Part shown: positions 1 through 64,000 of the stretch, piece by piece
Layout: each line of letters begins with the position of its first letter
Numbering within the stretch: position 1 is the first letter of the stretch
From: Trueperaceae bacterium
GTDB taxonomy: Bacteria > Deinococcota > Deinococci > Deinococcales > Trueperaceae
DNA length: 64,000 nt
Reading direction: 5' to 3'
Assembly: GCA_965215565.1 (NCBI GenBank)
Contig: CBDCDZ010000004.1
Location: forward strand, 1,088,001 to 1,152,000
Translations under genes and position numbers: made by a program
Notes under the pieces: model-generated
Database searches by the model: none
What the model saw: the letters and a program-made list of their open reading frames with translations, nothing else
What the model was told of the DNA's origin: nothing

Positions 1-2
1 TT

Positions 3-791
3 GCGTCGCAGGTCTCTTCGGACCAGTTCGGTGGGGCGATTCGCGCACATCTGCGAGAGAACGGGGTGAGCACCGAGTTTTTGTTGGAGAGCGACGCCCC
101 CTCGACGCTGGCTTTTGTCGGTGAAGTCGAAGGCGAGGCTGTTTTTGACTTTGTTGCGAACCGCTCCGCCGACGTCCTCTACGATCCGCAGCCGCGCCAG
201 GATTTCGGCGACGTCAAGATGGTGCAGTTCGGCTCGATCAGCCTGCTGCAAGAACCCGCCGCGACGACGCTCACCGAGACCGCCGCGAAACACAGGGAGC
301 GCGCAACCGTCGTGTTCGATCCTAACGTGCGCCCCGCGCTCATCCCCGACAGAGAGGCGTTCGAGGCGCGGCTCAGGCGCGACTGGTTGCCGATCAGCCA
401 CCTCGTCAAGGTGAGTTCGCAGGATTTGCGCTGGCTCTATCCCGGTGACGCTTACGAGGCGGTAGCGCGGCGGTGGTTAGAAAGTGGTCCCCACGCGGTT
501 ATCGTGACGGACGGCGGCGAAGGGGTGGCGCTTTACCGCGCTCAACACGACGAACTGCGCGTGCCCTCTTACGACGTCGAGGTAGTCGATACGGTGGGCG
601 CAGGAGACACCTTTACGGGCGCGCTGATGGTGTCGCTTTTGGGGTGGGGCGAAGCGCACGCACTCGCTGACGAGGCGTGGCGCGGGGTCCTCCGCGCCGC
701 CGCCGCCGCCGCCGCGCTCAACTGTACCCGCGCCGGGGCTGATCCGCCGACTCGAGAGGAACTCGAGGCATTTTTACGGGAGCATTCCTAA
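3..791 (+). CDS. PfkB-family carbohydrate kinase (fructokinase-like), 5'-partial
   Basis: Frame open from window edge; FDPNVR and VVDTVGAGDTF PfkB signatures. Confidence 0.9.
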   Translation, partial: ASQVSSDQFGGAIRAHLRENGVSTEFLLESDAPSTLAFVGEVEGEAVFDFVANRSADVLYDPQPRQDFGDVKMVQFGSISLLQEPAATTLTETAAKHRERATVVFDPNVRPALIPDREAFEARLRRDWLPISHLVKVSSQDLRWLYPGDAYEAVARRWLESGPHAVIVTDGGEGVALYRAQHDELRVPSYDVEVVDTVGAGDTFTGALMVSLLGWGEAHALADEAWRGVLRAAAAAAALNCTRAGADPPTREELEAFLREHS

Positions 792-798
792 ACAAGCC

Positions 799-836
799 GC
801 AGTGAGAAGAGGTCTGAGAGAAGCTCTTCTCACTGC
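799..836. terminator. Hairpin between convergent genes
   Basis: GCAGTGAGAAGAG ... CTCTTCTCACTGC perfect 13-bp inverted repeat. Confidence 0.65.
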
Positions 837-872
837 ATATGCAAACCGTATACGAACCTCGAGCGTACAGCC

Positions 873-1940
873 TTAAAGTTGCTCGCGGCGTTTGACATAA
901 CGCCGCTGCCCAAGGATGTTTTTGACGGATACTGCCCACCAGAGTATCAGGAGTGCTGCGACGGCGAGCGCCACGAGCGGAAGTAGGAGCGTCGGCTGCA
1001 ACGTGCCGATGACCGTAATCACGCTGAGCATCACGCCGATAAGTAAGATTACCGTCGTGACCCGCCTGTGGCTGAGCCCTGCTTGCACGGCCTTTTGGTA
1101 TGCGTGCGTATTGTGCGCTTCGTACCAGCGCTCGCCGCGCAGCGTGCGCAAGATAAGCGTGGCAGTCGCGTCGACGAAGAAAACGGCGAAGAGGGCGAAC
1201 CAGCTCAGCAGCGGCAGTGCGCCCGTATTCTCCGAGTAAATTGCTAAAAGCGCAAAGACGAAGCCCAAAAATCCGCTACCCACATCGCCCATAAAGATTT
1301 TTGCGGGCGGCCAATTCCACACGAGAAAGCCTAGAATAGCGCTGCCTAAAATAAGCGCGACGAACGCCAGCTCGGGATGCTGCGCGAGCAGGAGCAAGCC
1401 CACTGTGACCGTCACGAGGACCCCTTGCCCCGAGGTGAGCCCGTCGATGCCGTCCATGAAGTTGTACAGATTGAGCATCCATACCACACCGAGCCACGCG
1501 AGCGGATAGCCGAACCAGCCCAGCGTCAAAGACGCGCTTCCCAGGGACAGCTCTGGCAGTCCGCCCAGCCAGTAGAGCGCCCACGCCGCCGCGAGCCCTT
1601 GAAAGAGGAAACGCACACCCGAAGAGAGGTCGTAGCGGTCGTCGAGCCAGCCTAGCAGCGCTACCACGCCGCCCCCACCGACGAGCGCCAGCCAGAGCGC
1701 TTCGCGCTCCGGAAAGAGGAGGAAAAAGGCGAGCCCCGCGCCCAAAAACGAAAGGACGAAGGAAAGACCGCCGCCCCTCGGGGTCGGGGTGACGTGAGAG
1801 GAGCGCACGTTAGGTATGTCTAAAATGTCGCGGCGCAGCGCGTAGCGCCTGTACCACCCCGCGAGCATATAGCTGAGCGTAAACACAGCGAAGAGGAAGA
1901 ATGCCGCGATGGGGACACCTAGCATGGCGTGCCCTGCCAA
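873..1940 (-). CDS. MraY/WecA-like polyprenyl-phosphate sugar-1-phosphate transferase
   Basis: RSSHVTPTPRGGG, LGWLDD, NLYNFMDGIDG and IFMGDVGS motifs; multi-TM; start may be ATG 1925. Confidence 0.9.
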   Translation of the reverse strand: MAGHAMLGVPIAAFFLFAVFTLSYMLAGWYRRYALRRDILDIPNVRSSHVTPTPRGGGLSFVLSFLGAGLAFFLLFPEREALWLALVGGGGVVALLGWLDDRYDLSSGVRFLFQGLAAAWALYWLGGLPELSLGSASLTLGWFGYPLAWLGVVWMLNLYNFMDGIDGLTSGQGVLVTVTVGLLLLAQHPELAFVALILGSAILGFLVWNWPPAKIFMGDVGSGFLGFVFALLAIYSENTGALPLLSWFALFAVFFVDATATLILRTLRGERWYEAHNTHAYQKAVQAGLSHRRVTTVILLIGVMLSVITVIGTLQPTLLLPLVALAVAALLILWWAVSVKNILGQRRYVKRREQL

Positions 1941-2066
1941 CCTTTAGTGGCTGCGCTGCACTGTAAAGTAGCGCGCGCCAAAGCAGCCCTTCGTAAAGAG
2001 GTGGTTTGCAAAGCAAGTCGCTTAGCGGCTCGCCGAGTGGCGGTTGGTTGCCCCCTCATCCTCACG

Positions 2067-2939
2067 TCAACCCCGTCCTTTCATCAACGCGATTTCGCGT
2101 TTTACGCCCTCGTCAAAAGGTCTCGGGCGATAGCCGAAGTCCGCTTGCGCCGCCCCCAGGCTATACGCTTTATCTTCAGCCAGACGTAAAATCTGCTCCT
2201 CACTGACGGGTGAGGGGAGCCCCGTTCGTTTCGCGACCTTCGCGGCTAGAGCCGCAAGCGCACTCGGGATGTGGACGAGCCGCTGCGTTTTACCGAGCGA
2301 GCGCCGCGCGGTCTTGACCAGTTCATTATAGCTTAGCGTCTGCCCACCGCCGATATTGTAGCTCTGGTTGTACGTTTCGGGCTTGGCGAGCACTTCAGCA
2401 ACTGCCCAGGCGACGTCCTCGACGTGGACGGGCTGCTGCAAAGCGCGCCCCGAGCCCACCACCGGAACGACGGGGAGCCGCTCGCATAGACGCAGCAGCT
2501 TGATAATGTTCTCGTCCTTGGGCGTGCCGTAGATCATCGTGGGCCTCAAAATCGTGTAGGTCAGGCGGCTCTCGCGGATGCTCTTTTCGGCGGCGAGTCG
2601 CAGCGGCTTGGTGCGCGCGTCCAGCTTCGTAAAGATACCCGTCGAACTTACGAACACCGCCCGCTCGACGCCCGCCTCCTCGTACACTCTGACGAGTGCG
2701 GCGGCGGGCAAGTTAGCGAGGTTTGGAACGTTGAGCACTGTGTCGTAAGGTTTCAGCACGTCTTGAAGCGTTTCGGGTTCGCTCAAGTCGCCTTGGACGA
2801 GCGACGCGCCTAGCGCGCGCAAGGTTGTAGTGTCGGAGGAGGGTCTGACGAGACAATCGAATTTCAGCCCTCGCGAGAGCAGTTCTTTGCAGACATGTTC
2901 GCCTAAAAATTTGGTTGCCCCGGTTAGTAGAATGTTCAT
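2067..2939 (-). CDS. NAD-dependent epimerase/dehydratase family (atypical SDR)
   Basis: ILLTGATxFLG Rossmann start, YTILRPTMIYG, QPVHVEDVA. Confidence 0.85.
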   Translation of the reverse strand: MNILLTGATKFLGEHVCKELLSRGLKFDCLVRPSSDTTTLRALGASLVQGDLSEPETLQDVLKPYDTVLNVPNLANLPAAALVRVYEEAGVERAVFVSSTGIFTKLDARTKPLRLAAEKSIRESRLTYTILRPTMIYGTPKDENIIKLLRLCERLPVVPVVGSGRALQQPVHVEDVAWAVAEVLAKPETYNQSYNIGGGQTLSYNELVKTARRSLGKTQRLVHIPSALAALAAKVAKRTGLPSPVSEEQILRLAEDKAYSLGAAQADFGYRPRPFDEGVKREIALMKGRG

Positions 2940-3119
2940 AATCGCTCGATTCTTGGCTCTTTCTCGCTTTCAGTCTACGAAACGAGAAGCGTAGAAGTAT
3001 GAATCTCGTCACACTAGGTTGCACGTCCTAAATGATGGGCGTCGTGCGGGCTGCGCGCGCTAGGAACTGAAGCGCGCAGCCAAGAGGTAGTTCGTTTCAC
3101 TAGTGAAGATACGCTTTAA

Positions 3120-3339
3120 TGGCAGTTTCAAAACATACTGAGACGGATGAGCGCAGATTTCAACTCGCAAACCGATCCCGCTCTCAGGCGAAGCCTAGCG
3201 GGACGGCTTCGCCTAAGAACGGAACCTCATCTCTTGAAGTGCGTGCTAGTTACGCAGTTTTCCGCAAGAAACATCATTTTACAAAGTGAGAGTGTTGCTT
3301 CGCACCGCTTCGCGCACTCTGACCAGATGGTACCTGCTG
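3120..3339 (-). mobile_element. MITE-like element, long variant
   Basis: Reverse complement starts CAGCAGGTACCATCTGGTCAGAGTG and ends TGAAACTGCCA; colinear with copy at 54392-54571. Confidence 0.7.
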
Positions 3340-3494
3340 TGAGATTTCTTCACAGCCACCGAAGCGAGACTCGAGGCTTAGCAGCTACGTTCAAAGCTCG
3401 CTACAAACTACGCTCCGAGCGTTGCGGCACCCGCCGGGCTCGTAGCAGTTTCGAACACATACACCTTGTGAAGAGGACTCGAGCCCGCCCCAAC

Positions 3495-4757
3495 TTAGCG
3501 CTGCGCTTGCGCGGCGAGCACGCGCTCCAAGTCCCGCGTGAGCTTCTCCCTGGCGAACATCTCCTCGGCTAACTTGCGCGAGTTCTGCCCCATAACGTCC
3601 AGACGCTCTGGCTGCGCCGCCAAAATCGCGACTTTGTCCGCGAAATCCTGCGCGTTATCCGGCTCGACGAAAACGCCCGCATTGTGCTCTTCCACGAGCC
3701 CCTGCAACCAGCCCGGCATGTTGGTCAGGACGGGCTTGCCCGCCGCAAATGAGTCGAACATTTTGTTGGGCGAACAGGTGTAGAGAATGGGCACATTTTT
3801 GTAGATCGTCATGGCGACGTCGGACGAGGCGACGAGCCGCGCGACGTCCTTCTTAGAGAGGTTTTGCTCCGAGAAAACGACGTTGTCTAGGCCTTCGGCC
3901 TCTTTGCGCGCCTCCAACATGGGGCGCTCTTTGCCGTCACCGTGGAGCACGAAAACGACGTCGTCATGCGCGCGCCGCTTCAACTCCGCCGCGCAGTCCA
4001 GCACGAAACCCAGGCCGTTCGCCTCGCCCATCGCGCCGAAATAGAGCAGCGCGAATTTACCACTCGTGCCTAAGCGCGTCCTAAAGTCTCCCCCGTCCAC
4101 CTCCGGGCTGAAGATGTCTAAGTCCGAGGAGTTGGGGATGACGCTGACTTTTGCGTCCGGGACGCCCTTAGCGAGGATACCCTCTTTCATGCCGGGCGAG
4201 AGCGCGACGATGTGAGAAGCCTGATTGTAGGCGAGCCGCTCGAGCGCCAACGCACTCCACACGAACGGCTTAGACTTTAGGGCCCCCATCTGGATGGGCG
4301 CTTCAGGCCAGAGGTCGCGGACCTCGAAAACGAAGGGTGTGCGCGAACGCTTAGCGGCGTACATCGCGGGGAGCGAGATGGTCAGGGCGGGGCTAGTGGC
4401 AAAGATCACGTCGCCTTCAAGCGACGCGGCTTTGCGCGCCGCGCCCGTCGCGAAGCGGACGTACGACTTGATCCGCTCCGCGTAACCCATGTAGTTCGAA
4501 TAGGGTACGGGCAAGAGGTGCACCTTGATGCCCGCCTCGTCCGCTTCAAACCAGCGCCCCGCCGCCTTCGCGTTAGGGTAAGCGTCTAAGACGTCTACGT
4601 TGCGGTAGTCAGGGCTGTTGAGCGTGTTGCCAAAGCTCGAGGTGACCATATGCACCTCGTGACCCCAAGAGGTGAGCCTGCGGGCGATCTCATACGCTCT
4701 AGTGTGTCCGATCATGGCAGTTGTGCGGAAAAATTGCTCGAGATAAACGATTCGCAT
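3495..4757 (-). CDS. Glycosyltransferase family 4 (WbuB-like)
   Basis: FEVRDLWPE, VIPNSSDL, SPNKMFDSFAAGKPV motifs; TGTTAGCTT 6 nt upstream of ATG (leaderless). Confidence 0.9.
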   Translation of the reverse strand: MRIVYLEQFFRTTAMIGHTRAYEIARRLTSWGHEVHMVTSSFGNTLNSPDYRNVDVLDAYPNAKAAGRWFEADEAGIKVHLLPVPYSNYMGYAERIKSYVRFATGAARKAASLEGDVIFATSPALTISLPAMYAAKRSRTPFVFEVRDLWPEAPIQMGALKSKPFVWSALALERLAYNQASHIVALSPGMKEGILAKGVPDAKVSVIPNSSDLDIFSPEVDGGDFRTRLGTSGKFALLYFGAMGEANGLGFVLDCAAELKRRAHDDVVFVLHGDGKERPMLEARKEAEGLDNVVFSEQNLSKKDVARLVASSDVAMTIYKNVPILYTCSPNKMFDSFAAGKPVLTNMPGWLQGLVEEHNAGVFVEPDNAQDFADKVAILAAQPERLDVMGQNSRKLAEEMFAREKLTRDLERVLAAQAQR

Positions 4758-4776
4758 TAGGCTAAGCTAACATATG

Positions 4777-4882
4777 TAACGGATATCACCTGGTCAAAAG
4801 CACGCCCCTGTGAGGTGCTGCTTGGCACGTGTTATAAGACGACGCTCGAACAGTCCAAGCTCAGGGAGGTTGGAAAGGCGTT
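4777..4882 (+). mobile_element. Highly degenerate copy of the MITE-like repeat
   Basis: TAACGGATATCACCTGGTCA resembles TAGCAGGTATCATCTGGTCA; CAAGCTCAG near right end as in 51538 copy. Confidence 0.3.
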
Positions 4883-5274
4883 CGCAGGGCTCTTTACCCA
4901 CTGTAGGGCTCTTCGCCCACGCAACAGCCGTGCGTTGAGGAGCAGGATACGCTGACGCTTCACGTTCACTTCATAGTCGGCGCTACACCTGTACAGACTG
5001 CGCAGCTTATGGTCAAATGTACGCTGAGCGCGGAGGTAGGGTGAGCGATCTCAAAGGTGAGGCGGCTCAAAAGCGTTACAGTTGTCGGGGCTAAAGTGTC
5101 GGGGCTAAAGGACTAAGACGGAGGCGTCGGGATAGTAACGCCGGGACTAGAACACTCGAACAGAAACACCCAGACAGAAGCACCGAGACGCAGAAACTTG
5201 GGCGTTGTACATTAAGATAACGAATGGGCTGCGCGGACGAAGGGATCACGAACAGAGGTCATGAGGCTCGAGCG

Positions 5275-6483
5275 ATGAGAATTCTGTATGTCACAACCAA
5301 GCTCCCCTTCGGGCATACTGAGGCGTTCGCCATCTCCGAGATCAACGCGTTGCGGCGCGCAGGGCACGAGGTGCGGCTCGCGCCCTGCACCACTCCGGGT
5401 GACATCGTTCACGGCGACGCGGCGCAGCTCCTCCCCTTGACCTACGTGGAGCCCCTCATCTCGAGCCGCATCATCAGCGGGCTGGGCGCTGAGCTTCGCC
5501 GCGCACCCCGTCATAGCCTGCGCACAGTAGCGAAGATGCTCAGGGGACGCAGACGCATCCCTCTCAAAAATGCCGCAGTCGCGCCCAAAGGGATTTGGCT
5601 GGCGAGCGTCGCGCGAGCGTGGGGCGCGGACCACATCCACGCTTACTGGGCCTCGACGCCGGCAACGATAGCGCTTATCGCGAGCGAAATCGCAGGCGTC
5701 CCCTGGAGTTTCACCGCGCACCGCTGGGACATCGAAGAGAACAACCTCTTGAACGAGAAGGTCTCGAGCAGCAGCTTCACCCGCTTCATCTCGCAAGACG
5801 GGCTCGACGACGCTCACGCGCTCGGTATCACGCAGTTAGCCGAAAAAGGTACCGTCATCCGCATGGGCGTCGAGTTAGAAGAGGCCGAGACGGCACGCGA
5901 AGACGGCGCACAAAATAGCGCTCGAGGTGACGCGCGCTCCACGATCATCTGCCCGGCGAGCCTCATCCCGCGCAAAGGTCTGATTTACCTCATCGGCGCT
6001 GCGTCGCGCCTTAAAGCAAAGGGCTTGGGCTTCAAAATCATGCTCGCCGGGCAGGGCGAGCAGCGCGCTGAGCTAGAGCACCTCGTCGCCGCGCAAGGGC
6101 TGGGCGGGCACATCGAATTTCTGGGTCAAGTCTCGCACGAAAAGCTCATCGAGACCTACCGCTCGGGTCAGGTGGACATCGTCGTGATGCCCAGCTTGCA
6201 CGAGGGCATCTCGGTTGCGATCATCGAAGCGATGTCGTACGGTGTGCCCGCCGTGACTACAGCCGTCGGGGGGATGCCGGAGCTGCTCGCCGAGGGTAGG
6301 GGGCTACTCGTGCCGTCGGAGGACGCGGCGCGCTTAGCGGACGCTCTAGAAAGGCTGCTCACCAAACCCGAACTGAGAGAGCGTATGGGGCAACAAGGCA
6401 AAGCGCACGTCTTCGCGGAGTACGCCATCGAGACAACTGTCGCGCGGATGATCGCGCAATTCGAAGCAGCGAAGCGCGCCTAG
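5275..6483 (+). CDS. Glycosyltransferase family 4 (WcaL/AmsK-like)
   Basis: HIHAYW, PWSFTAH, EGISVAIIEAMSYG; start placed at MRILYV. Confidence 0.9.
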   Translation: MRILYVTTKLPFGHTEAFAISEINALRRAGHEVRLAPCTTPGDIVHGDAAQLLPLTYVEPLISSRIISGLGAELRRAPRHSLRTVAKMLRGRRRIPLKNAAVAPKGIWLASVARAWGADHIHAYWASTPATIALIASEIAGVPWSFTAHRWDIEENNLLNEKVSSSSFTRFISQDGLDDAHALGITQLAEKGTVIRMGVELEEAETAREDGAQNSARGDARSTIICPASLIPRKGLIYLIGAASRLKAKGLGFKIMLAGQGEQRAELEHLVAAQGLGGHIEFLGQVSHEKLIETYRSGQVDIVVMPSLHEGISVAIIEAMSYGVPAVTTAVGGMPELLAEGRGLLVPSEDAARLADALERLLTKPELRERMGQQGKAHVFAEYAIETTVARMIAQFEAAKRA

Positions 6484-6495
6484 AGGTTATACCTT

Positions 6496-7122
6496 GTGTC
6501 CTTGACCCTACGCACGCTCACCGGCTCACAAATCCGCGACTATCTGAGCGCACTTGCCGACCTGCGCATTCAGGTCTTTCGAGAGTGGCCTTACCTCTAC
6601 GCGGGCGATCACGACTACGAGACGCGCTATTTGCGCACCTTCGCCGAGTCCGAGGGCGCACTGCTCGTCGCGGCGTTCACAGATGAACCCACCCGTGCAG
6701 ACGAACACGCTGACGCGCGTTTAGTCGGTGCGTCCACCGCGCTGCCCCTACAACACGAGCACGCCGAGCTTCGCGAGCCTTTTGAACGTAATGAAGCGGC
6801 GCCGCCGCCGTCCGAACTGTACTACCTCGCCGAATCGGTGCTGCTCCCCGCTTACCGGGGACAGGGCGCAGGGCGGCGCTTTTTCGAGGCGCGCGAGGCG
6901 CACGCTAAAACGCTGGGGTTTACACGCACTTGTTTCGCAGCGGTGCAGCGTGACGATACTGATCCCCGCCGCCCCGAGGACTACCGCGAACTCGCCCCCT
7001 TCTGGCGTCGCCTTGACTACGTCCCCCATGATGACCTCGTCGCCCACCTCGCCTGGCAAGAGGTAGGCGACGATGAGGAGAGCGCCAAGCCGCTCAAGTT
7101 TTGGCTCAAAAACTTGTCTTGA
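6496..7122 (+). CDS. GNAT-family N-acetyltransferase
   Basis: LRIQVFREWPYLY and ESVLLPAYRGQGAG acetyl-CoA loop. Confidence 0.85.
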   Translation: MSLTLRTLTGSQIRDYLSALADLRIQVFREWPYLYAGDHDYETRYLRTFAESEGALLVAAFTDEPTRADEHADARLVGASTALPLQHEHAELREPFERNEAAPPPSELYYLAESVLLPAYRGQGAGRRFFEAREAHAKTLGFTRTCFAAVQRDDTDPRRPEDYRELAPFWRRLDYVPHDDLVAHLAWQEVGDDEESAKPLKFWLKNLS

Positions 7123-7227
7123 GTATTTGAGCGATTTTGCACTTCCGAGCATAAAGATAAATTTTCTGTAAGCAACGTGTAAACGATTTACGGCGGTGAA
7201 GCTCATCTATGCTGCTTACTGTAGAGT

Positions 7228-7434
7228 ATGACCCAGCTCGAGGACTTCACTCCACTTAAACATTATGCGCAAACCGTCTCTCGCATGAGCGGTTCCGAAC
7301 GCGCCGTCGGCAAAAGGCGACTTAAAGGGCACATGCTCAATTTTATTCGCAAGCACGGCCTCCTCGAGGTCGACGAAACTTGGAGAACGCTCGCGGACGC
7401 GCTTTTTGACATCTACCCGAAACAACTCAACTGA
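7228..7434 (+). CDS. Small hypothetical protein (68 aa)
   Basis: ATG ORF filling intergenic gap, protein-like composition, TACTGT 5 nt upstream. Confidence 0.45.
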   Translation: MTQLEDFTPLKHYAQTVSRMSGSERAVGKRRLKGHMLNFIRKHGLLEVDETWRTLADALFDIYPKQLN

Positions 7435-7658
7435 TACGACTGCTACAGCTTCACCAGCCAAAATTCTGCCAGCCCTGCTGCTTCTCCTCCCGAAAGCGCT
7501 GAACCCAACGTTCAGAAAGGTCATCAGCTAAGGGCTCGAGCTTGGGCGGCGCGAAGGTGTGGCGCTCAGGAAATTATAAGAGCGTGCTACCCGTGCGCTG
7601 GGAAAACCAGACCGTATACGAACGGCTCGGTCTCATATATCAACCATTCATTCCCACC

Positions 7659-9179
7659 TCAAGACTGAATCAGCGACTCGCCCGTCATCTCTTCAGGCTT
7701 GTTCAGCCCCATCAGCGCCAGAATCGTCGGCGCGACGTCGCCTAGCACCCCGCCCGAACGCAGCGCATGTTCGCTGCCGATGAGCACACAGGGCACTGGG
7801 TTCGTCGTGTGGGCGGTGTGCGGGCTGCCGTCTTCGGTGAGCATCTTTTCGGCGTTGCCGTGGTCCGCGATGACGATGACCGCACCGCCCTTTTCGGTAA
7901 AGGCGTCTACAATCTTACCCAACCCTTTGTCAGACGCCTCGCACGCTTCTATCGCGGCGTCGATGACGCCCGTGTGACCCACCATGTCGGGGTTCGCGTA
8001 GTTGATGAGGATGAAGTCGTCGTCAAACTCCTGGATGCGCTTGACGGTGTCCTCGGTGAGTTTCGGGGCGCTCATCTCAGGCTGGAGGTCGTACGTAGCG
8101 ACGTCGGGGGAGTCGATGATGTCTCTCGTCTCGCCTTCGAAGGGGGTCTCGACTCTCGCGTCGAAGAAATAGGTCACGTGCGGATACTTCTCGGTTTCAG
8201 CCGTATGGTACTGGGTTTTTCCGGCGAGGCTCAAGACTTCGGCGAGCGGGAGCGTGAGTTCAGGCAGCGCCAAGGCGAAGGGTACGCTCAACTCCTGGTC
8301 GTATTCCATCAGCGAAGCGTAGTGGATATCCACAACCTTGCAGCGCTCAAACTTGTCCCAACCTGCGTCACCCAAAAGCGCGTAGGTCATCTGCCGAGCG
8401 CGGTCCGCACGGAAGTTGAAGAAGACCACGGCGTCGCCCTCGTTAAGGCGTGCGACGGGCTCGCCTTTACTTGTGATGACGGTCGGTTTGATGAATTCGT
8501 CCGTCTCGTCACGGTCATAGGCGTTTCGCACCGCGTCTTCGGCGCTTTCAGCAGTGAATTCCGCCTCGCCGCACACGACCGCGTCGTACGCCTTTTTGAC
8601 CCTGTCCCAGCGGTTGTCGCGGTCCATCGCGAAATAGCGCCCGGAGACGGTGGCAATGGTAATGTCGTGCTCCAACTCGTCAATTTTCTCCTGCAACTGC
8701 GCCACGAAGCCCCGCCCCGAGTCCGGCGCGGTGTCGCGCCCATCCGTGAAAACGTGGACGTAGACAGGCGCAGTTCCCTCGCGCTTGGCGAGTTCTAGGA
8801 GCCCGTAGAGGTGCCCCATGTCGCTATGCACGCCGCCGTCACTCACCAAACCCATGAGGTGGAGGGCGTTACCCGCGTCGTAGGCACCGTTCAAAACCTT
8901 GTTCTCGAAGAATTCGCCGCTGTCGATGAGCTTCTGAATGTACGTAAGGCTCTGCATCACCACGCGCCCCGCGCCTAAGTTCATATGCCCGACTTCGCTG
9001 TTGCCCATCTGTCCGTCAGGTAAGCCCACCGCCTCACCCGAGGCCTCGAGTTCGGTGCGGGGACACTCGTTCCAGTAGCGCTCGAAGTTGGGGGTATTCG
9101 CCCTAGCGACAGCGTTGCCTTCACCCTCCGGGGCGAGACCGAAACCGTCGAGAATGACGAGCATGACTTTTTGACTCAT
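7659..9179 (-). CDS. gpmI: 2,3-bisphosphoglycerate-independent phosphoglycerate mutase
   Basis: LVILDGFG, GQMGNSEVGH, FNFRADRARQ, NPDMVGHTG, ADHGNAE. Confidence 0.97.
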   Translation of the reverse strand: MSQKVMLVILDGFGLAPEGEGNAVARANTPNFERYWNECPRTELEASGEAVGLPDGQMGNSEVGHMNLGAGRVVMQSLTYIQKLIDSGEFFENKVLNGAYDAGNALHLMGLVSDGGVHSDMGHLYGLLELAKREGTAPVYVHVFTDGRDTAPDSGRGFVAQLQEKIDELEHDITIATVSGRYFAMDRDNRWDRVKKAYDAVVCGEAEFTAESAEDAVRNAYDRDETDEFIKPTVITSKGEPVARLNEGDAVVFFNFRADRARQMTYALLGDAGWDKFERCKVVDIHYASLMEYDQELSVPFALALPELTLPLAEVLSLAGKTQYHTAETEKYPHVTYFFDARVETPFEGETRDIIDSPDVATYDLQPEMSAPKLTEDTVKRIQEFDDDFILINYANPDMVGHTGVIDAAIEACEASDKGLGKIVDAFTEKGGAVIVIADHGNAEKMLTEDGSPHTAHTTNPVPCVLIGSEHALRSGGVLGDVAPTILALMGLNKPEEMTGESLIQS

Positions 9180-9390
9180 AAAAACTCCAAACGAAGGTGA
9201 AAGGCGAGGCGTGCCGAGTATAGCGGCTGAAGCGTCACGCTCGCACTCTACCTCTACAGACCGGTTAGGGGAAAGAGGTCTGCTTCGCTTTTAAGTGGGT
9301 GCTGGAAATAACCTAAATTAACGAGGTTGACAAAACGCATTTGGGAAATCTTTCCAGAAAGTTTAGATTGCTTTAGGCTGGAGTACTTAA

Positions 9391-9525
9391 CAGCAGGTAT
9401 CATCTGGTCAGAAACACTCTCACCTTAGAAAACACTGCTCAGCGCGCACATCTATGAGATAAGGTTCCATTACAGCAAGCTGTGAAATTTGTGCCCGTTT
9501 AGCTCAATATGTCACGGAAATGCTA
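9391..9525 (+). mobile_element. MITE-like element, degenerate
   Basis: CAGCAGGTATCATCTGGTCAGAAACACTCTCAC ... GGAAATGCTA. Confidence 0.6.
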
Positions 9526-9565
9526 CGTCTCTGCAACGTCATTAAGAACGCGCCAGACAAGAAGT

Positions 9566-9598
9566 GGGAGGGGCTCGAGTCGGACTCGGGCCCCTCCC
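9566..9598 (-). terminator. Terminator-like hairpin after G8-domain gene
   Basis: GGGAGGGGCTCGAGT-CGG-ACTCGGGCCCCTCCC. Confidence 0.6.
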
Positions 9599-9613
9599 CT
9601 GACTTTATCTTCT

Positions 9614-12600
9614 TTATTCGACGCTCAACCGCTCAAACTCGCTCTCAGCCACGAGCTTGAGGTGGAGCGTGCTGCCGCTATAGGCGTAGCCCGAAGCAGC
9701 GCTGCTACTAAGCGCACCGACACTGCTATACGCCTCCATCTCTTGACCGAAGCGCGTCACATTCGGCTGACCGGCGTAAGGTACGCGCACCGTGACCGAG
9801 CGCCCTGACCCCTCTTGCAACGTGACGGAGAAGCGCCTAGGCGTGCCGCCTGCCAGCTCTAAATCGTATGTTCTCTCTGGCAAGACGTTCGTCACGAACG
9901 AGTCTGCGGGTGAGCCGCCGACGCCGTACATCACGTGCGCCGCACCGCCGCGCCGCAACGTTACGGTCCTCCCCCGCTCGCCCTCCGTCCTAATGCTCAG
10001 CCTCGCGTACGCTTCGTCACAGACCCACATGTTCCAGTCGCTTCGTTCTTGGCAGTTGTCGGTCACCAAAAAGCGGTTGTCGTAGGTTACAAAGCGTTCC
10101 CGCGTGCCTGTGACCGAGCCGTCTATGTCCCGAAAGACCGTCGAGCGGTAGCCGTCCGCTGGGTTTTCGCTAGAGTCGTCCGGTACGGGTGCCATGTAGA
10201 CACGCTTGGTGTTTTCTGCGAAAGAGAGCCCTTGGGCGTAGCTCTCCGGGCTCATCGGGAAGGCGGTGAACTCGAGGGTGCTCAGCGCGCTCGCCTCGCG
10301 CCGAGCGTTCGGCTCGAAGCGGGTGAAAAAGCTGCTCTCTGCGCCCACTTTGCCGTCGTAGTACTCGAAGCCGCGGATGGGAAAGTCGGGCGCGAAGGGT
10401 CTGGGCAGGCTCCTGCCGTCCTCGCCAATTCTGTTCTCGTTGACCTCGTAATTGCGCGGCGTCCCTAAGTTTGCGCTCTCGCCGACCAAAACGCTCTCTC
10501 TCAGCACCGTTTCGTCCGCCGCGAAGGTCGCGCCGATGGCGTTGTCGGCGAGCATGGCCTCCTCCAGCGCGAGGTTGTAGCCGCGCAGCCAGACGCCCCG
10601 GTTGCGGTTTTTGTAAACCGTGAAGTCGGCAAAGACCGCTTCGACGGCGCTTGACTCGTCGTCACCCGGCGTCTCGCGAGGACGGTACGAGGCGACTTCG
10701 GTCTCGAGGTTCTCGTCAGGTCCGTTGTCCACGTGAAGTCCGTTAGTGCGGTTGGAATGAGCGACGTTACCTGAGAAACTACCGAGCGGGGTCTGGCGCG
10801 GCCATACATCGTCCGTTGCCGAGGGACCCGTAGGGTGCTCGGGCAGCGCAACCCAGAAGCCCGTACCCGCCGAGCCCGCCGCGATGTTATCTTCGTACGT
10901 GTTGTCTGGATTCGTAATCCAGTAGACCGCAGGACCGAGAAAGCTGTCGTCGGACGGGAGCAAGGTGTCGCCCTCTTCAGGTTCGTAGATGCTCAGACCG
11001 AGATTGCCTCTAAAGACGTTGCCCGTTTCGATACCGTCCTCTAAAAAGTAGCAGTGACCGGGCGCGTCGTACGCAACGTTGTCCACTACCTCGACGCCGT
11101 TCGAGCCGTGGATGGTCACACAGCGGTTGAAGCTGGTGTGGACGCTCGAGCCCCGCAGATATGAGCCCCTCGAGGTGTCGCCGTTGAGGTGAAAGTGAAG
11201 AGGGTAACGCCCCTGCTCGCTGCGCTGACCCATGCGCCGCAGCTCGATATGGGCGAGTTCCGCCCTGCCGCCCTCCATGACCATCACGTGTCCGCCGAAG
11301 CCGCCTTCTTCCGAGGCTTCATCGCCTTGCACCGTGATGCTGCGGCTCAGCAGTCCTACTTCAGCGCGTTCGTCGAGCGTTTTGCCGCCGAAGCTCTGCG
11401 TCTCGCCGTAGTGCATGAACTCGAGGGGTTCATCCAGTTCGACGCGGTCGCCGGAGACAGCGGTGATCATGCGCGTCTCAGCCTGCTCGTAGTCGAAATC
11501 GGTGGAGGCGATGACGATCTCGTCGCCCACACGCCAACCGCTTGCGTCGGCGACGCTCAGGGCGCTGTCGTCCGCTTGCGCCGTACTGCTGAGGCGGCTC
11601 CAGCTAGGACGCGGCTGCGCGTGCAAGCTGAGCACGCCCCCCGCCATGACGCCCAACACCTTCGCGCCCATCATCATCGTCGTCTGACCTTCGTCACCCG
11701 TCAGCGTAAGGGTCAGCGACTCCCTAAAGGGCTCCTCTGCAGTGCCGCACTCGAAGCGCCCCGTCACCATGATGAGGTCAGCCTTCACGTCCAGGTCGCG
11801 CTCGGCGCAGCGAAGCGTCCCTGCCACGCTGACGCGCCCCAGCGTCACGTCCGCGTCGAGGAGCACCGCTTGATCCTCGGTGATAGTCACGTCTGCGCCC
11901 TCGCTCGGCACCTGCCCGCCCCACGTCGCGGCGTCGGACCAGCGCTGAAAGTTTGCAGGCGCGGGTGACGGGCTCACACCATCGTCCACGCTCTCACCCA
12001 CGACGAACTGAGCTTTAACCGAGGTCACGTCCCCGGACGCTGAGGTGATGTCCGCCGTAACGGTGTGCTCCCCTGCGCTCAGGGCGCTCACGCCAAAGCC
12101 CGCCGCGAGACCGTCCGGGCGCGTCCGGGCGAAGTCGTAGAAGGGGACGCGCTCAACCGAAGGCGTGCCCGCCACCTCGAGCACGTCCCCGTCCAGGCTG
12201 AAGGTGATCTGCTCGGGTTCCGCCTCGGGCACGAGGAAGATGTAGACCTCGTCCGAGAGGGTTTGACCCGCTAAGGGTTCCGCCTCGGTACGTTCGGGCA
12301 CGAAGCTCACCAAGAGCTGGTCGCGCCACGCGCCACTGTTATCGACCAAGAACGTCGCCGTGACGACGCGCGTCTCGCCGCCCTGCGCTAGCGCCGCCGT
12401 GAGCGTGTGCATCCCGTCCTCTAGCTTCGTGCTGTCGAAGAGCGCATAGCCGGGCTCGAGGTCTAGTGCCCCGCCATCCTCCACATTGTAGGGCTCCCCC
12501 GTTCGCTCTGGGTTGTCGAGGTAGAAAGACGCCTCGTCTACCCCCTCCTCGTTGACGTAGATATAGACGTCGCCGCTGACGAGCGCGGCGTCTAAAAGCT

Positions 12601-12751
12601 GAGCGTCAGTGCGCTCAATGCTCGAGCTGACCGACAACATGCGCGCGCTGTCATCTCGGGCAGCCTCCAAGGTGTCCTGACTCTGATTTGCGCAGGCGCT
12701 CAGCAGCGCGAGACCCATCACGAGGACGAACTTCCAATAACCTATCTTCAC
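9614..12751 (-). CDS. Large lipoprotein with G8 domain and TMEM2/CEMIP-like beta-helix
   Basis: AAGGAG RBS + GTG at 12751, lipobox LLSAC; RWSDAATWGG (G8), DERAEVGLLSRSI, GRYPLHFH, SFNRCVTIHG, GHCYFLEDG. Confidence 0.8.
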   Translation of the reverse strand: MKIGYWKFVLVMGLALLSACANQSQDTLEAARDDSARMLSVSSSIERTDAQLLDAALVSGDVYIYVNEEGVDEASFYLDNPERTGEPYNVEDGGALDLEPGYALFDSTKLEDGMHTLTAALAQGGETRVVTATFLVDNSGAWRDQLLVSFVPERTEAEPLAGQTLSDEVYIFLVPEAEPEQITFSLDGDVLEVAGTPSVERVPFYDFARTRPDGLAAGFGVSALSAGEHTVTADITSASGDVTSVKAQFVVGESVDDGVSPSPAPANFQRWSDAATWGGQVPSEGADVTITEDQAVLLDADVTLGRVSVAGTLRCAERDLDVKADLIMVTGRFECGTAEEPFRESLTLTLTGDEGQTTMMMGAKVLGVMAGGVLSLHAQPRPSWSRLSSTAQADDSALSVADASGWRVGDEIVIASTDFDYEQAETRMITAVSGDRVELDEPLEFMHYGETQSFGGKTLDERAEVGLLSRSITVQGDEASEEGGFGGHVMVMEGGRAELAHIELRRMGQRSEQGRYPLHFHLNGDTSRGSYLRGSSVHTSFNRCVTIHGSNGVEVVDNVAYDAPGHCYFLEDGIETGNVFRGNLGLSIYEPEEGDTLLPSDDSFLGPAVYWITNPDNTYEDNIAAGSAGTGFWVALPEHPTGPSATDDVWPRQTPLGSFSGNVAHSNRTNGLHVDNGPDENLETEVASYRPRETPGDDESSAVEAVFADFTVYKNRNRGVWLRGYNLALEEAMLADNAIGATFAADETVLRESVLVGESANLGTPRNYEVNENRIGEDGRSLPRPFAPDFPIRGFEYYDGKVGAESSFFTRFEPNARREASALSTLEFTAFPMSPESYAQGLSFAENTKRVYMAPVPDDSSENPADGYRSTVFRDIDGSVTGTRERFVTYDNRFLVTDNCQERSDWNMWVCDEAYARLSIRTEGERGRTVTLRRGGAAHVMYGVGGSPADSFVTNVLPERTYDLELAGGTPRRFSVTLQEGSGRSVTVRVPYAGQPNVTRFGQEMEAYSSVGALSSSAASGYAYSGSTLHLKLVAESEFERLSVE

Positions 12752-13308
12752 ATTCACTCCTTCAGAAAAGACTTTCGTACATTGAGACGGTCTGTTCTCA
12801 TTCCCTCCTCGTTTGCGGCGCAAAGCGCCCTGACCCCTTAGTAGCGTGCAAAAGTCAACGTCACGCGGTGGAGCGAGAAGGTGCAGAAAGGAAGAGCGTG
12901 AAAGGAGCGCCCAGTGGTTACGTTTTGCCGGGCCGTCATGAAGCCATAAGGCATCTGCCGCCACCCTAAACCAGGACGCAAGTCTCTGCGTGGTTAAAGA
13001 TAGTAGGTAGAATGCTAAATATATCAGTGTGATTAGTCTCACACTTTGCTTCACAGACATTCGCAGTTTACGAAGGGCTCATGATAGGTAGAGGAGAAGA
13101 TGGCGAGCTTTGTGAGTTGACCTTTGGGGTCGCCCTAATACAGTTGGGGCGACTAAGAACGATCTGCAATCACGGAGACGAGAGGGTACTCGGTCAAATG
13201 CGCGGCGAACCCACTGAAAGCTACCTCGATATGAAATTTCACCGTTGCGTACCTGCTCGAGCTTGGTTAGATAAGAAAGAGGTCAAACCTCACTGAGAGA
13301 GGAGAAAG

Positions 13309-13930
13309 ATGAAGAAATTCGTGATATTGGTGGCGGCTTTCGGCGTCGCTCTAGTTCTGACTGCGTGCGGAACGTCCGGTGAAAGCGGCGCGTCGGCGCG
13401 GACGATTGCAGGTCAGGTAGAGGATTACGATGGGTTGGCGGGGATACTCGAGGCCGAAAATAGCTTCGACGATCTAGTTGACGTGGGTGAAGGCTCAATA
13501 AGATGCGAATGGAAATTTCACGCTTGAGCTGGACAGCACGGTTCCCGAGTCTGCTTTAGCTCCGCTGGAGTACCCCTGTGACGGGATCACGATGTCGAAT
13601 CCCGACGCGAAAGGTCTCACCATCGCTGAGCTAAGGGTAGTGTCGGAAGGTGCTACCGCAGGTAATCTGGCGCTGTCTAACGTAAACCCTAGTTCAGACT
13701 CAGCTTCTAGCAGCGTCACAGCGCGCTTATATGTCGATGGAGACGCAACTATCCGAGGTACGTGCGAATTCTCTAACGAGTTCGGTTCCTCAAAGCAAAC
13801 GCTCGACCTGAACTTAAAAAACGGCTGGAACATTATCTCTGCGGATACGAGCTTCAACGAAGCGAACAACAGCTACGAGGTCAAGGCGTATAACGGTGCA
13901 GCATCAGGCGTGAAGTGGTTCTACTACTGA
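13309..13930 (+). pseudogene. Lipoprotein split by a 1-nt insertion near 13500 (pseudogene or sequence error)
   Basis: Lipobox LTAC; removing one A at ~13500 joins GEGSI to DANGNFTLEL... and into ORF 13592-13930 (LNLKNGWN). Confidence 0.7.
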
Positions 13931-13969
13931 GGTTTTACTACTCACCGAGTCGAGATGAATATTAGAGCG

Positions 13970-14001
13970 AAGCCCCGTCACCATGCGGGGCTTTTCTTTT
14001 C
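13970..14001 (+). terminator. Intrinsic terminator
   Basis: AAGCCCCG...CGGGGCTT followed by T-tract. Confidence 0.75.
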
Positions 14002-14117
14002 ATATGTCATAGTAAAAACGTGAAATTCTCGAGAAACCTTTTTAGAGATGTCGATAAGGTGATAAGTAGCGCCGGGTCCTACCTCGACGCGACTCAGTAT
14101 CATAGCGAGGTCTCAGC

Positions 14118-15422
14118 GTGATTGAGCGCTACACCACCCCTGAGATGAAACACCTGTGGGGCGAGACGAGGAAGTATCAGGTCTGGCTAGACGTCGAACT
14201 CGCCGCGACGCAAGCGTGGGAGGACTTGGGCGAAGTCCCGGCGGGCACGGCGGCGCGCATTCGCGAGACGCTGCAACGTCAACCTCTCGACGACGCTTTT
14301 GCGGCGCGCGTCGCGGAGATAGAGGCGCAGACGAGACACGACATCGTCGCGTTCACCCGCGCCTTGACCGAGCGCGTCGGCGACGAGGCGAAGTATATCC
14401 ACAAGGGTTTGACGAGCACGGACGTGGTGGACTCAGCGCAAAACTTGGTGCTGCGCGAGGCGTTGGATATTATCATTCAGGACGTTCGCACGTTGCAAGA
14501 GGTCGTTAAAGACAAAGCGGTAGAATATAAGCACACGCCCTGCATTGGGCGCACGCACGGCGTCCACGCGGAGCCGATGACCTTCGGGCTCAAATTTCTC
14601 AATTTTTACGCGGCGCTCTCACGTGACGCCGAACGTTTGGAGCGCGCGAAGGACGCTGTGAGCGTCGTGATGCTCTCGGGCTCGGTAGGAACGTACGCGC
14701 ACGTGCCGCCCGAGATCGAAGAGAAGGTCGCGAAGCGGTTGGGGCTCCACGCGGACCCGGTCACGAATCAGACGGTGGCAAGGGACCGACACGCCGAGTT
14801 GATGAGCGCCCTGGCGATTTTCGGCACGACTTTGGAGCGCGTCGCCGTAGAGATTCGTCACCTCCAGCGCACCGAAGTGCGCGAGGCGCAAGAGGGGTTT
14901 AGGCAAGGGCAGACGGGCTCGTCGTCCATGCCGCACAAAAAGAACCCCATCGCCACCGAGAACATCTCCGGTACCGCCCGGCTCATGCGCTCGAACTTGC
15001 AAGCGGCGTTGGAGAACGTCGCCCTGTGGCACGAGCGCGACATCTCACACTCGTCGGTGGAGCGCGTCATCCTGCCCGACACAACGACGCTAGCGAGCTA
15101 CGCGGCGCGGCGCTTAACGGAGGTGGTACGCAACCTCGTCGTCTACCCTGAGAACATGCGCGAGAACTTGGATGCCCTGCACGGGCTCATCTATTCGCAG
15201 CGCGTCTTACATCTGCTGATCGACAAGGGGATGACGCGCGAAGACGCCTATGAGGTGGTGCAGCGTGGCAGCTTGACCTCTTGGGAGAGCGGCGCACCGC
15301 TTCAAAGCCTCATCCACGCAGACGCCGCGAGCCCCTTGACCGAGGACGAGCTAGCCGAGGCCTTTGACCCGGCTTGGTATCTGCGGCACGTCGATGAAGT
15401 TTACGCACGTTTTGGGCTGTGA
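14118..15422 (+). CDS. purB: Adenylosuccinate lyase
   Basis: [34 protein letters not shown]. Confidence 0.97.
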
Positions 15423-15449
15423 ACGCTGTGGTGTGAATATTGTAAATAA

Positions 15450-15498
15450 AGAGGCGTCCTGACCCGAGCCTATATTAGGCTTACGTCAGGACGCCTCT
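15450..15498. terminator. Hairpin between convergent purB and sulfurtransferase
   Basis: AGAGGCGTCCTGAC ... GTCAGGACGCCTCT inverted repeat. Confidence 0.65.
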
Positions 15499-15572
15499 CC
15501 CTATTCTCACTCCTGAGATTTGCTTTCGTCTACCCAACCATCTCTTCCGGGCACCTCGAGCAGTGCGAGCGC

Positions 15573-16427
15573 CTAGCTCCCCTTCTCGATAGGTACGCCG
15601 ACGCTGTTGCCCCACTCCGTCCAGGAGCCGTCGTAGTTTTTAACGTTCTCGTAACCTAAGAGGTACTTGAGGACGAACCACGAGTGAGAGGAACGCTCCG
15701 CGATGCGGCAGTAGGCGATGATGTCCTTGTCGTCCGTGACGCCCTCTGCGTCGTAAATCTCCTTGAGTTCGTCGGCGCTCTTAAAGGTACCATCCTCGTT
15801 GGCGGCTTTCGCCCAGGGGATGTTGCTCGCGCCGGGGATGTGACCACCCCTTAGCACGCCCTCTTGCGGGTAGTTGGGCATGTGCGTCACCTCGCCGCTG
15901 AATTCGCCGGGGGAGCGCACGTCCACCATCGCGCCCTGACCGGCTTTGACCTTGTCGAGATGCGCCAAGACTTCGTCTTTGAACGCTCTGAAGTCGGGGT
16001 TGCGCTGACCGGGTGTGTAGGAGCCTCTTTCAAAGCTCGGCACGTCAGTGGTCATGGGTTTGTCCTCGAGCGCCCACTTCACCCGCCCGCCGTTCATGAG
16101 CCGCACGTCCTCATGACCACTGTACTTAAAGAACCAGAAGGCGTAGGCAGCCCACCAGTTGTTCTTATCGCCGTAGAGGATGATCGTCGTGTCGTTCGAG
16201 ATGCCTAAACGTTCAAAAAGCTGTGCCAGCTCGTCCGGCTGGACGAATTCGCGCATGGTGTCGTCCCACAAGTCGATGAGCCAGTCGATCTTCTGGCTAC
16301 CGGGGATGTGACCGGTATCGTACAAGAGCACGTCTTCATCCACCTCTAAGAGGCGCACGTTGTCGTCTTGGTGATGCTCCAGGACCCAGGCGGTTGAAAC
16401 GAGTACATCGGGGTTGGCGTAATCCAT
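15573..16427 (-). CDS. Tandem-domain rhodanese / thiosulfate sulfurtransferase
   Basis: GHIPG twice, YCRIAERSS active loop, [17 protein letters not shown] before MDYANP. Confidence 0.93.
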
Positions 16428-16680
16428 ATTTCCTCCAAATTGGTTTAATGTTGACATAAAAGCTCAATCATTGTTGAAGGCTGGCGGACATCACAATACC
16501 TGAGTGCGAGGACGATATATGAGTATGGGTGCCGTGCGCAGGACGTACGCATGTAAATTCGTGAGGTTTTATTCACATTCTATTTGTAACTCTTGAAGGG
16601 ACGGATTTCGGTTCTGTACCCTTTAGCAGCGAGCTTCGTGCCCATTCCAAAAGGTTTGTCGCAGCCACCTTGTGCCGAGC

Positions 16681-17684
16681 CTAAGCGCTTCCTTGTGGTT
16701 TACCCAAGAAGCGCGCGATAGGGCGTAAGCTGTCGAACTCCTCGAATATAAGAACGACAGCGGTGGTGAGCGGCACGGCGATGAACGCACCCCCAATGCC
16801 CCAAAGCCAGCCCCAAAAGACGATAGAGAGCAGCACGACGGTCTCAGACAATTGGAGGGCGCTGCCTTGAAGTTCAGGGTCGACCACGTTGCCCATGAGA
16901 ATCTGGATAAGCCCTAGACCGAGCAGAACGAGGAGCGCAAGCAAAGGACCACTAAAGGCGAGTGCGAAGAGTGTAGGCGGGACCACCGAAATGATTGAGC
17001 CGATCGTCGGCACGAAGTTGAGCACCAACGCCAACAGCCCCCACACGTAGGCGAACTCGAGCCCTAAAAGCCAGCAGAAGAGCCCCGTGAGGAGACCCGT
17101 AATCACGCTCGAGACCGCCTGCACCAAGAAAAAGCGCTCAAACTTGCCCGTCATCTTCGAAAGAGCGTCCAAAACCTTGCGGTTGCCGGGCGTCTGGAGG
17201 TTGCGGCCTAACTTGTCGCGGAATTCTTTTACCTCGAGCAGCAAAAACACGAGGACGGCGAGCGTTAGGAGCGCGACGCTCAGCGAGCCCAAAAAGGAGC
17301 CGAGCGGACCTAGAAACTGACTTGACCCGGCGCTGCCCTGCGGCGAGGAAAGTGGCACGCCGAGCCGCTCGCGGAGGGCCTGCACTTGTGCCTGCAACTG
17401 CTCGGCGTACTGCGGAACCTGCGGCGCGACGACCGACACGGCGTAGGCGACAGCCGCAAAGAAAAACCCCAAAAGTGCGAACACGAGAAGCAAGATGAGG
17501 AGCATACCCACCCAGCGGGGTACGTGTACGCTCAGCCGCTTCTGGAGCGGTCTAAAGACGAGCAGCAGCACCGCTGCGTTGCGAGCGGCAGCGCGACGGG
17601 CTGCGTCGCTCGCAACGCGGCGAAAACTAAAATAGTGAGGATAAGGGCGGCGAACGTCCTGATCTCTGCGGTTTGGTCTGTCAT
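16681..17684 (-). pseudogene. AI-2E family transporter with 1-nt deletion near 17577 (pseudogene or sequence error)
   Basis: RBS+ATG at 17684 encodes first TM (MTDQTAEIRTFAALILTILV...LPLA) out of frame with ORF 16681-17571 (LNFVPTIGS, FWGWLWG). Confidence 0.7.
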
Positions 17685-17891
17685 AGCGTCCCCCTAGCGT
17701 AAAACCTACGCCGCACCCGACCGACTGAACTGTAAGGCGTCTCTACATTCAGCCTCGCGTCTACTGATGCCAATCTAAGCAGAGGCTTTAGGACCACTTT
17801 AAGGTATGCGCCAGGCGAATCTAAAGGGAATACACCGCTTACGTTTTTGCCATTCCGACTACCTGCACGCTAGAGAGCGGCCCGGGCGCTC

Positions 17892-18986
17892 TCACTTCTC
17901 TGCAGCTTTTTGAACCTTCTGGCTCGAGGCTACAGGCTGCGCCAACTGCGCCTGCTCGATTACGGTCACGTCGTCTGCTCTAGGTTGGCTGAGCAGCACC
18001 GCGATGTTGCGCAGTGAGTCGAACTCCTGGCAGACCAGCACGATCGCCATCGTCAGGGGTACGCCGATGATTGCCCCGCCGATGCCCCAGAGCCAGCCCC
18101 AGAAGACGACGGCTAGAAGCACCACGAGCGGGGAGAGCTGTAGCGCCTCACCGATGAACTTGGGCGCGACGAAGTTGCCTGTCGTGAACTGCATCGTGCC
18201 GAGCCCTAAGAGCGCCGCGAGCCCTAGACCCACGCCACCAAACGCGAACGCGAAGAGCGTAGGCGGCACCACGGCGATGATCGAGCCGATCGTCGGCACG
18301 AAGTTTAATAAAAAGCTGATGACACCCCACACGAAGGCGAACTCGATGCCTAAAAGCATGCACCAAAGCGTCGTCAGAAGTCCGGTGACGAGGCTGATGA
18401 GCACCGTGACCCAGGCGTAGCGCGAGAGCTTCCAGGTCATTTGGCGGAGCGCGTGGGCGAACTTTTGGCGCTCCACCTTGCCCATGACTTGCTCCAACTT
18501 GAAACGCAAAGGACCCAGCTCGAGGAGCAAAAAGAGCAGGACCGTCACCACCAAAACCGTACTGCTAAACGATGTCGCCACGCTGCCTAGCGCGCTCAGC
18601 GCCCCCTGCGCAAGTTGCGCCGACGAACCTTCGTCGCCCGCTCCGGGCAGCGAGACGCCCAAGCGGGACAGTTGCGCCTGCCACGTCTGCAGTCTCGTTT
18701 CGAAACGCTCGGAATAGTCGGGCACTTCGACGGCAACCACCGACACGCTGTACGAGAGGATAGCCCAGAAGAGCGCCAACAGCGTCAAGACGATGAAGGT
18801 GACGAGAAAGGGACTCAACCAAGTCGGCATACCCCTGTTGAGCAGGCGCTGGAACGGCTGGAAGAGGATGACGAGCACGCCTGCAAAGGCGAGCGGCATG
18901 AGGACGGCTTGCGCTAGACTGAGCGCCGCCACACCTAGAATGACGGCGATGATGACGAGCAGCGTACGGCTTAAAGAATCGGACAC
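17892..18986 (-). CDS. AI-2E family transporter (tandem paralog)
   Basis: LLNFVPTIGS, FWGWLWGIGG; start estimated at GTG 18986. Confidence 0.88.
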   Translation of the reverse strand: MSDSLSRTLLVIIAVILGVAALSLAQAVLMPLAFAGVLVILFQPFQRLLNRGMPTWLSPFLVTFIVLTLLALFWAILSYSVSVVAVEVPDYSERFETRLQTWQAQLSRLGVSLPGAGDEGSSAQLAQGALSALGSVATSFSSTVLVVTVLLFLLLELGPLRFKLEQVMGKVERQKFAHALRQMTWKLSRYAWVTVLISLVTGLLTTLWCMLLGIEFAFVWGVISFLLNFVPTIGSIIAVVPPTLFAFAFGGVGLGLAALLGLGTMQFTTGNFVAPKFIGEALQLSPLVVLLAVVFWGWLWGIGGAIIGVPLTMAIVLVCQEFDSLRNIAVLLSQPRADDVTVIEQAQLAQPVASSQKVQKAAEK

Positions 18987-19150
18987 AGGGACCCCCACGT
19001 CAGCGTAGCACGCGAAGGTCAGGTTGAGGTGACAAGCAGACGTCAAGCCGGGCTCATTTTGTCCTCGAGCCTGCACTCCTAGAGCGCTGCACTGCGCTAT
19101 GCTGGCGGCGATGTAAGGCTGAACGCAATACAGACAATTGGGGGCACGAC

Positions 19151-19942
19151 GTGAGCGAACAGATGAGTGAACAAGGCGGCCAAGAGGTGGGTCAAGGAAA
19201 CAGCAACGAACGAATGAGCCGAGATGAGAGGCGTTCAGGCGAGGGTCACGAACAGAGCAAGCTGACCTGGCTCGTTCCGCTGGGGCTCCTCGTCTTTTTC
19301 ACGCTGCTCTACTTTATCTGGCCCGGCTTTCAGAACTTCGTCGATACCGCCGTCAGCATCTCGCTGAGCGGCGACAGGCAGCGGCTCGAGAGCTGGGTGG
19401 ACGGCTTCGGCGCGTGGGGACCCGTCGTGATCTTGCTGCTAATGATCATGCAGACCGTGATCGCCTTTATTCCCTCGGTCATCATCATGGTGGTGACGGT
19501 ACTCGCGTTCGGTCCCTTTTGGGGCGGCGTGCTCACCTGGACGGGGCTACTCGTCTCGGCGACAGTGGCGTTCGCGATAGGGCGGGCGCTGGGTCCGGTC
19601 ACCGTCGATAAACTCATCGGTCAGAGTACTGAGCAAAAGATGGAGGGGTTCGTCCACGAGTACGGCGTGTGGGCAGTGATCGCCGCCAGGGTCTCCCCGG
19701 CTCTGTCCACCGACGCGGTCAGCCTCGTCGCGGGTCTCGCCGAGATGGGCTACTTGCGCTTTATCGCGGCGACGGCAATAGGCACGCTGCCCCTAACGGT
19801 GCTCATCGCTTGGCTCGGCGCGGACATTAGCAGGCTCGAGGTCGGTCTTTTGTGGGTTTCTGTAGTAAGCCTGGCGATCTTCGTGGCGTATGTGATTTGG
19901 GACAGGCGGCGGAGCGACGATTCGATTGAGGAAAGTGCGTAG
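19151..19942 (+). CDS. TVP38/TMEM64 (VTT/DedA-like) membrane protein
   Basis: FGAWGP, QTVIAFIP, FGPFWG, AFAIGRALG, RFIAATAIG. Confidence 0.85.
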   Translation: MSEQMSEQGGQEVGQGNSNERMSRDERRSGEGHEQSKLTWLVPLGLLVFFTLLYFIWPGFQNFVDTAVSISLSGDRQRLESWVDGFGAWGPVVILLLMIMQTVIAFIPSVIIMVVTVLAFGPFWGGVLTWTGLLVSATVAFAIGRALGPVTVDKLIGQSTEQKMEGFVHEYGVWAVIAARVSPALSTDAVSLVAGLAEMGYLRFIAATAIGTLPLTVLIAWLGADISRLEVGLLWVSVVSLAIFVAYVIWDRRRSDDSIEESA

Positions 19943-20116
19943 GCAGGGGCGGACGCTCCGCTCGACGCCTATTCTGACAGCTTTAATTAGCTCCTTCAAG
20001 TAAGGGGTAATATGACGCAGAACTTTAAGGACGTGCCAACGTTCCTTCTTAAAGAGATAGGTGCTAGAGAGACGGGTGCCGATTCTAACTCGAATACGAG
20101 TGAAACTAGCAGGCGT

Positions 20117-20542
20117 TTATGGACGTTTTAGGGTAAAGGTGCCCGTAACATACGTGTCGCAGCCCGAAGAGATGTACGTTCCGCTAATCACGCCGTTCTG
20201 TAAAATACCTTCGATATCGTAGTCGCAAATGTCGGAGCGCTCGGAGTAGAGCGTGACATCAAATCCTCTATCAAGTGCGTAGCCGCGCATGACGCCCTTA
20301 TTCTCGCCGTCTGCAAACATTGCGCTCCACGCGCCGCCCAACCTCTCGCCGTTATAGTAAAATTCTCCGTCTTTATACTGCGTGAGAACATTGATAGTCA
20401 CGTTCGCTTCGCCACCTACGCTGTCTTGTAAGGTGCCGGACCAAGCGCCGACGTAGTCAAAAGGTTCGTTGCCCGTATACACGTCGCGCTGACATGCGCT
20501 CAACAAAATAGTGAGAAATAAGATCAAGAGGTATCGCGGCAT
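20117..20542 (-). CDS. Small hypothetical lipoprotein
   Basis: AAGGAG RBS, lipobox LLSAC, GAWSGT...GTFTLKR. Confidence 0.7.
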   Translation of the reverse strand: MPRYLLILFLTILLSACQRDVYTGNEPFDYVGAWSGTLQDSVGGEANVTINVLTQYKDGEFYYNGERLGGAWSAMFADGENKGVMRGYALDRGFDVTLYSERSDICDYDIEGILQNGVISGTYISSGCDTYVTGTFTLKRP

Positions 20543-20639
20543 GAAAAACTCCTTCGGTATTTTCAATACTTTATTTTCGTCTATGTACTGCGGTGTAGTA
20601 AGTTCATACGTCACGGTCTACCCCACACTGTTCGGGAGA

Positions 20640-21071
20640 TCAGGGCTGTTTTTGTAGCTCGAGCGTGCCCAAAGCGTAACGGGTGCACGAACGGGTGAGA
20701 TACGTTCCTCTAATAAGGTTGCTCGTCGCACTCGCCTCGAGGTCATACGTGCACCGCGAATCTAGCGCGAGTTGCAGCGTTACGCCGCTTTCTGCACCCC
20801 AAGCGTAGATGACGTCACCCTCTTGAGTCACCCGCCCGAAGCTCATGCGCCAAGAGCCGCCCATACCCGCAGGTTCTCCGCTTTCGTCTTCGAGGTTGTA
20901 CAGGTCTAAGGTAAGTACTCCACCCCCGCTGACGCTGTCTTCAACTGCGCCGCGCCACTGCCCGGTGAGGTCAGGTAGCGGCGCAACTTCAGGCGTGCCT
21001 CGATATAAACAAGCGCTTAGACCGAGACATAAAATAAGCGCAGCTACGTGGACTCTTTTTAACCTCGTCAT
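20640..21071 (-). CDS. Small hypothetical lipoprotein, paralog of neighbour
   Basis: Lipobox LSAC, GQWRG.EDSV.G, CxY...GTY...C pattern shared with 20117-20542. Confidence 0.7.
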   Translation of the reverse strand: MTRLKRVHVAALILCLGLSACLYRGTPEVAPLPDLTGQWRGAVEDSVSGGGVLTLDLYNLEDESGEPAGMGGSWRMSFGRVTQEGDVIYAWGAESGVTLQLALDSRCTYDLEASATSNLIRGTYLTRSCTRYALGTLELQKQP

Positions 21072-21122
21072 TACGAACGATTCTATAGTGTTGAGGGTCT
21101 TTCACAGCGTAAGATAATTCCT

Positions 21123-23045
21123 ATGCTACTCGCCGCCTTGCACAAGATCGAAAAGTTCTACGGCGAACAGGTTGTGCTCAGCGGCGCGACTTTAGAAATT
21201 CGTAGTGCCTCGAGGCTCGCTCTCATCGGACGCAACGGCGCGGGCAAGTCCACACTCTTGCGCCTCTTGATGAGTGCCGAAGAGCCGGACAGCGGCGCGG
21301 TCTATAAGCGCGACGGCGTGACCTTGGCGATGTTGGAGCAAGACCCCTTGATCGACGCGGGGCGGAGCGTGCTGGAGGTCTCGGAGGGGGCGTTTACGGA
21401 CCTGGACAGGTTGGAGGGGGAACTCTCGCGGCTCGAGGCGCAAGGCTTGGACCAGCACGAGGTGTACGAGCAGTGGGAGCATCTCCATGAGGTCTTCGAG
21501 CGGCGCGGCGGGTACGAGAGACGGGCGCGGCGCGACTCGGTTCTCTACGCGCTGGGCTTTCGTGGGCGCGAACACGAGGTTGCTTCGCACCTCTCCGGCG
21601 GTGAAAAGACGCGCTTAGGGCTGGCGCGGCTCCTGATGGCGCAGCCCGACGTGCTCCTCTTAGACGAGCCCACCAACCACCTCGACATGGAGATGCGCGA
21701 GTGGTTGGAGGGCTACCTGGGGCGCTACCCCGGCGGCGTGCTCCTCGTCTCACACGACAGGGCGTTTTTGGACTCGGCGAGCAACGCGACAGCGGAGATC
21801 GCCCTTGGTACGCTGCGGACCTTTGACGGCACGCCGAGCCGCTACCGTGAGGCGCGCGCGGAGCAACTTGCCATTGAAGCGGCGACGCGCAAGAATCAGC
21901 AGCAGGAGTTGGCGCGTCTGGACGCCGCCGCGACGCGCATGAAGCGCTGGGCGGGGCAGAACGAGAAGCTCCACCGCCGCGCCAAAGCGATGGAGAAGCG
22001 CGTGGACCGCTACCAGGGCGGGATGATTGGCGAAGCCGAGCGTACGGAGCGCACCACCCGCTTCCGCTTCGACTCGGAGCCCTCGGGCGAGATCGTCTTA
22101 CAGGCGGCGCACCTCAGCAAACGCTTCGGCGACAAGTCCCTCTTCGAAGACGTGCGCTTCACCGTGCGCGCGGGCGAGCGCATTGCATTAGTCGGACCCA
22201 ACGGCGCGGGCAAGTCCACCTTTCTCAACGTCGCTTTAGGCAACCTCGCCAGCGACAATCCCAGAGCCACGCTGGATTACGGCGCGCGGGTGCGCGTCGG
22301 CTACTACGATCAGGAGTTGCGCGGCGTGAACCCGGAGAACACCCTCATCGAAGAGATGATTCGGCTCGTGGGCGACACCGAGGCGCACAACCTCTTGGGG
22401 CGCTTTCTCTTCCCCTACGACGCGCAGTTCAAGCGCGTCGCGGACCTCTCGGGCGGCGAACGCGCGCGCTTGGCGCTCCTCAAGCTGACCTTGGGCGAGT
22501 ACAACTTCTTGGTCTTAGACGAGCCCACCAACCACCTCGACCTGGAGATGATCGAGGCGTTGGAGGACGCCCTGGCGGAGTACGCGGGCACGCTCCTCAT
22601 CGTCTCGCACGATAGGCGTTTTGTGCAAGCGACGACGAACCTCGTGTGTGAGGTGCGCGGCGGGCGTTTCGAAACCTTCGAGGGCGACTGGAGCTTCTAT
22701 CAGCGCAAGCGGCAAGCGCGCGCGGCGCAGATGCAGGAGGCAGCTCGAGCCGAGGTTTCTAACTCGTCTAAAGAGGTTTCCAACTCACCTAAAGTTCCTA
22801 AGATATCCACGAAGAAGACCCCCTCTAAGTGGCAACTGGACCGCGACTCGCAAGCTTTAGAAGATGACATCGAGAGGCTCGAGACCACTCTCACATCTAT
22901 CACCGAACAACTTGCCCAACCCGGACAACTCAAAGGCGAAGAGATCGCCGCGTTGGGGGAGGAGCACGCGCGGCTCGAGGCAGAACTGCTGGAAAGAATG
23001 GCGCGGTGGGAAGAGGTGACGGAGATGTTGAGTGAGAAGGTGTAG
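21123..23045 (+). CDS. ABC-F family ATP-binding protein
   Basis: Two NBDs (GRNGAGKST, GPNGAGKST; LSGGE; LDEPTNHLD twice), no TM, C-terminal coiled coil. Confidence 0.93.
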   Translation: MLLAALHKIEKFYGEQVVLSGATLEIRSASRLALIGRNGAGKSTLLRLLMSAEEPDSGAVYKRDGVTLAMLEQDPLIDAGRSVLEVSEGAFTDLDRLEGELSRLEAQGLDQHEVYEQWEHLHEVFERRGGYERRARRDSVLYALGFRGREHEVASHLSGGEKTRLGLARLLMAQPDVLLLDEPTNHLDMEMREWLEGYLGRYPGGVLLVSHDRAFLDSASNATAEIALGTLRTFDGTPSRYREARAEQLAIEAATRKNQQQELARLDAAATRMKRWAGQNEKLHRRAKAMEKRVDRYQGGMIGEAERTERTTRFRFDSEPSGEIVLQAAHLSKRFGDKSLFEDVRFTVRAGERIALVGPNGAGKSTFLNVALGNLASDNPRATLDYGARVRVGYYDQELRGVNPENTLIEEMIRLVGDTEAHNLLGRFLFPYDAQFKRVADLSGGERARLALLKLTLGEYNFLVLDEPTNHLDLEMIEALEDALAEYAGTLLIVSHDRRFVQATTNLVCEVRGGRFETFEGDWSFYQRKRQARAAQMQEAARAEVSNSSKEVSNSPKVPKISTKKTPSKWQLDRDSQALEDDIERLETTLTSITEQLAQPGQLKGEEIAALGEEHARLEAELLERMARWEEVTEMLSEKV

Positions 23046-23075
23046 CAGGTATTATCTGGTTATAGACGCCCCTAG
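23043..23075 (+). mobile_element. Left-end fragment of MITE-like repeat supplying the ABC-F stop codon
   Basis: TAGCAGGTATTATCTGGT matches element left end; right boundary uncertain. Confidence 0.45.
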
Positions 23076-23229
23076 CTGAGGAAGTGACGACTTAGATTCT
23101 TCTATACCTTCCTAATTCTTGCTTCCTACTTCTCCTCCAAGCCACCACGGGATTGTAGGTCACGCCGCAAAATGGTACGTTGATACCCAGCTTAAATCCG
23201 CAGCAAAGAACGACACCCGGAGGTTTTTT

Positions 23230-24792
23230 ATGCCTGCATTAAGATGGTTTCTCGTCGCCCTCTTGTTCTTCTCCTGTGCTGGCGCACAAGGTACGCTCAA
23301 CTACCCCATCGACGCTGACCCCGAAAGCTTGGACGCTTGGCGCACGACGACGGTGGCCTCGAGGCGCATCCTCGACAACGTCTACGAGGGCTTGACCACA
23401 TTAGACCCGGAGACGGCGGAGATCGTCCCCGGTCTCGCCGAGTCGTGGGAGGTCTCAGACGACGGGCTCACTTACACCTTCAAGCTGCGCGAGGGCGTCT
23501 TATTTCAAGAGGTCGAAGGCGTCGAGTACGAGAACCGGGAGCTGACCGCCGAGGACGTGGTCTGGTCCTGGACGCGCTACCTGACAGAAGACACCAGCAT
23601 CTCGGAGCACCCGGAGTACCTGAGCGCCGTGGCGGGCGCGGAGGAGTATCTGGCGGGAGACGCCGAGAGCGTGTCGGGACTTAACGTGGTGGACGACACT
23701 ACGCTCGAGGTCACCCTAGCCCAACCCAACCACCGCTTCTTGGCGGACCTCATCAACGCTTACGTCGTGCCCGAAGAGGCGTTGGAAGGTTTAGGCGAAG
23801 AACTCTCGAACCGTCCGGTGGGCACGGGGCCCTTCATGCTCGAGAGGTGGAACCGCGACGATCAACTCATCTTGGTTAAAAACCCCGACTATTGGGAGGA
23901 GGACCTGCCGTACCTGGACAGCGTACGCTTCTTGAACGTGCCCGAAGCGAGCACGGGTTTGTTGCAGTACCGCGAGGGCGAGTTAGACCTCTTGCTCGAC
24001 ATCCCCTCCGCGCAGATGGAAGCTGTACGTCAAGAATTTTCCGACGAGTTCTACGAAGCGCCGGGGCTCAACGTGCGCTACTGGGGCTTCAAGATGACGG
24101 GCGAGCCCTTCGGCAGCAACCCCAAACTCCGCCAGGCACTCAATTACGCGGTGGACCGCGAGCTTATCTGGAACGTCTTGATGGAGGGCGCGCGTCGCCC
24201 CGGCACAGCGGGCGTGCTGCCCCCGGAGATGCCAGCGGCGGACGTGCCGGGTTACGAATACGACGTGGAACGCGCAAGGGAGCTGCTCGCCGAGGCAGGC
24301 TACCCCGAAGGTGAGGGCTTAGAGCCCGTAACGCTCTACTACTTCGCCTCCGCCGAGGACGCGCCGCAACTCGCCTTCCAGGACATGATGCGGCAGATCG
24401 GCGTGACGGTCAACCTCCAAAAAGAGGACAACTCGACGTACTGGAGTCACATCGGTGAGGACGACGTGCAACTCTTCTTGTCGGGCTGGAGCGCTGACTT
24501 CGCCGACCCGAGCGAGGTCTTCGACTTCTTGTTCCGCGACGGACGCGACGACACCCAGTACGACAACCCGGAGGTAAACGAACTCCTAGCCGAAGCGAAC
24601 GCCCTGACCGACGACGAGGCGCGCAACGCGCTCTACCGCGAGGTTCACGAGATCATCGTGGCGGACGCGCCCTGGATCGTCTCGGCGTACTCGACTATCA
24701 CCTTTTTGCAGAAACCTTATGTCGAGGGGCTTGCCGTTTCCCCCGCAGGTCTCTACCGCGCGCCGCTCAAGTACGTCCAGATCGAGCGCTGA
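23230..24792 (+). CDS. Peptide/nickel ABC transporter substrate-binding protein (family 5)
   Basis: Signal peptide, PGLAESWEVSDDGLTYTFKLR, PVGTGPF, LRQALNYAVDR. Confidence 0.92.
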   Translation: MPALRWFLVALLFFSCAGAQGTLNYPIDADPESLDAWRTTTVASRRILDNVYEGLTTLDPETAEIVPGLAESWEVSDDGLTYTFKLREGVLFQEVEGVEYENRELTAEDVVWSWTRYLTEDTSISEHPEYLSAVAGAEEYLAGDAESVSGLNVVDDTTLEVTLAQPNHRFLADLINAYVVPEEALEGLGEELSNRPVGTGPFMLERWNRDDQLILVKNPDYWEEDLPYLDSVRFLNVPEASTGLLQYREGELDLLLDIPSAQMEAVRQEFSDEFYEAPGLNVRYWGFKMTGEPFGSNPKLRQALNYAVDRELIWNVLMEGARRPGTAGVLPPEMPAADVPGYEYDVERARELLAEAGYPEGEGLEPVTLYYFASAEDAPQLAFQDMMRQIGVTVNLQKEDNSTYWSHIGEDDVQLFLSGWSADFADPSEVFDFLFRDGRDDTQYDNPEVNELLAEANALTDDEARNALYREVHEIIVADAPWIVSAYSTITFLQKPYVEGLAVSPAGLYRAPLKYVQIER

Positions 24793-25023
24793 TGTTCTTG
24801 AGAGCATCTGCTAAAGCATCTTGAGGACTCACTTAGCAAAATGTCGGACAGAAGGGTGAAGCGTATTATTCCGAGCCAGACCAGAGTGGAGCTTCGCAAC
24901 GAAGCTCTGCTCACCTATTCTAGTGGCTACGCAGCTCGAGACCTCTTTCCCCGCACCTTCCCCCACATCTTTTTTCGGGGTGACACTCATCTTTCGGACC
25001 TCGGCAAACGGACTCCTCAATAG

Positions 25024-25968
25024 ATGTTCCAGTACATCTTGCAACGCCTTCTGCTCGCCGTCCCCACCCTACTCGGCGTCTTCACCATCATCTTCGCGCT
25101 GACCTACCTCATGCCGGGCGACCCGGTGCGCGCGGCGATGGGCGAGAACTACCGCCGCGCCGACCCCGAGACCATCGAGCGAGTGCGCGAGCGCTTGGGT
25201 CTGAACGACCCTTGGTACGTGCAGTACACGCGCTTTTTGGGACGTACGGTGCGCGGCGACTTGGGCGAGAGTTTCGTGTTGGACGAGCCCGTGCTAGGGA
25301 TTATCAGCTACCGCTTCCCGCGCACGGTGCAGCTCATGGTGGCGGCGCTCTTCGTCGCGATCCTCATCGGGATTCCGGCGGGCTTGCTCGCGGCACGCTA
25401 CCAGTACACCTGGATTGACCACACCCTGATGCTCGTCGCGCTCGTCGGGGTTGCGATGCCGGTTTTCTGGCAGGCGATTTTGGCTAAGATTTTTTTGACT
25501 CAAGACACGTACGGTATCGCGCTCTTTCCCGTCGCGGGCTACGGGGGCGGCAACCCGCTCTACATGGTGCTGCCCTCGCTCGTGTTGGGCACGCACCTGA
25601 GCGCCACCATCGCCCGCGTGATGCGCTCGTCGCTCCTAGAGGAGCGCAGCAAGGACTACTCGAGGACCGCCCGCTCGAAAGGGCTCAGCGGCGCGCAGAT
25701 CATCACTCGCCATCAGCTCCGCAACGCGCTCATCCCTGTATTGACCGTGATCGGGTTGGATGTCGGCTACCTCTTGGGCGGCTCGGTGGTCACAGAGACG
25801 GTCTTTAACTGGCCCGGTTTGGGGCGTGCGGTGGTCAACGCCATCTTCCGTCAGGACAGTCCGGTCATCATCGGCACGCTCGTCTTCGGCGCGGTGCTCT
25901 TCATCTTGGTGAACCTCGTCATCGACCTCTTGTACGTGGCGCTCAACCCGCAGATTCAGTACACGTGA
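25024..25968 (+). CDS. Peptide ABC transporter permease (DppB/OppB-like)
   Basis: MPGDP, LGLNDP..VQY, RTARSKGL, ETVFNWPGLG. Confidence 0.93.
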   Translation: MFQYILQRLLLAVPTLLGVFTIIFALTYLMPGDPVRAAMGENYRRADPETIERVRERLGLNDPWYVQYTRFLGRTVRGDLGESFVLDEPVLGIISYRFPRTVQLMVAALFVAILIGIPAGLLAARYQYTWIDHTLMLVALVGVAMPVFWQAILAKIFLTQDTYGIALFPVAGYGGGNPLYMVLPSLVLGTHLSATIARVMRSSLLEERSKDYSRTARSKGLSGAQIITRHQLRNALIPVLTVIGLDVGYLLGGSVVTETVFNWPGLGRAVVNAIFRQDSPVIIGTLVFGAVLFILVNLVIDLLYVALNPQIQYT

Positions 25969-26819
25969 CGGGCTTTCAGCGCTTTACGCGCAGCAGGATC
26001 GTCAGGACCTTTTTGCGCCACCGGGTGGGGCTTATCGGGTTGGGCATCGTTGCGGTCTTCAGCCTCGCGGCGATTTTCGCGCCGCTGCTCGCGCCGCACG
26101 ACCCCTTGGAGCAGCGCATTGCGACGGCGCGGCTCGAGCCTCCCTCCGCCGAGTACCCGCTCGGCACGGACGAACTCGGGCGCGACCTCTTGAGCCGCCT
26201 CATCTACGGCGCGCGCATCTCCATGCGCATCGGGCTCATCGCCGAGGGCATCGCGCTGGGCATCGGTATCACGCTAGGAAGCTTGGCGGGCTACCTGGGC
26301 GGCTGGGTGGACAACCTCATCATGCGCCTCACGGATGTGTTCTTCGCCATCCCTTCGCTGCTCTTTCTGATCGTCGTCGTGTTTATCTTCGACGCGAGCG
26401 CCACGACTATCTTCGTGGCGCTCGGGCTCATCAGTTGGCCCAGCGAGGCGCGGCTCATGCGCTCCGAGGTGCTGAGGCTGCGCGGTCGCGAGTTCGTCAC
26501 CGCCGCCGAAGCGTTGGGCTCGCCCAAACGCCGCGTCATCGTCCGCCACATCCTCCCGAACGCGCTCGCCTCGATGGTGGTTATCGGCTCGCTGGGCGTG
26601 GCGGGCGCAATTTTAAGCGAAGCGACGCTCTCCTTTCTCGGACTGGGCATCCAGCAACCCGTGCCGAGTTGGGGCACGATGATCAACCAGGGGCAGGAGT
26701 ACATCTTCACCGCGTGGTGGTACAGTGTCTTTCCGGGGCTCACGATTATGTTGGTTGTGCTTGGGTTTAACTTCGTCGGCGACGCGCTGCGCGACGCGCT
26801 GGCGGTCGAGGAGCGCTAA
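25965..26819 (+). CDS. Peptide ABC transporter permease (DppC/OppC-like)
   Basis: LGTDELGRD, EFVTAAEALG, RHILPN, LSFLGLG; GTGA overlap with previous gene. Confidence 0.93.
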   Translation: MTGFQRFTRSRIVRTFLRHRVGLIGLGIVAVFSLAAIFAPLLAPHDPLEQRIATARLEPPSAEYPLGTDELGRDLLSRLIYGARISMRIGLIAEGIALGIGITLGSLAGYLGGWVDNLIMRLTDVFFAIPSLLFLIVVVFIFDASATTIFVALGLISWPSEARLMRSEVLRLRGREFVTAAEALGSPKRRVIVRHILPNALASMVVIGSLGVAGAILSEATLSFLGLGIQQPVPSWGTMINQGQEYIFTAWWYSVFPGLTIMLVVLGFNFVGDALRDALAVEER

Positions 26820-27151
26820 TGCGCTCTGAAGCGTTGTCTCGCAGACTTGGCAAATATGGGCTTAGTGGATGGCGAAAGGAGTCGTGATGATGTAACTCGA
26901 GACCTTCGCGAGATGATGGTGCACAAAACGTGCGGTTAAACCTGTCGCACTTCCCCACTCAAGGAGGGCACCTTCCGCGTTCATTGAGGTTGAAGTGTAC
27001 CCTTCTGCCTCGACAAAACATCCTGTGAGATTCAAACCGTGCAGATCTTGGAATCAGATCATATAGAATTTTGGAACAAATTTCTTAACGCCGAAAGAGG
27101 TTCTGACAACGTCTTGACAGTAGCCCGTAAAGCTAGGGACCGGAGGTCAAC

Positions 27152-30100
27152 ATGAGATTTATCTACGCCGCATTACTTCTACTCATTGCCGCATGTGGAG
27201 CGTCACCTAACGAGGTGAACCAGCCCGATGGCACCCTCGTAGGTGACGCCGACGTCACCTTTTCAGAAGACGCCACCGCTTACTCGCTCCAGGTGCTGCA
27301 CGCCGGCGACCAGGAAGCGAGCCCGGACGTCATCACCAATGCGCCGAACTTCTCAGCCATCGTCAACGGGTTGAGAGAAGAGTCAGGTAACACTGTGACG
27401 CTCGGCTCGGGCGACCTCGTCATCCCCGGCGCGTTCTACTTCGCGACGGACGGGCGGGCGGACGTACGCATCGCGAACGCCATCGGCTTTCAGGCGATGG
27501 CTTTGGGCAACCACGAGTTCGACCTCGGCACGAACGCGCTCGCGGGGCTTATCGCGCAAGAGGTCGAGGACGACGGCGCGCTCATCTACGCCGGGACGCA
27601 GTTCCCCTACCTAAGCGCGAACTTGGACTTCAGCGCGAACGAAGACCTGAGCGGCCTCGTCGTTTCGGGCGCGCAAGCCCCGGAGCCTAACAGCGTCACG
27701 GACAGCGTGGTGATCGAGGTGGGCGGCGAGCGTATCGGTGTCGTCGGCGCAACGACGCCGCAGCTACCCAACATCTCGTCACCCGGCACGGTGCAGGTGT
27801 TGCCTATGCAGCAAAGCGACATCGAAGGTTTGACTGAGCTTATTCAAGAGGAGATCGACGCACTTACGGGCGAGGGCGTCAACAAGGTCATCCTGCTCTC
27901 CCACTTGCAACAGATTCAAAACGAGATCGACTTGGCGGGTCTCTTGCAAGGGGTGGACGTCATCATCGCAGGCGGCTCGGACACTCTCTTAGCGAACGAT
28001 GACGACCGCATCCGCGAGGAATATGGCAAGGAGCCGGGCGGCTCCTACCCGCTGCTCTACACCTCGGCGGCGGGCGAGCCCGTCGCGCTGGTCAATACAG
28101 ACCGCGAATACCGTTACGTGGGGCGTCTCCTGACCGACTTCGACGCGGACGGCGTCTTGACGGGTATCGGCGAGGCGAGCGGCCCTTACGCCGCCGACGC
28201 CGAAGGCGTGGCAGCCTTCGGCGCGGAGCCTGCGCCCGAAGTCGTGGAGGCGGTGAACGAGGTCGAGGAGACCCTAGTCGACCTCGACGGCACGCTCTAC
28301 GGCGCGACCGAGGTGTTCTTAAACGGTATCCGCGAGGCGGTGCGCACTCAGGAGACGAACCTCGGCAACCTCACGGCGGACGCGAACTTAGCTGCCGCGC
28401 TCTCTCAGAGCGACAGTGTCACCCTGTCGCTTAAAAACGGTGGTGGCATCCGCGCTTCTATTGGCGACATCTTGCCCGGCGACACCGGCGAGCGGGTCCC
28501 GCCGCAGGAGAACCCCTTAATCGAGGATGACCAAGACGGCGACGTGTCGCAACTCGACATCCAGAACTCGCTGCGCTTCAACAACACGCTCGTGACCCTT
28601 ACGGTGACGGCGGAGGAGCTGAAGCGGCTGCTCGAGCACGGCGTCGCCGCCACCGAGCCCGGCGCGACACCGGGGCAGTTCCCGCAGGTGGGCGGCTTCG
28701 CCTTCTCCTTCGATCCGAGCCGACAAGCGCTGCAGTACGATGAGGCGGGCGAACTAGTCCAGGAGGGCGAGCGCGTGCGGAGCCTCGTCGTGTTTGACGC
28801 GGAGGGCAGCGTCGCGGACACGGTGGTAGAGAACGGCGAATTGCAGGGTTCACCCATGCGCACCTTCGAACTCGTCACCTTGAACTTCTTAGCCGAGCTG
28901 CGCGAGAACGGCTTAGGCGGCGACGGCTACCCCTTCCCGGCGGGCGAACGCACCGAACTTACAGGCGAAGCGGGCGAGCCCTTGGGCGAGCAAGCGGCGC
29001 TCCAAACCTACTTAGAGGCGAACTTCCCGCGCACGGACCCCTACAGCCAAGCGGACACGCCTGCCGAAGAGGACGCGCGCATCCAGAACTTGAGTGTCCG
29101 CGAGGACACAATCGGCGAGGGCAATACGGGCGGCGGGGGCGATACGGGCAGTGGGGGCGAGCCCGAGACCGTGCCCATCTACGCCGTCCAGGGTGAAAGC
29201 CACGTCTCGCCCTTCGAGGGTGAAGACGTCGTCACGACGGGCATCGTCACGGCGGTGGGCGCGAACGGCTTCTACCTCCAAGACGCCGAAGGGGACGGAA
29301 ACGAGGCAACGTCAGACGCGCTCTTTGTCTTCACCGGAAGCGAAGCGCGGAGCGAGCAGACCGTGAGCGTCGGCGACGAAGTAGAGGTCAGGGGCTCCGT
29401 GAGCGAGTTCGCCCCCGGCGGCGCGGACACGGGCAACCTCTCGACGACGCAAATTTTTAGACCGGGCGTCGAGGTGCTGTCTCGTGACAACCCCCTGCCG
29501 AGCCCAGTCCTGCTCGTTCAAGGCGAACGGACGCCGCCCACCGAGGTCATCGACGACGACCGCTCGGAGCAGTACAGTCTCAACGCAGGCGAGGGCGACT
29601 ACCAGCCCGCCGAAGACGGGGTGGATTTCTACGAGAGCTTAGAGGCGATGCGCGTTACGGTCGAGGGCGCTCAGGTGGTAGGTCCCACCAACCGCTTCGG
29701 CGAAATCTTCACCGTGTTAGAGGCGAGTGGCGCGACCGGCTTGAGCGAGCGCGGCACCCTCAACATCAGCCCAGGCGACTTCAACCCCGAGCGCATCCAG
29801 ATCGACGAGGATGAGGACCTCTTCGACGTCGACCTTCCGCAGGTGGATGTTGGCGCACTCCTCACGGACGTGACGGGCGTCGTCGGTTACGGCTTCGGCA
29901 ACTTTGAGGTCTATCCAACGGCGGCGTTCGGGGTCTTCGAGGTGGAGGATGCGTCCCCGCTCGAGCCCGAGATAAGCACCTTGGAGGGCAGTGAAGACGA
30001 ACTCAGCGTCGCGAGCTACAACGTGCTCAACTTGGACCCGAACGACGACGACGGCGACGCGGACATCGCTGAAGGTCAGTTTGCGGACATCGCTACCGAC

Positions 30101-30982
30101 ATCGTCACGAACTTAAACGCCCCCGACATCGTCGCGCTGCAAGAGGTTCAGGACAACGACGGCTCGGTCACACCCGGCGAGTCAACCATCACGGCGGCGG
30201 ACGTGACGCTGCAAACGCTGGTGGACGCTATCGTAAACGCGGGGGGTCCCGAGTACGCCTCCATTGACAACCCCTTCATCGGCAACAACACGAGCGGCGG
30301 GCAACCCGGCGGCAACATCCGCACCGCCTTTTTATACAACCCCGAGCGCGTCAGCTTGGCAGGCGAGCCGCAGCTAGGCGACTACGACGCGGGCGCGGTG
30401 CAGACCGTCACAGACCCGCAGGACCAACAGACGAATGAGGACAATCCCTTCTTCGGCAGCCGCCTGCCCCTCGCCGCTACCTTCACCTTCAACGCTCAAG
30501 AGGTCACGGTCATCAGCAACCACTTCTCCTCCAAGGGAGGCAGCAAGCCGCTCTTAGGCTCAACCCAGCGGACCGTCGTCGCGGACGCGGAGCCGGGCGA
30601 GGGTCAAGAGGACCCCGAAATCAACGGCAGCTTAGACGAACGTCGCGACCAAGCGCGCGCGCTCAAAGCTTACGTGGACGCCCTCTTAGCAGAGGACGCG
30701 GACGCGAATATCGTCGTCGCCGGTGACTTCAACGAGTTCGAGTTCATCTCGCCCTTGCAGACGCTCGAGACGAGCCTCGTCAACCTGACCGAGACGCTGG
30801 AGCCCGACGAGCGCTACTCCTACATCTTCCAGGGCAACTCGCAGTCACTGGACCACATCTTGGTGAGCGCGTCGCTGGCGGAAGGCGCGCAGTTCGACGC
30901 GGTGCACGTCAACAGCGAGTTCGCCGAGCAAGCCTCTGACCACGACCCGCTCCTGGCGCTCCTCTCACTTTCTGAGCGCTAA
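27152..30982 (+). CDS. Lipoprotein: 5'-nucleotidase (metallophosphoesterase + C domain) fused to OB-fold/EEP extracellular nuclease
   Basis: Lipobox IAAC; LGNHEFD, ETNLGNLTADA, NGGGIRAS; GFYLQD, SYNVLN, LQEVQD, GDFNE, SDHDP. Confidence 0.88.
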   Translation: MRFIYAALLLLIAACGASPNEVNQPDGTLVGDADVTFSEDATAYSLQVLHAGDQEASPDVITNAPNFSAIVNGLREESGNTVTLGSGDLVIPGAFYFATDGRADVRIANAIGFQAMALGNHEFDLGTNALAGLIAQEVEDDGALIYAGTQFPYLSANLDFSANEDLSGLVVSGAQAPEPNSVTDSVVIEVGGERIGVVGATTPQLPNISSPGTVQVLPMQQSDIEGLTELIQEEIDALTGEGVNKVILLSHLQQIQNEIDLAGLLQGVDVIIAGGSDTLLANDDDRIREEYGKEPGGSYPLLYTSAAGEPVALVNTDREYRYVGRLLTDFDADGVLTGIGEASGPYAADAEGVAAFGAEPAPEVVEAVNEVEETLVDLDGTLYGATEVFLNGIREAVRTQETNLGNLTADANLAAALSQSDSVTLSLKNGGGIRASIGDILPGDTGERVPPQENPLIEDDQDGDVSQLDIQNSLRFNNTLVTLTVTAEELKRLLEHGVAATEPGATPGQFPQVGGFAFSFDPSRQALQYDEAGELVQEGERVRSLVVFDAEGSVADTVVENGELQGSPMRTFELVTLNFLAELRENGLGGDGYPFPAGERTELTGEAGEPLGEQAALQTYLEANFPRTDPYSQADTPAEEDARIQNLSVREDTIGEGNTGGGGDTGSGGEPETVPIYAVQGESHVSPFEGEDVVTTGIVTAVGANGFYLQDAEGDGNEATSDALFVFTGSEARSEQTVSVGDEVEVRGSVSEFAPGGADTGNLSTTQIFRPGVEVLSRDNPLPSPVLLVQGERTPPTEVIDDDRSEQYSLNAGEGDYQPAEDGVDFYESLEAMRVTVEGAQVVGPTNRFGEIFTVLEASGATGLSERGTLNISPGDFNPERIQIDEDEDLFDVDLPQVDVGALLTDVTGVVGYGFGNFEVYPTAAFGVFEVEDASPLEPEISTLEGSEDELSVASYNVLNLDPNDDDGDADIAEGQFADIATDIVTNLNAPDIVALQEVQDNDGSVTPGESTITAADVTLQTLVDAIVNAGGPEYASIDNPFIGNNTSGGQPGGNIRTAFLYNPERVSLAGEPQLGDYDAGAVQTVTDPQDQQTNEDNPFFGSRLPLAATFTFNAQEVTVISNHFSSKGGSKPLLGSTQRTVVADAEPGEGQEDPEINGSLDERRDQARALKAYVDALLAEDADANIVVAGDFNEFEFISPLQTLETSLVNLTETLEPDERYSYIFQGNSQSLDHILVSASLAEGAQFDAVHVNSEFAEQASDHDPLLALLSLSER

Positions 30983-30996
30983 GCGCCGCTTTTCAG

Positions 30997-31036
30997 TGCC
31001 GCCTCTCGAGTATAGAAAGACGCTCGCGGGGCGGCA
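30997..31036 (+). terminator. Hairpin after nucleotidase gene
   Basis: TGCCGCCTCTCGAG ... CTCGCGGGGCGGCA imperfect inverted repeat. Confidence 0.5.
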
Positions 31037-31145
31037 ACACGCCACCATCACAGGAATTCAAGGACTCGTACGGGGTTGCTTACGTAACTTAGATTTGCAA
31101 GTTAAGTCACTATCATAGTTGCTTGCAAACGCTGAAAGATACTCT

Positions 31146-31256
31146 TAGCAGGTATCATCTGGTCTGAGACACTCCCACTATGGAAAACATCGTTTAGCAC
31201 GCACATTCCGAGATGACATCTGCACTCAACTGTCTCAATATGTTTTGGAACTGCTA
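31146..31256 (+). mobile_element. MITE-like element (111 bp) with 3-bp target duplication TCT
   Basis: tct|TAGCAGGTATCATCTGG ... GGAACTGCTA|tct. Confidence 0.8.
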
Positions 31257-31350
31257 TCTGTAGGGGCGTTTACGTCAATCTATTTTGAGGCTCGAGCCTC
31301 CCCTCCTCCCGAATCACACTTTACGCTTCCACAAGTGCTACGCTTTTTTC

Positions 31351-32784
31351 ATGGCACGCCGCCCAACGCTACGCTTCGACAGAGGCACGCTCATCTTGCA
31401 TCCGCCCCCCAAAGGGCGGCGCTGGGTGGAGTTCGCCACGTGGGACGACCGCATCGAGAAGTTCCGGCTGCCCGCGCTAAGCTACCGCAGCTTTTTGGAG
31501 GCGATGCGCAGCGAGGGCACAGACGTCGAGGACAAGGCGCAGGTGTGGGGGACGCTCACGCTTTCCCCTACCGTTTCGATGACGCCTTACGCGCACCAGT
31601 CCGAGGCGTTAGAAGCGTGGAAGAGTGCGGGCAGACGCGGCACCGTCGTCTTGCCGACGGGCGCAGGCAAGACGTACCTTGCCCAGCTCGCGATGGAGGC
31701 CACGCCGCGCAGCACGCTCATCGTCGTGCCGACGCTCGATTTGATGCACCAGTGGTACGCGCAGCTCGTGGCAACGTTCCCCGATGTCGAGGTGGGGCTC
31801 TTGGGTGGCGGCTCCAAAGACCGCTCGCCGGTCCTCGTCGCGACGTACGACAGCGCCGCTATTTTCGCTGAAACTTTGGGCAACCGCTACGGGCTCGTCG
31901 TGTTCGACGAGTGCCACCACCTGCCCTCGGACTTCAAGCGCACCATCGCCGAGTACTCCATCGCCCCCTACCGCTTAGGGTTGAGCGCTACACCCGAACG
32001 CACCGACGGCAAAGACGAAGACTTGCGCACGCTCGTCGGTCCTATCGTCTACCACAAAACGCCCGAAGAACTCGCGGGCGACGCGCTCGCCGAGCACAAA
32101 ATCATCCGCATCGACGTGGAGCTTTCGCAAGCTGAGCGGCTACGCTACGACGAGATGACCGCCAAGCGCAACGCCTTTTTGCAGGAGCGGGGCATCTTTT
32201 TAGGGTCACTGCGCGGCTGGCAGCATTTCGTGCGCGAGAGCGCCCGCTCACAGGCGGGGCGCGCCGCCATGCTCGCGCACCGCGAGGCGCGCTCCATCGC
32301 CTTCGGCACCGAGGGCAAGCTCCGCGTATTGGCTGAGCTATTCACTAAACATCAGAGTGACAGGATGCTGATCTTCACCGACAACAACGCGACGGTCTAC
32401 CGGATTTCCCAGACGTTTTTAGTACCCGCCATCACGCACCAAACGAAGGTCAAGGAGCGGCACGAAACCTTGCAGAAGTTTCGCGAGGGACGCTATCCGC
32501 GCCTCGTCACCTCAAAGGTGCTGAACGAAGGGGTGGACGTGCCCGACGCGAACGTCGCGGTGGTGCTTTCGGGGACGGGGACGACGAGGGAATACGTCCA
32601 GCGGCTCGGACGTATCCTGCGCAAGCGCGAGGGCAAGCTGGCGCTCCTTTACGAAGTCGTCGCGGCGAAGACGAGCGAAGAGGGGGTCTCTAAGCGGCGG
32701 CGCGAGCGTCCGCAGCGCCAGAACCCCACCGTCACGGGCGAGCGCATCGGGACCCAGGACAGCCTGGACTTCGAGGACCTGTAG
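31351..32784 (+). CDS. SF2 DExH helicase, XPB/SSL2-like
   Basis: LPTGAGKT, DECHH, LGLSATPER, VLNEGVDVP, QRLGRILR; TGCTACGCT 6 nt upstream of ATG. Confidence 0.9.
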   Translation: MARRPTLRFDRGTLILHPPPKGRRWVEFATWDDRIEKFRLPALSYRSFLEAMRSEGTDVEDKAQVWGTLTLSPTVSMTPYAHQSEALEAWKSAGRRGTVVLPTGAGKTYLAQLAMEATPRSTLIVVPTLDLMHQWYAQLVATFPDVEVGLLGGGSKDRSPVLVATYDSAAIFAETLGNRYGLVVFDECHHLPSDFKRTIAEYSIAPYRLGLSATPERTDGKDEDLRTLVGPIVYHKTPEELAGDALAEHKIIRIDVELSQAERLRYDEMTAKRNAFLQERGIFLGSLRGWQHFVRESARSQAGRAAMLAHREARSIAFGTEGKLRVLAELFTKHQSDRMLIFTDNNATVYRISQTFLVPAITHQTKVKERHETLQKFREGRYPRLVTSKVLNEGVDVPDANVAVVLSGTGTTREYVQRLGRILRKREGKLALLYEVVAAKTSEEGVSKRRRERPQRQNPTVTGERIGTQDSLDFEDL

Positions 32785-34013
32785 TGCTGCCGAGCCAACT
32801 TCTCATGCACCGCTACAAGGGCGACGAAGTGGTCCCCAAACGCTTGCCGCTCGACGACAAGCACAAGCAGATGGCGGCGGACGCCACCGCTATTTTCGAA
32901 CGTTGCGTTGGACACAAGCGCGGCGAGTTGGAGGAGCAGTTGCAACTTTTAGAGGGGACGGAGACGGACTACCGCGTCAAACGCGGACTCGTTCACCTCT
33001 TGCACGGCTTCGCGGACTTTGAGACGCTCAGCCCGTTGGAGCCCGAGCGGTTGCGCGAACTCGTCTTTGCAACTTCAGCGCCGAGATTACCGAGTCAAGA
33101 AACGACGCGACACGTCGTCGTGGATGTAGCCGAGAGGTTGAGCGTGGAGCTGGAGCGCGCCGTTCTTGCCGAGCAGGTAGAAGCGGGCTTGTACGCGGAT
33201 TTGCTCGAGAATCAAACCCTCGTCTCCTTCGACGCGCCCGCGCCCGAGACCCTGCTGCACCGCTACAACCTCTCGCAAGCGCAAGGCGTCTTGTACCGCG
33301 CCAGCGACATCGTCATCACGGCGTACCGCAACGACCCCGGCGAGTACAAGCAGCTCTTCAAATTTCTTAAACTCTTCGGGCTGATGAGCTACATCGAAGG
33401 CGACGCCGAACACGGCTTTACGATTACCATTGACGGACCCGACAGCCTCTTCAAACCCTCGACGCGCTACGGCACCGACTTAGCCAAGTTCTTACCCGCC
33501 CTGTTACAGGTCAGCCGCTGGCACATGGAGGCGACGCTCGCGCCGCGCCAGACCTATGAGGGCGTGCCCGCCGAAGCGCGCTTCTCGCTGGACGACACCT
33601 GCGGGCTCGTCTCTCACTACAAGCGCGGCAAGACCTACGACAGCGTGGTGGAGGAATCCTTCGCGAAGCGCTGGGGCAAGACGCAGACCGACTGGAAGTT
33701 GGAGCGCGAAGTCGAGCTGGTGAGCGTCCCCGGCAGCGTGATGGTCCCGGACTTCCGCTTAGTCCACCCCGACGGGAGAACGTGCCTCTTGGAGATCGTC
33801 GGCTACTGGCGTCCCGAATACCTCAAGAAGAAGTTCGCGCAGGTCAAAAAATCGCTGCGCGACGACCTCGTTTTAGCCATCTCCGAGCGGCTGAATTTAG
33901 GCGCGGCGGGGATCAAACTAGAGGACATCCCTGCGAAGATCGTCTGGTTCAAGGGTAAGGTCAACCCGAAAGATGTGTTGGAAGCAATCGGTTTAGACAC
34001 CTTCACCTCTTAG
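32784..34013 (+). CDS. DUF790 family / Bax1-like PD-(D/E)xK nuclease
   Basis: LYADL, LLHRYNLSQAQGVLY, DGPDSLF...RYG, VPDF...LEIVGYW; overlaps helicase stop. Confidence 0.85.
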   Translation: MLPSQLLMHRYKGDEVVPKRLPLDDKHKQMAADATAIFERCVGHKRGELEEQLQLLEGTETDYRVKRGLVHLLHGFADFETLSPLEPERLRELVFATSAPRLPSQETTRHVVVDVAERLSVELERAVLAEQVEAGLYADLLENQTLVSFDAPAPETLLHRYNLSQAQGVLYRASDIVITAYRNDPGEYKQLFKFLKLFGLMSYIEGDAEHGFTITIDGPDSLFKPSTRYGTDLAKFLPALLQVSRWHMEATLAPRQTYEGVPAEARFSLDDTCGLVSHYKRGKTYDSVVEESFAKRWGKTQTDWKLEREVELVSVPGSVMVPDFRLVHPDGRTCLLEIVGYWRPEYLKKKFAQVKKSLRDDLVLAISERLNLGAAGIKLEDIPAKIVWFKGKVNPKDVLEAIGLDTFTS

Positions 34014-34058
34014 CGCCTATCACCTCTTCAACCTGTTACCTCTTCAACTGTCACCCCT

Positions 34059-35108
34059 TCAACCCGCCACCTCTTCAAGGAGTGCCCGCCCCGCCGCTGC
34101 CACCTCACGCGGAGGGATGTCCAAGCATTCCAAGTTGTAGGGGCACTCGAAGGCGTAGCAGGGTCTACACGAGGTCACGCGGTGCAGGAGCCGAAAGCGC
34201 GTCGCCCTGGGCTGCCACTGGCGGGGCAACTCGGTTCCTGCAAACAGCACGACGAGAGGCGTGCGGGTAGCGTCAGCAAGGTGCATCACCGAGGTGTTGG
34301 GGGTCAGGACGAGCGCGGCATTTTTGACGAGCGCGGCGAGCGTTGGGAGGTCGGTTTTACCCATGAGGTCGCGGGCGCGTTTCCCCAACATATCGAAGAG
34401 AGGTTGGCTGCGTGCTCGGTCTTTCTCGACGCCTGTAATGGCAACAGGTAAACCTGTTTCTTTGGAGAGCATAAGGACAGCTTCGGCAAAGCGGTGCACG
34501 TCGTAGTTGCGCGAGGGGCAGCTCGTCCAAGGGTTGAGCAAGAGGTAGGGCTCGGTGAGGAGCGAATGGGCATTCTCCTCAGCTCCATTCGGGACGTGAA
34601 CCTCCAACTGCCTATCCACAGCGTGAAACCCTACGGATTCCACCAAGTGCAGGTTCCGCTCCACCTGATGCGCCGTATCGGACAGCGGCGTGACCTCGTG
34701 GCTCAAAACGCCGCCGCCCCACTCCTTGGACTCGCCGACGCGCAGTGGAATACCCGCGAGGTAGCAGGCGTACGCTGCCGGGTGCGGCGTCTGCTTAAAA
34801 GAGGTGAAGATGATAGCGGCGTCGAAGCGCCCTTCGCGCAAGAGGTCGATGAAGTCCAACTCGCGCTGTGAATCGAACTCCAAGCGCCCCAGGTCCTGCC
34901 ACAGCGTGCGCCAGGAGATGACCTCATCCACCCGAGGCAAGAGCGGCGCGGTTTTAGCTCCAGCGGGGCTCGCTAAGAGGGTGAGGTGCGCGTCAGGTGA
35001 GGTTTTCTTGATGGCGCGTAAGGCAGGTCCAATCATCACCACGTCGCCCATATTGTCCAGGCGCACGGCGAGGATGCGTTTGGCGTCGCGCCAAGAGGAT
35101 GAGGTCAT
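34059..35108 (-). CDS. Glycosyltransferase family 9 (heptosyltransferase-like)
   Basis: RILAVRLDNMGDVVM, NTSVMHLADA, Cys-rich tail CRPC..C..C. Confidence 0.9.
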   Translation of the reverse strand: MTSSSWRDAKRILAVRLDNMGDVVMIGPALRAIKKTSPDAHLTLLASPAGAKTAPLLPRVDEVISWRTLWQDLGRLEFDSQRELDFIDLLREGRFDAAIIFTSFKQTPHPAAYACYLAGIPLRVGESKEWGGGVLSHEVTPLSDTAHQVERNLHLVESVGFHAVDRQLEVHVPNGAEENAHSLLTEPYLLLNPWTSCPSRNYDVHRFAEAVLMLSKETGLPVAITGVEKDRARSQPLFDMLGKRARDLMGKTDLPTLAALVKNAALVLTPNTSVMHLADATRTPLVVLFAGTELPRQWQPRATRFRLLHRVTSCRPCYAFECPYNLECLDIPPREVAAAGRALLEEVAG

Positions 35109-36103
35109 GCGGACTCCAGAAGGGCTCGAGCCTCCCCTAAGACCTCTTCCACCGAAAGGGTCTCCAAACAGGTATCGAAACCCAATCCCAATGGACACAC
35201 GCCCGCGTACCAGCAGGCCTGCTCGGTGAAGTTAGCAGGCACGCGCTCCGGGCAGTTTGGATAACCCTGCATGTTTACGTGCGGCGGCGCTTGACCGTAG
35301 CGCCCTACCCAAGAGGGTCCGAAGAGCGTGATAGTGGGTGTGCCGACAGCGGCGGCGATGCGGGCGGGACCCGTGTCAACGGCGATCATAAGGTTGCCAT
35401 AGGTGAGCGCGGCGGCGAGTTCACGTAAACTACCGGTCCGGTGAAGTGCGTTCAATTCCTTAGCGACGCTTGCAGCGTCCTTACCCAAACCAACAACGAT
35501 GAGATTCGCCCTGCAGACCTCTTGTAAGCACCGCCCTAGAGTGACGAATCGCCCTGGCGGCCACGCCTTGATCTTCATGCCCGCTTCGGGGCAGAGGAAG
35601 ACTAGGGGGTGGGAGAGTGGCTCGAGCCCCCCTTCCGCCTCCCTCCGCGCCGCCTCACCTACAAAGAGGTGCGGCGTCGGATCAGCCTCGCCGATAATCC
35701 CGTCTGATTGCAAAAGTTGCACGAAACGCTCGCCGACGCGCGCGTCATCCGGCGGGTTGCGCCAGAGGTTTGTCACCGTTCGCGTTCCGTGCGTGTTGCT
35801 GTACGCCCCCAACATCTCAGCAATACCGCTGTGGTTCGTATCCGAGACGATGAGGTCAAAAGGGGCGTTGTAAGAGGTGTCCAGCACCTTTTGTACGGCT
35901 CGAGCCGGATCACCCTTATCCGCATAGAAAACGTTACTGATCTGCGGGTCGTCCGCTAAGAGTTCACCGCCCGGCGCGAAAGTCAGGACGGACAATTCAG
36001 CTTTTGGATAGGTACGAGCGAGCGCGTGAACCGCAGGCAGCGCGATGATGAGGTCGCCGATGCCGCCCAGCAGTTCGACAAAGAGAATACGTTTAGAATT
36101 CAT
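35105..36103 (-). CDS. Glycosyltransferase family 9
   Basis: GGIGDLI, DTGPARIAAAVGTP. Confidence 0.88.
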   Translation of the reverse strand: MNSKRILFVELLGGIGDLIIALPAVHALARTYPKAELSVLTFAPGGELLADDPQISNVFYADKGDPARAVQKVLDTSYNAPFDLIVSDTNHSGIAEMLGAYSNTHGTRTVTNLWRNPPDDARVGERFVQLLQSDGIIGEADPTPHLFVGEAARREAEGGLEPLSHPLVFLCPEAGMKIKAWPPGRFVTLGRCLQEVCRANLIVVGLGKDAASVAKELNALHRTGSLRELAAALTYGNLMIAVDTGPARIAAAVGTPTITLFGPSWVGRYGQAPPHVNMQGYPNCPERVPANFTEQACWYAGVCPLGLGFDTCLETLSVEEVLGEARALLESA

Positions 36104-36903
36104 TATACGTCCACGGGCAAAACCTGCGGCGCATCTACCCGCCTATCCGTGACGGTCGTCGGCAACTCCTGATGGTACACGCCCGAAGGCATCACGCCGC
36201 AGCCGCCATACCGCGCCATCACGCGGAGTTGCGCCAGTACGTCCTCGCCCGCGTGCTCGGGCGGTAAGTCTTGCCAAAAGCTGAAACCGCCTACGTCTAA
36301 GAGCTTGTGTCTATCAAAGAGCACGCAGCCCGACGCCCACGCGAGTTTGTAGAGGATGGGGTTCTCTGGGGTCGCACCCAACCGCTCTTGCACGTGAAGC
36401 AAGTTCGCCGCGTTGTGAAGCTTAAAGCGCCACCAAGCGTCGCTCTCAGACGTGACGCGCTCGGATTGAATAGGACCTCTCCACAGCTCGACCTCTTGCT
36501 CATGAGGTCTCTCGTCGTCCTTGAACGACAAACCGATAAAGGCGTTTGTGACGAAGCCGCAGCTTTGCTCCGTGAGGACGCGCTCTAAGAGGCCCAGCAC
36601 CCAAGGTTCTAAGAGCACGTCGTCATCCAGCATCAGCACGTGAGGGGCAGACGCCTGCTCCAAGAGGAACTGCCGCTGCTCCGCGACGCCGCGCTTAGGC
36701 AAGTGGCGGTGACATTGGACGGGGACACCCCGATATTCCAACCACCGCACCACCGCCTGCACCTCGCCCCGCTCGAACACGCTCGCCTCGCTCTGGTCGG
36801 AGAGGATGACGCGGAAGTCCTCATAAGTTTGAGTTGCCAGCGTCGCTAGGGTCGCGGCGAGGGCGGCTGGGCGCTCGCAGGTGGGAATGAGTACGTCAAT
36901 CAC
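36103..36903 (-). CDS. Glycosyltransferase family 2
   Basis: IDVLIPTCER, LDDD, GED; GTG start overlapping upstream TGA. Confidence 0.85.
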   Translation of the reverse strand: MIDVLIPTCERPAALAATLATLATQTYEDFRVILSDQSEASVFERGEVQAVVRWLEYRGVPVQCHRHLPKRGVAEQRQFLLEQASAPHVLMLDDDVLLEPWVLGLLERVLTEQSCGFVTNAFIGLSFKDDERPHEQEVELWRGPIQSERVTSESDAWWRFKLHNAANLLHVQERLGATPENPILYKLAWASGCVLFDRHKLLDVGGFSFWQDLPPEHAGEDVLAQLRVMARYGGCGVMPSGVYHQELPTTVTDRRVDAPQVLPVDV

Positions 36904-38039
36904 GCTCTCACCTCTTGTCGTGCTCCGGTCTGCCCTACTCCGCTTAGAATCACAGGCGCGTAGTTCAGCGGCGAAGAGGTCTCTAAAAGTTCCCGCACCG
37001 CCGCCGCCACGCGCTCCGGCTCCACCCAGTGCAAGCAGCCGTTGTGTCCTTCCGGGCAGACCGACTTCAAGCAGAAGCGGCACGGCACGTCCTCGAAGAG
37101 CACGCGGCTAGGCACGCCCCACGGCGTGTGCTGCGCGTTGGTGAGGGCGTAGAGGTCTACGACGCTCGTACCGACGGCTGCCGCTAAGTGAACGGGGCCG
37201 GTATTGTTCGCAAGTAGCAAGGGGGCGCGTTCTAACAGGGCGGCGAGTTGGGGTAACTCGAGCCCCCCCGCCAAGTTATGCGAAAAGCTCGAATACGAAG
37301 GGCTCATCCGCGCCTGAATCTCAGTGATAAGTTCTCGTTCATTCTGTGAGCCCGTAAAGACGAGTTGGAGACCCAAACGCGCCAGCATGTCGCACGCGAG
37401 CGCGAACTTCTCGGGTGGATAGCGGCGCGATTCGGCGCTCGCACCAGGATGGACGGCGATCCAGTTGTGAAGCTCGAGCGGTGCTAAAAGTTCGTCTACA
37501 TATCCCCGTGACCTCTCGGACACCTCCACCCGCATCCGCTCGTCTTCTACTTCGTACCCGACACTCGCCACCAAGTCGAGCTGGCGGCGCACCTCGTGGC
37601 GAACGCCCGCCACCTCTTCTACATCGCGGACCCAATGCGTGAGGAGTTGGTACGGGTTCTCGCGGCAGTGGGCGAGGCGCAAGGGAATGTCGGCGAGGTA
37701 GAGCGTCAGAGCGGTAGGGAGCGGGTTTTGGGTATAGGTGGTGAAAATCACGGCGGCGTCAAAACGGTGAGAACGCAGCGTCTCGATAAAGTCTAGCTCG
37801 AGCCTGCTGTCCTCACGCGCCGCCGTCGCTTTGAGCCACGGCGCGTCGTAGACCATGACCTCGTCCACCTCTAAAAGTTTGGCGGCGGCTTCGCCTCTCG
37901 AGGAGGTCAGCAGCGTCACGTGTGCCCCTCCCTCTCCCAACGCTCGGATAGCGGGTCCCGTCATCAGCACGTCGCCCAAGGTGTCGAGCCGCACGGCGAG
38001 GATGCGCTCAGGTAAAGAGGGTGCGTTCCAGGCTCGCAT
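36900..38039 (-). CDS. Glycosyltransferase family 9 (heptosyltransferase II-like)
   Basis: AVRLDTLGDVLM, HPGASAESRRYP, NTGPVHLAAAVG. Confidence 0.9.
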   Translation of the reverse strand: MRAWNAPSLPERILAVRLDTLGDVLMTGPAIRALGEGGAHVTLLTSSRGEAAAKLLEVDEVMVYDAPWLKATAAREDSRLELDFIETLRSHRFDAAVIFTTYTQNPLPTALTLYLADIPLRLAHCRENPYQLLTHWVRDVEEVAGVRHEVRRQLDLVASVGYEVEDERMRVEVSERSRGYVDELLAPLELHNWIAVHPGASAESRRYPPEKFALACDMLARLGLQLVFTGSQNERELITEIQARMSPSYSSFSHNLAGGLELPQLAALLERAPLLLANNTGPVHLAAAVGTSVVDLYALTNAQHTPWGVPSRVLFEDVPCRFCLKSVCPEGHNGCLHWVEPERVAAAVRELLETSSPLNYAPVILSGVGQTGARQEVRA

Positions 38040-39506
38040 TCAGTCCGCCCCGAGCGCCCTGCCCGCGCCCGTCTTGACCCTAGCGATGATGTCGCTCGTG
38101 GAGAGGTCGGGCAGGTACGTAAGGAGTTCGACGCGCCCGCCTAGCGACTGGACTAAGGGCGCTTCGGGCAGTGTCTCGAGGGTGTAGTCGCCCCCTTTAA
38201 CGTACACGTCGGGCTTGACTAAGAGGATGAGGTCTTCAGGCGTGTCCTCTTCGAAGGAAACGACGTGGTCCACGCACGACAAGCCCGAAAGGACGGCGGC
38301 GCGGTCCTCCAAGGTGTTCACAGGTCTCGTCGCGCCTTTAAGCCGCCGCACGCTCTCGTCGGCGTTGAGCCCCACCACGAGCACATCGCCCAGCGCCTTG
38401 GCTTGGCTCAGGTAGGTGACGTGCCCCCGGTGTAAGAGGTCGAAGCAGCCGTTCGTGAAGACGACGCGCCGTCCCTCGGAACGTAGATAATCTATACGAG
38501 CTAAAAGGCTTTCTAAAGGCAACCGCTTCGAAACACCCGAGAGGTAGCCGCGCAACTCGCGCTCGGGGCAGGTGGTGGTGCCGCCGCGCCCGACGACGAT
38601 GGCTGCTGCTGCCGCCGCGATCTCCACCGCCCCTATCGGCTCCGCGCCGCTTGCCAAAGCGAGCGTAAGGGCGCTCACGAAGGTGTCGCCCGCGCCCGTC
38701 GCTTGAGTGTTGGGCTGCGCTCTAGCGTAGGTGCGATACGGCGGACCACCTTCTTGAACGAGGACGCAGCCTTCGGTGTCGAGGGTCAGGGCGACGAGGT
38801 CAGCGCCGCTGCGCTCTAAGAGGGCGCTTGCGTAGGGACCCAGTTGTTCCGCCCGTCCTTCAGCTTGCGGGGCGAGCCGTAAGAGACGCACCGCTTCCTC
38901 GTAATTGGGCTTCGCCGCCCTGACGCCAACCTCTTTATAGCGACTTAGGTCTTTCGCGTCGGCAACAAGGACTTTTGGCTCTGACCTGTGAAGACGCTTG
39001 AGCGTTTCCAGCACTCCGTCTGTCAGTACACCGTAGCCGTAGTCCGAGATAATGACGGCGTCGTGAAACTGCCAGTGGGACTCGAGCCTCTTAACAAGCT
39101 CCCGCTCAGCCGCCCCCGTGACCTCTTGCGTGCTGCCTCTATCCAAGCGCAGCAACATCTGCGAGCCAGCAAAGACGCGCTCCTTGACGAGCGTGCGCCG
39201 CGCCGAGTCTCTGACGAGGTGAGAGGTGACGCCGTAGGGCTCCAGCGCTTCTACCAATCCCTGCGCGTCGTCATCGTCCCCCGTGACGGATAAGAAGGTC
39301 ACGCTCGCCCCTAACGCTGCCGCATTCACCGCCGCGTTCGCCGCGCCGCCTGCGACGCCCGCCCGCCGCGTCTCCGCTACGACGGGCACCGGAGCCTCGC
39401 GGCAGAGCCGGTGCGTCTCGCCGTAGACGTAGCGGTCCAACATCGCCTCGCCGACAACGAGGACGCGGCGGTGGCGAAAGTGCTCGAGTAGATTTAGATG
39501 GTTCAT
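38040..39506 (-). CDS. hldE: Bifunctional heptose-7-phosphate kinase / heptose-1-phosphate adenylyltransferase
   Basis: EAPVPV, GGAANAA, SDYGYG, TGAGDT, VFTNGCFDLLHRGH, YVKGGDY. Confidence 0.92.
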   Translation of the reverse strand: MNHLNLLEHFRHRRVLVVGEAMLDRYVYGETHRLCREAPVPVVAETRRAGVAGGAANAAVNAAALGASVTFLSVTGDDDDAQGLVEALEPYGVTSHLVRDSARRTLVKERVFAGSQMLLRLDRGSTQEVTGAAERELVKRLESHWQFHDAVIISDYGYGVLTDGVLETLKRLHRSEPKVLVADAKDLSRYKEVGVRAAKPNYEEAVRLLRLAPQAEGRAEQLGPYASALLERSGADLVALTLDTEGCVLVQEGGPPYRTYARAQPNTQATGAGDTFVSALTLALASGAEPIGAVEIAAAAAAIVVGRGGTTTCPERELRGYLSGVSKRLPLESLLARIDYLRSEGRRVVFTNGCFDLLHRGHVTYLSQAKALGDVLVVGLNADESVRRLKGATRPVNTLEDRAAVLSGLSCVDHVVSFEEDTPEDLILLVKPDVYVKGGDYTLETLPEAPLVQSLGGRVELLTYLPDLSTSDIIARVKTGAGRALGAD

Positions 39507-39584
39507 GCTCTCCCCCTAAAGAGGCTAGTCAGTGCATTAGCAAGTCAGCATTTCAGCAAGTCAGCATTTCAGCCAGTCAGCGCG

Positions 39585-40211
39585 TCAGGAAAACCTGAAA
39601 TGCTGACCCAGGTCAAGGCTAAGAACCTTTGAGCTTTGCTCTAACCTACGCTGAAGTGCTGACAGGCTCAAAATAACTTCAGTGGCTTCCGCTAACGTAT
39701 CCACGGTGTGATGCGGCAACCGCTCGAGGCTCAAATCCCACTCCGTCTCGCCCCCGCCATCTAAAAGAACTGTTCTACACCCTGCCCGCCGCCCAGCCTC
39801 TACGTCGTTCAAGATGTCGCCTATCATCCAACTTTGCGAGAGGTCTAAGCTGTGTTCTTTCGCCGCCCCGAGTAACATCCCCGGCTCCGGCTTACGGCAA
39901 CTACACCGAATGTCATAAGGTGCGTCACCTTCAGGATGATGCGGGCAGTAGTAGACCGAGAAAGGAACGCCTAACAGCTCGCGGAGTTTCGCCCACACCA
40001 CCCCTAAATCTGCCTCCTCGAAGTAGCCCCGCGCCACCCCAGACTGATTCGACACGACGACGAGCGCGAAGCCCGCCGCGTGCAGCTTGCGCACCCCGTC
40101 CGCCGCCCCCTCGGTCAAAACGACGCGCGAAGGGTCCACGTTATAAGGCACATCTTGAACGAGCGTCCCATCCTTGTCGAGAAAGATAGCTGGCTGTAGG
40201 TTTCTACTCAT
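39585..40211 (-). CDS. gmhB: D,D-heptose 1,7-bisphosphate phosphatase (HAD-IIIA)
   Basis: FLDKDGTL, VSNQSG, YCPHHP, CSCRKPEPG, WMIGD. Confidence 0.88.
   Translation of the reverse strand: MSRNLQPAIFLDKDGTLVQDVPYNVDPSRVVLTEGAADGVRKLHAAGFALVVVSNQSGVARGYFEEADLGVVWAKLRELLGVPFSVYYCPHHPEGDAPYDIRCSCRKPEPGMLLGAAKEHSLDLSQSWMIGDILNDVEAGRRAGCRTVLLDGGGETEWDLSLERLPHHTVDTLAEATEVILSLSALQRRLEQSSKVLSLDLGQHFRFS
39610..39647 (+). repeat. Copy of 39-bp repeat also found at 63817-63895
   Basis: AGGTCAAGGCTAAGAACCTTTGAGCTTTGCTCTAACCT vs AGGTGAAGGCTAAGAGCCTAGTGAGCTTTGCTCTAACCT. Confidence 0.7.
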
Positions 40212-40224
40212 TGCTCGTTGCTGT

Positions 40225-40950
40225 TTAAGGCCATGACGTCTCCCGCATCGGTAACACAGTCAACTCGGGAACAACCGTCCCCTCGGGCTGCGTCAGGGCG
40301 AAAAGCACTGCTTTGGCGACGTTTTCGGGCGCTTGGAGCACGCCGGGGTCGGTGTCGGGGAAGCGGTCCATGATGAAGGGCGTGCGCATCCCGCCTGCGA
40401 CGACGGCGGTGACGCGCACGTTGCAAGGACGCGCCTCGACGTGCAGGGCGTGGGAGAGACCTAAAAGCCCCCACTTCGAGGCGTGGTACGCCGAGGCGTT
40501 CGCCCAGGTGCGCTTCGCCGCTGTGGAGCTTATATTGATGATGCTGCCGCCGCGCCCTTTCATGAGGGGCAGCGCGAGCTTGGAGAGCACGAAGGGCGCG
40601 CGCAGGTTGACCTCTTGCACGCGGTCCCAGTCATCTAAGCTCAGTTCCTCTATGGACACTGTGATGTCGGTGCCCGCGTTGTTGATTAGGGTGTCGAGCT
40701 GACCGTAGCGCTCCACGATATCGTTCACGACACGCTCTGCTTGTGCGTCGTCGCGCACGTCGAGGTGGATAGGCTGCGCGTCCAACCCCTCCTCTTGCAG
40801 TGCGCTCGTCACCTTCTCGGCGTTGTCCAAATTGATGTCGGCGCAGACCACCCGTGCGCCCGCCGCCGCCAGGGTGCGACACAGCGCCGCGCCGAGCCCG
40901 CTGCCACCGCCGGTGATGAGGGTGACTTGTCCTGTAAGTTCGTCTGCCAT
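40225..40950 (-). CDS. Classical SDR oxidoreductase
   Basis: TGGGSGLG, NNAG, YHASK. Confidence 0.92.
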   Translation of the reverse strand: MADELTGQVTLITGGGSGLGAALCRTLAAAGARVVCADINLDNAEKVTSALQEEGLDAQPIHLDVRDDAQAERVVNDIVERYGQLDTLINNAGTDITVSIEELSLDDWDRVQEVNLRAPFVLSKLALPLMKGRGGSIINISSTAAKRTWANASAYHASKWGLLGLSHALHVEARPCNVRVTAVVAGGMRTPFIMDRFPDTDPGVLQAPENVAKAVLFALTQPEGTVVPELTVLPMRETSWP

Positions 40951-41042
40951 ATCGTTCTCCTCGTTCTGTTTCGCGTTTGAAATCCGTTCGCTATTCCTAC
41001 TTCTTACTTCTCAATTTCTACTTCTCGCTTCTTACTTCACAT

Positions 41043-42974
41043 CTAGTCGTTGGTGACGGGGACGGGCCCTAGCCCCACCTCTCGTCCGGTGATGTGCCGA
41101 ACGGGTACGAACTCGTTCTCCACGAGTTCGCAAAGCAGGTGCAGCACCAGCGTATGCACCTCTTGAATGCGCGGCGTATGGTGCTCGGGTACGACGAGGG
41201 GAAGGTCGGCGAGCCGCGCCGCTACGCCACCGTCCCTGCCGAGTAGGGCTAAAGTGATCATTCCCTTCGCCTTCGCCTCACGCAGCGCCCGGACGAGGTT
41301 TTCCGACGCGCCGCTCGTGCTGATGACGAGGAGCGCGTCGCCTGGTTGTCCAAGTGCCTGCACCTGCCGCGCGAACACGTCCGCGAAGCCTACGTCGTTC
41401 GCCCAAGCGGTCAGAACTGAGGTGTCCGTGTTGAGGGCGACGACGGGCAAGCCGGGACGCGCGTGCACGAGAAAGCGTCCGACGAGTTCGGCGGCCAAGT
41501 GCTGCGCGTCCGCTGCCGAGCCGCCGTTGCCGCAGACCAAGAGTTTGTTGCTATCTCGGAAGCAGCCCGTAAGGAGGCGGGCGGTTGCGGCAATAGGGGC
41601 ACGTAAGGTGGCGCGGGAGCGCTCGAGCGCCCGCACCGCGTCTGTGAAATTCTGGTCGATGGTGTCGGAGATGGTTGGCTCTAAGTCGTGTTCGAAGGGA
41701 TAGGGCTCGAGTCGAGGCTTCGGCGGCAACGCCACCTCTTCATACACGCGCCGCATCGCGCCCGCCACCTGCTCCCAGGTGAAGTCGCGCAGCACCCGCG
41801 CCCGCCCGCGCTTGCCCATCGCCTCGGCGCGTTTCGGATGGGCAAGCAAAAGGTTCAGCGCCTCGGCGAGTGTGTCCGGGTCTTTCGGCGGCACGAGGAG
41901 CCCCGTCTCGCCGTCCACGACGCTGTACTTCACGCCGCCGACGTTCGAGCCCACCACCGGGCGAGCGCACGCCATCGCCTCCAAAGGGGTAATACCAAAG
42001 GGCTCGTACCAGGGCGTAGTGACGAACACGTCAGCGGCAGCGTAGAGGTGTTTGAGGTCGCCTCTCGGTTTCTGACCCAAAAAGTGAATGCGCTCTGAGA
42101 CACCCACCTCGCTCGCTACCGCCTGCAGCCTTCCGATTTCAGGCGTCTTCACGGGGTCGGGCTCCGCCGACTCGCCGCCCACGACGAGCAGGTGCGCTTT
42201 CTCAACCTGTGCGAGCGCATGTACCACGGTCTCGACACCCTTGCGCGGGACCATGCGTCCGAGTTGGAGGAGGAGCGGGGCGTCTTGGGGCACGGTGGGT
42301 AGCTCGAGCTTAGAGCGTGCCTCCTCCTTATTCAGCGGTTCGAACTCATCAGGATCGAAGCCGCAAGGGATGAGGTGGATGCGTGAAGAGGGTGCACCGT
42401 AGAGGTTTGCCAGGTCGTCCACGTCCTGCGGGCACTCGGCGATGAGGGCGTCCGCCTCGCGCATGAGCCGCGCTTCGATGCTCATGCGTTCATCGGGAAA
42501 GGCGTCCGCCGCGCCCTGATGGAGCCTGCGCACCTTGCCGAGCGCGTGAAAGGTGACGACGAAGGGCGTGCCGGTACGCACCTTGAGGTCAGCGGCGACG
42601 AGCCCCGACAAAAAGAAGTTGGCGTGGAAGAGGTTGTAAGAACCTTCTCTCGCTGCGAACACCTCCACCCAATCTGTAAAGGCGTCCATGTAGGGCAGTA
42701 GCTGCTCTTTGGGCACATGGCAAGGCGGTCCGGCGGGAACGTGGACGACGCGCGCGCCCTCCCAAGGCACGATTTCCGCTTGCGAGGTGCAGGTGCGGCG
42801 GGTGAAGACGTCTACGCGCACGCCCGTCGCCGCGAGCCGCTTAGCGAGTTGCGCGACGTAGACGTTCTGCCCGCCCGCGTCCACGCCGCCCAAGGTCGCG
42901 AGGGGCGAGGCGTGGTCTGAAATTAGGGCGACTTTGAGCGACGGACGTTCGAGTGACGGACGTTCGCCTTTCAA
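41043..42974 (-). CDS. GT4 (MshA-like) glycosyltransferase fused to C-terminal GmhA-like SIS domain
   Basis: DAGGQNVYV, EPFGITPLEAMAC; then CGNGGSAADAQH, ISTSG, PRIQEVH. Confidence 0.88.
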   Translation of the reverse strand: MKGERPSLERPSLKVALISDHASPLATLGGVDAGGQNVYVAQLAKRLAATGVRVDVFTRRTCTSQAEIVPWEGARVVHVPAGPPCHVPKEQLLPYMDAFTDWVEVFAAREGSYNLFHANFFLSGLVAADLKVRTGTPFVVTFHALGKVRRLHQGAADAFPDERMSIEARLMREADALIAECPQDVDDLANLYGAPSSRIHLIPCGFDPDEFEPLNKEEARSKLELPTVPQDAPLLLQLGRMVPRKGVETVVHALAQVEKAHLLVVGGESAEPDPVKTPEIGRLQAVASEVGVSERIHFLGQKPRGDLKHLYAAADVFVTTPWYEPFGITPLEAMACARPVVGSNVGGVKYSVVDGETGLLVPPKDPDTLAEALNLLLAHPKRAEAMGKRGRARVLRDFTWEQVAGAMRRVYEEVALPPKPRLEPYPFEHDLEPTISDTIDQNFTDAVRALERSRATLRAPIAATARLLTGCFRDSNKLLVCGNGGSAADAQHLAAELVGRFLVHARPGLPVVALNTDTSVLTAWANDVGFADVFARQVQALGQPGDALLVISTSGASENLVRALREAKAKGMITLALLGRDGGVAARLADLPLVVPEHHTPRIQEVHTLVLHLLCELVENEFVPVRHITGREVGLGPVPVTND

Positions 42975-43960
42975 AAGGTCACCTCCTCATGACCTCTTGT
43001 CTCGTTTTTGGCACCCGTAGCGAGTTGAACAGCCTCTTCATACGCCGCCTCCCAGTCGCGTGCGAACCTCTCCACGCCGAAGCGTTTTGTCGCCACCTCT
43101 TTCGCTCCCGCCCCGAGCCGCGCGGCTTCCTCCGGGTGCTCGAGTAGCCGCTGCATCACCTCAATGAGCTTGCGCACGTCCGTGTCCACGTAGCCCGACA
43201 CGCCGTTCTGAACCACCGTCGCCATCTCCGTGGTCGCCAGCCCAACCACAGGCAGCCCGACGCGCATCGCCTCGCAGACGGCGAGCCCCAGCGAGGTGTA
43301 GCGAATGGGGTTGAAGAGGAAGCGGTACTGCGCGGCGACGTAGGGCAGCTCGCCGTGGGGCACTTCGCCTAAGCCCCCCACCGCTTCCGAGCCGTAGCCC
43401 ACGAGGTCTAAAGGGACGTGCTTGCGGACCTCTTGGAACACATCTAAACCTAAGCGGCGTCCTCTCGAGCCCAACCCATTGATGATGACGAGCCCGCGCG
43501 CCTTTTCGCCCGTGTAGTGCACGTCTTCTGGCACGCTGACGCCGTGCTCGACGACGCACGTAGGCGTGCGCCGCGCGTCCCACATCAGCGCGTTGAAGGG
43601 CGTGACGTGCGCGAGCAGCACGTGAGGGTCGTCTACGGGGTGCGGCGTGTTCGTCGGACTCTCCTGCGGTGGGTCGTGCTCCAAAAAGATACGGGGTAAG
43701 TGGCGCTGTGCGGGGCTCAGGTCGTTGTGTTGGTCCTCGGTCCAGTTCTTCGCGGACTGGTAGATCACCAAGTCAAGGTCTAAGTTTTTGATCTCTTCCG
43801 CCCGTACGTCCACCACATGCTCACCCCAACGCTCGCCGCCGAGACGCCCGCCGTAGCCCGGCGGCACGCCCTCCTTAACCGGCAGATAGTAACGGTGGTG
43901 CGCGTTACGAGTGAGGTAGTAGAGGTACGCCCCGTGGACGTGCCAGGTCAGAATGTTCAT
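42971..43960 (-). CDS. Glycosyltransferase family 4-like
   Basis: ILTWHVHG, YTSLGLAVCEAM..GLPVV. Confidence 0.85.
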   Translation of the reverse strand: MNILTWHVHGAYLYYLTRNAHHRYYLPVKEGVPPGYGGRLGGERWGEHVVDVRAEEIKNLDLDLVIYQSAKNWTEDQHNDLSPAQRHLPRIFLEHDPPQESPTNTPHPVDDPHVLLAHVTPFNALMWDARRTPTCVVEHGVSVPEDVHYTGEKARGLVIINGLGSRGRRLGLDVFQEVRKHVPLDLVGYGSEAVGGLGEVPHGELPYVAAQYRFLFNPIRYTSLGLAVCEAMRVGLPVVGLATTEMATVVQNGVSGYVDTDVRKLIEVMQRLLEHPEEAARLGAGAKEVATKRFGVERFARDWEAAYEEAVQLATGAKNETRGHEEVTF

Positions 43961-44963
43961 AGCTCCCCCCTAGAAGCGAATGCACCGCAGCTAAAACGGT
44001 TTCGGTCGATGCGTCTTGGTTCACGTCGATGGCGAGATGACGCGACGTATCCAGCGGAGCCCAGCGCGCCGGGTCGGTCTCGGAGAAGAGGACGACGCTG
44101 GGCGTCCGGGTCGCTGCCGCGAGGTGCGAGACACCCGTGTCGTTACAGATGAGCAACTGTGCATCTCCGAGTAGCGCGGCGAGCGTGCCCAATTCAGTTT
44201 TTCCGGCGAGGTTAATGGCGTCAGGTAGGAGCCGCTGTAACTGCCTCGCGAGCGCGACTTCTCCAGAGCTACCTGTGATAACGGCTTGAAGCCCCAACTT
44301 CTGCGCCGCTCGTCCAACCTCCGCGAACTGCGCGGCGGACCACCGCTTCGTTTCGCTCGCCGCGCCGGGGTGGAGGACGAGGTAGGGCGCGGTTACATCG
44401 TGCTCGAGCTTCGAACGCTCAACGTTGGCTCTGTCTTCAGGATTTATGGGAAAACTCAGCGCCGCATCTCCTACCTCAAAGCCCACATGCGACAGCAACC
44501 TCAACCAGCGCGTCACCTCGTGTTCGCGCTCGTTCCAAGGTAGAAAAAGCGGACCGGGCTGCACCTCTTCGGCTGAGTAAAAACCTGCGGTGAGCGGGGC
44601 GTCAAGCTCGAGCGCAAACACGTTACTCTCGGGTCCGCTGCCGTGGAGTTGAATAACGAGGTCAAAGCGTCCCCGCTGCGCGTCCATAAAAGCGCCCGAA
44701 CGCGCCGCGTCAAGAGGAACTTCTGGCAAGCCCGGCGCACCCGGAAAGGGCAAGAAGGCGTCCCATAATCTGTAACGTGACGACAAAGAATCCACCCAAG
44801 GGAGTCCGATAAACGTGATGTGCGTCCCCGGCAAACTCGCCTTCAACGCACGAAGCGCGGGCGTCGCACACAAGAAGTCGCCGAGACCGGGTAGCGCGCG
44901 GAGCACGGCGAGGCGGCGCACGCTGCCTCGCTTAAAGGTGTGGGCTTGAGAAGCGCTGAGCAC
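43905..44963 (-). CDS. Glycosyltransferase family 9
   Basis: GLGDFLCA, QLHGSG, HPGA...KRW, NDTGVSHLAAA. Confidence 0.88.
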   Translation of the reverse strand: MLSASQAHTFKRGSVRRLAVLRALPGLGDFLCATPALRALKASLPGTHITFIGLPWVDSLSSRYRLWDAFLPFPGAPGLPEVPLDAARSGAFMDAQRGRFDLVIQLHGSGPESNVFALELDAPLTAGFYSAEEVQPGPLFLPWNEREHEVTRWLRLLSHVGFEVGDAALSFPINPEDRANVERSKLEHDVTAPYLVLHPGAASETKRWSAAQFAEVGRAAQKLGLQAVITGSSGEVALARQLQRLLPDAINLAGKTELGTLAALLGDAQLLICNDTGVSHLAAATRTPSVVLFSETDPARWAPLDTSRHLAIDVNQDASTETVLAAVHSLLGGSYEHSDLARPRGVPLLPHS

Positions 44964-45125
44964 AGCGCAGTGTAAAAAACTTCACAACACATTTCATCGG
45001 GCAAACGCCTGAAATTTTAAGGTAGCTGGCTTACAGTCAGGGGCAGATGCACAGCGGCGAGGGTGATTGCACCCAGACGCTTTGCGCAGCCCCCGAAGCG
45101 TGAGCCGCGTGGCACGCGCCGTTAT

Positions 45126-46346
45126 TCAGCACGGTGCGGTGCGGGTACGGCGTATCTTCTTTGACGAGCGTTGCTCCGCGCCTTTGTGCAATTGCCTCAT
45201 GACGAGCGCCAAGCGAATCTGCACAGCGTCGTCGAAGCGCCTCGGGTCCATGCCGGTCAGCGAGGCGATCTTCTCTAAGCGGTACGAGAGCGTGTTGCGG
45301 TGGACACCTAGCACTTTAGCGGTGGCTGTCGGCTGGCAGTCGTGCTCGAAGAGGCACGCCAAAGTGCGCAGCAGCTCGGGCTCGTCGTCTAAAGGGCTCA
45401 GCAGAAAGGTGGCTAAGTCGGCTTTGGTGCGCTCGTCCGCCACGCCGATAAACGCGGCGATGCCCACCGAGTCGAGGCAGTGCACGTCGCCCTTCTGACC
45501 CAAGCGGCGTCCCAGCGAGAGTGCCGCTTTCGCGTCCGCGTAGGAGTGCTCGAGCCCGGCGAGCCCCCGGTGGTAACGCCCAACGCCGATGCTCACCCGC
45601 GCGCCCGTGTCCGCCGCCAAGCGCGCCACGAGCGCCGCCGCCGCCCGCTTGAGCGCGCCCAAGTCAGCCCAAGCCGACGCCTTGTCGCTCCCCTTGTCGT
45701 CCCCCGTATCCACCTGCGCCCAAGGCGCTAAGTTCTTCGCGTCGCTCGCTTTAAGGACCGCCACCTCGCCCGCACCGATGTAGGCGCAGATGGTGTCACT
45801 CGGCAGGTGGAAAAAGCGCACCACGCTGCCGATGATGTCGTCTGAGCGCGCCGCGCCGTCCGCGCCCAAGTACGCCTCCGCGCCGATGAGGAGCACGGCG
45901 CGGGGCGGCGCAAGGTCCATGCCAAGGATGCGCGCTTGGCGGTGGATGCTCTCCTCGTCCGAGACGTGCCCGCGCAAAAGGTCATGAACGAGCGTGTTCT
46001 TGAGGTCGCGCCCGCGCAAGCCCTCGAGCGTCATCTGGCTGATGATCAGCTCGAGCACCCCACGCACGAGCCGAGGGGAGTACGGGGCGCGGCTCGAGCC
46101 CGCCGCCGAATTCGCTACCGCACCCACCGCGCGCGCGCCCACGACTACGCGCCCTTCCCAAGCGCTGAAGCGCAGCGGCGTAAAGGGACGCGAGGCTGCG
46201 TCCGCCAGCACGCTGCCAGCGAACCCCGGTTCGCTGGCCGCCACCACCCGCCCTATCTGGTCGATGACGAAGACGCGCTCACCCAAGAGGTCCGCCGCCC
46301 GCTGGCTCACCCTCGTCGCCACCTCTTTGACCTGTTCCCTCATCAC
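45126..46346 (-). CDS. CdaR/PucR-family transcriptional regulator
   Basis: N-terminal sugar-diacid-recognition-like region, IGVG, C-terminal HTH TAKVLGVHRNTLSYRLEKI. Confidence 0.88.
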   Translation of the reverse strand: MMREQVKEVATRVSQRAADLLGERVFVIDQIGRVVAASEPGFAGSVLADAASRPFTPLRFSAWEGRVVVGARAVGAVANSAAGSSRAPYSPRLVRGVLELIISQMTLEGLRGRDLKNTLVHDLLRGHVSDEESIHRQARILGMDLAPPRAVLLIGAEAYLGADGAARSDDIIGSVVRFFHLPSDTICAYIGAGEVAVLKASDAKNLAPWAQVDTGDDKGSDKASAWADLGALKRAAAALVARLAADTGARVSIGVGRYHRGLAGLEHSYADAKAALSLGRRLGQKGDVHCLDSVGIAAFIGVADERTKADLATFLLSPLDDEPELLRTLACLFEHDCQPTATAKVLGVHRNTLSYRLEKIASLTGMDPRRFDDAVQIRLALVMRQLHKGAEQRSSKKIRRTRTAPC

Positions 46347-46507
46347 ACCACTCTCCCCCGTGAGGCACGCCGTCCCCTCATGCTACGCCCGGGGAAGCGG
46401 GGCAACTGTACTAAAAGTAGCAGTATAGATGGTGTGTTCGTCCCGCAAGACTAACAGAGGCGCAGGCGCGTTTTAGATGGTGGAGGGGTCCTTCTGTTAG
46501 CTCGAGC

Positions 46508-47161
46508 TTAACGTGCCAACAGCGCCTCCAAGGAGAGCCCCCTCAAATCCCTCAGCACGGCGTCCGCGCCGCGCAGCCGCTCCGGTGAGCCCAAACCGAC
46601 GACGCGGCACCCTGCGAGCTGCGCCGCCCTCACCCCCGCCGCGCCGTCCTCTACGACCAAACAGCGCTCAGCGGGGACGCCTAACTCGCGCACCACGCGC
46701 ACGTACAGCTCGGGCGCGGGCTTGCCGCGCGTCACGTCGGTGCCGTCGGCAAAGGCGCGAAAGAAAGGTCTGATGCCTAAGCGCGCGCAGATGAAGCGGG
46801 CGTTGCGGCTGCTCGAGGCGAGCCCGAGCGGAACGCCTCGCGCCTGCGCTTCCTCCAAAATGCTGCGCACCCCCGGCATCAAGTTCTCAGGACCGAAATC
46901 CCCGATAAGCTGTAAGTAGAGGCGGTTCTTCTCCGCTAAGAGGCGCTGTATGACCTCTTCGGGCAGCGTTCGCCCGTTCAATAGAGTCAGGAGCGAGTCG
47001 CGCCGCCCCAGGCTGCGTAACGACTCCAAGAGGGACAGCTCGAGCCCCACCCCCTCCCGCTCCGCCAAAAGCCGCCATGAGCGCTCATGCTGCGGCATGG
47101 TGTCTACCAACACGCCGTCCATGTCGAAGATGAGCGCGTCAGCGCGTCTAGCGGGGCGCAT
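46508..47161 (-). CDS. HAD hydrolase, beta-phosphoglucomutase-like
   Basis: IFDMDGVLVDT, LASSSRNA, GKPAPE, VEDG. Confidence 0.85.
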   Translation of the reverse strand: MRPARRADALIFDMDGVLVDTMPQHERSWRLLAEREGVGLELSLLESLRSLGRRDSLLTLLNGRTLPEEVIQRLLAEKNRLYLQLIGDFGPENLMPGVRSILEEAQARGVPLGLASSSRNARFICARLGIRPFFRAFADGTDVTRGKPAPELYVRVVRELGVPAERCLVVEDGAAGVRAAQLAGCRVVGLGSPERLRGADAVLRDLRGLSLEALLAR

Positions 47162-47316
47162 TACGTTTTCTGAGGAGAAACGGGATTTTAAGGAGAAACT
47201 GGGCAGAGGCCATGAGACAGACCTTACCGCGTCCGCCACGAAGGAATTGCGAAGGAAATAGGGAACCGACACCTAGCCCACACAGCGCAACGCGGTTTGC
47301 TAGATAAGGTGGAGTC

Positions 47317-48441
47317 ATGCTCCACGTCGGACCTCTTCTAAAAGATGTCAAGCGCATCGCCGTGGTGCGCGCGAACGGTTTGGGCGACCTCATCGTCGCC
47401 GAGCCCGCGCTGTTCGCCCTGCGCCGCGCCTACCCGGAGACCCACATCACGCTCGTCGGCGCGGCGCACAGCCGGGCGCTCTTACAAGGTAGACCTTTTC
47501 CGGTGGATGAAGTCGTCACCGCTCCGCTCGTGGCGGGCGTGCGCTACGCGAGCGGGCCGGACGCGCCGCCGGACGATACGCCCGAGGTAGTCGAGACTTT
47601 TTTTAGGGCGATGCGCCGCCGCCACTTCGACCTCGCTATTCAGCTTCACGGCGGCGGCGGCAACTCGAACCCCTTCACGGCGCGTTTGGGCGCACGCCTG
47701 AGCGCGGGGGCGCGGGCGAAGGACGCGCCGCCCTTAGACATCAACGTGCCCTACACCTTCTACCAACACGACGTGCTGCGCTGGTTGGAGGTCGTCGCGG
47801 CGGTAGGGGCACCGCCCGTGCGAATTTATCCGCAGTTGGAGGCAACCGCGCAGGATTTAGCGGAGGCTGACGCGCACCTCGCTCGAGCCGGGTACGACAC
47901 TGCGCGCCCGTTCGCGACCCTCCACCCCGGCGCGACCGATCCGCGCCGCCGCTGGCCGCCTGCGCACTTCGCGGGGCTCGCGGACGCGCTGCAAACGAGG
48001 GGCGTTCAGCCCGTGCTCGTCGGTGGGAAGGTGGACGCGCCGCTCGTTGCGGATATCAAACGCGCCGCGCGAAGACCGCTCCTCGACCTCTCGACAGGTC
48101 TCTCCTTGTCCGGCTTAGTCGGCGTCTTGAAACGCGCCGACCTCTTCGTCGGCAACGACTCCGGTCCGCGCCACCTCGCCGAAGCGGTCCGCACGAAGAC
48201 CGTCGGCGTCTTCACCAAGTCGAACCTCGTTGACGTCGCGCCGCTCTTTCGCGCCCGCAACCGCGCGGTGGTCTCCTGGCGGAGCCGCTGCGCGGTGTGC
48301 GGCACCGACGCCGTGACCGAGCCGCCCTGCACGCACGGCTCGAGCGTCCTGGCGGACGTGAGCGTGGACGAGGTGCTCGCCGAAGCTGTAGATTTGTTAG
48401 CTTCCGCAGACCAAAACGCCAAACCTGTAGGGCAGGTGTAG
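47317..48441 (+). CDS. Glycosyltransferase family 9
   Basis: RANGLGDL, QLHGGG, HPGATDPRRRWP, NDSGPRHLA. Confidence 0.88.
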   Translation: MLHVGPLLKDVKRIAVVRANGLGDLIVAEPALFALRRAYPETHITLVGAAHSRALLQGRPFPVDEVVTAPLVAGVRYASGPDAPPDDTPEVVETFFRAMRRRHFDLAIQLHGGGGNSNPFTARLGARLSAGARAKDAPPLDINVPYTFYQHDVLRWLEVVAAVGAPPVRIYPQLEATAQDLAEADAHLARAGYDTARPFATLHPGATDPRRRWPPAHFAGLADALQTRGVQPVLVGGKVDAPLVADIKRAARRPLLDLSTGLSLSGLVGVLKRADLFVGNDSGPRHLAEAVRTKTVGVFTKSNLVDVAPLFRARNRAVVSWRSRCAVCGTDAVTEPPCTHGSSVLADVSVDEVLAEAVDLLASADQNAKPVGQV

Positions 48442-49773
48442 ATGCACGCTGAAGAGGTGTTTTCGAAAGACACAACCCCTGAAGCGTCCCTCAAAGATAT
48501 ACGAATAGGGATGCTCGCGGGCTCGTACCAGCCCGCGCGGTGCGGCGTCGCGCACTACACCGCGCGGCTCAGGGAGGCGCTGGCGCGCGCGGGCGTCCAC
48601 GTCAGCCTCTACACGGACGCGGCGAGCGCCGCGCAAGATAGGCAAGCGCGCGGGCTAAAAGGCGGAGCGGAAGGGATTGCGAAAGGCGTGACGGGCGGCT
48701 GGACCTACCGCCACCTGCTCCCCTTAGCGAGGTCCATCCGCCGCGACGCCCCGGACCTGCTCCACATCCAGCACGCGGGCGGCACGTACGGCTTTCAGCG
48801 CGCGGTGTTCTTGCTGCCGCCGCTCTTACGGCATTTGGGGTACGGCGGGCGCATCGTCACCACCCTACACGAGTACGGCTGGTGGACCTGGTCTCTGCCT
48901 GCGCCCCTCGGGAGGTTCGACGCCCGCGCCCACGCACTCGCCCGCTGGGGTCAGCGGCGCGGCTGGTGGGACGAGGAGGACGGCTTTCTGCTCACGGGCA
49001 GCGACCACCTCATCACCACGAATACAGGCGCAGAAGGGGCGCTCCTGGCGCGTCTGCCGCACCTCGCGGCGCGCACCACGCGCGTGCCCGTCGGCGTCAA
49101 CATCACAGTTCAAGAAGCTGACCGAGAGGCTGACCGGGGCGCAGCTAGGGCGCACCTGCGCCGCCACTTAGGTTGGTCCGACGGGGCGCGCGTCGTCGCC
49201 TTCTTCGGCTTTCTGCACCCGGTCAAGGGGTTGGAGACGCTCCTACGCGCCTTTCCGCACGTGCTACAAAAGCAGCCCGAGACCCGCCTGCTCCTCATCG
49301 GCGGGGCGGAGAGCTTGGCGCTGCGCGGCGAAGAAGCCGCAAGCTACCGGGCGTCTTTAGAGCGCCTTGCCGAAACGCTAGGGCTCGGCGGCAAGGTGGC
49401 GCTGACGGGCTACGTCGCGGACGAAGCCGCCTCGAGCCTCCTCTGGGGTGCCGACTTGGGCGTGCTCCCCTTTAACCAAGGCGTCACCCTCAAAAGCGGC
49501 TCCCTCCTGACGCTATTAGCACACCACCTGCCCGTCGTCGGCACGCGCCCCGAAGAGGTCGAGCCCGCCCTAGCGCCCCTCCTCACCCTCGCGCCGCCCA
49601 AAGACGAGCGGGCACTCGCCAAGGCGCTCTTAGAACGCCTGCACACCCTAGACTCGAGCCGCCCCCTCACCGAAGCGGGGCAGGCGTTCGCGCAACGCTG
49701 CTCTTGGGAAACGGTAGCGCAGCAACACCTCGACATCTACAGGCGGCTCTGCGGCGCACCGGAACACCTTTAG
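48442..49773 (+). CDS. Glycosyltransferase family 4
   Basis: CGVAHYT, HIQH, TLHE, FFGFLHPVKG, SGSL. Confidence 0.85.
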   Translation: MHAEEVFSKDTTPEASLKDIRIGMLAGSYQPARCGVAHYTARLREALARAGVHVSLYTDAASAAQDRQARGLKGGAEGIAKGVTGGWTYRHLLPLARSIRRDAPDLLHIQHAGGTYGFQRAVFLLPPLLRHLGYGGRIVTTLHEYGWWTWSLPAPLGRFDARAHALARWGQRRGWWDEEDGFLLTGSDHLITTNTGAEGALLARLPHLAARTTRVPVGVNITVQEADREADRGAARAHLRRHLGWSDGARVVAFFGFLHPVKGLETLLRAFPHVLQKQPETRLLLIGGAESLALRGEEAASYRASLERLAETLGLGGKVALTGYVADEAASSLLWGADLGVLPFNQGVTLKSGSLLTLLAHHLPVVGTRPEEVEPALAPLLTLAPPKDERALAKALLERLHTLDSSRPLTEAGQAFAQRCSWETVAQQHLDIYRRLCGAPEHL

Positions 49774-50115
49774 CCTCGAGTGCCCACAGGTTCACCCGCT
49801 TGTGTATCGCAAGGACGCTCGAGCCCGTAATAGGCTCGAGCGCTCTGCTGTGGGGCGGAATCCTCGAGTCCATTTCTCAAAATCAGCTATCCAGACCTCT
49901 TCCCAAAACGTATAAACGGTTTTAGTAGCCGCCTACCCCTCTGCGAACTTCCTTACACCTCTTCCAACATGTGAAATTTGTAAGTTCTTTGTAAGAGTCC
50001 AGCGGCTAAACTCTTTTCTAGCAAGGGAGACACACTCCTGCGCTAACGAATTCCCACCGGAACAGCCGTTTTCATACATACTCTTTATCGGATGTTCCCA
50101 GAAAAGGAGCGCACC

Positions 50116-50472
50116 ATGCGCAACAATAAGAACAAAGGCTTCACCCTCATCGAACTCCTCATCGTCATCGCCATCATCGGCATCCTAGCAGCGGTTCTCA
50201 TCCCGAACTTGCTCTCGGCTCGCAACCGTGCAAATGACAGTGCCACTCAAGCCTTCCTCCGCAACTGCATCACGGCTGTCGAAGCTAATCGCGACGCAGT
50301 TAAGCAAACTCTTCCAGCTGATGGCGATTGCGCGACACTCATGGGTGTAACGCTGCCCGCTGCTGTAACTTCTGCAACGTACGATACTGACACCACAACC
50401 GACACTTATACAGCTGAAGCTACCTCTGTTACGACAACGAAGTTCACCTACAACGGTGTCGAAATTCAGTAA
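50116..50472 (+). CDS. Type IV pilin (major-pilin-like)
   Basis: AAGGAG RBS; KG/FTLIELLIVIAIIGILAA prepilin cleavage motif; two Cys. Confidence 0.93.
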   Translation: MRNNKNKGFTLIELLIVIAIIGILAAVLIPNLLSARNRANDSATQAFLRNCITAVEANRDAVKQTLPADGDCATLMGVTLPAAVTSATYDTDTTTDTYTAEATSVTTTKFTYNGVEIQ

Positions 50473-50494
50473 AAACCTAAAGTCTGATTCAAGC

Positions 50495-50533
50495 AAGCAG
50501 CCACCCTCAGCAATTATGCTAGGGTGGCTGCTT
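50495..50533 (+). terminator. Hairpin after first pilin
   Basis: AAGCAGCCACCCT ... AGGGTGGCTGCTT. Confidence 0.7.
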
Positions 50534-50582
50534 AACTGATAAAACTAAGCAACTTTCATGAGAGGAAGTAAAGGGTTCTGCT

Positions 50583-50960
50583 ATGAAGAAAGGAGCAGGT
50601 CAAGCTTTTACGTTAGTTGAGTTACTTATCGTTATTGCTATTATCGGCGCTTTAGCAGCAGTTATGGTTCCAAATCTTCTACAAGCTCGCCATGCCGCTC
50701 AAGACCGTGCCACGCAAGCTTACGTTTACCAAGTGGTGCAAGGCGTTGAGGCAAAACGAGATTCAGTTGGACAGAGAATACCCTCAGTAGCAGCCTGTAA
50801 TGTATTTGCAGTTTTGATTACTGACCCTAAAAGCAGTGTTAAGCGATGCAAATATGTACCTGATGCTTCTACAGAAACTTACAAGATCACAGCAGAGAGC
50901 TTTTCAGGTAAGATATTCCAGTTTAACGGTGAAGAAATCGTTATTGCACCAAGCTACTAA
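50583..50960 (+). CDS. Second type IV pilin
   Basis: QA/FTLVELLIVIAIIG; two Cys; AT-rich codons. Confidence 0.9.
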   Translation: MKKGAGQAFTLVELLIVIAIIGALAAVMVPNLLQARHAAQDRATQAYVYQVVQGVEAKRDSVGQRIPSVAACNVFAVLITDPKSSVKRCKYVPDASTETYKITAESFSGKIFQFNGEEIVIAPSY

Positions 50961-50985
50961 GCACCTCATCACCCTGTAAATTCCA

Positions 50986-51048
50986 GGCGGCTTCTTTAGC
51001 CGTCTTTTTTCTTATCTTTAGGTCATCTCGCTGTATCATAAACCCGTG
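50986..51048 (+). repeat. TA-array repeat copy 1 (3' half diverged)
   Basis: GGCGGCTTCTTTAGCCGTCTTTTTT, then TATCAT-6nt-GTG in place of TATCCT-6nt-ATG. Confidence 0.75.
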
Positions 51049-51062
51049 CGCATTTTCTTACG

Positions 51063-51332
51063 CTAAACCCTTTTGTAAACCTCTCGCCTATGCCCAACAA
51101 AGAATAGAGTCAACACTCTTTGCTCGTCATTGAGTTTGTAGACTGCGCGGTAGCTCCCTACGCGGAGTTTATAAAAACCTTTGAGGTCGGCGCTGAGCGC
51201 TTCGGGTTTGACGTTGCTCAGGTTCTCTGAAAGCTATCTAACTTTATTAAGGATGCGCTGAGCAACAGTGCGGTCTAGCGAAGCGAGGTCTTTTTGAGCT
51301 TCAGGTCGAAACGCAACCCCGTAGGGCGTCAC
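51063..51332 (-). pseudogene. relE: RelE/ParE-family toxin with in-frame TAG at codon 33
   Basis: Manual translation: MTPYGVAFRPEAQKDLASLDRTVAQRILNKVR*LSENL...FYKLRVGSYRAVY...VGHRREVYKRV; GTG overlaps antitoxin TGA. Confidence 0.85.
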
Positions 51333-51526
51333 CAGGAGAGCCCCAACTCCTCAGCGACGTCTTCGGCGGGAACGCTGGGTTCATTCGAGGTTTGAAGTCG
51401 CGCTTTCAGTGCGTCGCGGAGTTCGAGACCTTCGTCGGGGTCGCCTACAAGGTCCTCGAGCGCTTCCTCCACAGATTCTCGGACGAGCGCTTTGAACTGT
51501 TCGGGGGTAAAGTCTGAAACCTTCAT
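51329..51526 (-). CDS. Acidic antitoxin upstream of RelE-like toxin
   Basis: MKVSDFTPEQFKALV...DPDEGLELR...EDVAEELGLSW; TATAAT 7 nt upstream of ATG. Confidence 0.8.
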   Translation of the reverse strand: MKVSDFTPEQFKALVRESVEEALEDLVGDPDEGLELRDALKARLQTSNEPSVPAEDVAEELGLSW

Positions 51527-51537
51527 CAGCACCATTA

Positions 51538-51648
51538 TAGCAGGTATCATCTGGTTTGAGCCAATCTCACTAGGTAAAACGTCGCGTAGCACGCACTTTA
51601 GGAGATGATATCTGCGTGATTCAAGCTCAGTACTTCTGATAACCGCTA
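51538..51648 (+). mobile_element. MITE-like element (111 bp)
   Basis: TAGCAGGTATCATCTGG ... AACCGCTA; same length as and colinear with 31146-31256. Confidence 0.75.
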
Positions 51649-51668
51649 TATAACACCCTATTACTCCA

Positions 51669-51763
51669 GGCGGCTTCTTTAGCCGTCTTTTTCTTTGGCT
51701 TTTAGCCGCCGCGGGGCGTGCTATCCTAAGCGTATGAGCACCTTTGAGCGAACCGCGGTAGAG
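51669..51763 (+). repeat. TA-array repeat copy 2
   Basis: GGCGGCTTCTTTAGCCGTCTTTTTCTTTGGCTTTTAGCCGCC...GTGCTATCCTAAGCGTATGAGCACCTTTGAGCGAA. Confidence 0.92.
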
Positions 51764-51786
51764 CTTGAAAATGTTAGACTCCAGAG

Positions 51787-52044
51787 ATGAAGGTCAGGCA
51801 GTTTTCGATGAGGCTCTATCTGCAAAAGGCGTTACAGCTTGCCGAGTACGAGCGTGACGAAGATGGCGTGGTCGTGGCGCGTGTGCCTGGCGCAGACGGG
51901 TTTTACGCGCAGGGCGAGAGCGTGGAAGAGGCACGTTCGGAGCTTGCGGATGTTGTTGAAGGTAATGTGCTGCTCGCGTTGCAGCTCGGTTTAGAGGTTC
52001 CAAAACTTCCAGATATTGAATTCTTGGAACAAGACGTTGCCTAA
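51787..52044 (+). CDS. hicB: HicB-family antitoxin
   Basis: VARVPGADGFYAQGESVEEARSELADV HicB-like pattern. Confidence 0.85.
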   Translation: MKVRQFSMRLYLQKALQLAEYERDEDGVVVARVPGADGFYAQGESVEEARSELADVVEGNVLLALQLGLEVPKLPDIEFLEQDVA

Positions 52045-52258
52045 GCTGACGCCTCTTAAAAGTCGAGAGGTTATCCGAAAACTTCACAAGCTGGGCTTCG
52101 AGGGACCGTTTCCCGGTGGGCGACACTCTCGGATGGTGAAGCGCGAAACGGGACAAATCGTACCGATTCCGATTCACAGTAAAGAGGTCGGCGTGGGGCT
52201 GATTCGTGAGATTATCCGGCAGGTTGGTATCAGCCGCGACGAATGGATAGCGTTGTAA
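52037..52258 (+). CDS. hicA: HicA-family toxin
   Basis: REVIRKLHKLGF, GGRH, VPIPIH..EVGVGLIREIIRQVG; TTG start overlapping hicB end. Confidence 0.88.
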   Translation: MPKLTPLKSREVIRKLHKLGFEGPFPGGRHSRMVKRETGQIVPIPIHSKEVGVGLIREIIRQVGISRDEWIAL

Positions 52259-52264
52259 ATTCCG

Positions 52265-52354
52265 GGCGGCTTCTTTAGCCGTCTTTTTCTTTGGCTTTTA
52301 GCCGCCACGGGGTGTGCTATCCTAAGCGTATGAGCGCGCCCGAGCGAAGTGCGT
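52265..52354 (+). repeat. TA-array repeat copy 3
   Basis: Near-identical core to copy 2; TATCCT 52318, ATG 52330. Confidence 0.92.
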
Positions 52355-52360
52355 TATCTA

Positions 52361-52741
52361 TTACCAGAGCCGCTTAATCGCGTAGGCGTCTAATGTCGCG
52401 TCTTTGCTTAGCAGCGGCAGTTTTTCATGAATACATTGCGCGACGAGGGTGCGGTCAAAGGGGTCACGGTGGTGAAAAGGGAGCGATGAGAGGATGTCTA
52501 GGTGTTCAGGCGTGATGGGCAGAAGTTCGAAGCCCAAACTCAAGGCTTCACCAACAAGCGCCGAAATGGGCGTGTCAAGCTCGAGCTTGCCGACAGAGAC
52601 CTTGATGGAAATTTCCCACGGACTGACGATGCTCAGCACAGGTTGATTCTCACCCTCTAAAATCTCAGCGGCGTACTCGCTCAGCCTAGCGTCATCCGTG
52701 CTGTACCAGAGGAAAGTATGGGTGTCGAGGATAAACCTCAT
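52361..52741 (-). CDS. vapC: VapC / PIN-domain toxin
   Basis: ILDTHTFLW, SIVSPWEI, HRDPFDR..VAQ, LSKD. Confidence 0.92.
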   Translation of the reverse strand: MRFILDTHTFLWYSTDDARLSEYAAEILEGENQPVLSIVSPWEISIKVSVGKLELDTPISALVGEALSLGFELLPITPEHLDILSSLPFHHRDPFDRTLVAQCIHEKLPLLSKDATLDAYAIKRLW

Positions 52742-52974
52742 TCGGGTAGGTAATTCTCAAAGCCTTCGGGGATGTCCTTGAAGTCTTCAGCGATCCGAAT
52801 TTTGCCTTTCGCAAAGCCTAGCCCGCCCCGTTTGTGTTTCTCTAACCGCTTGCGCTCAAGCGCTGTCTTGTGAAGCAAGAACTCTGCAAAGTCCTGTACT
52901 TCTCGCTGTTGCGGCTCTGGTAACTGGGGCAAGAGGTCATTGACCGCCTCGATGCTTGTTTTTTGATCAGCCAT
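52738..52974 (-). CDS. DUF2281-like (VapB-type) antitoxin
   Basis: LPEPQQREVQDFAEFL...GFAKGKIRIAEDF; ATGA overlap with vapC; TAAACT 6 nt upstream of ATG. Confidence 0.82.
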   Translation of the reverse strand: MADQKTSIEAVNDLLPQLPEPQQREVQDFAEFLLHKTALERKRLEKHKRGGLGFAKGKIRIAEDFKDIPEGFENYLPE

Positions 52975-53004
52975 AGGAGAAGTTTACTCCATTTTGCTTG
53001 TTTG

Positions 53005-53097
53005 GGCGGCTTTTCGCTGTCTTTTTCTTTGGCTTTCAGCCGCCATTAGGCGTGCTATCCTAAGCGTATGAGCACCTTTGAGCGAATCGCGGTAGAG
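53005..53097 (+). repeat. TA-array repeat copy 4 (ATG is the start of the downstream antitoxin)
   Basis: GGCGGCTTTTCGCTGTCTTTTT...GTGCTATCCTAAGCGTATG at 53068. Confidence 0.9.
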
Positions 53098-53274
53098 CCT
53101 GAATACATTACGGACCATGAAGGGCGCAAGACCAAGGTCGTTTTGCCTATCGAGGTATTTGAGGAACTGCTAGAAGACCTACATGACCTCTCGGTTGTCG
53201 CAGAGCGGCGTGATGAGCCTCTTCTTGCTTGGGAAGATGTGAAGCGTGACTTAGAGGAAGATGGCGCGTTATAG
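53068..53274 (+). CDS. RelB/Phd-like antitoxin
   Basis: YITDHEGRKTKVVLPIEVFEELLEDLHDL...WEDVKRDL; overlaps RelE gene. Confidence 0.82.
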   Translation: MSTFERIAVEPEYITDHEGRKTKVVLPIEVFEELLEDLHDLSVVAERRDEPLLAWEDVKRDLEEDGAL

Positions 53275-53527
53275 GCTGCTTGCTCGTTCGTCTTTTCGAA
53301 AAGACCTCAAGAGGTTATCCAAAGACGTTGCCGCTCGGGTAGCGACTAAAGTTGAGCGTTTAGCCGAGGATCCTTTCCCGGCGGATAGCAAGAAATTGCA
53401 GGGTCATAAAGGGCTTTACCGTGTGCGTGTGGGCGCGTACCGAGTCGTATATGAGGTAGATCAAGAGGTCAAAATTATTGCGCTAACGTATGCGCGTCAC
53501 CGGAAGGACGTTTACCGGAACCTCTAA
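53261..53527 (+). CDS. relE: RelE/ParE-family toxin
   Basis: KDLKRL, KKLQG, YRVRVGAYRVVY, HRKDVYR. Confidence 0.9.
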   Translation: MARYRLLARSSFRKDLKRLSKDVAARVATKVERLAEDPFPADSKKLQGHKGLYRVRVGAYRVVYEVDQEVKIIALTYARHRKDVYRNL

Positions 53528-53546
53528 ACTCCCTTTGTGACTTCTG

Positions 53547-53637
53547 GGCGGCTTCTTTGGTTGCCTTTTCCTCTGCTTTTAGCCGCTACTAGGCGTGCTA
53601 TCCTAAGCGTATGAGTACGTTTGAGCGAACTGTAGTA
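53547..53637 (+). repeat. TA-array repeat copy 5
   Basis: GGCGGCTTCTTTGGTTGCCTTTT...GTGCTATCCTAAGCGTATGAGTACGTTTGAGCGAA. Confidence 0.88.
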
Positions 53638-53673
53638 AAGTCAGGGTGCAAACAGGCTTAAAGAGGGTGTTGC

Positions 53674-54003
53674 TTGGACATTCATAGCCCCGACGTTATT
53701 TTAGAACGTATCAAAGCTCAGGCGGCAGCAGACAATCTCGTTTTAACGCTCCACGCGGCGGAAGAGATGCAAGACGAGGCGGTGTTGTTAGATGAGGTCT
53801 TAGTGGCTCTAGCTGACGGCAGTGTGCTCGAAAACTACCCTACCTTTTATAAAGGTCCGTGCTGCTTAGTCTGTGGACGCGGCAGTCAGGGGCGTTATCT
53901 GCACATCGTCTGCTCGACTTCGCGCCCAAAACTCTTTATCATTACGGTGTATGAGCCGAAACCGCCGAAGTGGGTAACGCCTACCGAAAGAGGTCAGAAA
54001 TGA
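53674..54003 (+). CDS. DUF4258-family putative toxin
   Basis: TLHAAEEM, ENYP...PCCLVCG, LHIVC, IITVYEP...W. Confidence 0.82.
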   Translation: MDIHSPDVILERIKAQAAADNLVLTLHAAEEMQDEAVLLDEVLVALADGSVLENYPTFYKGPCCLVCGRGSQGRYLHIVCSTSRPKLFIITVYEPKPPKWVTPTERGQK

Positions 54004-54233
54004 ACTGCCGAATGGAATGCCCTGGAAGCTACGAACCCAAAACGATCCTCTTTCGCGGCAAGCAGAAGGACGAAACGGTTATGATTGATGACGTACCCGC
54101 TTTGGTTTGTCAGGTGTGCGGCGATACGGTTTTAGAACCTGATGTGGTGCGGCATATCGAAGAACTGTTGCACTCTGAGGAAGAGCCGAGCAAGCAGTAT
54201 CCCGTTTTTACATTTGCACAAAAAGCTGCTTAG
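54000..54233 (+). CDS. YgiT-type zinc-finger protein (MqsA-N-like antitoxin)
   Basis: MNCRMEC...DVPALVCQVCGD; ATGA overlap with DUF4258 gene. Confidence 0.82.
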   Translation: MNCRMECPGSYEPKTILFRGKQKDETVMIDDVPALVCQVCGDTVLEPDVVRHIEELLHSEEEPSKQYPVFTFAQKAA

Positions 54234-54257
54234 CACCTCATCATCCCGTGAATTTCG

Positions 54258-54351
54258 GACGGCTTCTTTAGCCGTCTTTTTCCTTGGCTTTTAGCCGCCA
54301 CTAGGCGTGCTATCCTAAGCGTGTGAGCACGCCCAAGCGAAGTGCGGTAGA
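54258..54351 (+). repeat. TA-array repeat copy 6
   Basis: GACGGCTTCTTTAGCCGTCTTTTT...GTGCTATCCTAAGCGTGTGAGCAC. Confidence 0.92.
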
Positions 54352-54385
54352 ATCGGAATATAAACAGGCTTAAAGAGGTTGTTGC

Positions 54386-54601
54386 TTGGATTAGCAGGTA
54401 TCATCTGGTCAGAGTGTACGAAGTTTTGCGAAGCAACACTCTCACTTTGTGAAACGCTGTTTCACTGCGTGAAAACTTCGTAATTAGCACGTAACTTTAA
54501 GGGATGAAATCCCGCTAGTCCTACGGACAGAGACCTGCGTTCAACTGTCTCAGGGTGTCGTGAAACTGCTAGATGTTTATAGTCCTGACGTCATCTTAGA
54601 C
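54386..54601 (+). pseudogene. 5' relic of a second DUF4258-like gene interrupted by MITE
   Basis: Removing MITE and one GAT gives LDVYSPDVILD vs LDIHSPDVILE at 53674; upstream AAACAGGCTTAAAGAGG shared. Confidence 0.65.
54392..54571 (+). mobile_element. MITE-like element (180 bp) with 3-bp target duplication GAT
   Basis: gat|TAGCAGGTATCATCTGG ... TGAAACTGCTA|gat. Confidence 0.82.
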
Positions 54602-54610
54602 CAAAGCAAG

Positions 54611-54640
54611 AGCCCCACACTTGGCGGGGCTTCTCTTTTT
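54611..54640. terminator. Terminator between array and tRNA operon
   Basis: AGCCCC...GGGGCT followed by TCTCTTTTT. Confidence 0.6.
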
Positions 54641-54662
54641 CCGTCCCTCACGGCTTCTCTTT

Positions 54663-54737
54663 TGGTAGGCGCGGGCAGGATTGAACTGCCGACCTCCACA
54701 GTGTCAGTGTGGCGCTCTCCCACTGAGCTACGCGCCT
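54663..54737 (-). tRNA. tRNA-Val (GAC)
   Basis: Cloverleaf AGGCGCG acceptor, CCACA-CTGACAC-TGTGG anticodon arm, GTTCAA T-loop, CCA end. Confidence 0.95.
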
Positions 54738-54808
54738 ATACAAATAACTGGTTCTAAATTGACTTATGAGGTATCACCTTTTTGACGAGATGATACCTCC
54801 AAGCTTTT

Positions 54809-54883
<75 letters not shown>

Positions 54884-54893
54884 AAGGAAGAAG

Positions 54894-54922
54894 AGGATAT
54901 CACGCCGAAAAAAGGGTGTCAA
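54894..54922 (-). promoter_or_regulatory. Sigma70-type promoter of tRNA operon
   Basis: TTGACA-17nt-TATCCT on minus strand, with TG extended -10. Confidence 0.8.
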
Positions 54923-55247
54923 CGCTAGGGGCGACGCCCCCAAGAAACCGTGAGCAACCCCCCAAAAACGGGGCAGCCCCCACGGATGTAGTGTTACAAA
55001 TTGTTTCTCTGTTTTGTTACAAATTATTTTTCGCGGAACTTGCATGTGAAAGAAGCGAAAGAAGTCGTATTCTTGCGTGAGAGAGCGTAATTCTGCCGGA
55101 GCGCTAGCGTGAAATAGTGGAATCATGAGAAACCCTCCGAAATGGGGTTCAGAGGGACAGTGTTGCAAATTAAATTGTTACAGATGGACAAAAATAGGGC
55201 TAAAACAGGCTGAATTCAGATACCCACCTTAAAATCGAAAGCGAAGG

Positions 55248-55949
55248 CTACTCGTCGTGAATGATGCGGGTTATGCGCCCGACGATCTCATCGACGCGGT
55301 CGATCTGGATGACGCTAGGTGTGCCGTTGGTGTGGGTGACGTTGCCGGACTGGAGGAAGCGTCCGAACTGATCGTCCTTTAGGACCTTGCAGACGTAGCC
55401 GTCATCGCGCAAACGCGCGACTACAGCGCTATTCGCGTGCCCTTTGTCGTTGCGGTTCACGACGACGGTGTCGCCGTGGTAGATGGGGCTCTTGCCCGCC
55501 TCCATCGAGTCGCCACGGATGCGAAACGCGACTAAATCTTTTCCCCGCGCGAAGCCCTCCTCTACCCAAATAACCTCGTCTAGGACGACTTCGTGCCGGT
55601 CTGGACCTGCGCCGACCCACCCTGCAACACTGACTCTGACCTGCGTAGGGCGCAGCGTATCCGCGCCTGGGGCATCTGGCTCTACGAGGTAGACAAGTTC
55701 ATGTGTAGGCACCTCCAGCGCCTCTGCAAGCTGCATCAGAAAGGCTAGGCTAGGTACCTTCCAGGCGTGTGGCGCGGACTCTGGACGCCCTCTTACAAGC
55801 TCGTACAGCGTACTCTTTCCTAGCCCGAAGTGTCTAGCGAACTGCGTTATGTTCTCAATCCCCAATTCTCGCATCCGAGTCGTTATGAGATGGTTGAGTG
55901 GTCCCCTAAGTTTTTTGACCGCTGTCTTTTTTGCTTGTAGTCTTTCCAT
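55248..55949 (-). CDS. CI/LexA-like repressor (XRE HTH + S24 peptidase)
   Basis: HTH ITQFARHFGLGKSTLYELVRG; VGAG cleavage site, GDSM Ser, VCK Lys; TACACT 7 nt upstream of ATG. Confidence 0.88.
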   Translation of the reverse strand: MERLQAKKTAVKKLRGPLNHLITTRMRELGIENITQFARHFGLGKSTLYELVRGRPESAPHAWKVPSLAFLMQLAEALEVPTHELVYLVEPDAPGADTLRPTQVRVSVAGWVGAGPDRHEVVLDEVIWVEEGFARGKDLVAFRIRGDSMEAGKSPIYHGDTVVVNRNDKGHANSAVVARLRDDGYVCKVLKDDQFGRFLQSGNVTHTNGTPSVIQIDRVDEIVGRITRIIHDE

Positions 55950-55973
55950 GAAGGCAAGTGTAAAGAAAATCAC

Positions 55974-56002
55974 TTGACTTGTCCAGAGGTTTGGAATAAG
56001 CT
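55974..56002 (+). promoter_or_regulatory. Promoter of Cro-like gene
   Basis: TTGACT-17nt-TAAGCT; TCCA...TGGA inverted motif in the spacer. Confidence 0.6.
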
Positions 56003-56031
56003 TTGACTACGTTTTGGAAAAGGAGGCGTTA

Positions 56032-56262
56032 GTGTTACACAAGAGGATTCAAAAAAGGAGCGAGGAATTAGGGCTAAACCAGAGCGATTTAGCCCGTCGC
56101 TCAGGGCTCTCGACGTCGTATATAGGCTATATCTGGCATGGTGTACACGGAAGGAACATGAGTTATCAGACCATGTTGAAGTTAAAGAAAGCGTTAAGAG
56201 TGCCCCTCTCTTTTTTCTCTGAAGATGACGTAGTTTTGGAAAAACGGCATGTCGAGGTTTAG
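56032..56262 (+). CDS. Cro-like XRE HTH protein
   Basis: AGGAGG RBS + GTG; LNQSDLARRSGLSTSYIGYI. Confidence 0.85.
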   Translation: MLHKRIQKRSEELGLNQSDLARRSGLSTSYIGYIWHGVHGRNMSYQTMLKLKKALRVPLSFFSEDDVVLEKRHVEV

Positions 56263-56698
56263 CTCGGAAAGGGGGGTGAGCCTCTTAACGACCCGAGAGT
56301 GTGGACAGTTGTTTCGCAAAACGGTAAAGACGATTAAGCGAGCAATGAAGCGTAACGACGTTTATGTCGAGTACCACATGATTCCCTTTGGGCGCGGCTC
56401 GAGTCGCACTGCTTACATCGACCCCTCCACGCTTCCCTTCGAGCGAAGTGAGCAGAGGAACGAAACACACTTTCGTTCCAAAGGCGTTTTGGCAGAGGGA
56501 CATTTTGAGCGCTTAGCAGAGGGACACGCCCGAGTAGAAGGACATTTAGAATTTAGTCCGCCTGAAACGCAAAAACGCAAGGAAAAGACCCAAGACAGCA
56601 CTGCTGTTCACGCCGGGGGGCTCGGAGGTCTAGCAGCGGCTGCCGCGCAACGCTACCCCGCACGTATCAGTTTACATGACGCACGCGCCTCTTCATAG
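56249..56698 (+). CDS. Hypothetical protein, possible N-terminal HTH (excisionase-like)
   Basis: LLTTRECGQLFRKTVKTIKR; overlaps Cro-like gene; C-terminal part may be spurious. Confidence 0.5.
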   Translation: MSRFSSERGVSLLTTRECGQLFRKTVKTIKRAMKRNDVYVEYHMIPFGRGSSRTAYIDPSTLPFERSEQRNETHFRSKGVLAEGHFERLAEGHARVEGHLEFSPPETQKRKEKTQDSTAVHAGGLGGLAAAAAQRYPARISLHDARASS

Positions 56699-56762
56699 CG
56701 CCTTGCCCTAATTTGACTATCCACCTTACACGTTACCTTAAATTTTAAGGTACAATACTTTT

Positions 56763-56957
56763 ATGGAAAACTTCACACTCCTGAGCGAAGCTATTACGCC
56801 AGAGATTGCCGTGCTCCTCCGGGCGGCGTTCGTCGCGGCGCTCCTCTTCGGGCTCGAGACGCTCGGCAACGCGAGACGCAAAGCGGCGCGCGCAGAGGTA
56901 ACACAAGCAGAGCGCCCCGAGAGGCGACTCGTAAAAAAGCGGATCGTCAAAGCTTAA
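56763..56957 (+). CDS. Small membrane protein
   Basis: TACAAT 6 nt upstream of ATG; single hydrophobic segment and basic tail. Confidence 0.6.
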   Translation: MENFTLLSEAITPEIAVLLRAAFVAALLFGLETLGNARRKAARAEVTQAERPERRLVKKRIVKA

Positions 56958-57065
56958 AAAAGGCGTGAGAGAGGTCTGTAAAGAGAAGTTTGCAGGTGCG
57001 CGAGGTCCGCTGACCCGTACCCACAACCTTTGACTCAACCTCTCCGGGCACTGTTATATTGAGCT

Positions 57066-60000
57066 ATGGCGAACCCCTCAAAATCCGCTCCAACACAATT
57101 TGCCCACCTGCACCAGCACACCGCCTATAGCCTCTTAGACGGCGCAGCCCGCATCAAAGACCTGATGAAGTGGGTTGTAGAGGTCTCGCCCGAGAACCCG
57201 GTCTTGGCAATGACCGATCACGGCAACATGCACGGCGCGGTGGAGTTTTACAAGGCGGCGGAGAAAGAGGGCGTCAAGCCGATCTTAGGCTTCGAGGCGT
57301 ACGTGAGCGCGGGCTCGCGCTTCGAGAAGAAAAAGCCCTCGTCGAAGCTGGACGGTGGCTATTTTCACCTCACCCTGTTGGCAAAAAACTTCACGGGCTA
57401 CCAGAACCTCTGCAAGCTGAACTCGAGGGGGTGGTTGGAAGGTTTCTACATGAAACCCCGCGTGGACCACGAGCTTCTGCGCGAATACTCCGAGGGCGTC
57501 ATCGCTATGTCGGGCTGCTTGGGGGCGCAGATTCCTAGAAACCTCTTGGATTTAGGCGAAGCGGCAGGCGATGAGGTCTTGCAGAAGTATTTAGACATCT
57601 ACGGCGAGAACTTTTTTATCGAGTTGCAGAACCACGTGCCGGAAAAAGCCAGTGATATGGACGCTTCACTTCGCGACCTCGCCGAGCAGCAGACGCGCCT
57701 CAACCCGATGCTCAAAAGTTTGGCGGACAAGTACGGGCTGGGCATGGTGGCGACGAACGACGGGCACTACGTTAAGAAAGAGGACGCCAAAGCGCACGAG
57801 GCCCTCTTAGCCATTCAGACCAAAACGACGCTGTCCGATCCCGGACGCTTCAAGTTTCCCTGCGACGAGTTCTACGTCAAGACGCCCGAAGAGATGGCGA
57901 GGGCGATTCCTGAAGACGAGTATCCGAGCGCCTTGGCGAACAGCATGAGCGTCGCGGACCTTTGCGACGTGACGCTGCCCATCGGCTCCAAGCGCGTCTA
58001 CCAGATGCCCGAGCTGCCGATTCCGGCGGGGCGGACGCTCGCCGAGCAGCTCCGCGTACAGACGTATGAGGGTCTCATCGAGCGCTACGAAGAGGTTACC
58101 GAAGAGCTTTACCGCGATTACCTCGCATGTTCTGGCGAAAGCGTACCCAGTGAGGCGGAAGCGGTCTACCTCAAGCTGGCACAAGTCGGGGAAAGAGGTC
58201 GGACGCCCAAAGAAGAGGGGCAGAACTTCGACACGTTCGCGTATCCCTGTTTGAAAGCGTTTAGAGAACAGGGAACGGCGAGCGAAGAGGCGCTAGGGAT
58301 TCTCGAGCGGGCCGAATTCGAGTTAGGTGTGATTATCGCGATGGGCTTTCCAGATTACTTCCTCATCGTCGCGGACTTCATCAACTGGGCGAAGGACAAC
58401 GGCATTGCGGTGGGACCGGGGCGCGGCTCGGGCGCGGGCTCCATCGTCGCCTTTGCGACGCGCATCACCGACATCGACCCTTTAGAGTTCGACCTCTTGT
58501 TCGAGCGCTTTTTGAACCCCGACAGGGTCTCCATGCCCGACTTCGACGTGGACTTTTCCGACACGCGGCGCATGGAGGTGGTGGACTACGTGCGGCGCAA
58601 ATACGGCGAGGAGAAAGTGGCGCAGATTGCCACCTTTGGGACGATGGCGTCGAAAGCGGCGATTCGGGACGCGGCGCGAGTGTTAGAAGCACCTTACGCC
58701 GACGCCGACGCGGTCTCCAAACTCATCCCCGTCGTCTTCGGGCGCTCCACACCTATAGCGCGGGCGATGGATGAGGTCACCGAAATCAAGCAGCTTTATG
58801 ATGGCGGCGCAAAGGAGTTTGTAGACGTCGCGATGAGCTTGGAGGGTTTGACGCGCCACGCCTCGGTGCACGCGGCGGGCGTCATCATCGCCCGCGAGCC
58901 CGTCCAAGAACTCGCGCCCGTGTTTCGTAGCGGCGACGGTCCCATCGTCTGCCAGTACGACATGGGCTCGGTGGAGGACTTGGGCTTCATCAAGATGGAT
59001 TTTCTGGGCTTGCGCACCCTCTCCTTTATCGAGGCGGCGATTCGCATCGTCAAGGAGTCGCGCGGCGTCGAACTCGACGTGGACGCCTTTCCCAAAGATG
59101 ACGAGAAGACGTTTGCGCTGCTCTCGAGGGGTGAAGCCGCCGGCGTCTTCCAGTTCGAGTCGCCCGGCATGGTCGATACGCTCAAGAAGCTCAAGCCGCG
59201 CCGCGTCCAAGACCTCATCGCGGTCTCGGCGCTCTACCGCCCCGGTCCGATGGAGAACATCCCCACCTACATCCGGCGGCACCACGGCGCGGACAACCCG
59301 GACTTTTCCGAGGACCCCTACACTGACTTCCCCGAGTCGCGGCAGTATTTGGAGTCCATCTTAGAGGAGACCTACGGCATCCCTGTTTACCAAGAACAGA
59401 TTATGCAGATTGCGCAGGCAGTCGCGGGCTACTCCCTGGGCGAAGCCGACCTCTTGCGCAGGGCGATGGGCAAGAAAAAAGTCGAGGAGATGGTCAAGCA
59501 GCGCCAGATTTTTTTAGACGGGGCGAAAAAGAAAGGTATTTCTAAAGGCGAAGCAAGTCAAATCTTTGATTTGCTAGAGAAATTTGCCAATTACGGCTTT
59601 AACAAGTGCGTCGTAGGCGAGACGCTCATCCCGGACGCACAGACGGGGCAGCTTCACACAGCAGCCGACCTCTTCGTAAGACAGCATCACCCCGACGTGG
59701 TGAGCGTTCAAGAGGACTTCAGTTTGACGCAGAGCAAAACCGCACAGGTCATGCAAAACGGTGTCAAGCCCGTTTACACCCTCACCACCTCTTTGGGTAA
59801 AGAGATCACTGCGACGGGCAACCACCCCTTTAGAACGTTGGACGGTTGGACCAATTTAGAAGATTTGCGCCCCGGCGAGCACGTCGCGTCGCCCGCGCAC
59901 CTGCTTGTACAAGGACAAGAGGTCTGGGACGCGCACGAACTCATTACGCTGGGCTGGACGCTCGCGGAGGGCAATACCTGCCACCCGTGCGGCGTGTATC

Positions 60001-62192
60001 TCTACAGCAACAATGAGGTTGTAGTGGAGGACATGGTTAGGGCGGCGGCGCAGTTCGAGAACACCGCGCCTACCGTCAAGAAGCGTCTCGAACGAAACCA
60101 CACCTTCGACGTCTATTTGGGGACCGGCAAGCGCGGTTCAGCCAGCGGCGGACGTTCAGGAGCGCGGCTGTGGCTCGAGGCACTTGGCGTCGTTGGGCAA
60201 GGGGCAGCGGAAAAGCACTTCCCTAAAGAGGTCTTCCGCCTCACGAACGACAACTTAGCCCTCTTGCTCGGACGCTACTGGTCAGGGGACGGGTTCGTTT
60301 TTGGACAAGGCAACGCGACTCCTTACGCCGCGCCCTCTTCAAAAGAACTCGCCAAAGAGCTACAACACCTCCTGCTCCGCTTCGGCGTCGTCAGCCGTTT
60401 AGCGAAAAAGACGTTCGCGTATAAGGAGGGCCGAACGGGCTTCACCGTTCACGTGTTGGGACGGCGAAGTGTCGAGAGGTTTTTAGAACATATCGCGTCG
60501 CATATTGTTGGAAAAGACGAACAGCTCGCATGTCTGCGTGAGTATTTAGCGCACACCCCCGCCGAGCGCGAAAGCGTGGACACCCTGCCGCCCGAAGTCA
60601 AACGTTGGGTTAAAGAAGCGAAGGAGCAGAGCGGTCTGACCTGGCGCGAGATTGAAGCGCAGAGTGGCGTGTGCGTTAAAGAGCTATACGGCGATGCGAA
60701 GGCGCACAAGAAGGGCTTTCGGCGCAGCACGGTTCGTAAACTCGCCGAATTTTTCGGCTCTGAGAGGCTGCGCCAAGCGTGTAGCGAAGACCTCTTCTGG
60801 GAGCGCGTCGAACGTACCGAACCTGCGGGCGAAGTGATGACGTACGACTTAGAAGTCGAGCACACCCACAACTTCGTCGCCAACGACCTCTTAATGCACA
60901 ACTCGCACTCGGCTGCTTACGGCGCACTCTCCTACCAAACCGCCTACCTAAAAGCGCACTACCCGTTAGAATTCGTCGCCGCCCTCCTGACCGTCGAGCG
61001 CGGCAACTCGGACAAAGTCGCGGAGTACATCACCGACGCGCGCTATCTGGGGCTCGAGGTCTTGCCCCCCGACGTCAACGAGTCACGGAGCGACTTCACG
61101 CCCGTGGACGAGGTCATCCGCTTCGGGCTCTACGGCATCAAAAATGTGGGCGACGCCGCTGTCGAACACATCTTGGACGAGCGCGACAAGGGCGGGAAGT
61201 TTAGAGACCTCTACGACTTTTGCAAACGGGTGGACTCGTCGCTAGTGAATAAGCGGGCGCTCGAGCACCTGGTCAAAGCGGGCGCGTTCGACGAACTCGG
61301 CAGCCGGAGCGACCTCTTAGCGAACCTAGAGCCCGCCATGAAGTGGGGCGCGGCGCAGCGCGAGCAGGCGGCGGCGGGGCAGTTCGGGCTCTTCGGCGCG
61401 GAGGAGACGAAGCCGCCTGCGCCTAACAAGGTGGCGGAGCATTCGAAGCTAGAGCTGCTCCGCTTCGAGAAAGAAGCGCTAGGGCTCTACATCTCGGACC
61501 ACCCGATGAACTCCTACCCCGGTCTGACCGACGCCGCGAACTGCACGGTGGCCAAAATCGACGCCTGCTACAAAGAGCTGATGAAACACGCCAGGGGCGA
61601 CCCCCGCCAGCGCATCGCCCTCGCGGGCATTCTACAAAACGTCGTCAAAAAGCCCACCAAGAAGGGCACGATGATGGCGCGCTTCGAAATCGCCGACGAG
61701 ACGGGCAGCCGCGAAGTCGTCGCTTTTAGCCGCACGTACGAAGAGATCGCTGACAAGCTGGGGGAGGACGCGCCCGTGGTGCTCGTGGTGGAGGTCTCGC
61801 AAGACCGGGACGGGGAGTCTATTCGCATCGTCGCGGACAGGCTGATTCGCTGGGAGGAGCGCGGCGACTTGCCCGAAGTTGCGATTGCGAGTTTTGACCT
61901 CGGTGACGTAAATGAGGCGCTCCTTACGGACTTCCGCTCGCACGTAGACGAGTTCGCGGGCATCACCCCGCTGCGCCTCAAGGTCCGCTCGCCGCGCGGC
62001 GTGGCACTCTACGCCACCGAAAATATCAGCATCGACAAGGCGAAGCTCAAAGATTTAGAGCGCACCTGCCCCTGGCTCAAAACAGCGGTGACGATCAACC
62101 GCGAGAGCCTCTTGCGCGCGCCCGTGAACCGCTACGGAAAACCCAAACAAGATGACGGGGGCGGCTTTAAGTCGGTGGAGGTGCCCTTTTAA
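57066..62192 (+). CDS. dnaE: DNA polymerase III alpha subunit containing one intein
   Basis: HLHQHTAYSLLDG PHP, GPGRGSGAGS, FERFLNPDRVSMPDFDVDF, KMDFLGLRTL, FANYGFNK/SHS. Confidence 0.97.
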   Translation: MANPSKSAPTQFAHLHQHTAYSLLDGAARIKDLMKWVVEVSPENPVLAMTDHGNMHGAVEFYKAAEKEGVKPILGFEAYVSAGSRFEKKKPSSKLDGGYFHLTLLAKNFTGYQNLCKLNSRGWLEGFYMKPRVDHELLREYSEGVIAMSGCLGAQIPRNLLDLGEAAGDEVLQKYLDIYGENFFIELQNHVPEKASDMDASLRDLAEQQTRLNPMLKSLADKYGLGMVATNDGHYVKKEDAKAHEALLAIQTKTTLSDPGRFKFPCDEFYVKTPEEMARAIPEDEYPSALANSMSVADLCDVTLPIGSKRVYQMPELPIPAGRTLAEQLRVQTYEGLIERYEEVTEELYRDYLACSGESVPSEAEAVYLKLAQVGERGRTPKEEGQNFDTFAYPCLKAFREQGTASEEALGILERAEFELGVIIAMGFPDYFLIVADFINWAKDNGIAVGPGRGSGAGSIVAFATRITDIDPLEFDLLFERFLNPDRVSMPDFDVDFSDTRRMEVVDYVRRKYGEEKVAQIATFGTMASKAAIRDAARVLEAPYADADAVSKLIPVVFGRSTPIARAMDEVTEIKQLYDGGAKEFVDVAMSLEGLTRHASVHAAGVIIAREPVQELAPVFRSGDGPIVCQYDMGSVEDLGFIKMDFLGLRTLSFIEAAIRIVKESRGVELDVDAFPKDDEKTFALLSRGEAAGVFQFESPGMVDTLKKLKPRRVQDLIAVSALYRPGPMENIPTYIRRHHGADNPDFSEDPYTDFPESRQYLESILEETYGIPVYQEQIMQIAQAVAGYSLGEADLLRRAMGKKKVEEMVKQRQIFLDGAKKKGISKGEASQIFDLLEKFANYGFNKCVVGETLIPDAQTGQLHTAADLFVRQHHPDVVSVQEDFSLTQSKTAQVMQNGVKPVYTLTTSLGKEITATGNHPFRTLDGWTNLEDLRPGEHVASPAHLLVQGQEVWDAHELITLGWTLAEGNTCHPCGVYLYSNNEVVVEDMVRAAAQFENTAPTVKKRLERNHTFDVYLGTGKRGSASGGRSGARLWLEALGVVGQGAAEKHFPKEVFRLTNDNLALLLGRYWSGDGFVFGQGNATPYAAPSSKELAKELQHLLLRFGVVSRLAKKTFAYKEGRTGFTVHVLGRRSVERFLEHIASHIVGKDEQLACLREYLAHTPAERESVDTLPPEVKRWVKEAKEQSGLTWREIEAQSGVCVKELYGDAKAHKKGFRRSTVRKLAEFFGSERLRQACSEDLFWERVERTEPAGEVMTYDLEVEHTHNFVANDLLMHNSHSAAYGALSYQTAYLKAHYPLEFVAALLTVERGNSDKVAEYITDARYLGLEVLPPDVNESRSDFTPVDEVIRFGLYGIKNVGDAAVEHILDERDKGGKFRDLYDFCKRVDSSLVNKRALEHLVKAGAFDELGSRSDLLANLEPAMKWGAAQREQAAAGQFGLFGAEETKPPAPNKVAEHSKLELLRFEKEALGLYISDHPMNSYPGLTDAANCTVAKIDACYKELMKHARGDPRQRIALAGILQNVVKKPTKKGTMMARFEIADETGSREVVAFSRTYEEIADKLGEDAPVVLVVEVSQDRDGESIRIVADRLIRWEERGDLPEVAIASFDLGDVNEALLTDFRSHVDEFAGITPLRLKVRSPRGVALYATENISIDKAKLKDLERTCPWLKTAVTINRESLLRAPVNRYGKPKQDDGGGFKSVEVPF
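59607..60902 (+). mobile_element. Intein (432 aa) with LAGLIDADG-like endonuclease
   Basis: FNK|CVVGET...TGNHPF...YDLEVEHTHNFVANDLLMHN|SHS; LGWTLAEG and LGRYWSGDG motifs. Confidence 0.93.
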
Positions 62193-62263
62193 GGCTTGGA
62201 CCTCCGTCACCCGAAGTCCAACGCGAACGCCCTATCCTTTAACGTTTCGGGTTGAAATAACGC

Positions 62264-62288
62264 TATGAAGCGGCTGCGCCGCTTCATA
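62264..62288 (+). terminator. Hairpin after dnaE
   Basis: TATGAAGCGGC-TGC-GCCGCTTCATA. Confidence 0.65.
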
Positions 62289-62502
62289 AACTTAACGACT
62301 TTAACAGAAAGTTTAGATTCTCCATTATCTCATGTAATTTCATGAAGCGATTTGCTACCCTCTAGTCAACGTTGGCAACGTCGTAGCACAAGGAGAAACA
62401 TGGGCGCGTCTAAGCACCTGCAAGCAGGGCTGGGTGAGCCTGTGCCTCCTCACATCCGCTGCAGCGCCGTGAATTCAGAGTCTACTTGGGAGGGACGAAT
62501 CC

Positions 62503-63597
62503 ATGAAACGCACCTTGAGCAGCTTAACCATCCTCTTCGCGGGCTTCTTGTTAGCAGCCTGTAACACCACTGACCTCTACACCACGCCCGAGGGAACAGT
62601 TGCCATCACCCTCGGCTCGAACTTCAGCGCGAACGCCAGCACTGACCTCTTTGCGCAAGGCGTTCCCTACAATCCAGAAACGGGCGAGTCGGGCGTGACG
62701 AGCGGCGTTCTAAGGGTTTTTGCCGACGTACCGTCCTGCCGACTTGACGACATTCAAGACGCGGGTGACGAACTGTTCTTCACAGGGGACGGGAGTCTCA
62801 CCGACGAGAGCGACGCCGTTACGCAAACCCTTACGACGAACAGTCCTACAGCGACGCTTTTCTTGCCCCCAGGCACGTACACCTTTCTAGTCGAAGCGGA
62901 AGATGACCTCGCTGTCGGTACAGTCTGTGACGAAAACATCGCGAACGGCGCAGAGGTGCTTGTGCCCCTCATCAGCCGTATCGACGGCGCTAATCTCAAG
63001 CTGAGCGCACCCGGAGAGGTGGCCCCCAACGAAATTTTCGACGTGTTTGTGGAGGTCACGGCGCTGGGACGTCCCGACCTGCGTGTTCCAGCTTCGGACT
63101 ACGATGTCAGCTATGAAGTAGAGAGCGAAAGAGGCAACGCCGAAGTTATAGGCGAGAGCGACTTGGGCATCCGGCTCGCCGCAGAATGTGGGGAGATCGA
63201 GCTTATCGCCTACGTGAGTAGCAACATCTTTGACATTAGTAACGACTCCCCAGAAGTTGTTTCGACCACCATCGCGCTCAGCACGCCCTGCACGGATTCC
63301 ACCTCTGTCGGCGTGGACCTCGTACCACCTTTCGTGTCCTTCACCGCCGGGGAGCAAGACGACGTTCTCGTCATTAACGGCGAGGTCAGCGATATGCAGT
63401 CGGGCGTAGACCGCGTGGAGATTTACGAAGGCCCGGTTTTTCTGGGTGAGGCTTTTATCGAAACTGACGATACGCCCAACACCCTGTACTTTGAAGGTGG
63501 CGCTTTTCCAGACGACGACGCTCGACTCACCGCTCTTGCGTACGACAACGCCGGGAACGAAAGCCGCGCCGTAGTGGAGCTATCCGGAAACGAATAA
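62503..63597 (+). CDS. Acidic hypothetical lipoprotein, Ig-like C-terminus
   Basis: Lipobox LAAC; SGVDRVEIY...ALAYDNAGNES Big-like motif. Confidence 0.78.
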   Translation: MKRTLSSLTILFAGFLLAACNTTDLYTTPEGTVAITLGSNFSANASTDLFAQGVPYNPETGESGVTSGVLRVFADVPSCRLDDIQDAGDELFFTGDGSLTDESDAVTQTLTTNSPTATLFLPPGTYTFLVEAEDDLAVGTVCDENIANGAEVLVPLISRIDGANLKLSAPGEVAPNEIFDVFVEVTALGRPDLRVPASDYDVSYEVESERGNAEVIGESDLGIRLAAECGEIELIAYVSSNIFDISNDSPEVVSTTIALSTPCTDSTSVGVDLVPPFVSFTAGEQDDVLVINGEVSDMQSGVDRVEIYEGPVFLGEAFIETDDTPNTLYFEGGAFPDDDARLTALAYDNAGNESRAVVELSGNE

Positions 63598-63647
63598 TAT
63601 GGATTCTGTAATCAACCAGAACCCATATAGCAATTAACTAGCATTTC

Positions 63648-63677
63648 CACGAGAAGCTGCTACAGCAGCTTCTCGTG
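63648..63677 (+). terminator. Hairpin after lipoprotein gene
   Basis: CACGAGAAGCTGCT-AC-AGCAGCTTCTCGTG. Confidence 0.65.
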
Positions 63678-63816
63678 TGAGCGGATGCGAATAGAAACGA
63701 ACGCAACGGGTTGTGACGCAACAAGTCGTGGAACTGGTAAACATAAGTACTGAGCGTGAATCATGCAAGTATCAGCTTCACCTATGCTCAAAGGTTTTCA
63801 CAGGTGATCGCTGAAC

Positions 63817-63895
63817 AGGTGAAGGCTAAGAGCCTAGTGAGCTTTGCTCTAACCTGAGGTGAAGGCTAAGAGCCTAGTGAGCTTTGCTCTAACCT
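63817..63895 (+). repeat. Two exact 39-bp direct repeats (40-bp period)
   Basis: AGGTGAAGGCTAAGAGCCTAGTGAGCTTTGCTCTAACCT twice; inverted TTAGCCTTCACCT downstream. Confidence 0.85.
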
Positions 63896-63968
63896 ATGCG
63901 AACGGTTTTCAACCGTAACTGTGCCTTCACCTGCTTAGCCTTCACCTAACCGGTCGAAGACTCTTTGC

Positions 63969-63998
63969 TCGGGTCAATTCCTAAAGGAATTGACCCGA
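63969..63998. repeat. Perfect 14-bp inverted repeat at window edge
   Basis: TCGGGTCAATTCCT-AA-AGGAATTGACCCGA. Confidence 0.7.
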
Positions 63999-64000
63999 AA

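Follow-up and report, generated by a model that had tools for sequence, protein, structure and literature searches.

A repeat-delimited array of toxin-antitoxin modules behind a pilin operon in Trueperaceae, with the layout of an integron-like array without an integrase

A stretch of 64,000 nucleotides from a Trueperaceae genome (hereafter, the window) carries five two-gene toxin-antitoxin (TA) modules, separated by direct repeats. The layout resembles an integron-like gene array without an integrase. We consider it probable, at roughly 60%, that the 3' flank of a pilin operon is a hot spot at which addictive two-gene modules accumulate without a dedicated recombinase, through repeated insertion with long target duplication followed by homologous reshuffling at a pilin locus that is itself diversifying. 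The genome that carries the window is denoted G000, its congeners G001 and G002 (genus g1), and g4 and g17 are other Trueperaceae genera.

The repeats start at positions 50986, 51669, 52265, 53005, 53547 and 54258, all in the same direction. An earlier note on this DNA had described six co-oriented copies of about 95 bp. All six positions stood, but the copy at 50986 is partial and matches the others over only 24-35 nt (3'UTR and terminator), leaving five full copies and one partial copy. A set size did not hold up, as pairwise homology to the right varies from 70 to 133 nt among the five full copies (about 90 nt). This homology ends raggedly, and in the last G001 copy it reaches as far as 194 nt into relB. 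The copies in the window are:

50951..51013, forward strand: r1, partial first copy, with the pilin stop region, 3'UTR and intrinsic terminator (stem 50985-51005, T run)
51665..51769, forward strand: r2, with terminator 51668-51688, -10 box 51722, ATG 51734 and antitoxin 5' stub
52254..52353, forward strand: r3, with terminator, -10 box 52318, ATG 52330 and stub
53004..53105, forward strand: r4, with a terminator whose loop is 2 nt shorter and -10 box 53056, continuing straight into an intact relB-like gene
53535..53679, forward strand: r5, with terminator, -10 box 53599, ATG 53611 and stub; 133 nt are common to r5 and r6
54223..54391, forward strand: r6, last copy; its first 35 nt match the pilin stop region and 3'UTR, and a remnant of the DUF4258 start lies at its end

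Each repeat is a copy of host junction DNA, in which the pilin 3'UTR with its terminator is followed by a leaderless -10 promoter and an antitoxin 5' stub that ends raggedly. The intrinsic terminator is present in all six copies. In the five full copies the -10 box lies 6 nt upstream of the start codon, and we read the sequence that follows as the first codons of a relB-like gene; r1 is followed by a differing -10-like box at 51034. Leaderless expression from -10 boxes is reported to be common in the phylum, according to the accessible text of PMC12340547. Instead of a dedicated recombination site, the repeat is duplicated host terminator and promoter DNA, with unrelated repeats in other genera. 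Folding of the six copies gave a short terminator stem or varying alternatives; neither a long hairpin common to all copies nor a single long hairpin of the attC type appeared in these folds. The repeat belonged to no Rfam family, tRNAs being the sole Rfam matches. A riboswitch or attenuator was set aside: alternative pairing of the 5' arm occurs in some full copies, but the second arm is absent in the first copies and in G002.

A nhmmer search of the whole 4.49-Mb G000 genome with the repeat returned the six array copies (E 4e-29 to 6e-15), followed by a next match at E 1.5. With dispersed copies absent from G000, the repeat is restricted to the array, as the earlier note required, and is not a REP or MITE. 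The repeats of g4 and g17 are likewise confined, each genus having its own repeat in its own pilin array.

The claim of one two-gene module per interval was confirmed for all five intervals, with families assigned by Pfam and NCBIfam where a match was obtained:

51063..51332, reverse strand: RelE/ParE toxin gene of module 1, broken by an in-frame TAG at 51234-51236; PF05016 matches the C-terminal piece
51329..51526, reverse strand: 65-aa antitoxin-like gene of module 1, whose stop overlaps the RelE start; no Pfam match
51787..52258, forward strand: HicB-like (UPF0150) and HicA genes (Pfam), with their own leaderless -10 box
52361..52974, reverse strand: DUF2281 (VapB-like) and PIN/VapC genes, with their own leaderless -10 box, adjoining r4
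53068..53527, forward strand: RelB-like antitoxin and RelE genes (Pfam); the opening codons of the antitoxin equal the stub in other repeats
53674..54233, forward strand: DUF4258 and YgiT-type zinc finger genes, a predicted TA pair (PF14076, TIGR03831)

Modules measure 0.45-0.65 kb, and the two genes overlap or abut in 5 of the 5 pairs. A TA-type Pfam or NCBIfam match was obtained for nine of the ten genes, some under the curated cut-off. Atlas neighbours of the 65-aa antitoxin-like protein are unnamed proteins of 67-69 aa; a RelB-like family at 0.86 is no more than a lead. The HicB-like and HicA proteins are 80-88% identical to those in the pilin arrays of G005 and G054, and the DUF4258 and YgiT proteins 84-92% identical to those of G001 and G002. 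The cargo consists of TA families only, without restriction or modification genes, and a PADLOC defence search matched none of the ten array proteins.

The following features flank or interrupt the array:

50116..50472, forward strand: major type IV pilin, PilA4 family (PF18682, E 2e-23)
50583..50960, forward strand: second PilA4-family pilin (PF18682, E 5e-17), its position kept in G001 and G002
51536-51650, no strand assigned: MITE-like element 1, flanked by the dinucleotide TA, with its insertion point at the module 1 -10 box; 229 genome matches of at least 70 nt
54392-54571, no strand assigned: MITE-like element 2, with the same end type as element 1; 97 genome matches of at least 70 nt
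54663..54883, reverse strand: tRNA-Val(GAC) and tRNA-Cys, array flank

The array is anchored by the 3' end and 3'UTR of the second pilin. The major pilin has a conserved N-terminus and a hypervariable head domain, and aligns with its congeners over the first 124-143 nt only (92-95%). Placement of the array between pilin and tRNA genes holds for the window, where both flanks are present, but the tRNA link is not conserved: the tRNA genes lie 820 kb from the array in G001 and on another contig in G002. Hence, the tRNA genes are incidental to the array, and their separation from it in both congeners rules out a tRNA-targeted island. A Y1/RAYT transposase was also discarded as the driver, with no match in G001 and G002 and one weak domain within a 1322-aa frame in G000.

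The integron-like layout with a distinct first site, together with the orientation retained in every comparison, could also be explained by a recombinase encoded elsewhere (e.g. an Xer-like protein) that reads the terminator hairpin structurally, like IntI on attC, and moves TA cassettes. We find this very doubtful. Boxes of attC sites read RYYYAAC and GTTRRRY. In agreement with the earlier note, none of 16 repeat copies carries both boxes, and the four single matches to these motifs, at +104 to +113, lie outside its conserved core. Likewise, 0 of 16 copies matched a crude XerD-arm pattern. TIGR02249 (IntI) scored above cut-off in none of four genomes, the best G000 protein reaching 108 of 265 bits. 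As had been noted for the window, no recombinase gene lies at the array, nor does one lie near any repeat copy: the tyrosine recombinases found are about 700 kb distant or on another contig; the resolvase, too, is on another contig. A 305-aa Xer-like protein is 82-92% identical across G000, G001, G002 and G005 and adjoins RES/Xre TA pairs, but genera with the same protein have unrelated repeats, and the G018 repeat contains coding sequence of purA. Photorhabdus TA operons with flanking res-like palindromes are described in the accessible part of PMC13617665. In the arrays studied here, ragged homology ends and exchange within relB give no fixed crossover point.

All three g1 genomes have arrays. 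G001 and G002 bear differing TA sets and orders at the same pilin locus, which bears out the suggestion of a TA cassette platform with variable content. Apart from one deletion in G002, every module in the three g1 genomes comes with a single repeat. Module order was reversed in 10 of 14 shared-pair comparisons between relatives, while orientation was retained in all 14; these comparisons are interspecific (shared proteins 64-92% identical), so that the differing orders may be independent acquisitions. Two other Trueperaceae genera share this layout, with unrelated, locus-specific repeats, and in their four genomes most modules are separated by repeats. The repeats of the three genera are mutually no closer than shuffles (in the best case, 24 of 300 shuffles scored equally high).

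In G018 the repeat, of about 250 nt, duplicates the promoter and opening codons of purA. Its copy R1 is identical at 222 of 254 positions to the region upstream of and into purA, including the first 11 codons. The purA gene was called by TIGR00184 above cut-off and, among 43 loci, adjoins the pilin in G018 only.

TA genes were found within 5 kb downstream of 11 of the 61 family pilin loci (37 genes in 293 kb) versus upstream of 4 of the 61 (4 genes in 190 kb), although the TA query set took its seeds from regions downstream of pilins and is thus biased toward downstream enrichment, even with same-genus queries excluded. The other 50 loci had no TA match, and some may not be the orthologous pilin. 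No comparable repeat separated the modules at the TA-bearing pilin loci of G142, G143, G055 and G020. In other families of the order, 4 of 18 pilin loci had TA matches downstream, and the pilin loci inspected showed no repeat-spaced TA array. DUF559 and Uma2 genes are duplicated in other pilin loci, and in G005 a hepT 3' remnant follows the second pilin-like gene.

TA genes without repeats at some family loci would be expected if the array were ordinary TA clustering in a variable islet, its repeats being by-products that no longer mediate exchange. TA systems are also known to cluster and to lose the toxin first, as RelE of module 1 has (accessible text of PMC13617665), and a Thermus pilin islet with one TA is described in the portion of PMC5529391 available. 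Nevertheless, this explanation is highly improbable in view of the spacing by repeats in the three g1 genomes and in the four genomes of the two other genera, as well as the within-genome homogenisation, chimeric antitoxins and order conflicts.

Each RelB start type was found with each toxin partner, which makes four combinations. In the RelB alignment, 13 position-linked sites lie in columns 25-136, and of the 68 partner-linked sites 67 fall at or beyond column 151. Judged from this alignment, the RelB antitoxins are chimeric, with apparent exchange inside relB. The repeat copies of G002 are 97% alike among themselves and 53-57% alike to those of G000 and G001, indicating homogenisation within the genome. 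Exchange by homologous recombination, as the earlier note envisaged, is consistent with the chimeric RelB genes and the ragged repeat ends. The RecA and transformation route it suggested is plausible too, given predicted DNA-uptake and recombination genes (ComEC and DprA in five of five genomes, RecA in four of five; recA was not found in G018, a fragmented assembly).

Contigs from four sequencing runs were compared with the array. Those of X1, which may be the sample of origin, tile it at 100% but end at the repeats, and therefore neither bridge repeats nor prove deletions. These contigs gave no clear deletion or circle joined at the repeat: the single joint that falls within repeats (51686 to 53020) has 22 nt on its short side and is ambiguous. 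Contigs of X3 represent relatives (about 85-90% alike) whose hicA has a different downstream neighbour, a weak hint. Metagenome pattern scans with a 41-nt and a 23-nt repeat motif each gave no match and so yielded no strain-level arrays.

Several properties of the array point to long target duplication. The flanking repeats exceed 30 bp, vary in length and are genome-unique; they measure 70-133 nt in the window and reach about 250 nt in G018. The inserts are shorter than 20 kb, without a mobility gene in or adjoining them. The repeats copy the host target, which is the pilin 3'UTR and terminator in g1 and the purA promoter with 11 codons in G018. No empty allele with a single junction copy was found among the three g1 genomes, all of which carry arrays, so that target duplication is deduced from repeat content alone. 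Also against this reading, the promoter half of the first copy departs from that of the internal copies in each of the three g1 genomes, a pattern that would not follow from simply duplicating the first site.

Nearly identical end products, hard to tell apart from these, are predicted if a terminator-promoter-TA unit was doubled by unequal crossing-over and its coding part later replaced, leaving stubs, with no special insertion step. Consistent with such tandem duplication, r6 retains the DUF4258 start found after r5, the last G001 copy extends into a broken relB, and the hepT remnant of G005 and the duplicated DUF559 and Uma2 genes fit as well. Yet two illegitimate joints would be required per module, the window has no intact tandem TA duplicate, and the purA 5' stub is simpler as a target duplication. 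Overall, we regard tandem duplication with replacement as quite unlikely.

Under the preferred reading of insertion with long target duplication, an incoming TA operon with its own leaderless -10 box would join at the junction, producing a target duplication of long and variable length. The likely route is that foreign DNA, illegitimately joined to a junction fragment, enters by RecA-type single-crossover integration, probably in natural transformation. Once several direct repeats are present, homologous recombination could delete, re-insert, swap and homogenise modules; the products of these events are seen in the genomes. Recombination from repeat to repeat would alter order but not orientation, and crossovers within the antitoxin stub would yield chimeric antitoxins. 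The terminators may shield each module from pilin read-through. The site may be favoured because the pilin head is often exchanged, and adjoining addictive modules would resist replacement by module-less alleles.

A broader proposal is that the three independent Trueperaceae arrays are instances of one undescribed capture pathway, a general and sequence-independent 'integron without integrase' of competent bacteria. DNA imported by the type IV pilus would be captured at the terminator-promoter junction behind the pilin by programmed long target duplication, lineages would evolve att-like repeats from local DNA, and modules would ride pilin exchange as a gene drive. We consider this generalisation unlikely.

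The closest published parallel is formed by restriction-modification inserts with long target duplication (Furuta et al. 2010, PMC2853133). As far as the accessible text of that paper goes, these single inserts share with the array addictive genes, direct repeats of more than 30 bp, variable length, genome-unique repeats and the lack of other mobile genes; they occur mostly in naturally competent species, and junction gene fusion is reported too. In contrast to those inserts, the array carries type II TA operons, without a restriction nuclease to make a break; the event would have recurred 2-8 times at one site, with later reshuffling of the array; and the target is a terminator-promoter junction behind a pilin, for which no empty allele was found here. 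According to the same text, the mechanism of long target duplication is not established, and a feature of restriction systems, for example DNA breakage, was held responsible.

The accessible part of PMC13617665 describes chromosomal entry and clustering of TA pairs without a mobile element as poorly characterised, and disputes chromosomal TAs as long-term stabilisers of neighbouring genes. It reports Photorhabdus TA pairs clustered in small chromosomal spots in which the toxin decays first, similar to the broken RelE of module 1. The Thermus pilA-comZ islet, in the available text of PMC5529391, is a variable pilin locus that has one TA pair as well as DUF820 nucleases in its vicinity. A repeat-delimited multi-TA array at a pilin is not described in those parts of either paper.

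Our literature search, which did not cover most subscription papers or supplementary TA locus tables, found no published description of such an array. In three genera whose repeats are unrelated, the footprint of long target duplication recurs at one defined site, here with RNase-type TA cargo and in the absence of a restriction enzyme. These results imply that integron-like arrays can form without attC or IntI, and that integron finders would miss them. They also link pilin diversification to the spread of addictive genes, and the array offers a small, clonable substrate for mechanism testing.

Sedentary chromosomal integrons consist of repeat-module-repeat series with many self-promoted TA cassettes, often oppositely oriented, whose order varies while orientation is kept. 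The array shares all of these features with them and with CALINs, but lacks attC R boxes and IntI, has ragged boundaries, and its repeats are host terminator, promoter and gene-start DNA unrelated across genera. Short sites enclose small modules, among them TA pairs, in the pdif (XerC/D) modules of Acinetobacter plasmids and in the rAID arrays of Bacteroidales, and the recombinase lies outside the module. The array likewise has small TA-bearing modules without a recombinase within them, but it has long direct repeats and a chromosomal pilin anchor, and a crude pattern detected no 28-bp Xer-type site. Finally, orphan cassettes of polymorphic toxins (cdiA-CT, mafB-CT, rhs) begin with a conserved gene stub, through which homologous exchange can generate chimeric products. 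Stub-headed modules and chimeric antitoxins are a common feature, but most array modules are complete self-promoted operons, and the stub is a by-product instead of heading a silent store for a single expressed gene.

The repeat-delimited toxin-antitoxin (TA) array at the pilin locus is real. An nhmmer search over the genome holding the window (4.49 Mb, four contigs) recovered the six co-oriented repeats (r1 to r6) that the earlier note had located, with starts from 50986 to 54258 (E-values 4e-29 to 6e-15). The next match had an E-value of 1.5, and the repeat is thus not scattered over the genome but restricted to its six array copies. Five copies are full and 80-91% alike, whereas the first has just 24-35 nt in common with them, so that the description as six like copies held for five. 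Each of the five intervals contains one coupled pair of TA-family genes, as had been claimed. None of the 10 array proteins was matched by PADLOC, and the 25-nt repeat motif matched a single record in a collection of species genomes. In module 1, the RelE gene has an in-frame TAG and its partner gene gave no Pfam matches. According to an excerpt of PMC13617665, chromosomal TAs are mostly addictive, give their neighbours no long-term stability and lose the toxin first; the broken RelE would fit such toxin-first loss.

Two MITE-like insertions, of two related families with hundreds of genome matches (229 and 97 of at least 70 nt), are located inside the array, one of them at the -10 box of module 1. 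Judged by their TA target, we take them to be IS630-like.

Window 51536-51650: MITE-like element, flanked by TA
Window 54392-54571: MITE-like element, flanked by TA

Other features were observed in and around the window. No palindromic hexamer of the genome is as over-represented as CTCGAG, which has 6790 sites on the main contig at an O/E of 1.34; many other palindromes are under strong avoidance. CTCGAG also occurs at high density in repeats of genus g4 and of congener G002, and was noted at window 49774-49870. Presumably, this over-representation is HIP1-like.

Window 55248-56262: S24/HTH repressor divergent from a small HTH gene, beside the tRNA pair; resembles a phage/ICE immunity switch, without integrase
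Window 57066-62192: dnaE with an intein containing a LAGLIDADG domain

A hairpin resembling an intrinsic terminator, T run included, is present in all six repeat copies. In the five full copies, the hairpin is followed by a -10 box and, after six further bases, a start codon, and the frame after this start codon corresponds to the first codons of a relB-like gene that is intact solely after r4. The left end of r6 is a 35-nt match to the pilin stop region and 3'UTR, and the right-hand homology among copies has variable end points. Because of this anatomy, the r6 match and the variable right ends, the repeat is a variable-length copy of the junction of pilin 3' end, terminator, promoter and next gene's start. 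No Rfam match to the repeat and no long single-strand fold shared among its copies were found. Four of the five modules have their own or a repeat-supplied leaderless -10 box, the exception being the DUF4258 module; part of PMC12340547 describes leaderless -10 expression as important in Deinococcota. A DUF433 gene (locus L011:12573-12610) and the relB-like gene (window 53068-53105) have their first 36 nt in common, and the stub may have originated in a DUF433 start fused to relB.

The two congeners, G001 and G002, have the same pilin pair. The proposed exchange of cassettes had implied different TA module sets in relatives, and this was indeed observed. G001 has seven repeat copies and six modules, and G002 has three diverged copies. 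By BLAST, the window repeat occurs in 2 of 128 family genomes; the G002 copies were detected only by examining the locus itself.

G001 modules: RelB-RelE; addiction-module antitoxin + ParE; DUF2281-MNT-HEPN; MntA-HepT; DUF433-DUF5615-YgiT; RelB-like + PIN
G002 modules: RelB-like + deleted PIN gene; DUF4258-YgiT; DUF2281-MazF

The distal flank of the array differs in all three genomes. The tRNA genes, which had been described as its neighbour, are unlinked in both congeners, and the major pilin is alignable with theirs over its first 124-143 nt alone. The G002 terminators are 97% alike mutually and 53-57% alike to those of the other two genomes, even beside homologous modules, which suggests that repeats are homogenised within a lineage. 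Every combination of start type and toxin partner is present among four RelB-like genes. In their alignment, 13 sites (columns 25-136) track array position; of the 68 sites linked to the toxin partner, 67 are found from column 151 onward, and four sites agree with neither. Since position-linked sites come early and partner-linked sites late, the exchange point lies inside the coding stub. In addition, dprA lies about 1.5 kb past the array end in G001 only (L011:15633-16742), and G002 has a GIY-YIG nuclease and REP-like repeats upstream of the pilins (L012:13651-14514).

In genus g4, eight (G005) and about six (G054) TA modules behind the pilin are separated by a different repeat, with 8 and 6 matches, all within the arrays, and none in the window's genus. 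In genus g17 (G046, G018), BrnTA, DUF433-DUF5615, PIN, MazF and DUF559 genes lie between copies of a third repeat, confined to the pilin locus. One copy in G018 is identical at 222 of 254 positions to sequence upstream of and into purA, including the first 11 codons, and is a core-gene target duplicated over a long stretch. Compared with one another, the three repeat types show no more likeness than shuffles. Modules shared across relatives had reversed order in 10 of 14 pairs and kept their orientation in 14 of 14. The repeats are host junction DNA, specific to locus and lineage, and module set and order differ between relatives.

Of 61 pilin loci in the family, 11 (from 6 of 26 genera) had TA genes within 5 kb downstream and 4 had them upstream, with same-genus queries left out; downstream enrichment is biased upward because the query set was taken from downstream regions. 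A pilin match was present in 66 of 128 family genomes, and these supplied the loci, excluding very short contigs. As background, 28 of 898 5-kb bins of the window's genome had a TA match. In G010, two copies of the pilin terminator region are spaced about 570 bp apart, and no gene was recognised in the interval (L064:8388-9058); this may be one insertion of the same type. Behind the pilins in a different family of the order (L089:3151-4273, L097:3247-4991), a coiled-coil gene or a DUF433-DUF5615 pair is flanked by stubs and copies of Uma2/DUF820-type genes. Draft contigs break off no more than about 1.2 kb from the pilin match in L034, L039, L040, L041, L044, L052 and L054, as expected of a locus varying within populations.

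The reported lack of attC sites and integrase was borne out: 0 of 16 repeat copies had paired attC boxes and none matched a crude Xer-arm pattern, and IntI exceeded the cut-off in 0 of 4 genomes. The six tyrosine recombinase matches in the window's genome fall within 370-442 kb on the main contig or on a small one, and a resolvase lies on a different contig. One Xer-like family (305 aa, 82-92% identical across two genera, L111-L115), common to the window's genus and g4, adjoins RES/Xre TA pairs at non-syntenic places; similar pairs are apparent by sequence in L112, L113, L114 and L115, possibly forming a small recombinase-TA mobile unit.

L111:13649-14563, L111:4263-7445 (contig C4 of the window's genome, about 380-391 kb): Xer-like recombinase beside RES/Xre TA pairs (family matches)

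That a cryptic recombinase built the array seems quite improbable. ComEC and DprA were found in all five genomes searched, and RecA in four of the five; the window's genome has two full-length recA genes (C4:292030, C4:3841091), as do G002 and G005.

We favour, with a probability of roughly 0.6, an origin by insertion with long target duplication. Modules would enter with long, variable duplications, homologous recombination between the direct repeats thus formed would shuffle and prune the modules, terminators would insulate them, and frequent pilin-head exchange would draw addictive modules to the site. Against this reading count that no empty allele was found, that modules were compared between species only, and that first copies deviate in their promoter half. 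Tandem duplication with replacement is an unlikely alternative. Two further points count against target duplication: no deletion or circle at the repeats was demonstrated, and several TA-bearing pilin loci have no repeats. We give very little credence to the repeats being inert by-products.

In a literature search, no account of TA arrays spaced by repeats at pilin genes came up. A single TA pair in a Thermus pilin islet has been published (PMC5529391), and the portions of PMC13385816 and PMC10440598 seen add nothing further about such arrays. The window array resembles an integron array in how it works, but it does not pass the tests for integron membership. With insertion with long target duplication, as described in part of PMC2853133, it shares repeat length, uniqueness and the absence of mobile genes, but it differs in cargo and iteration.
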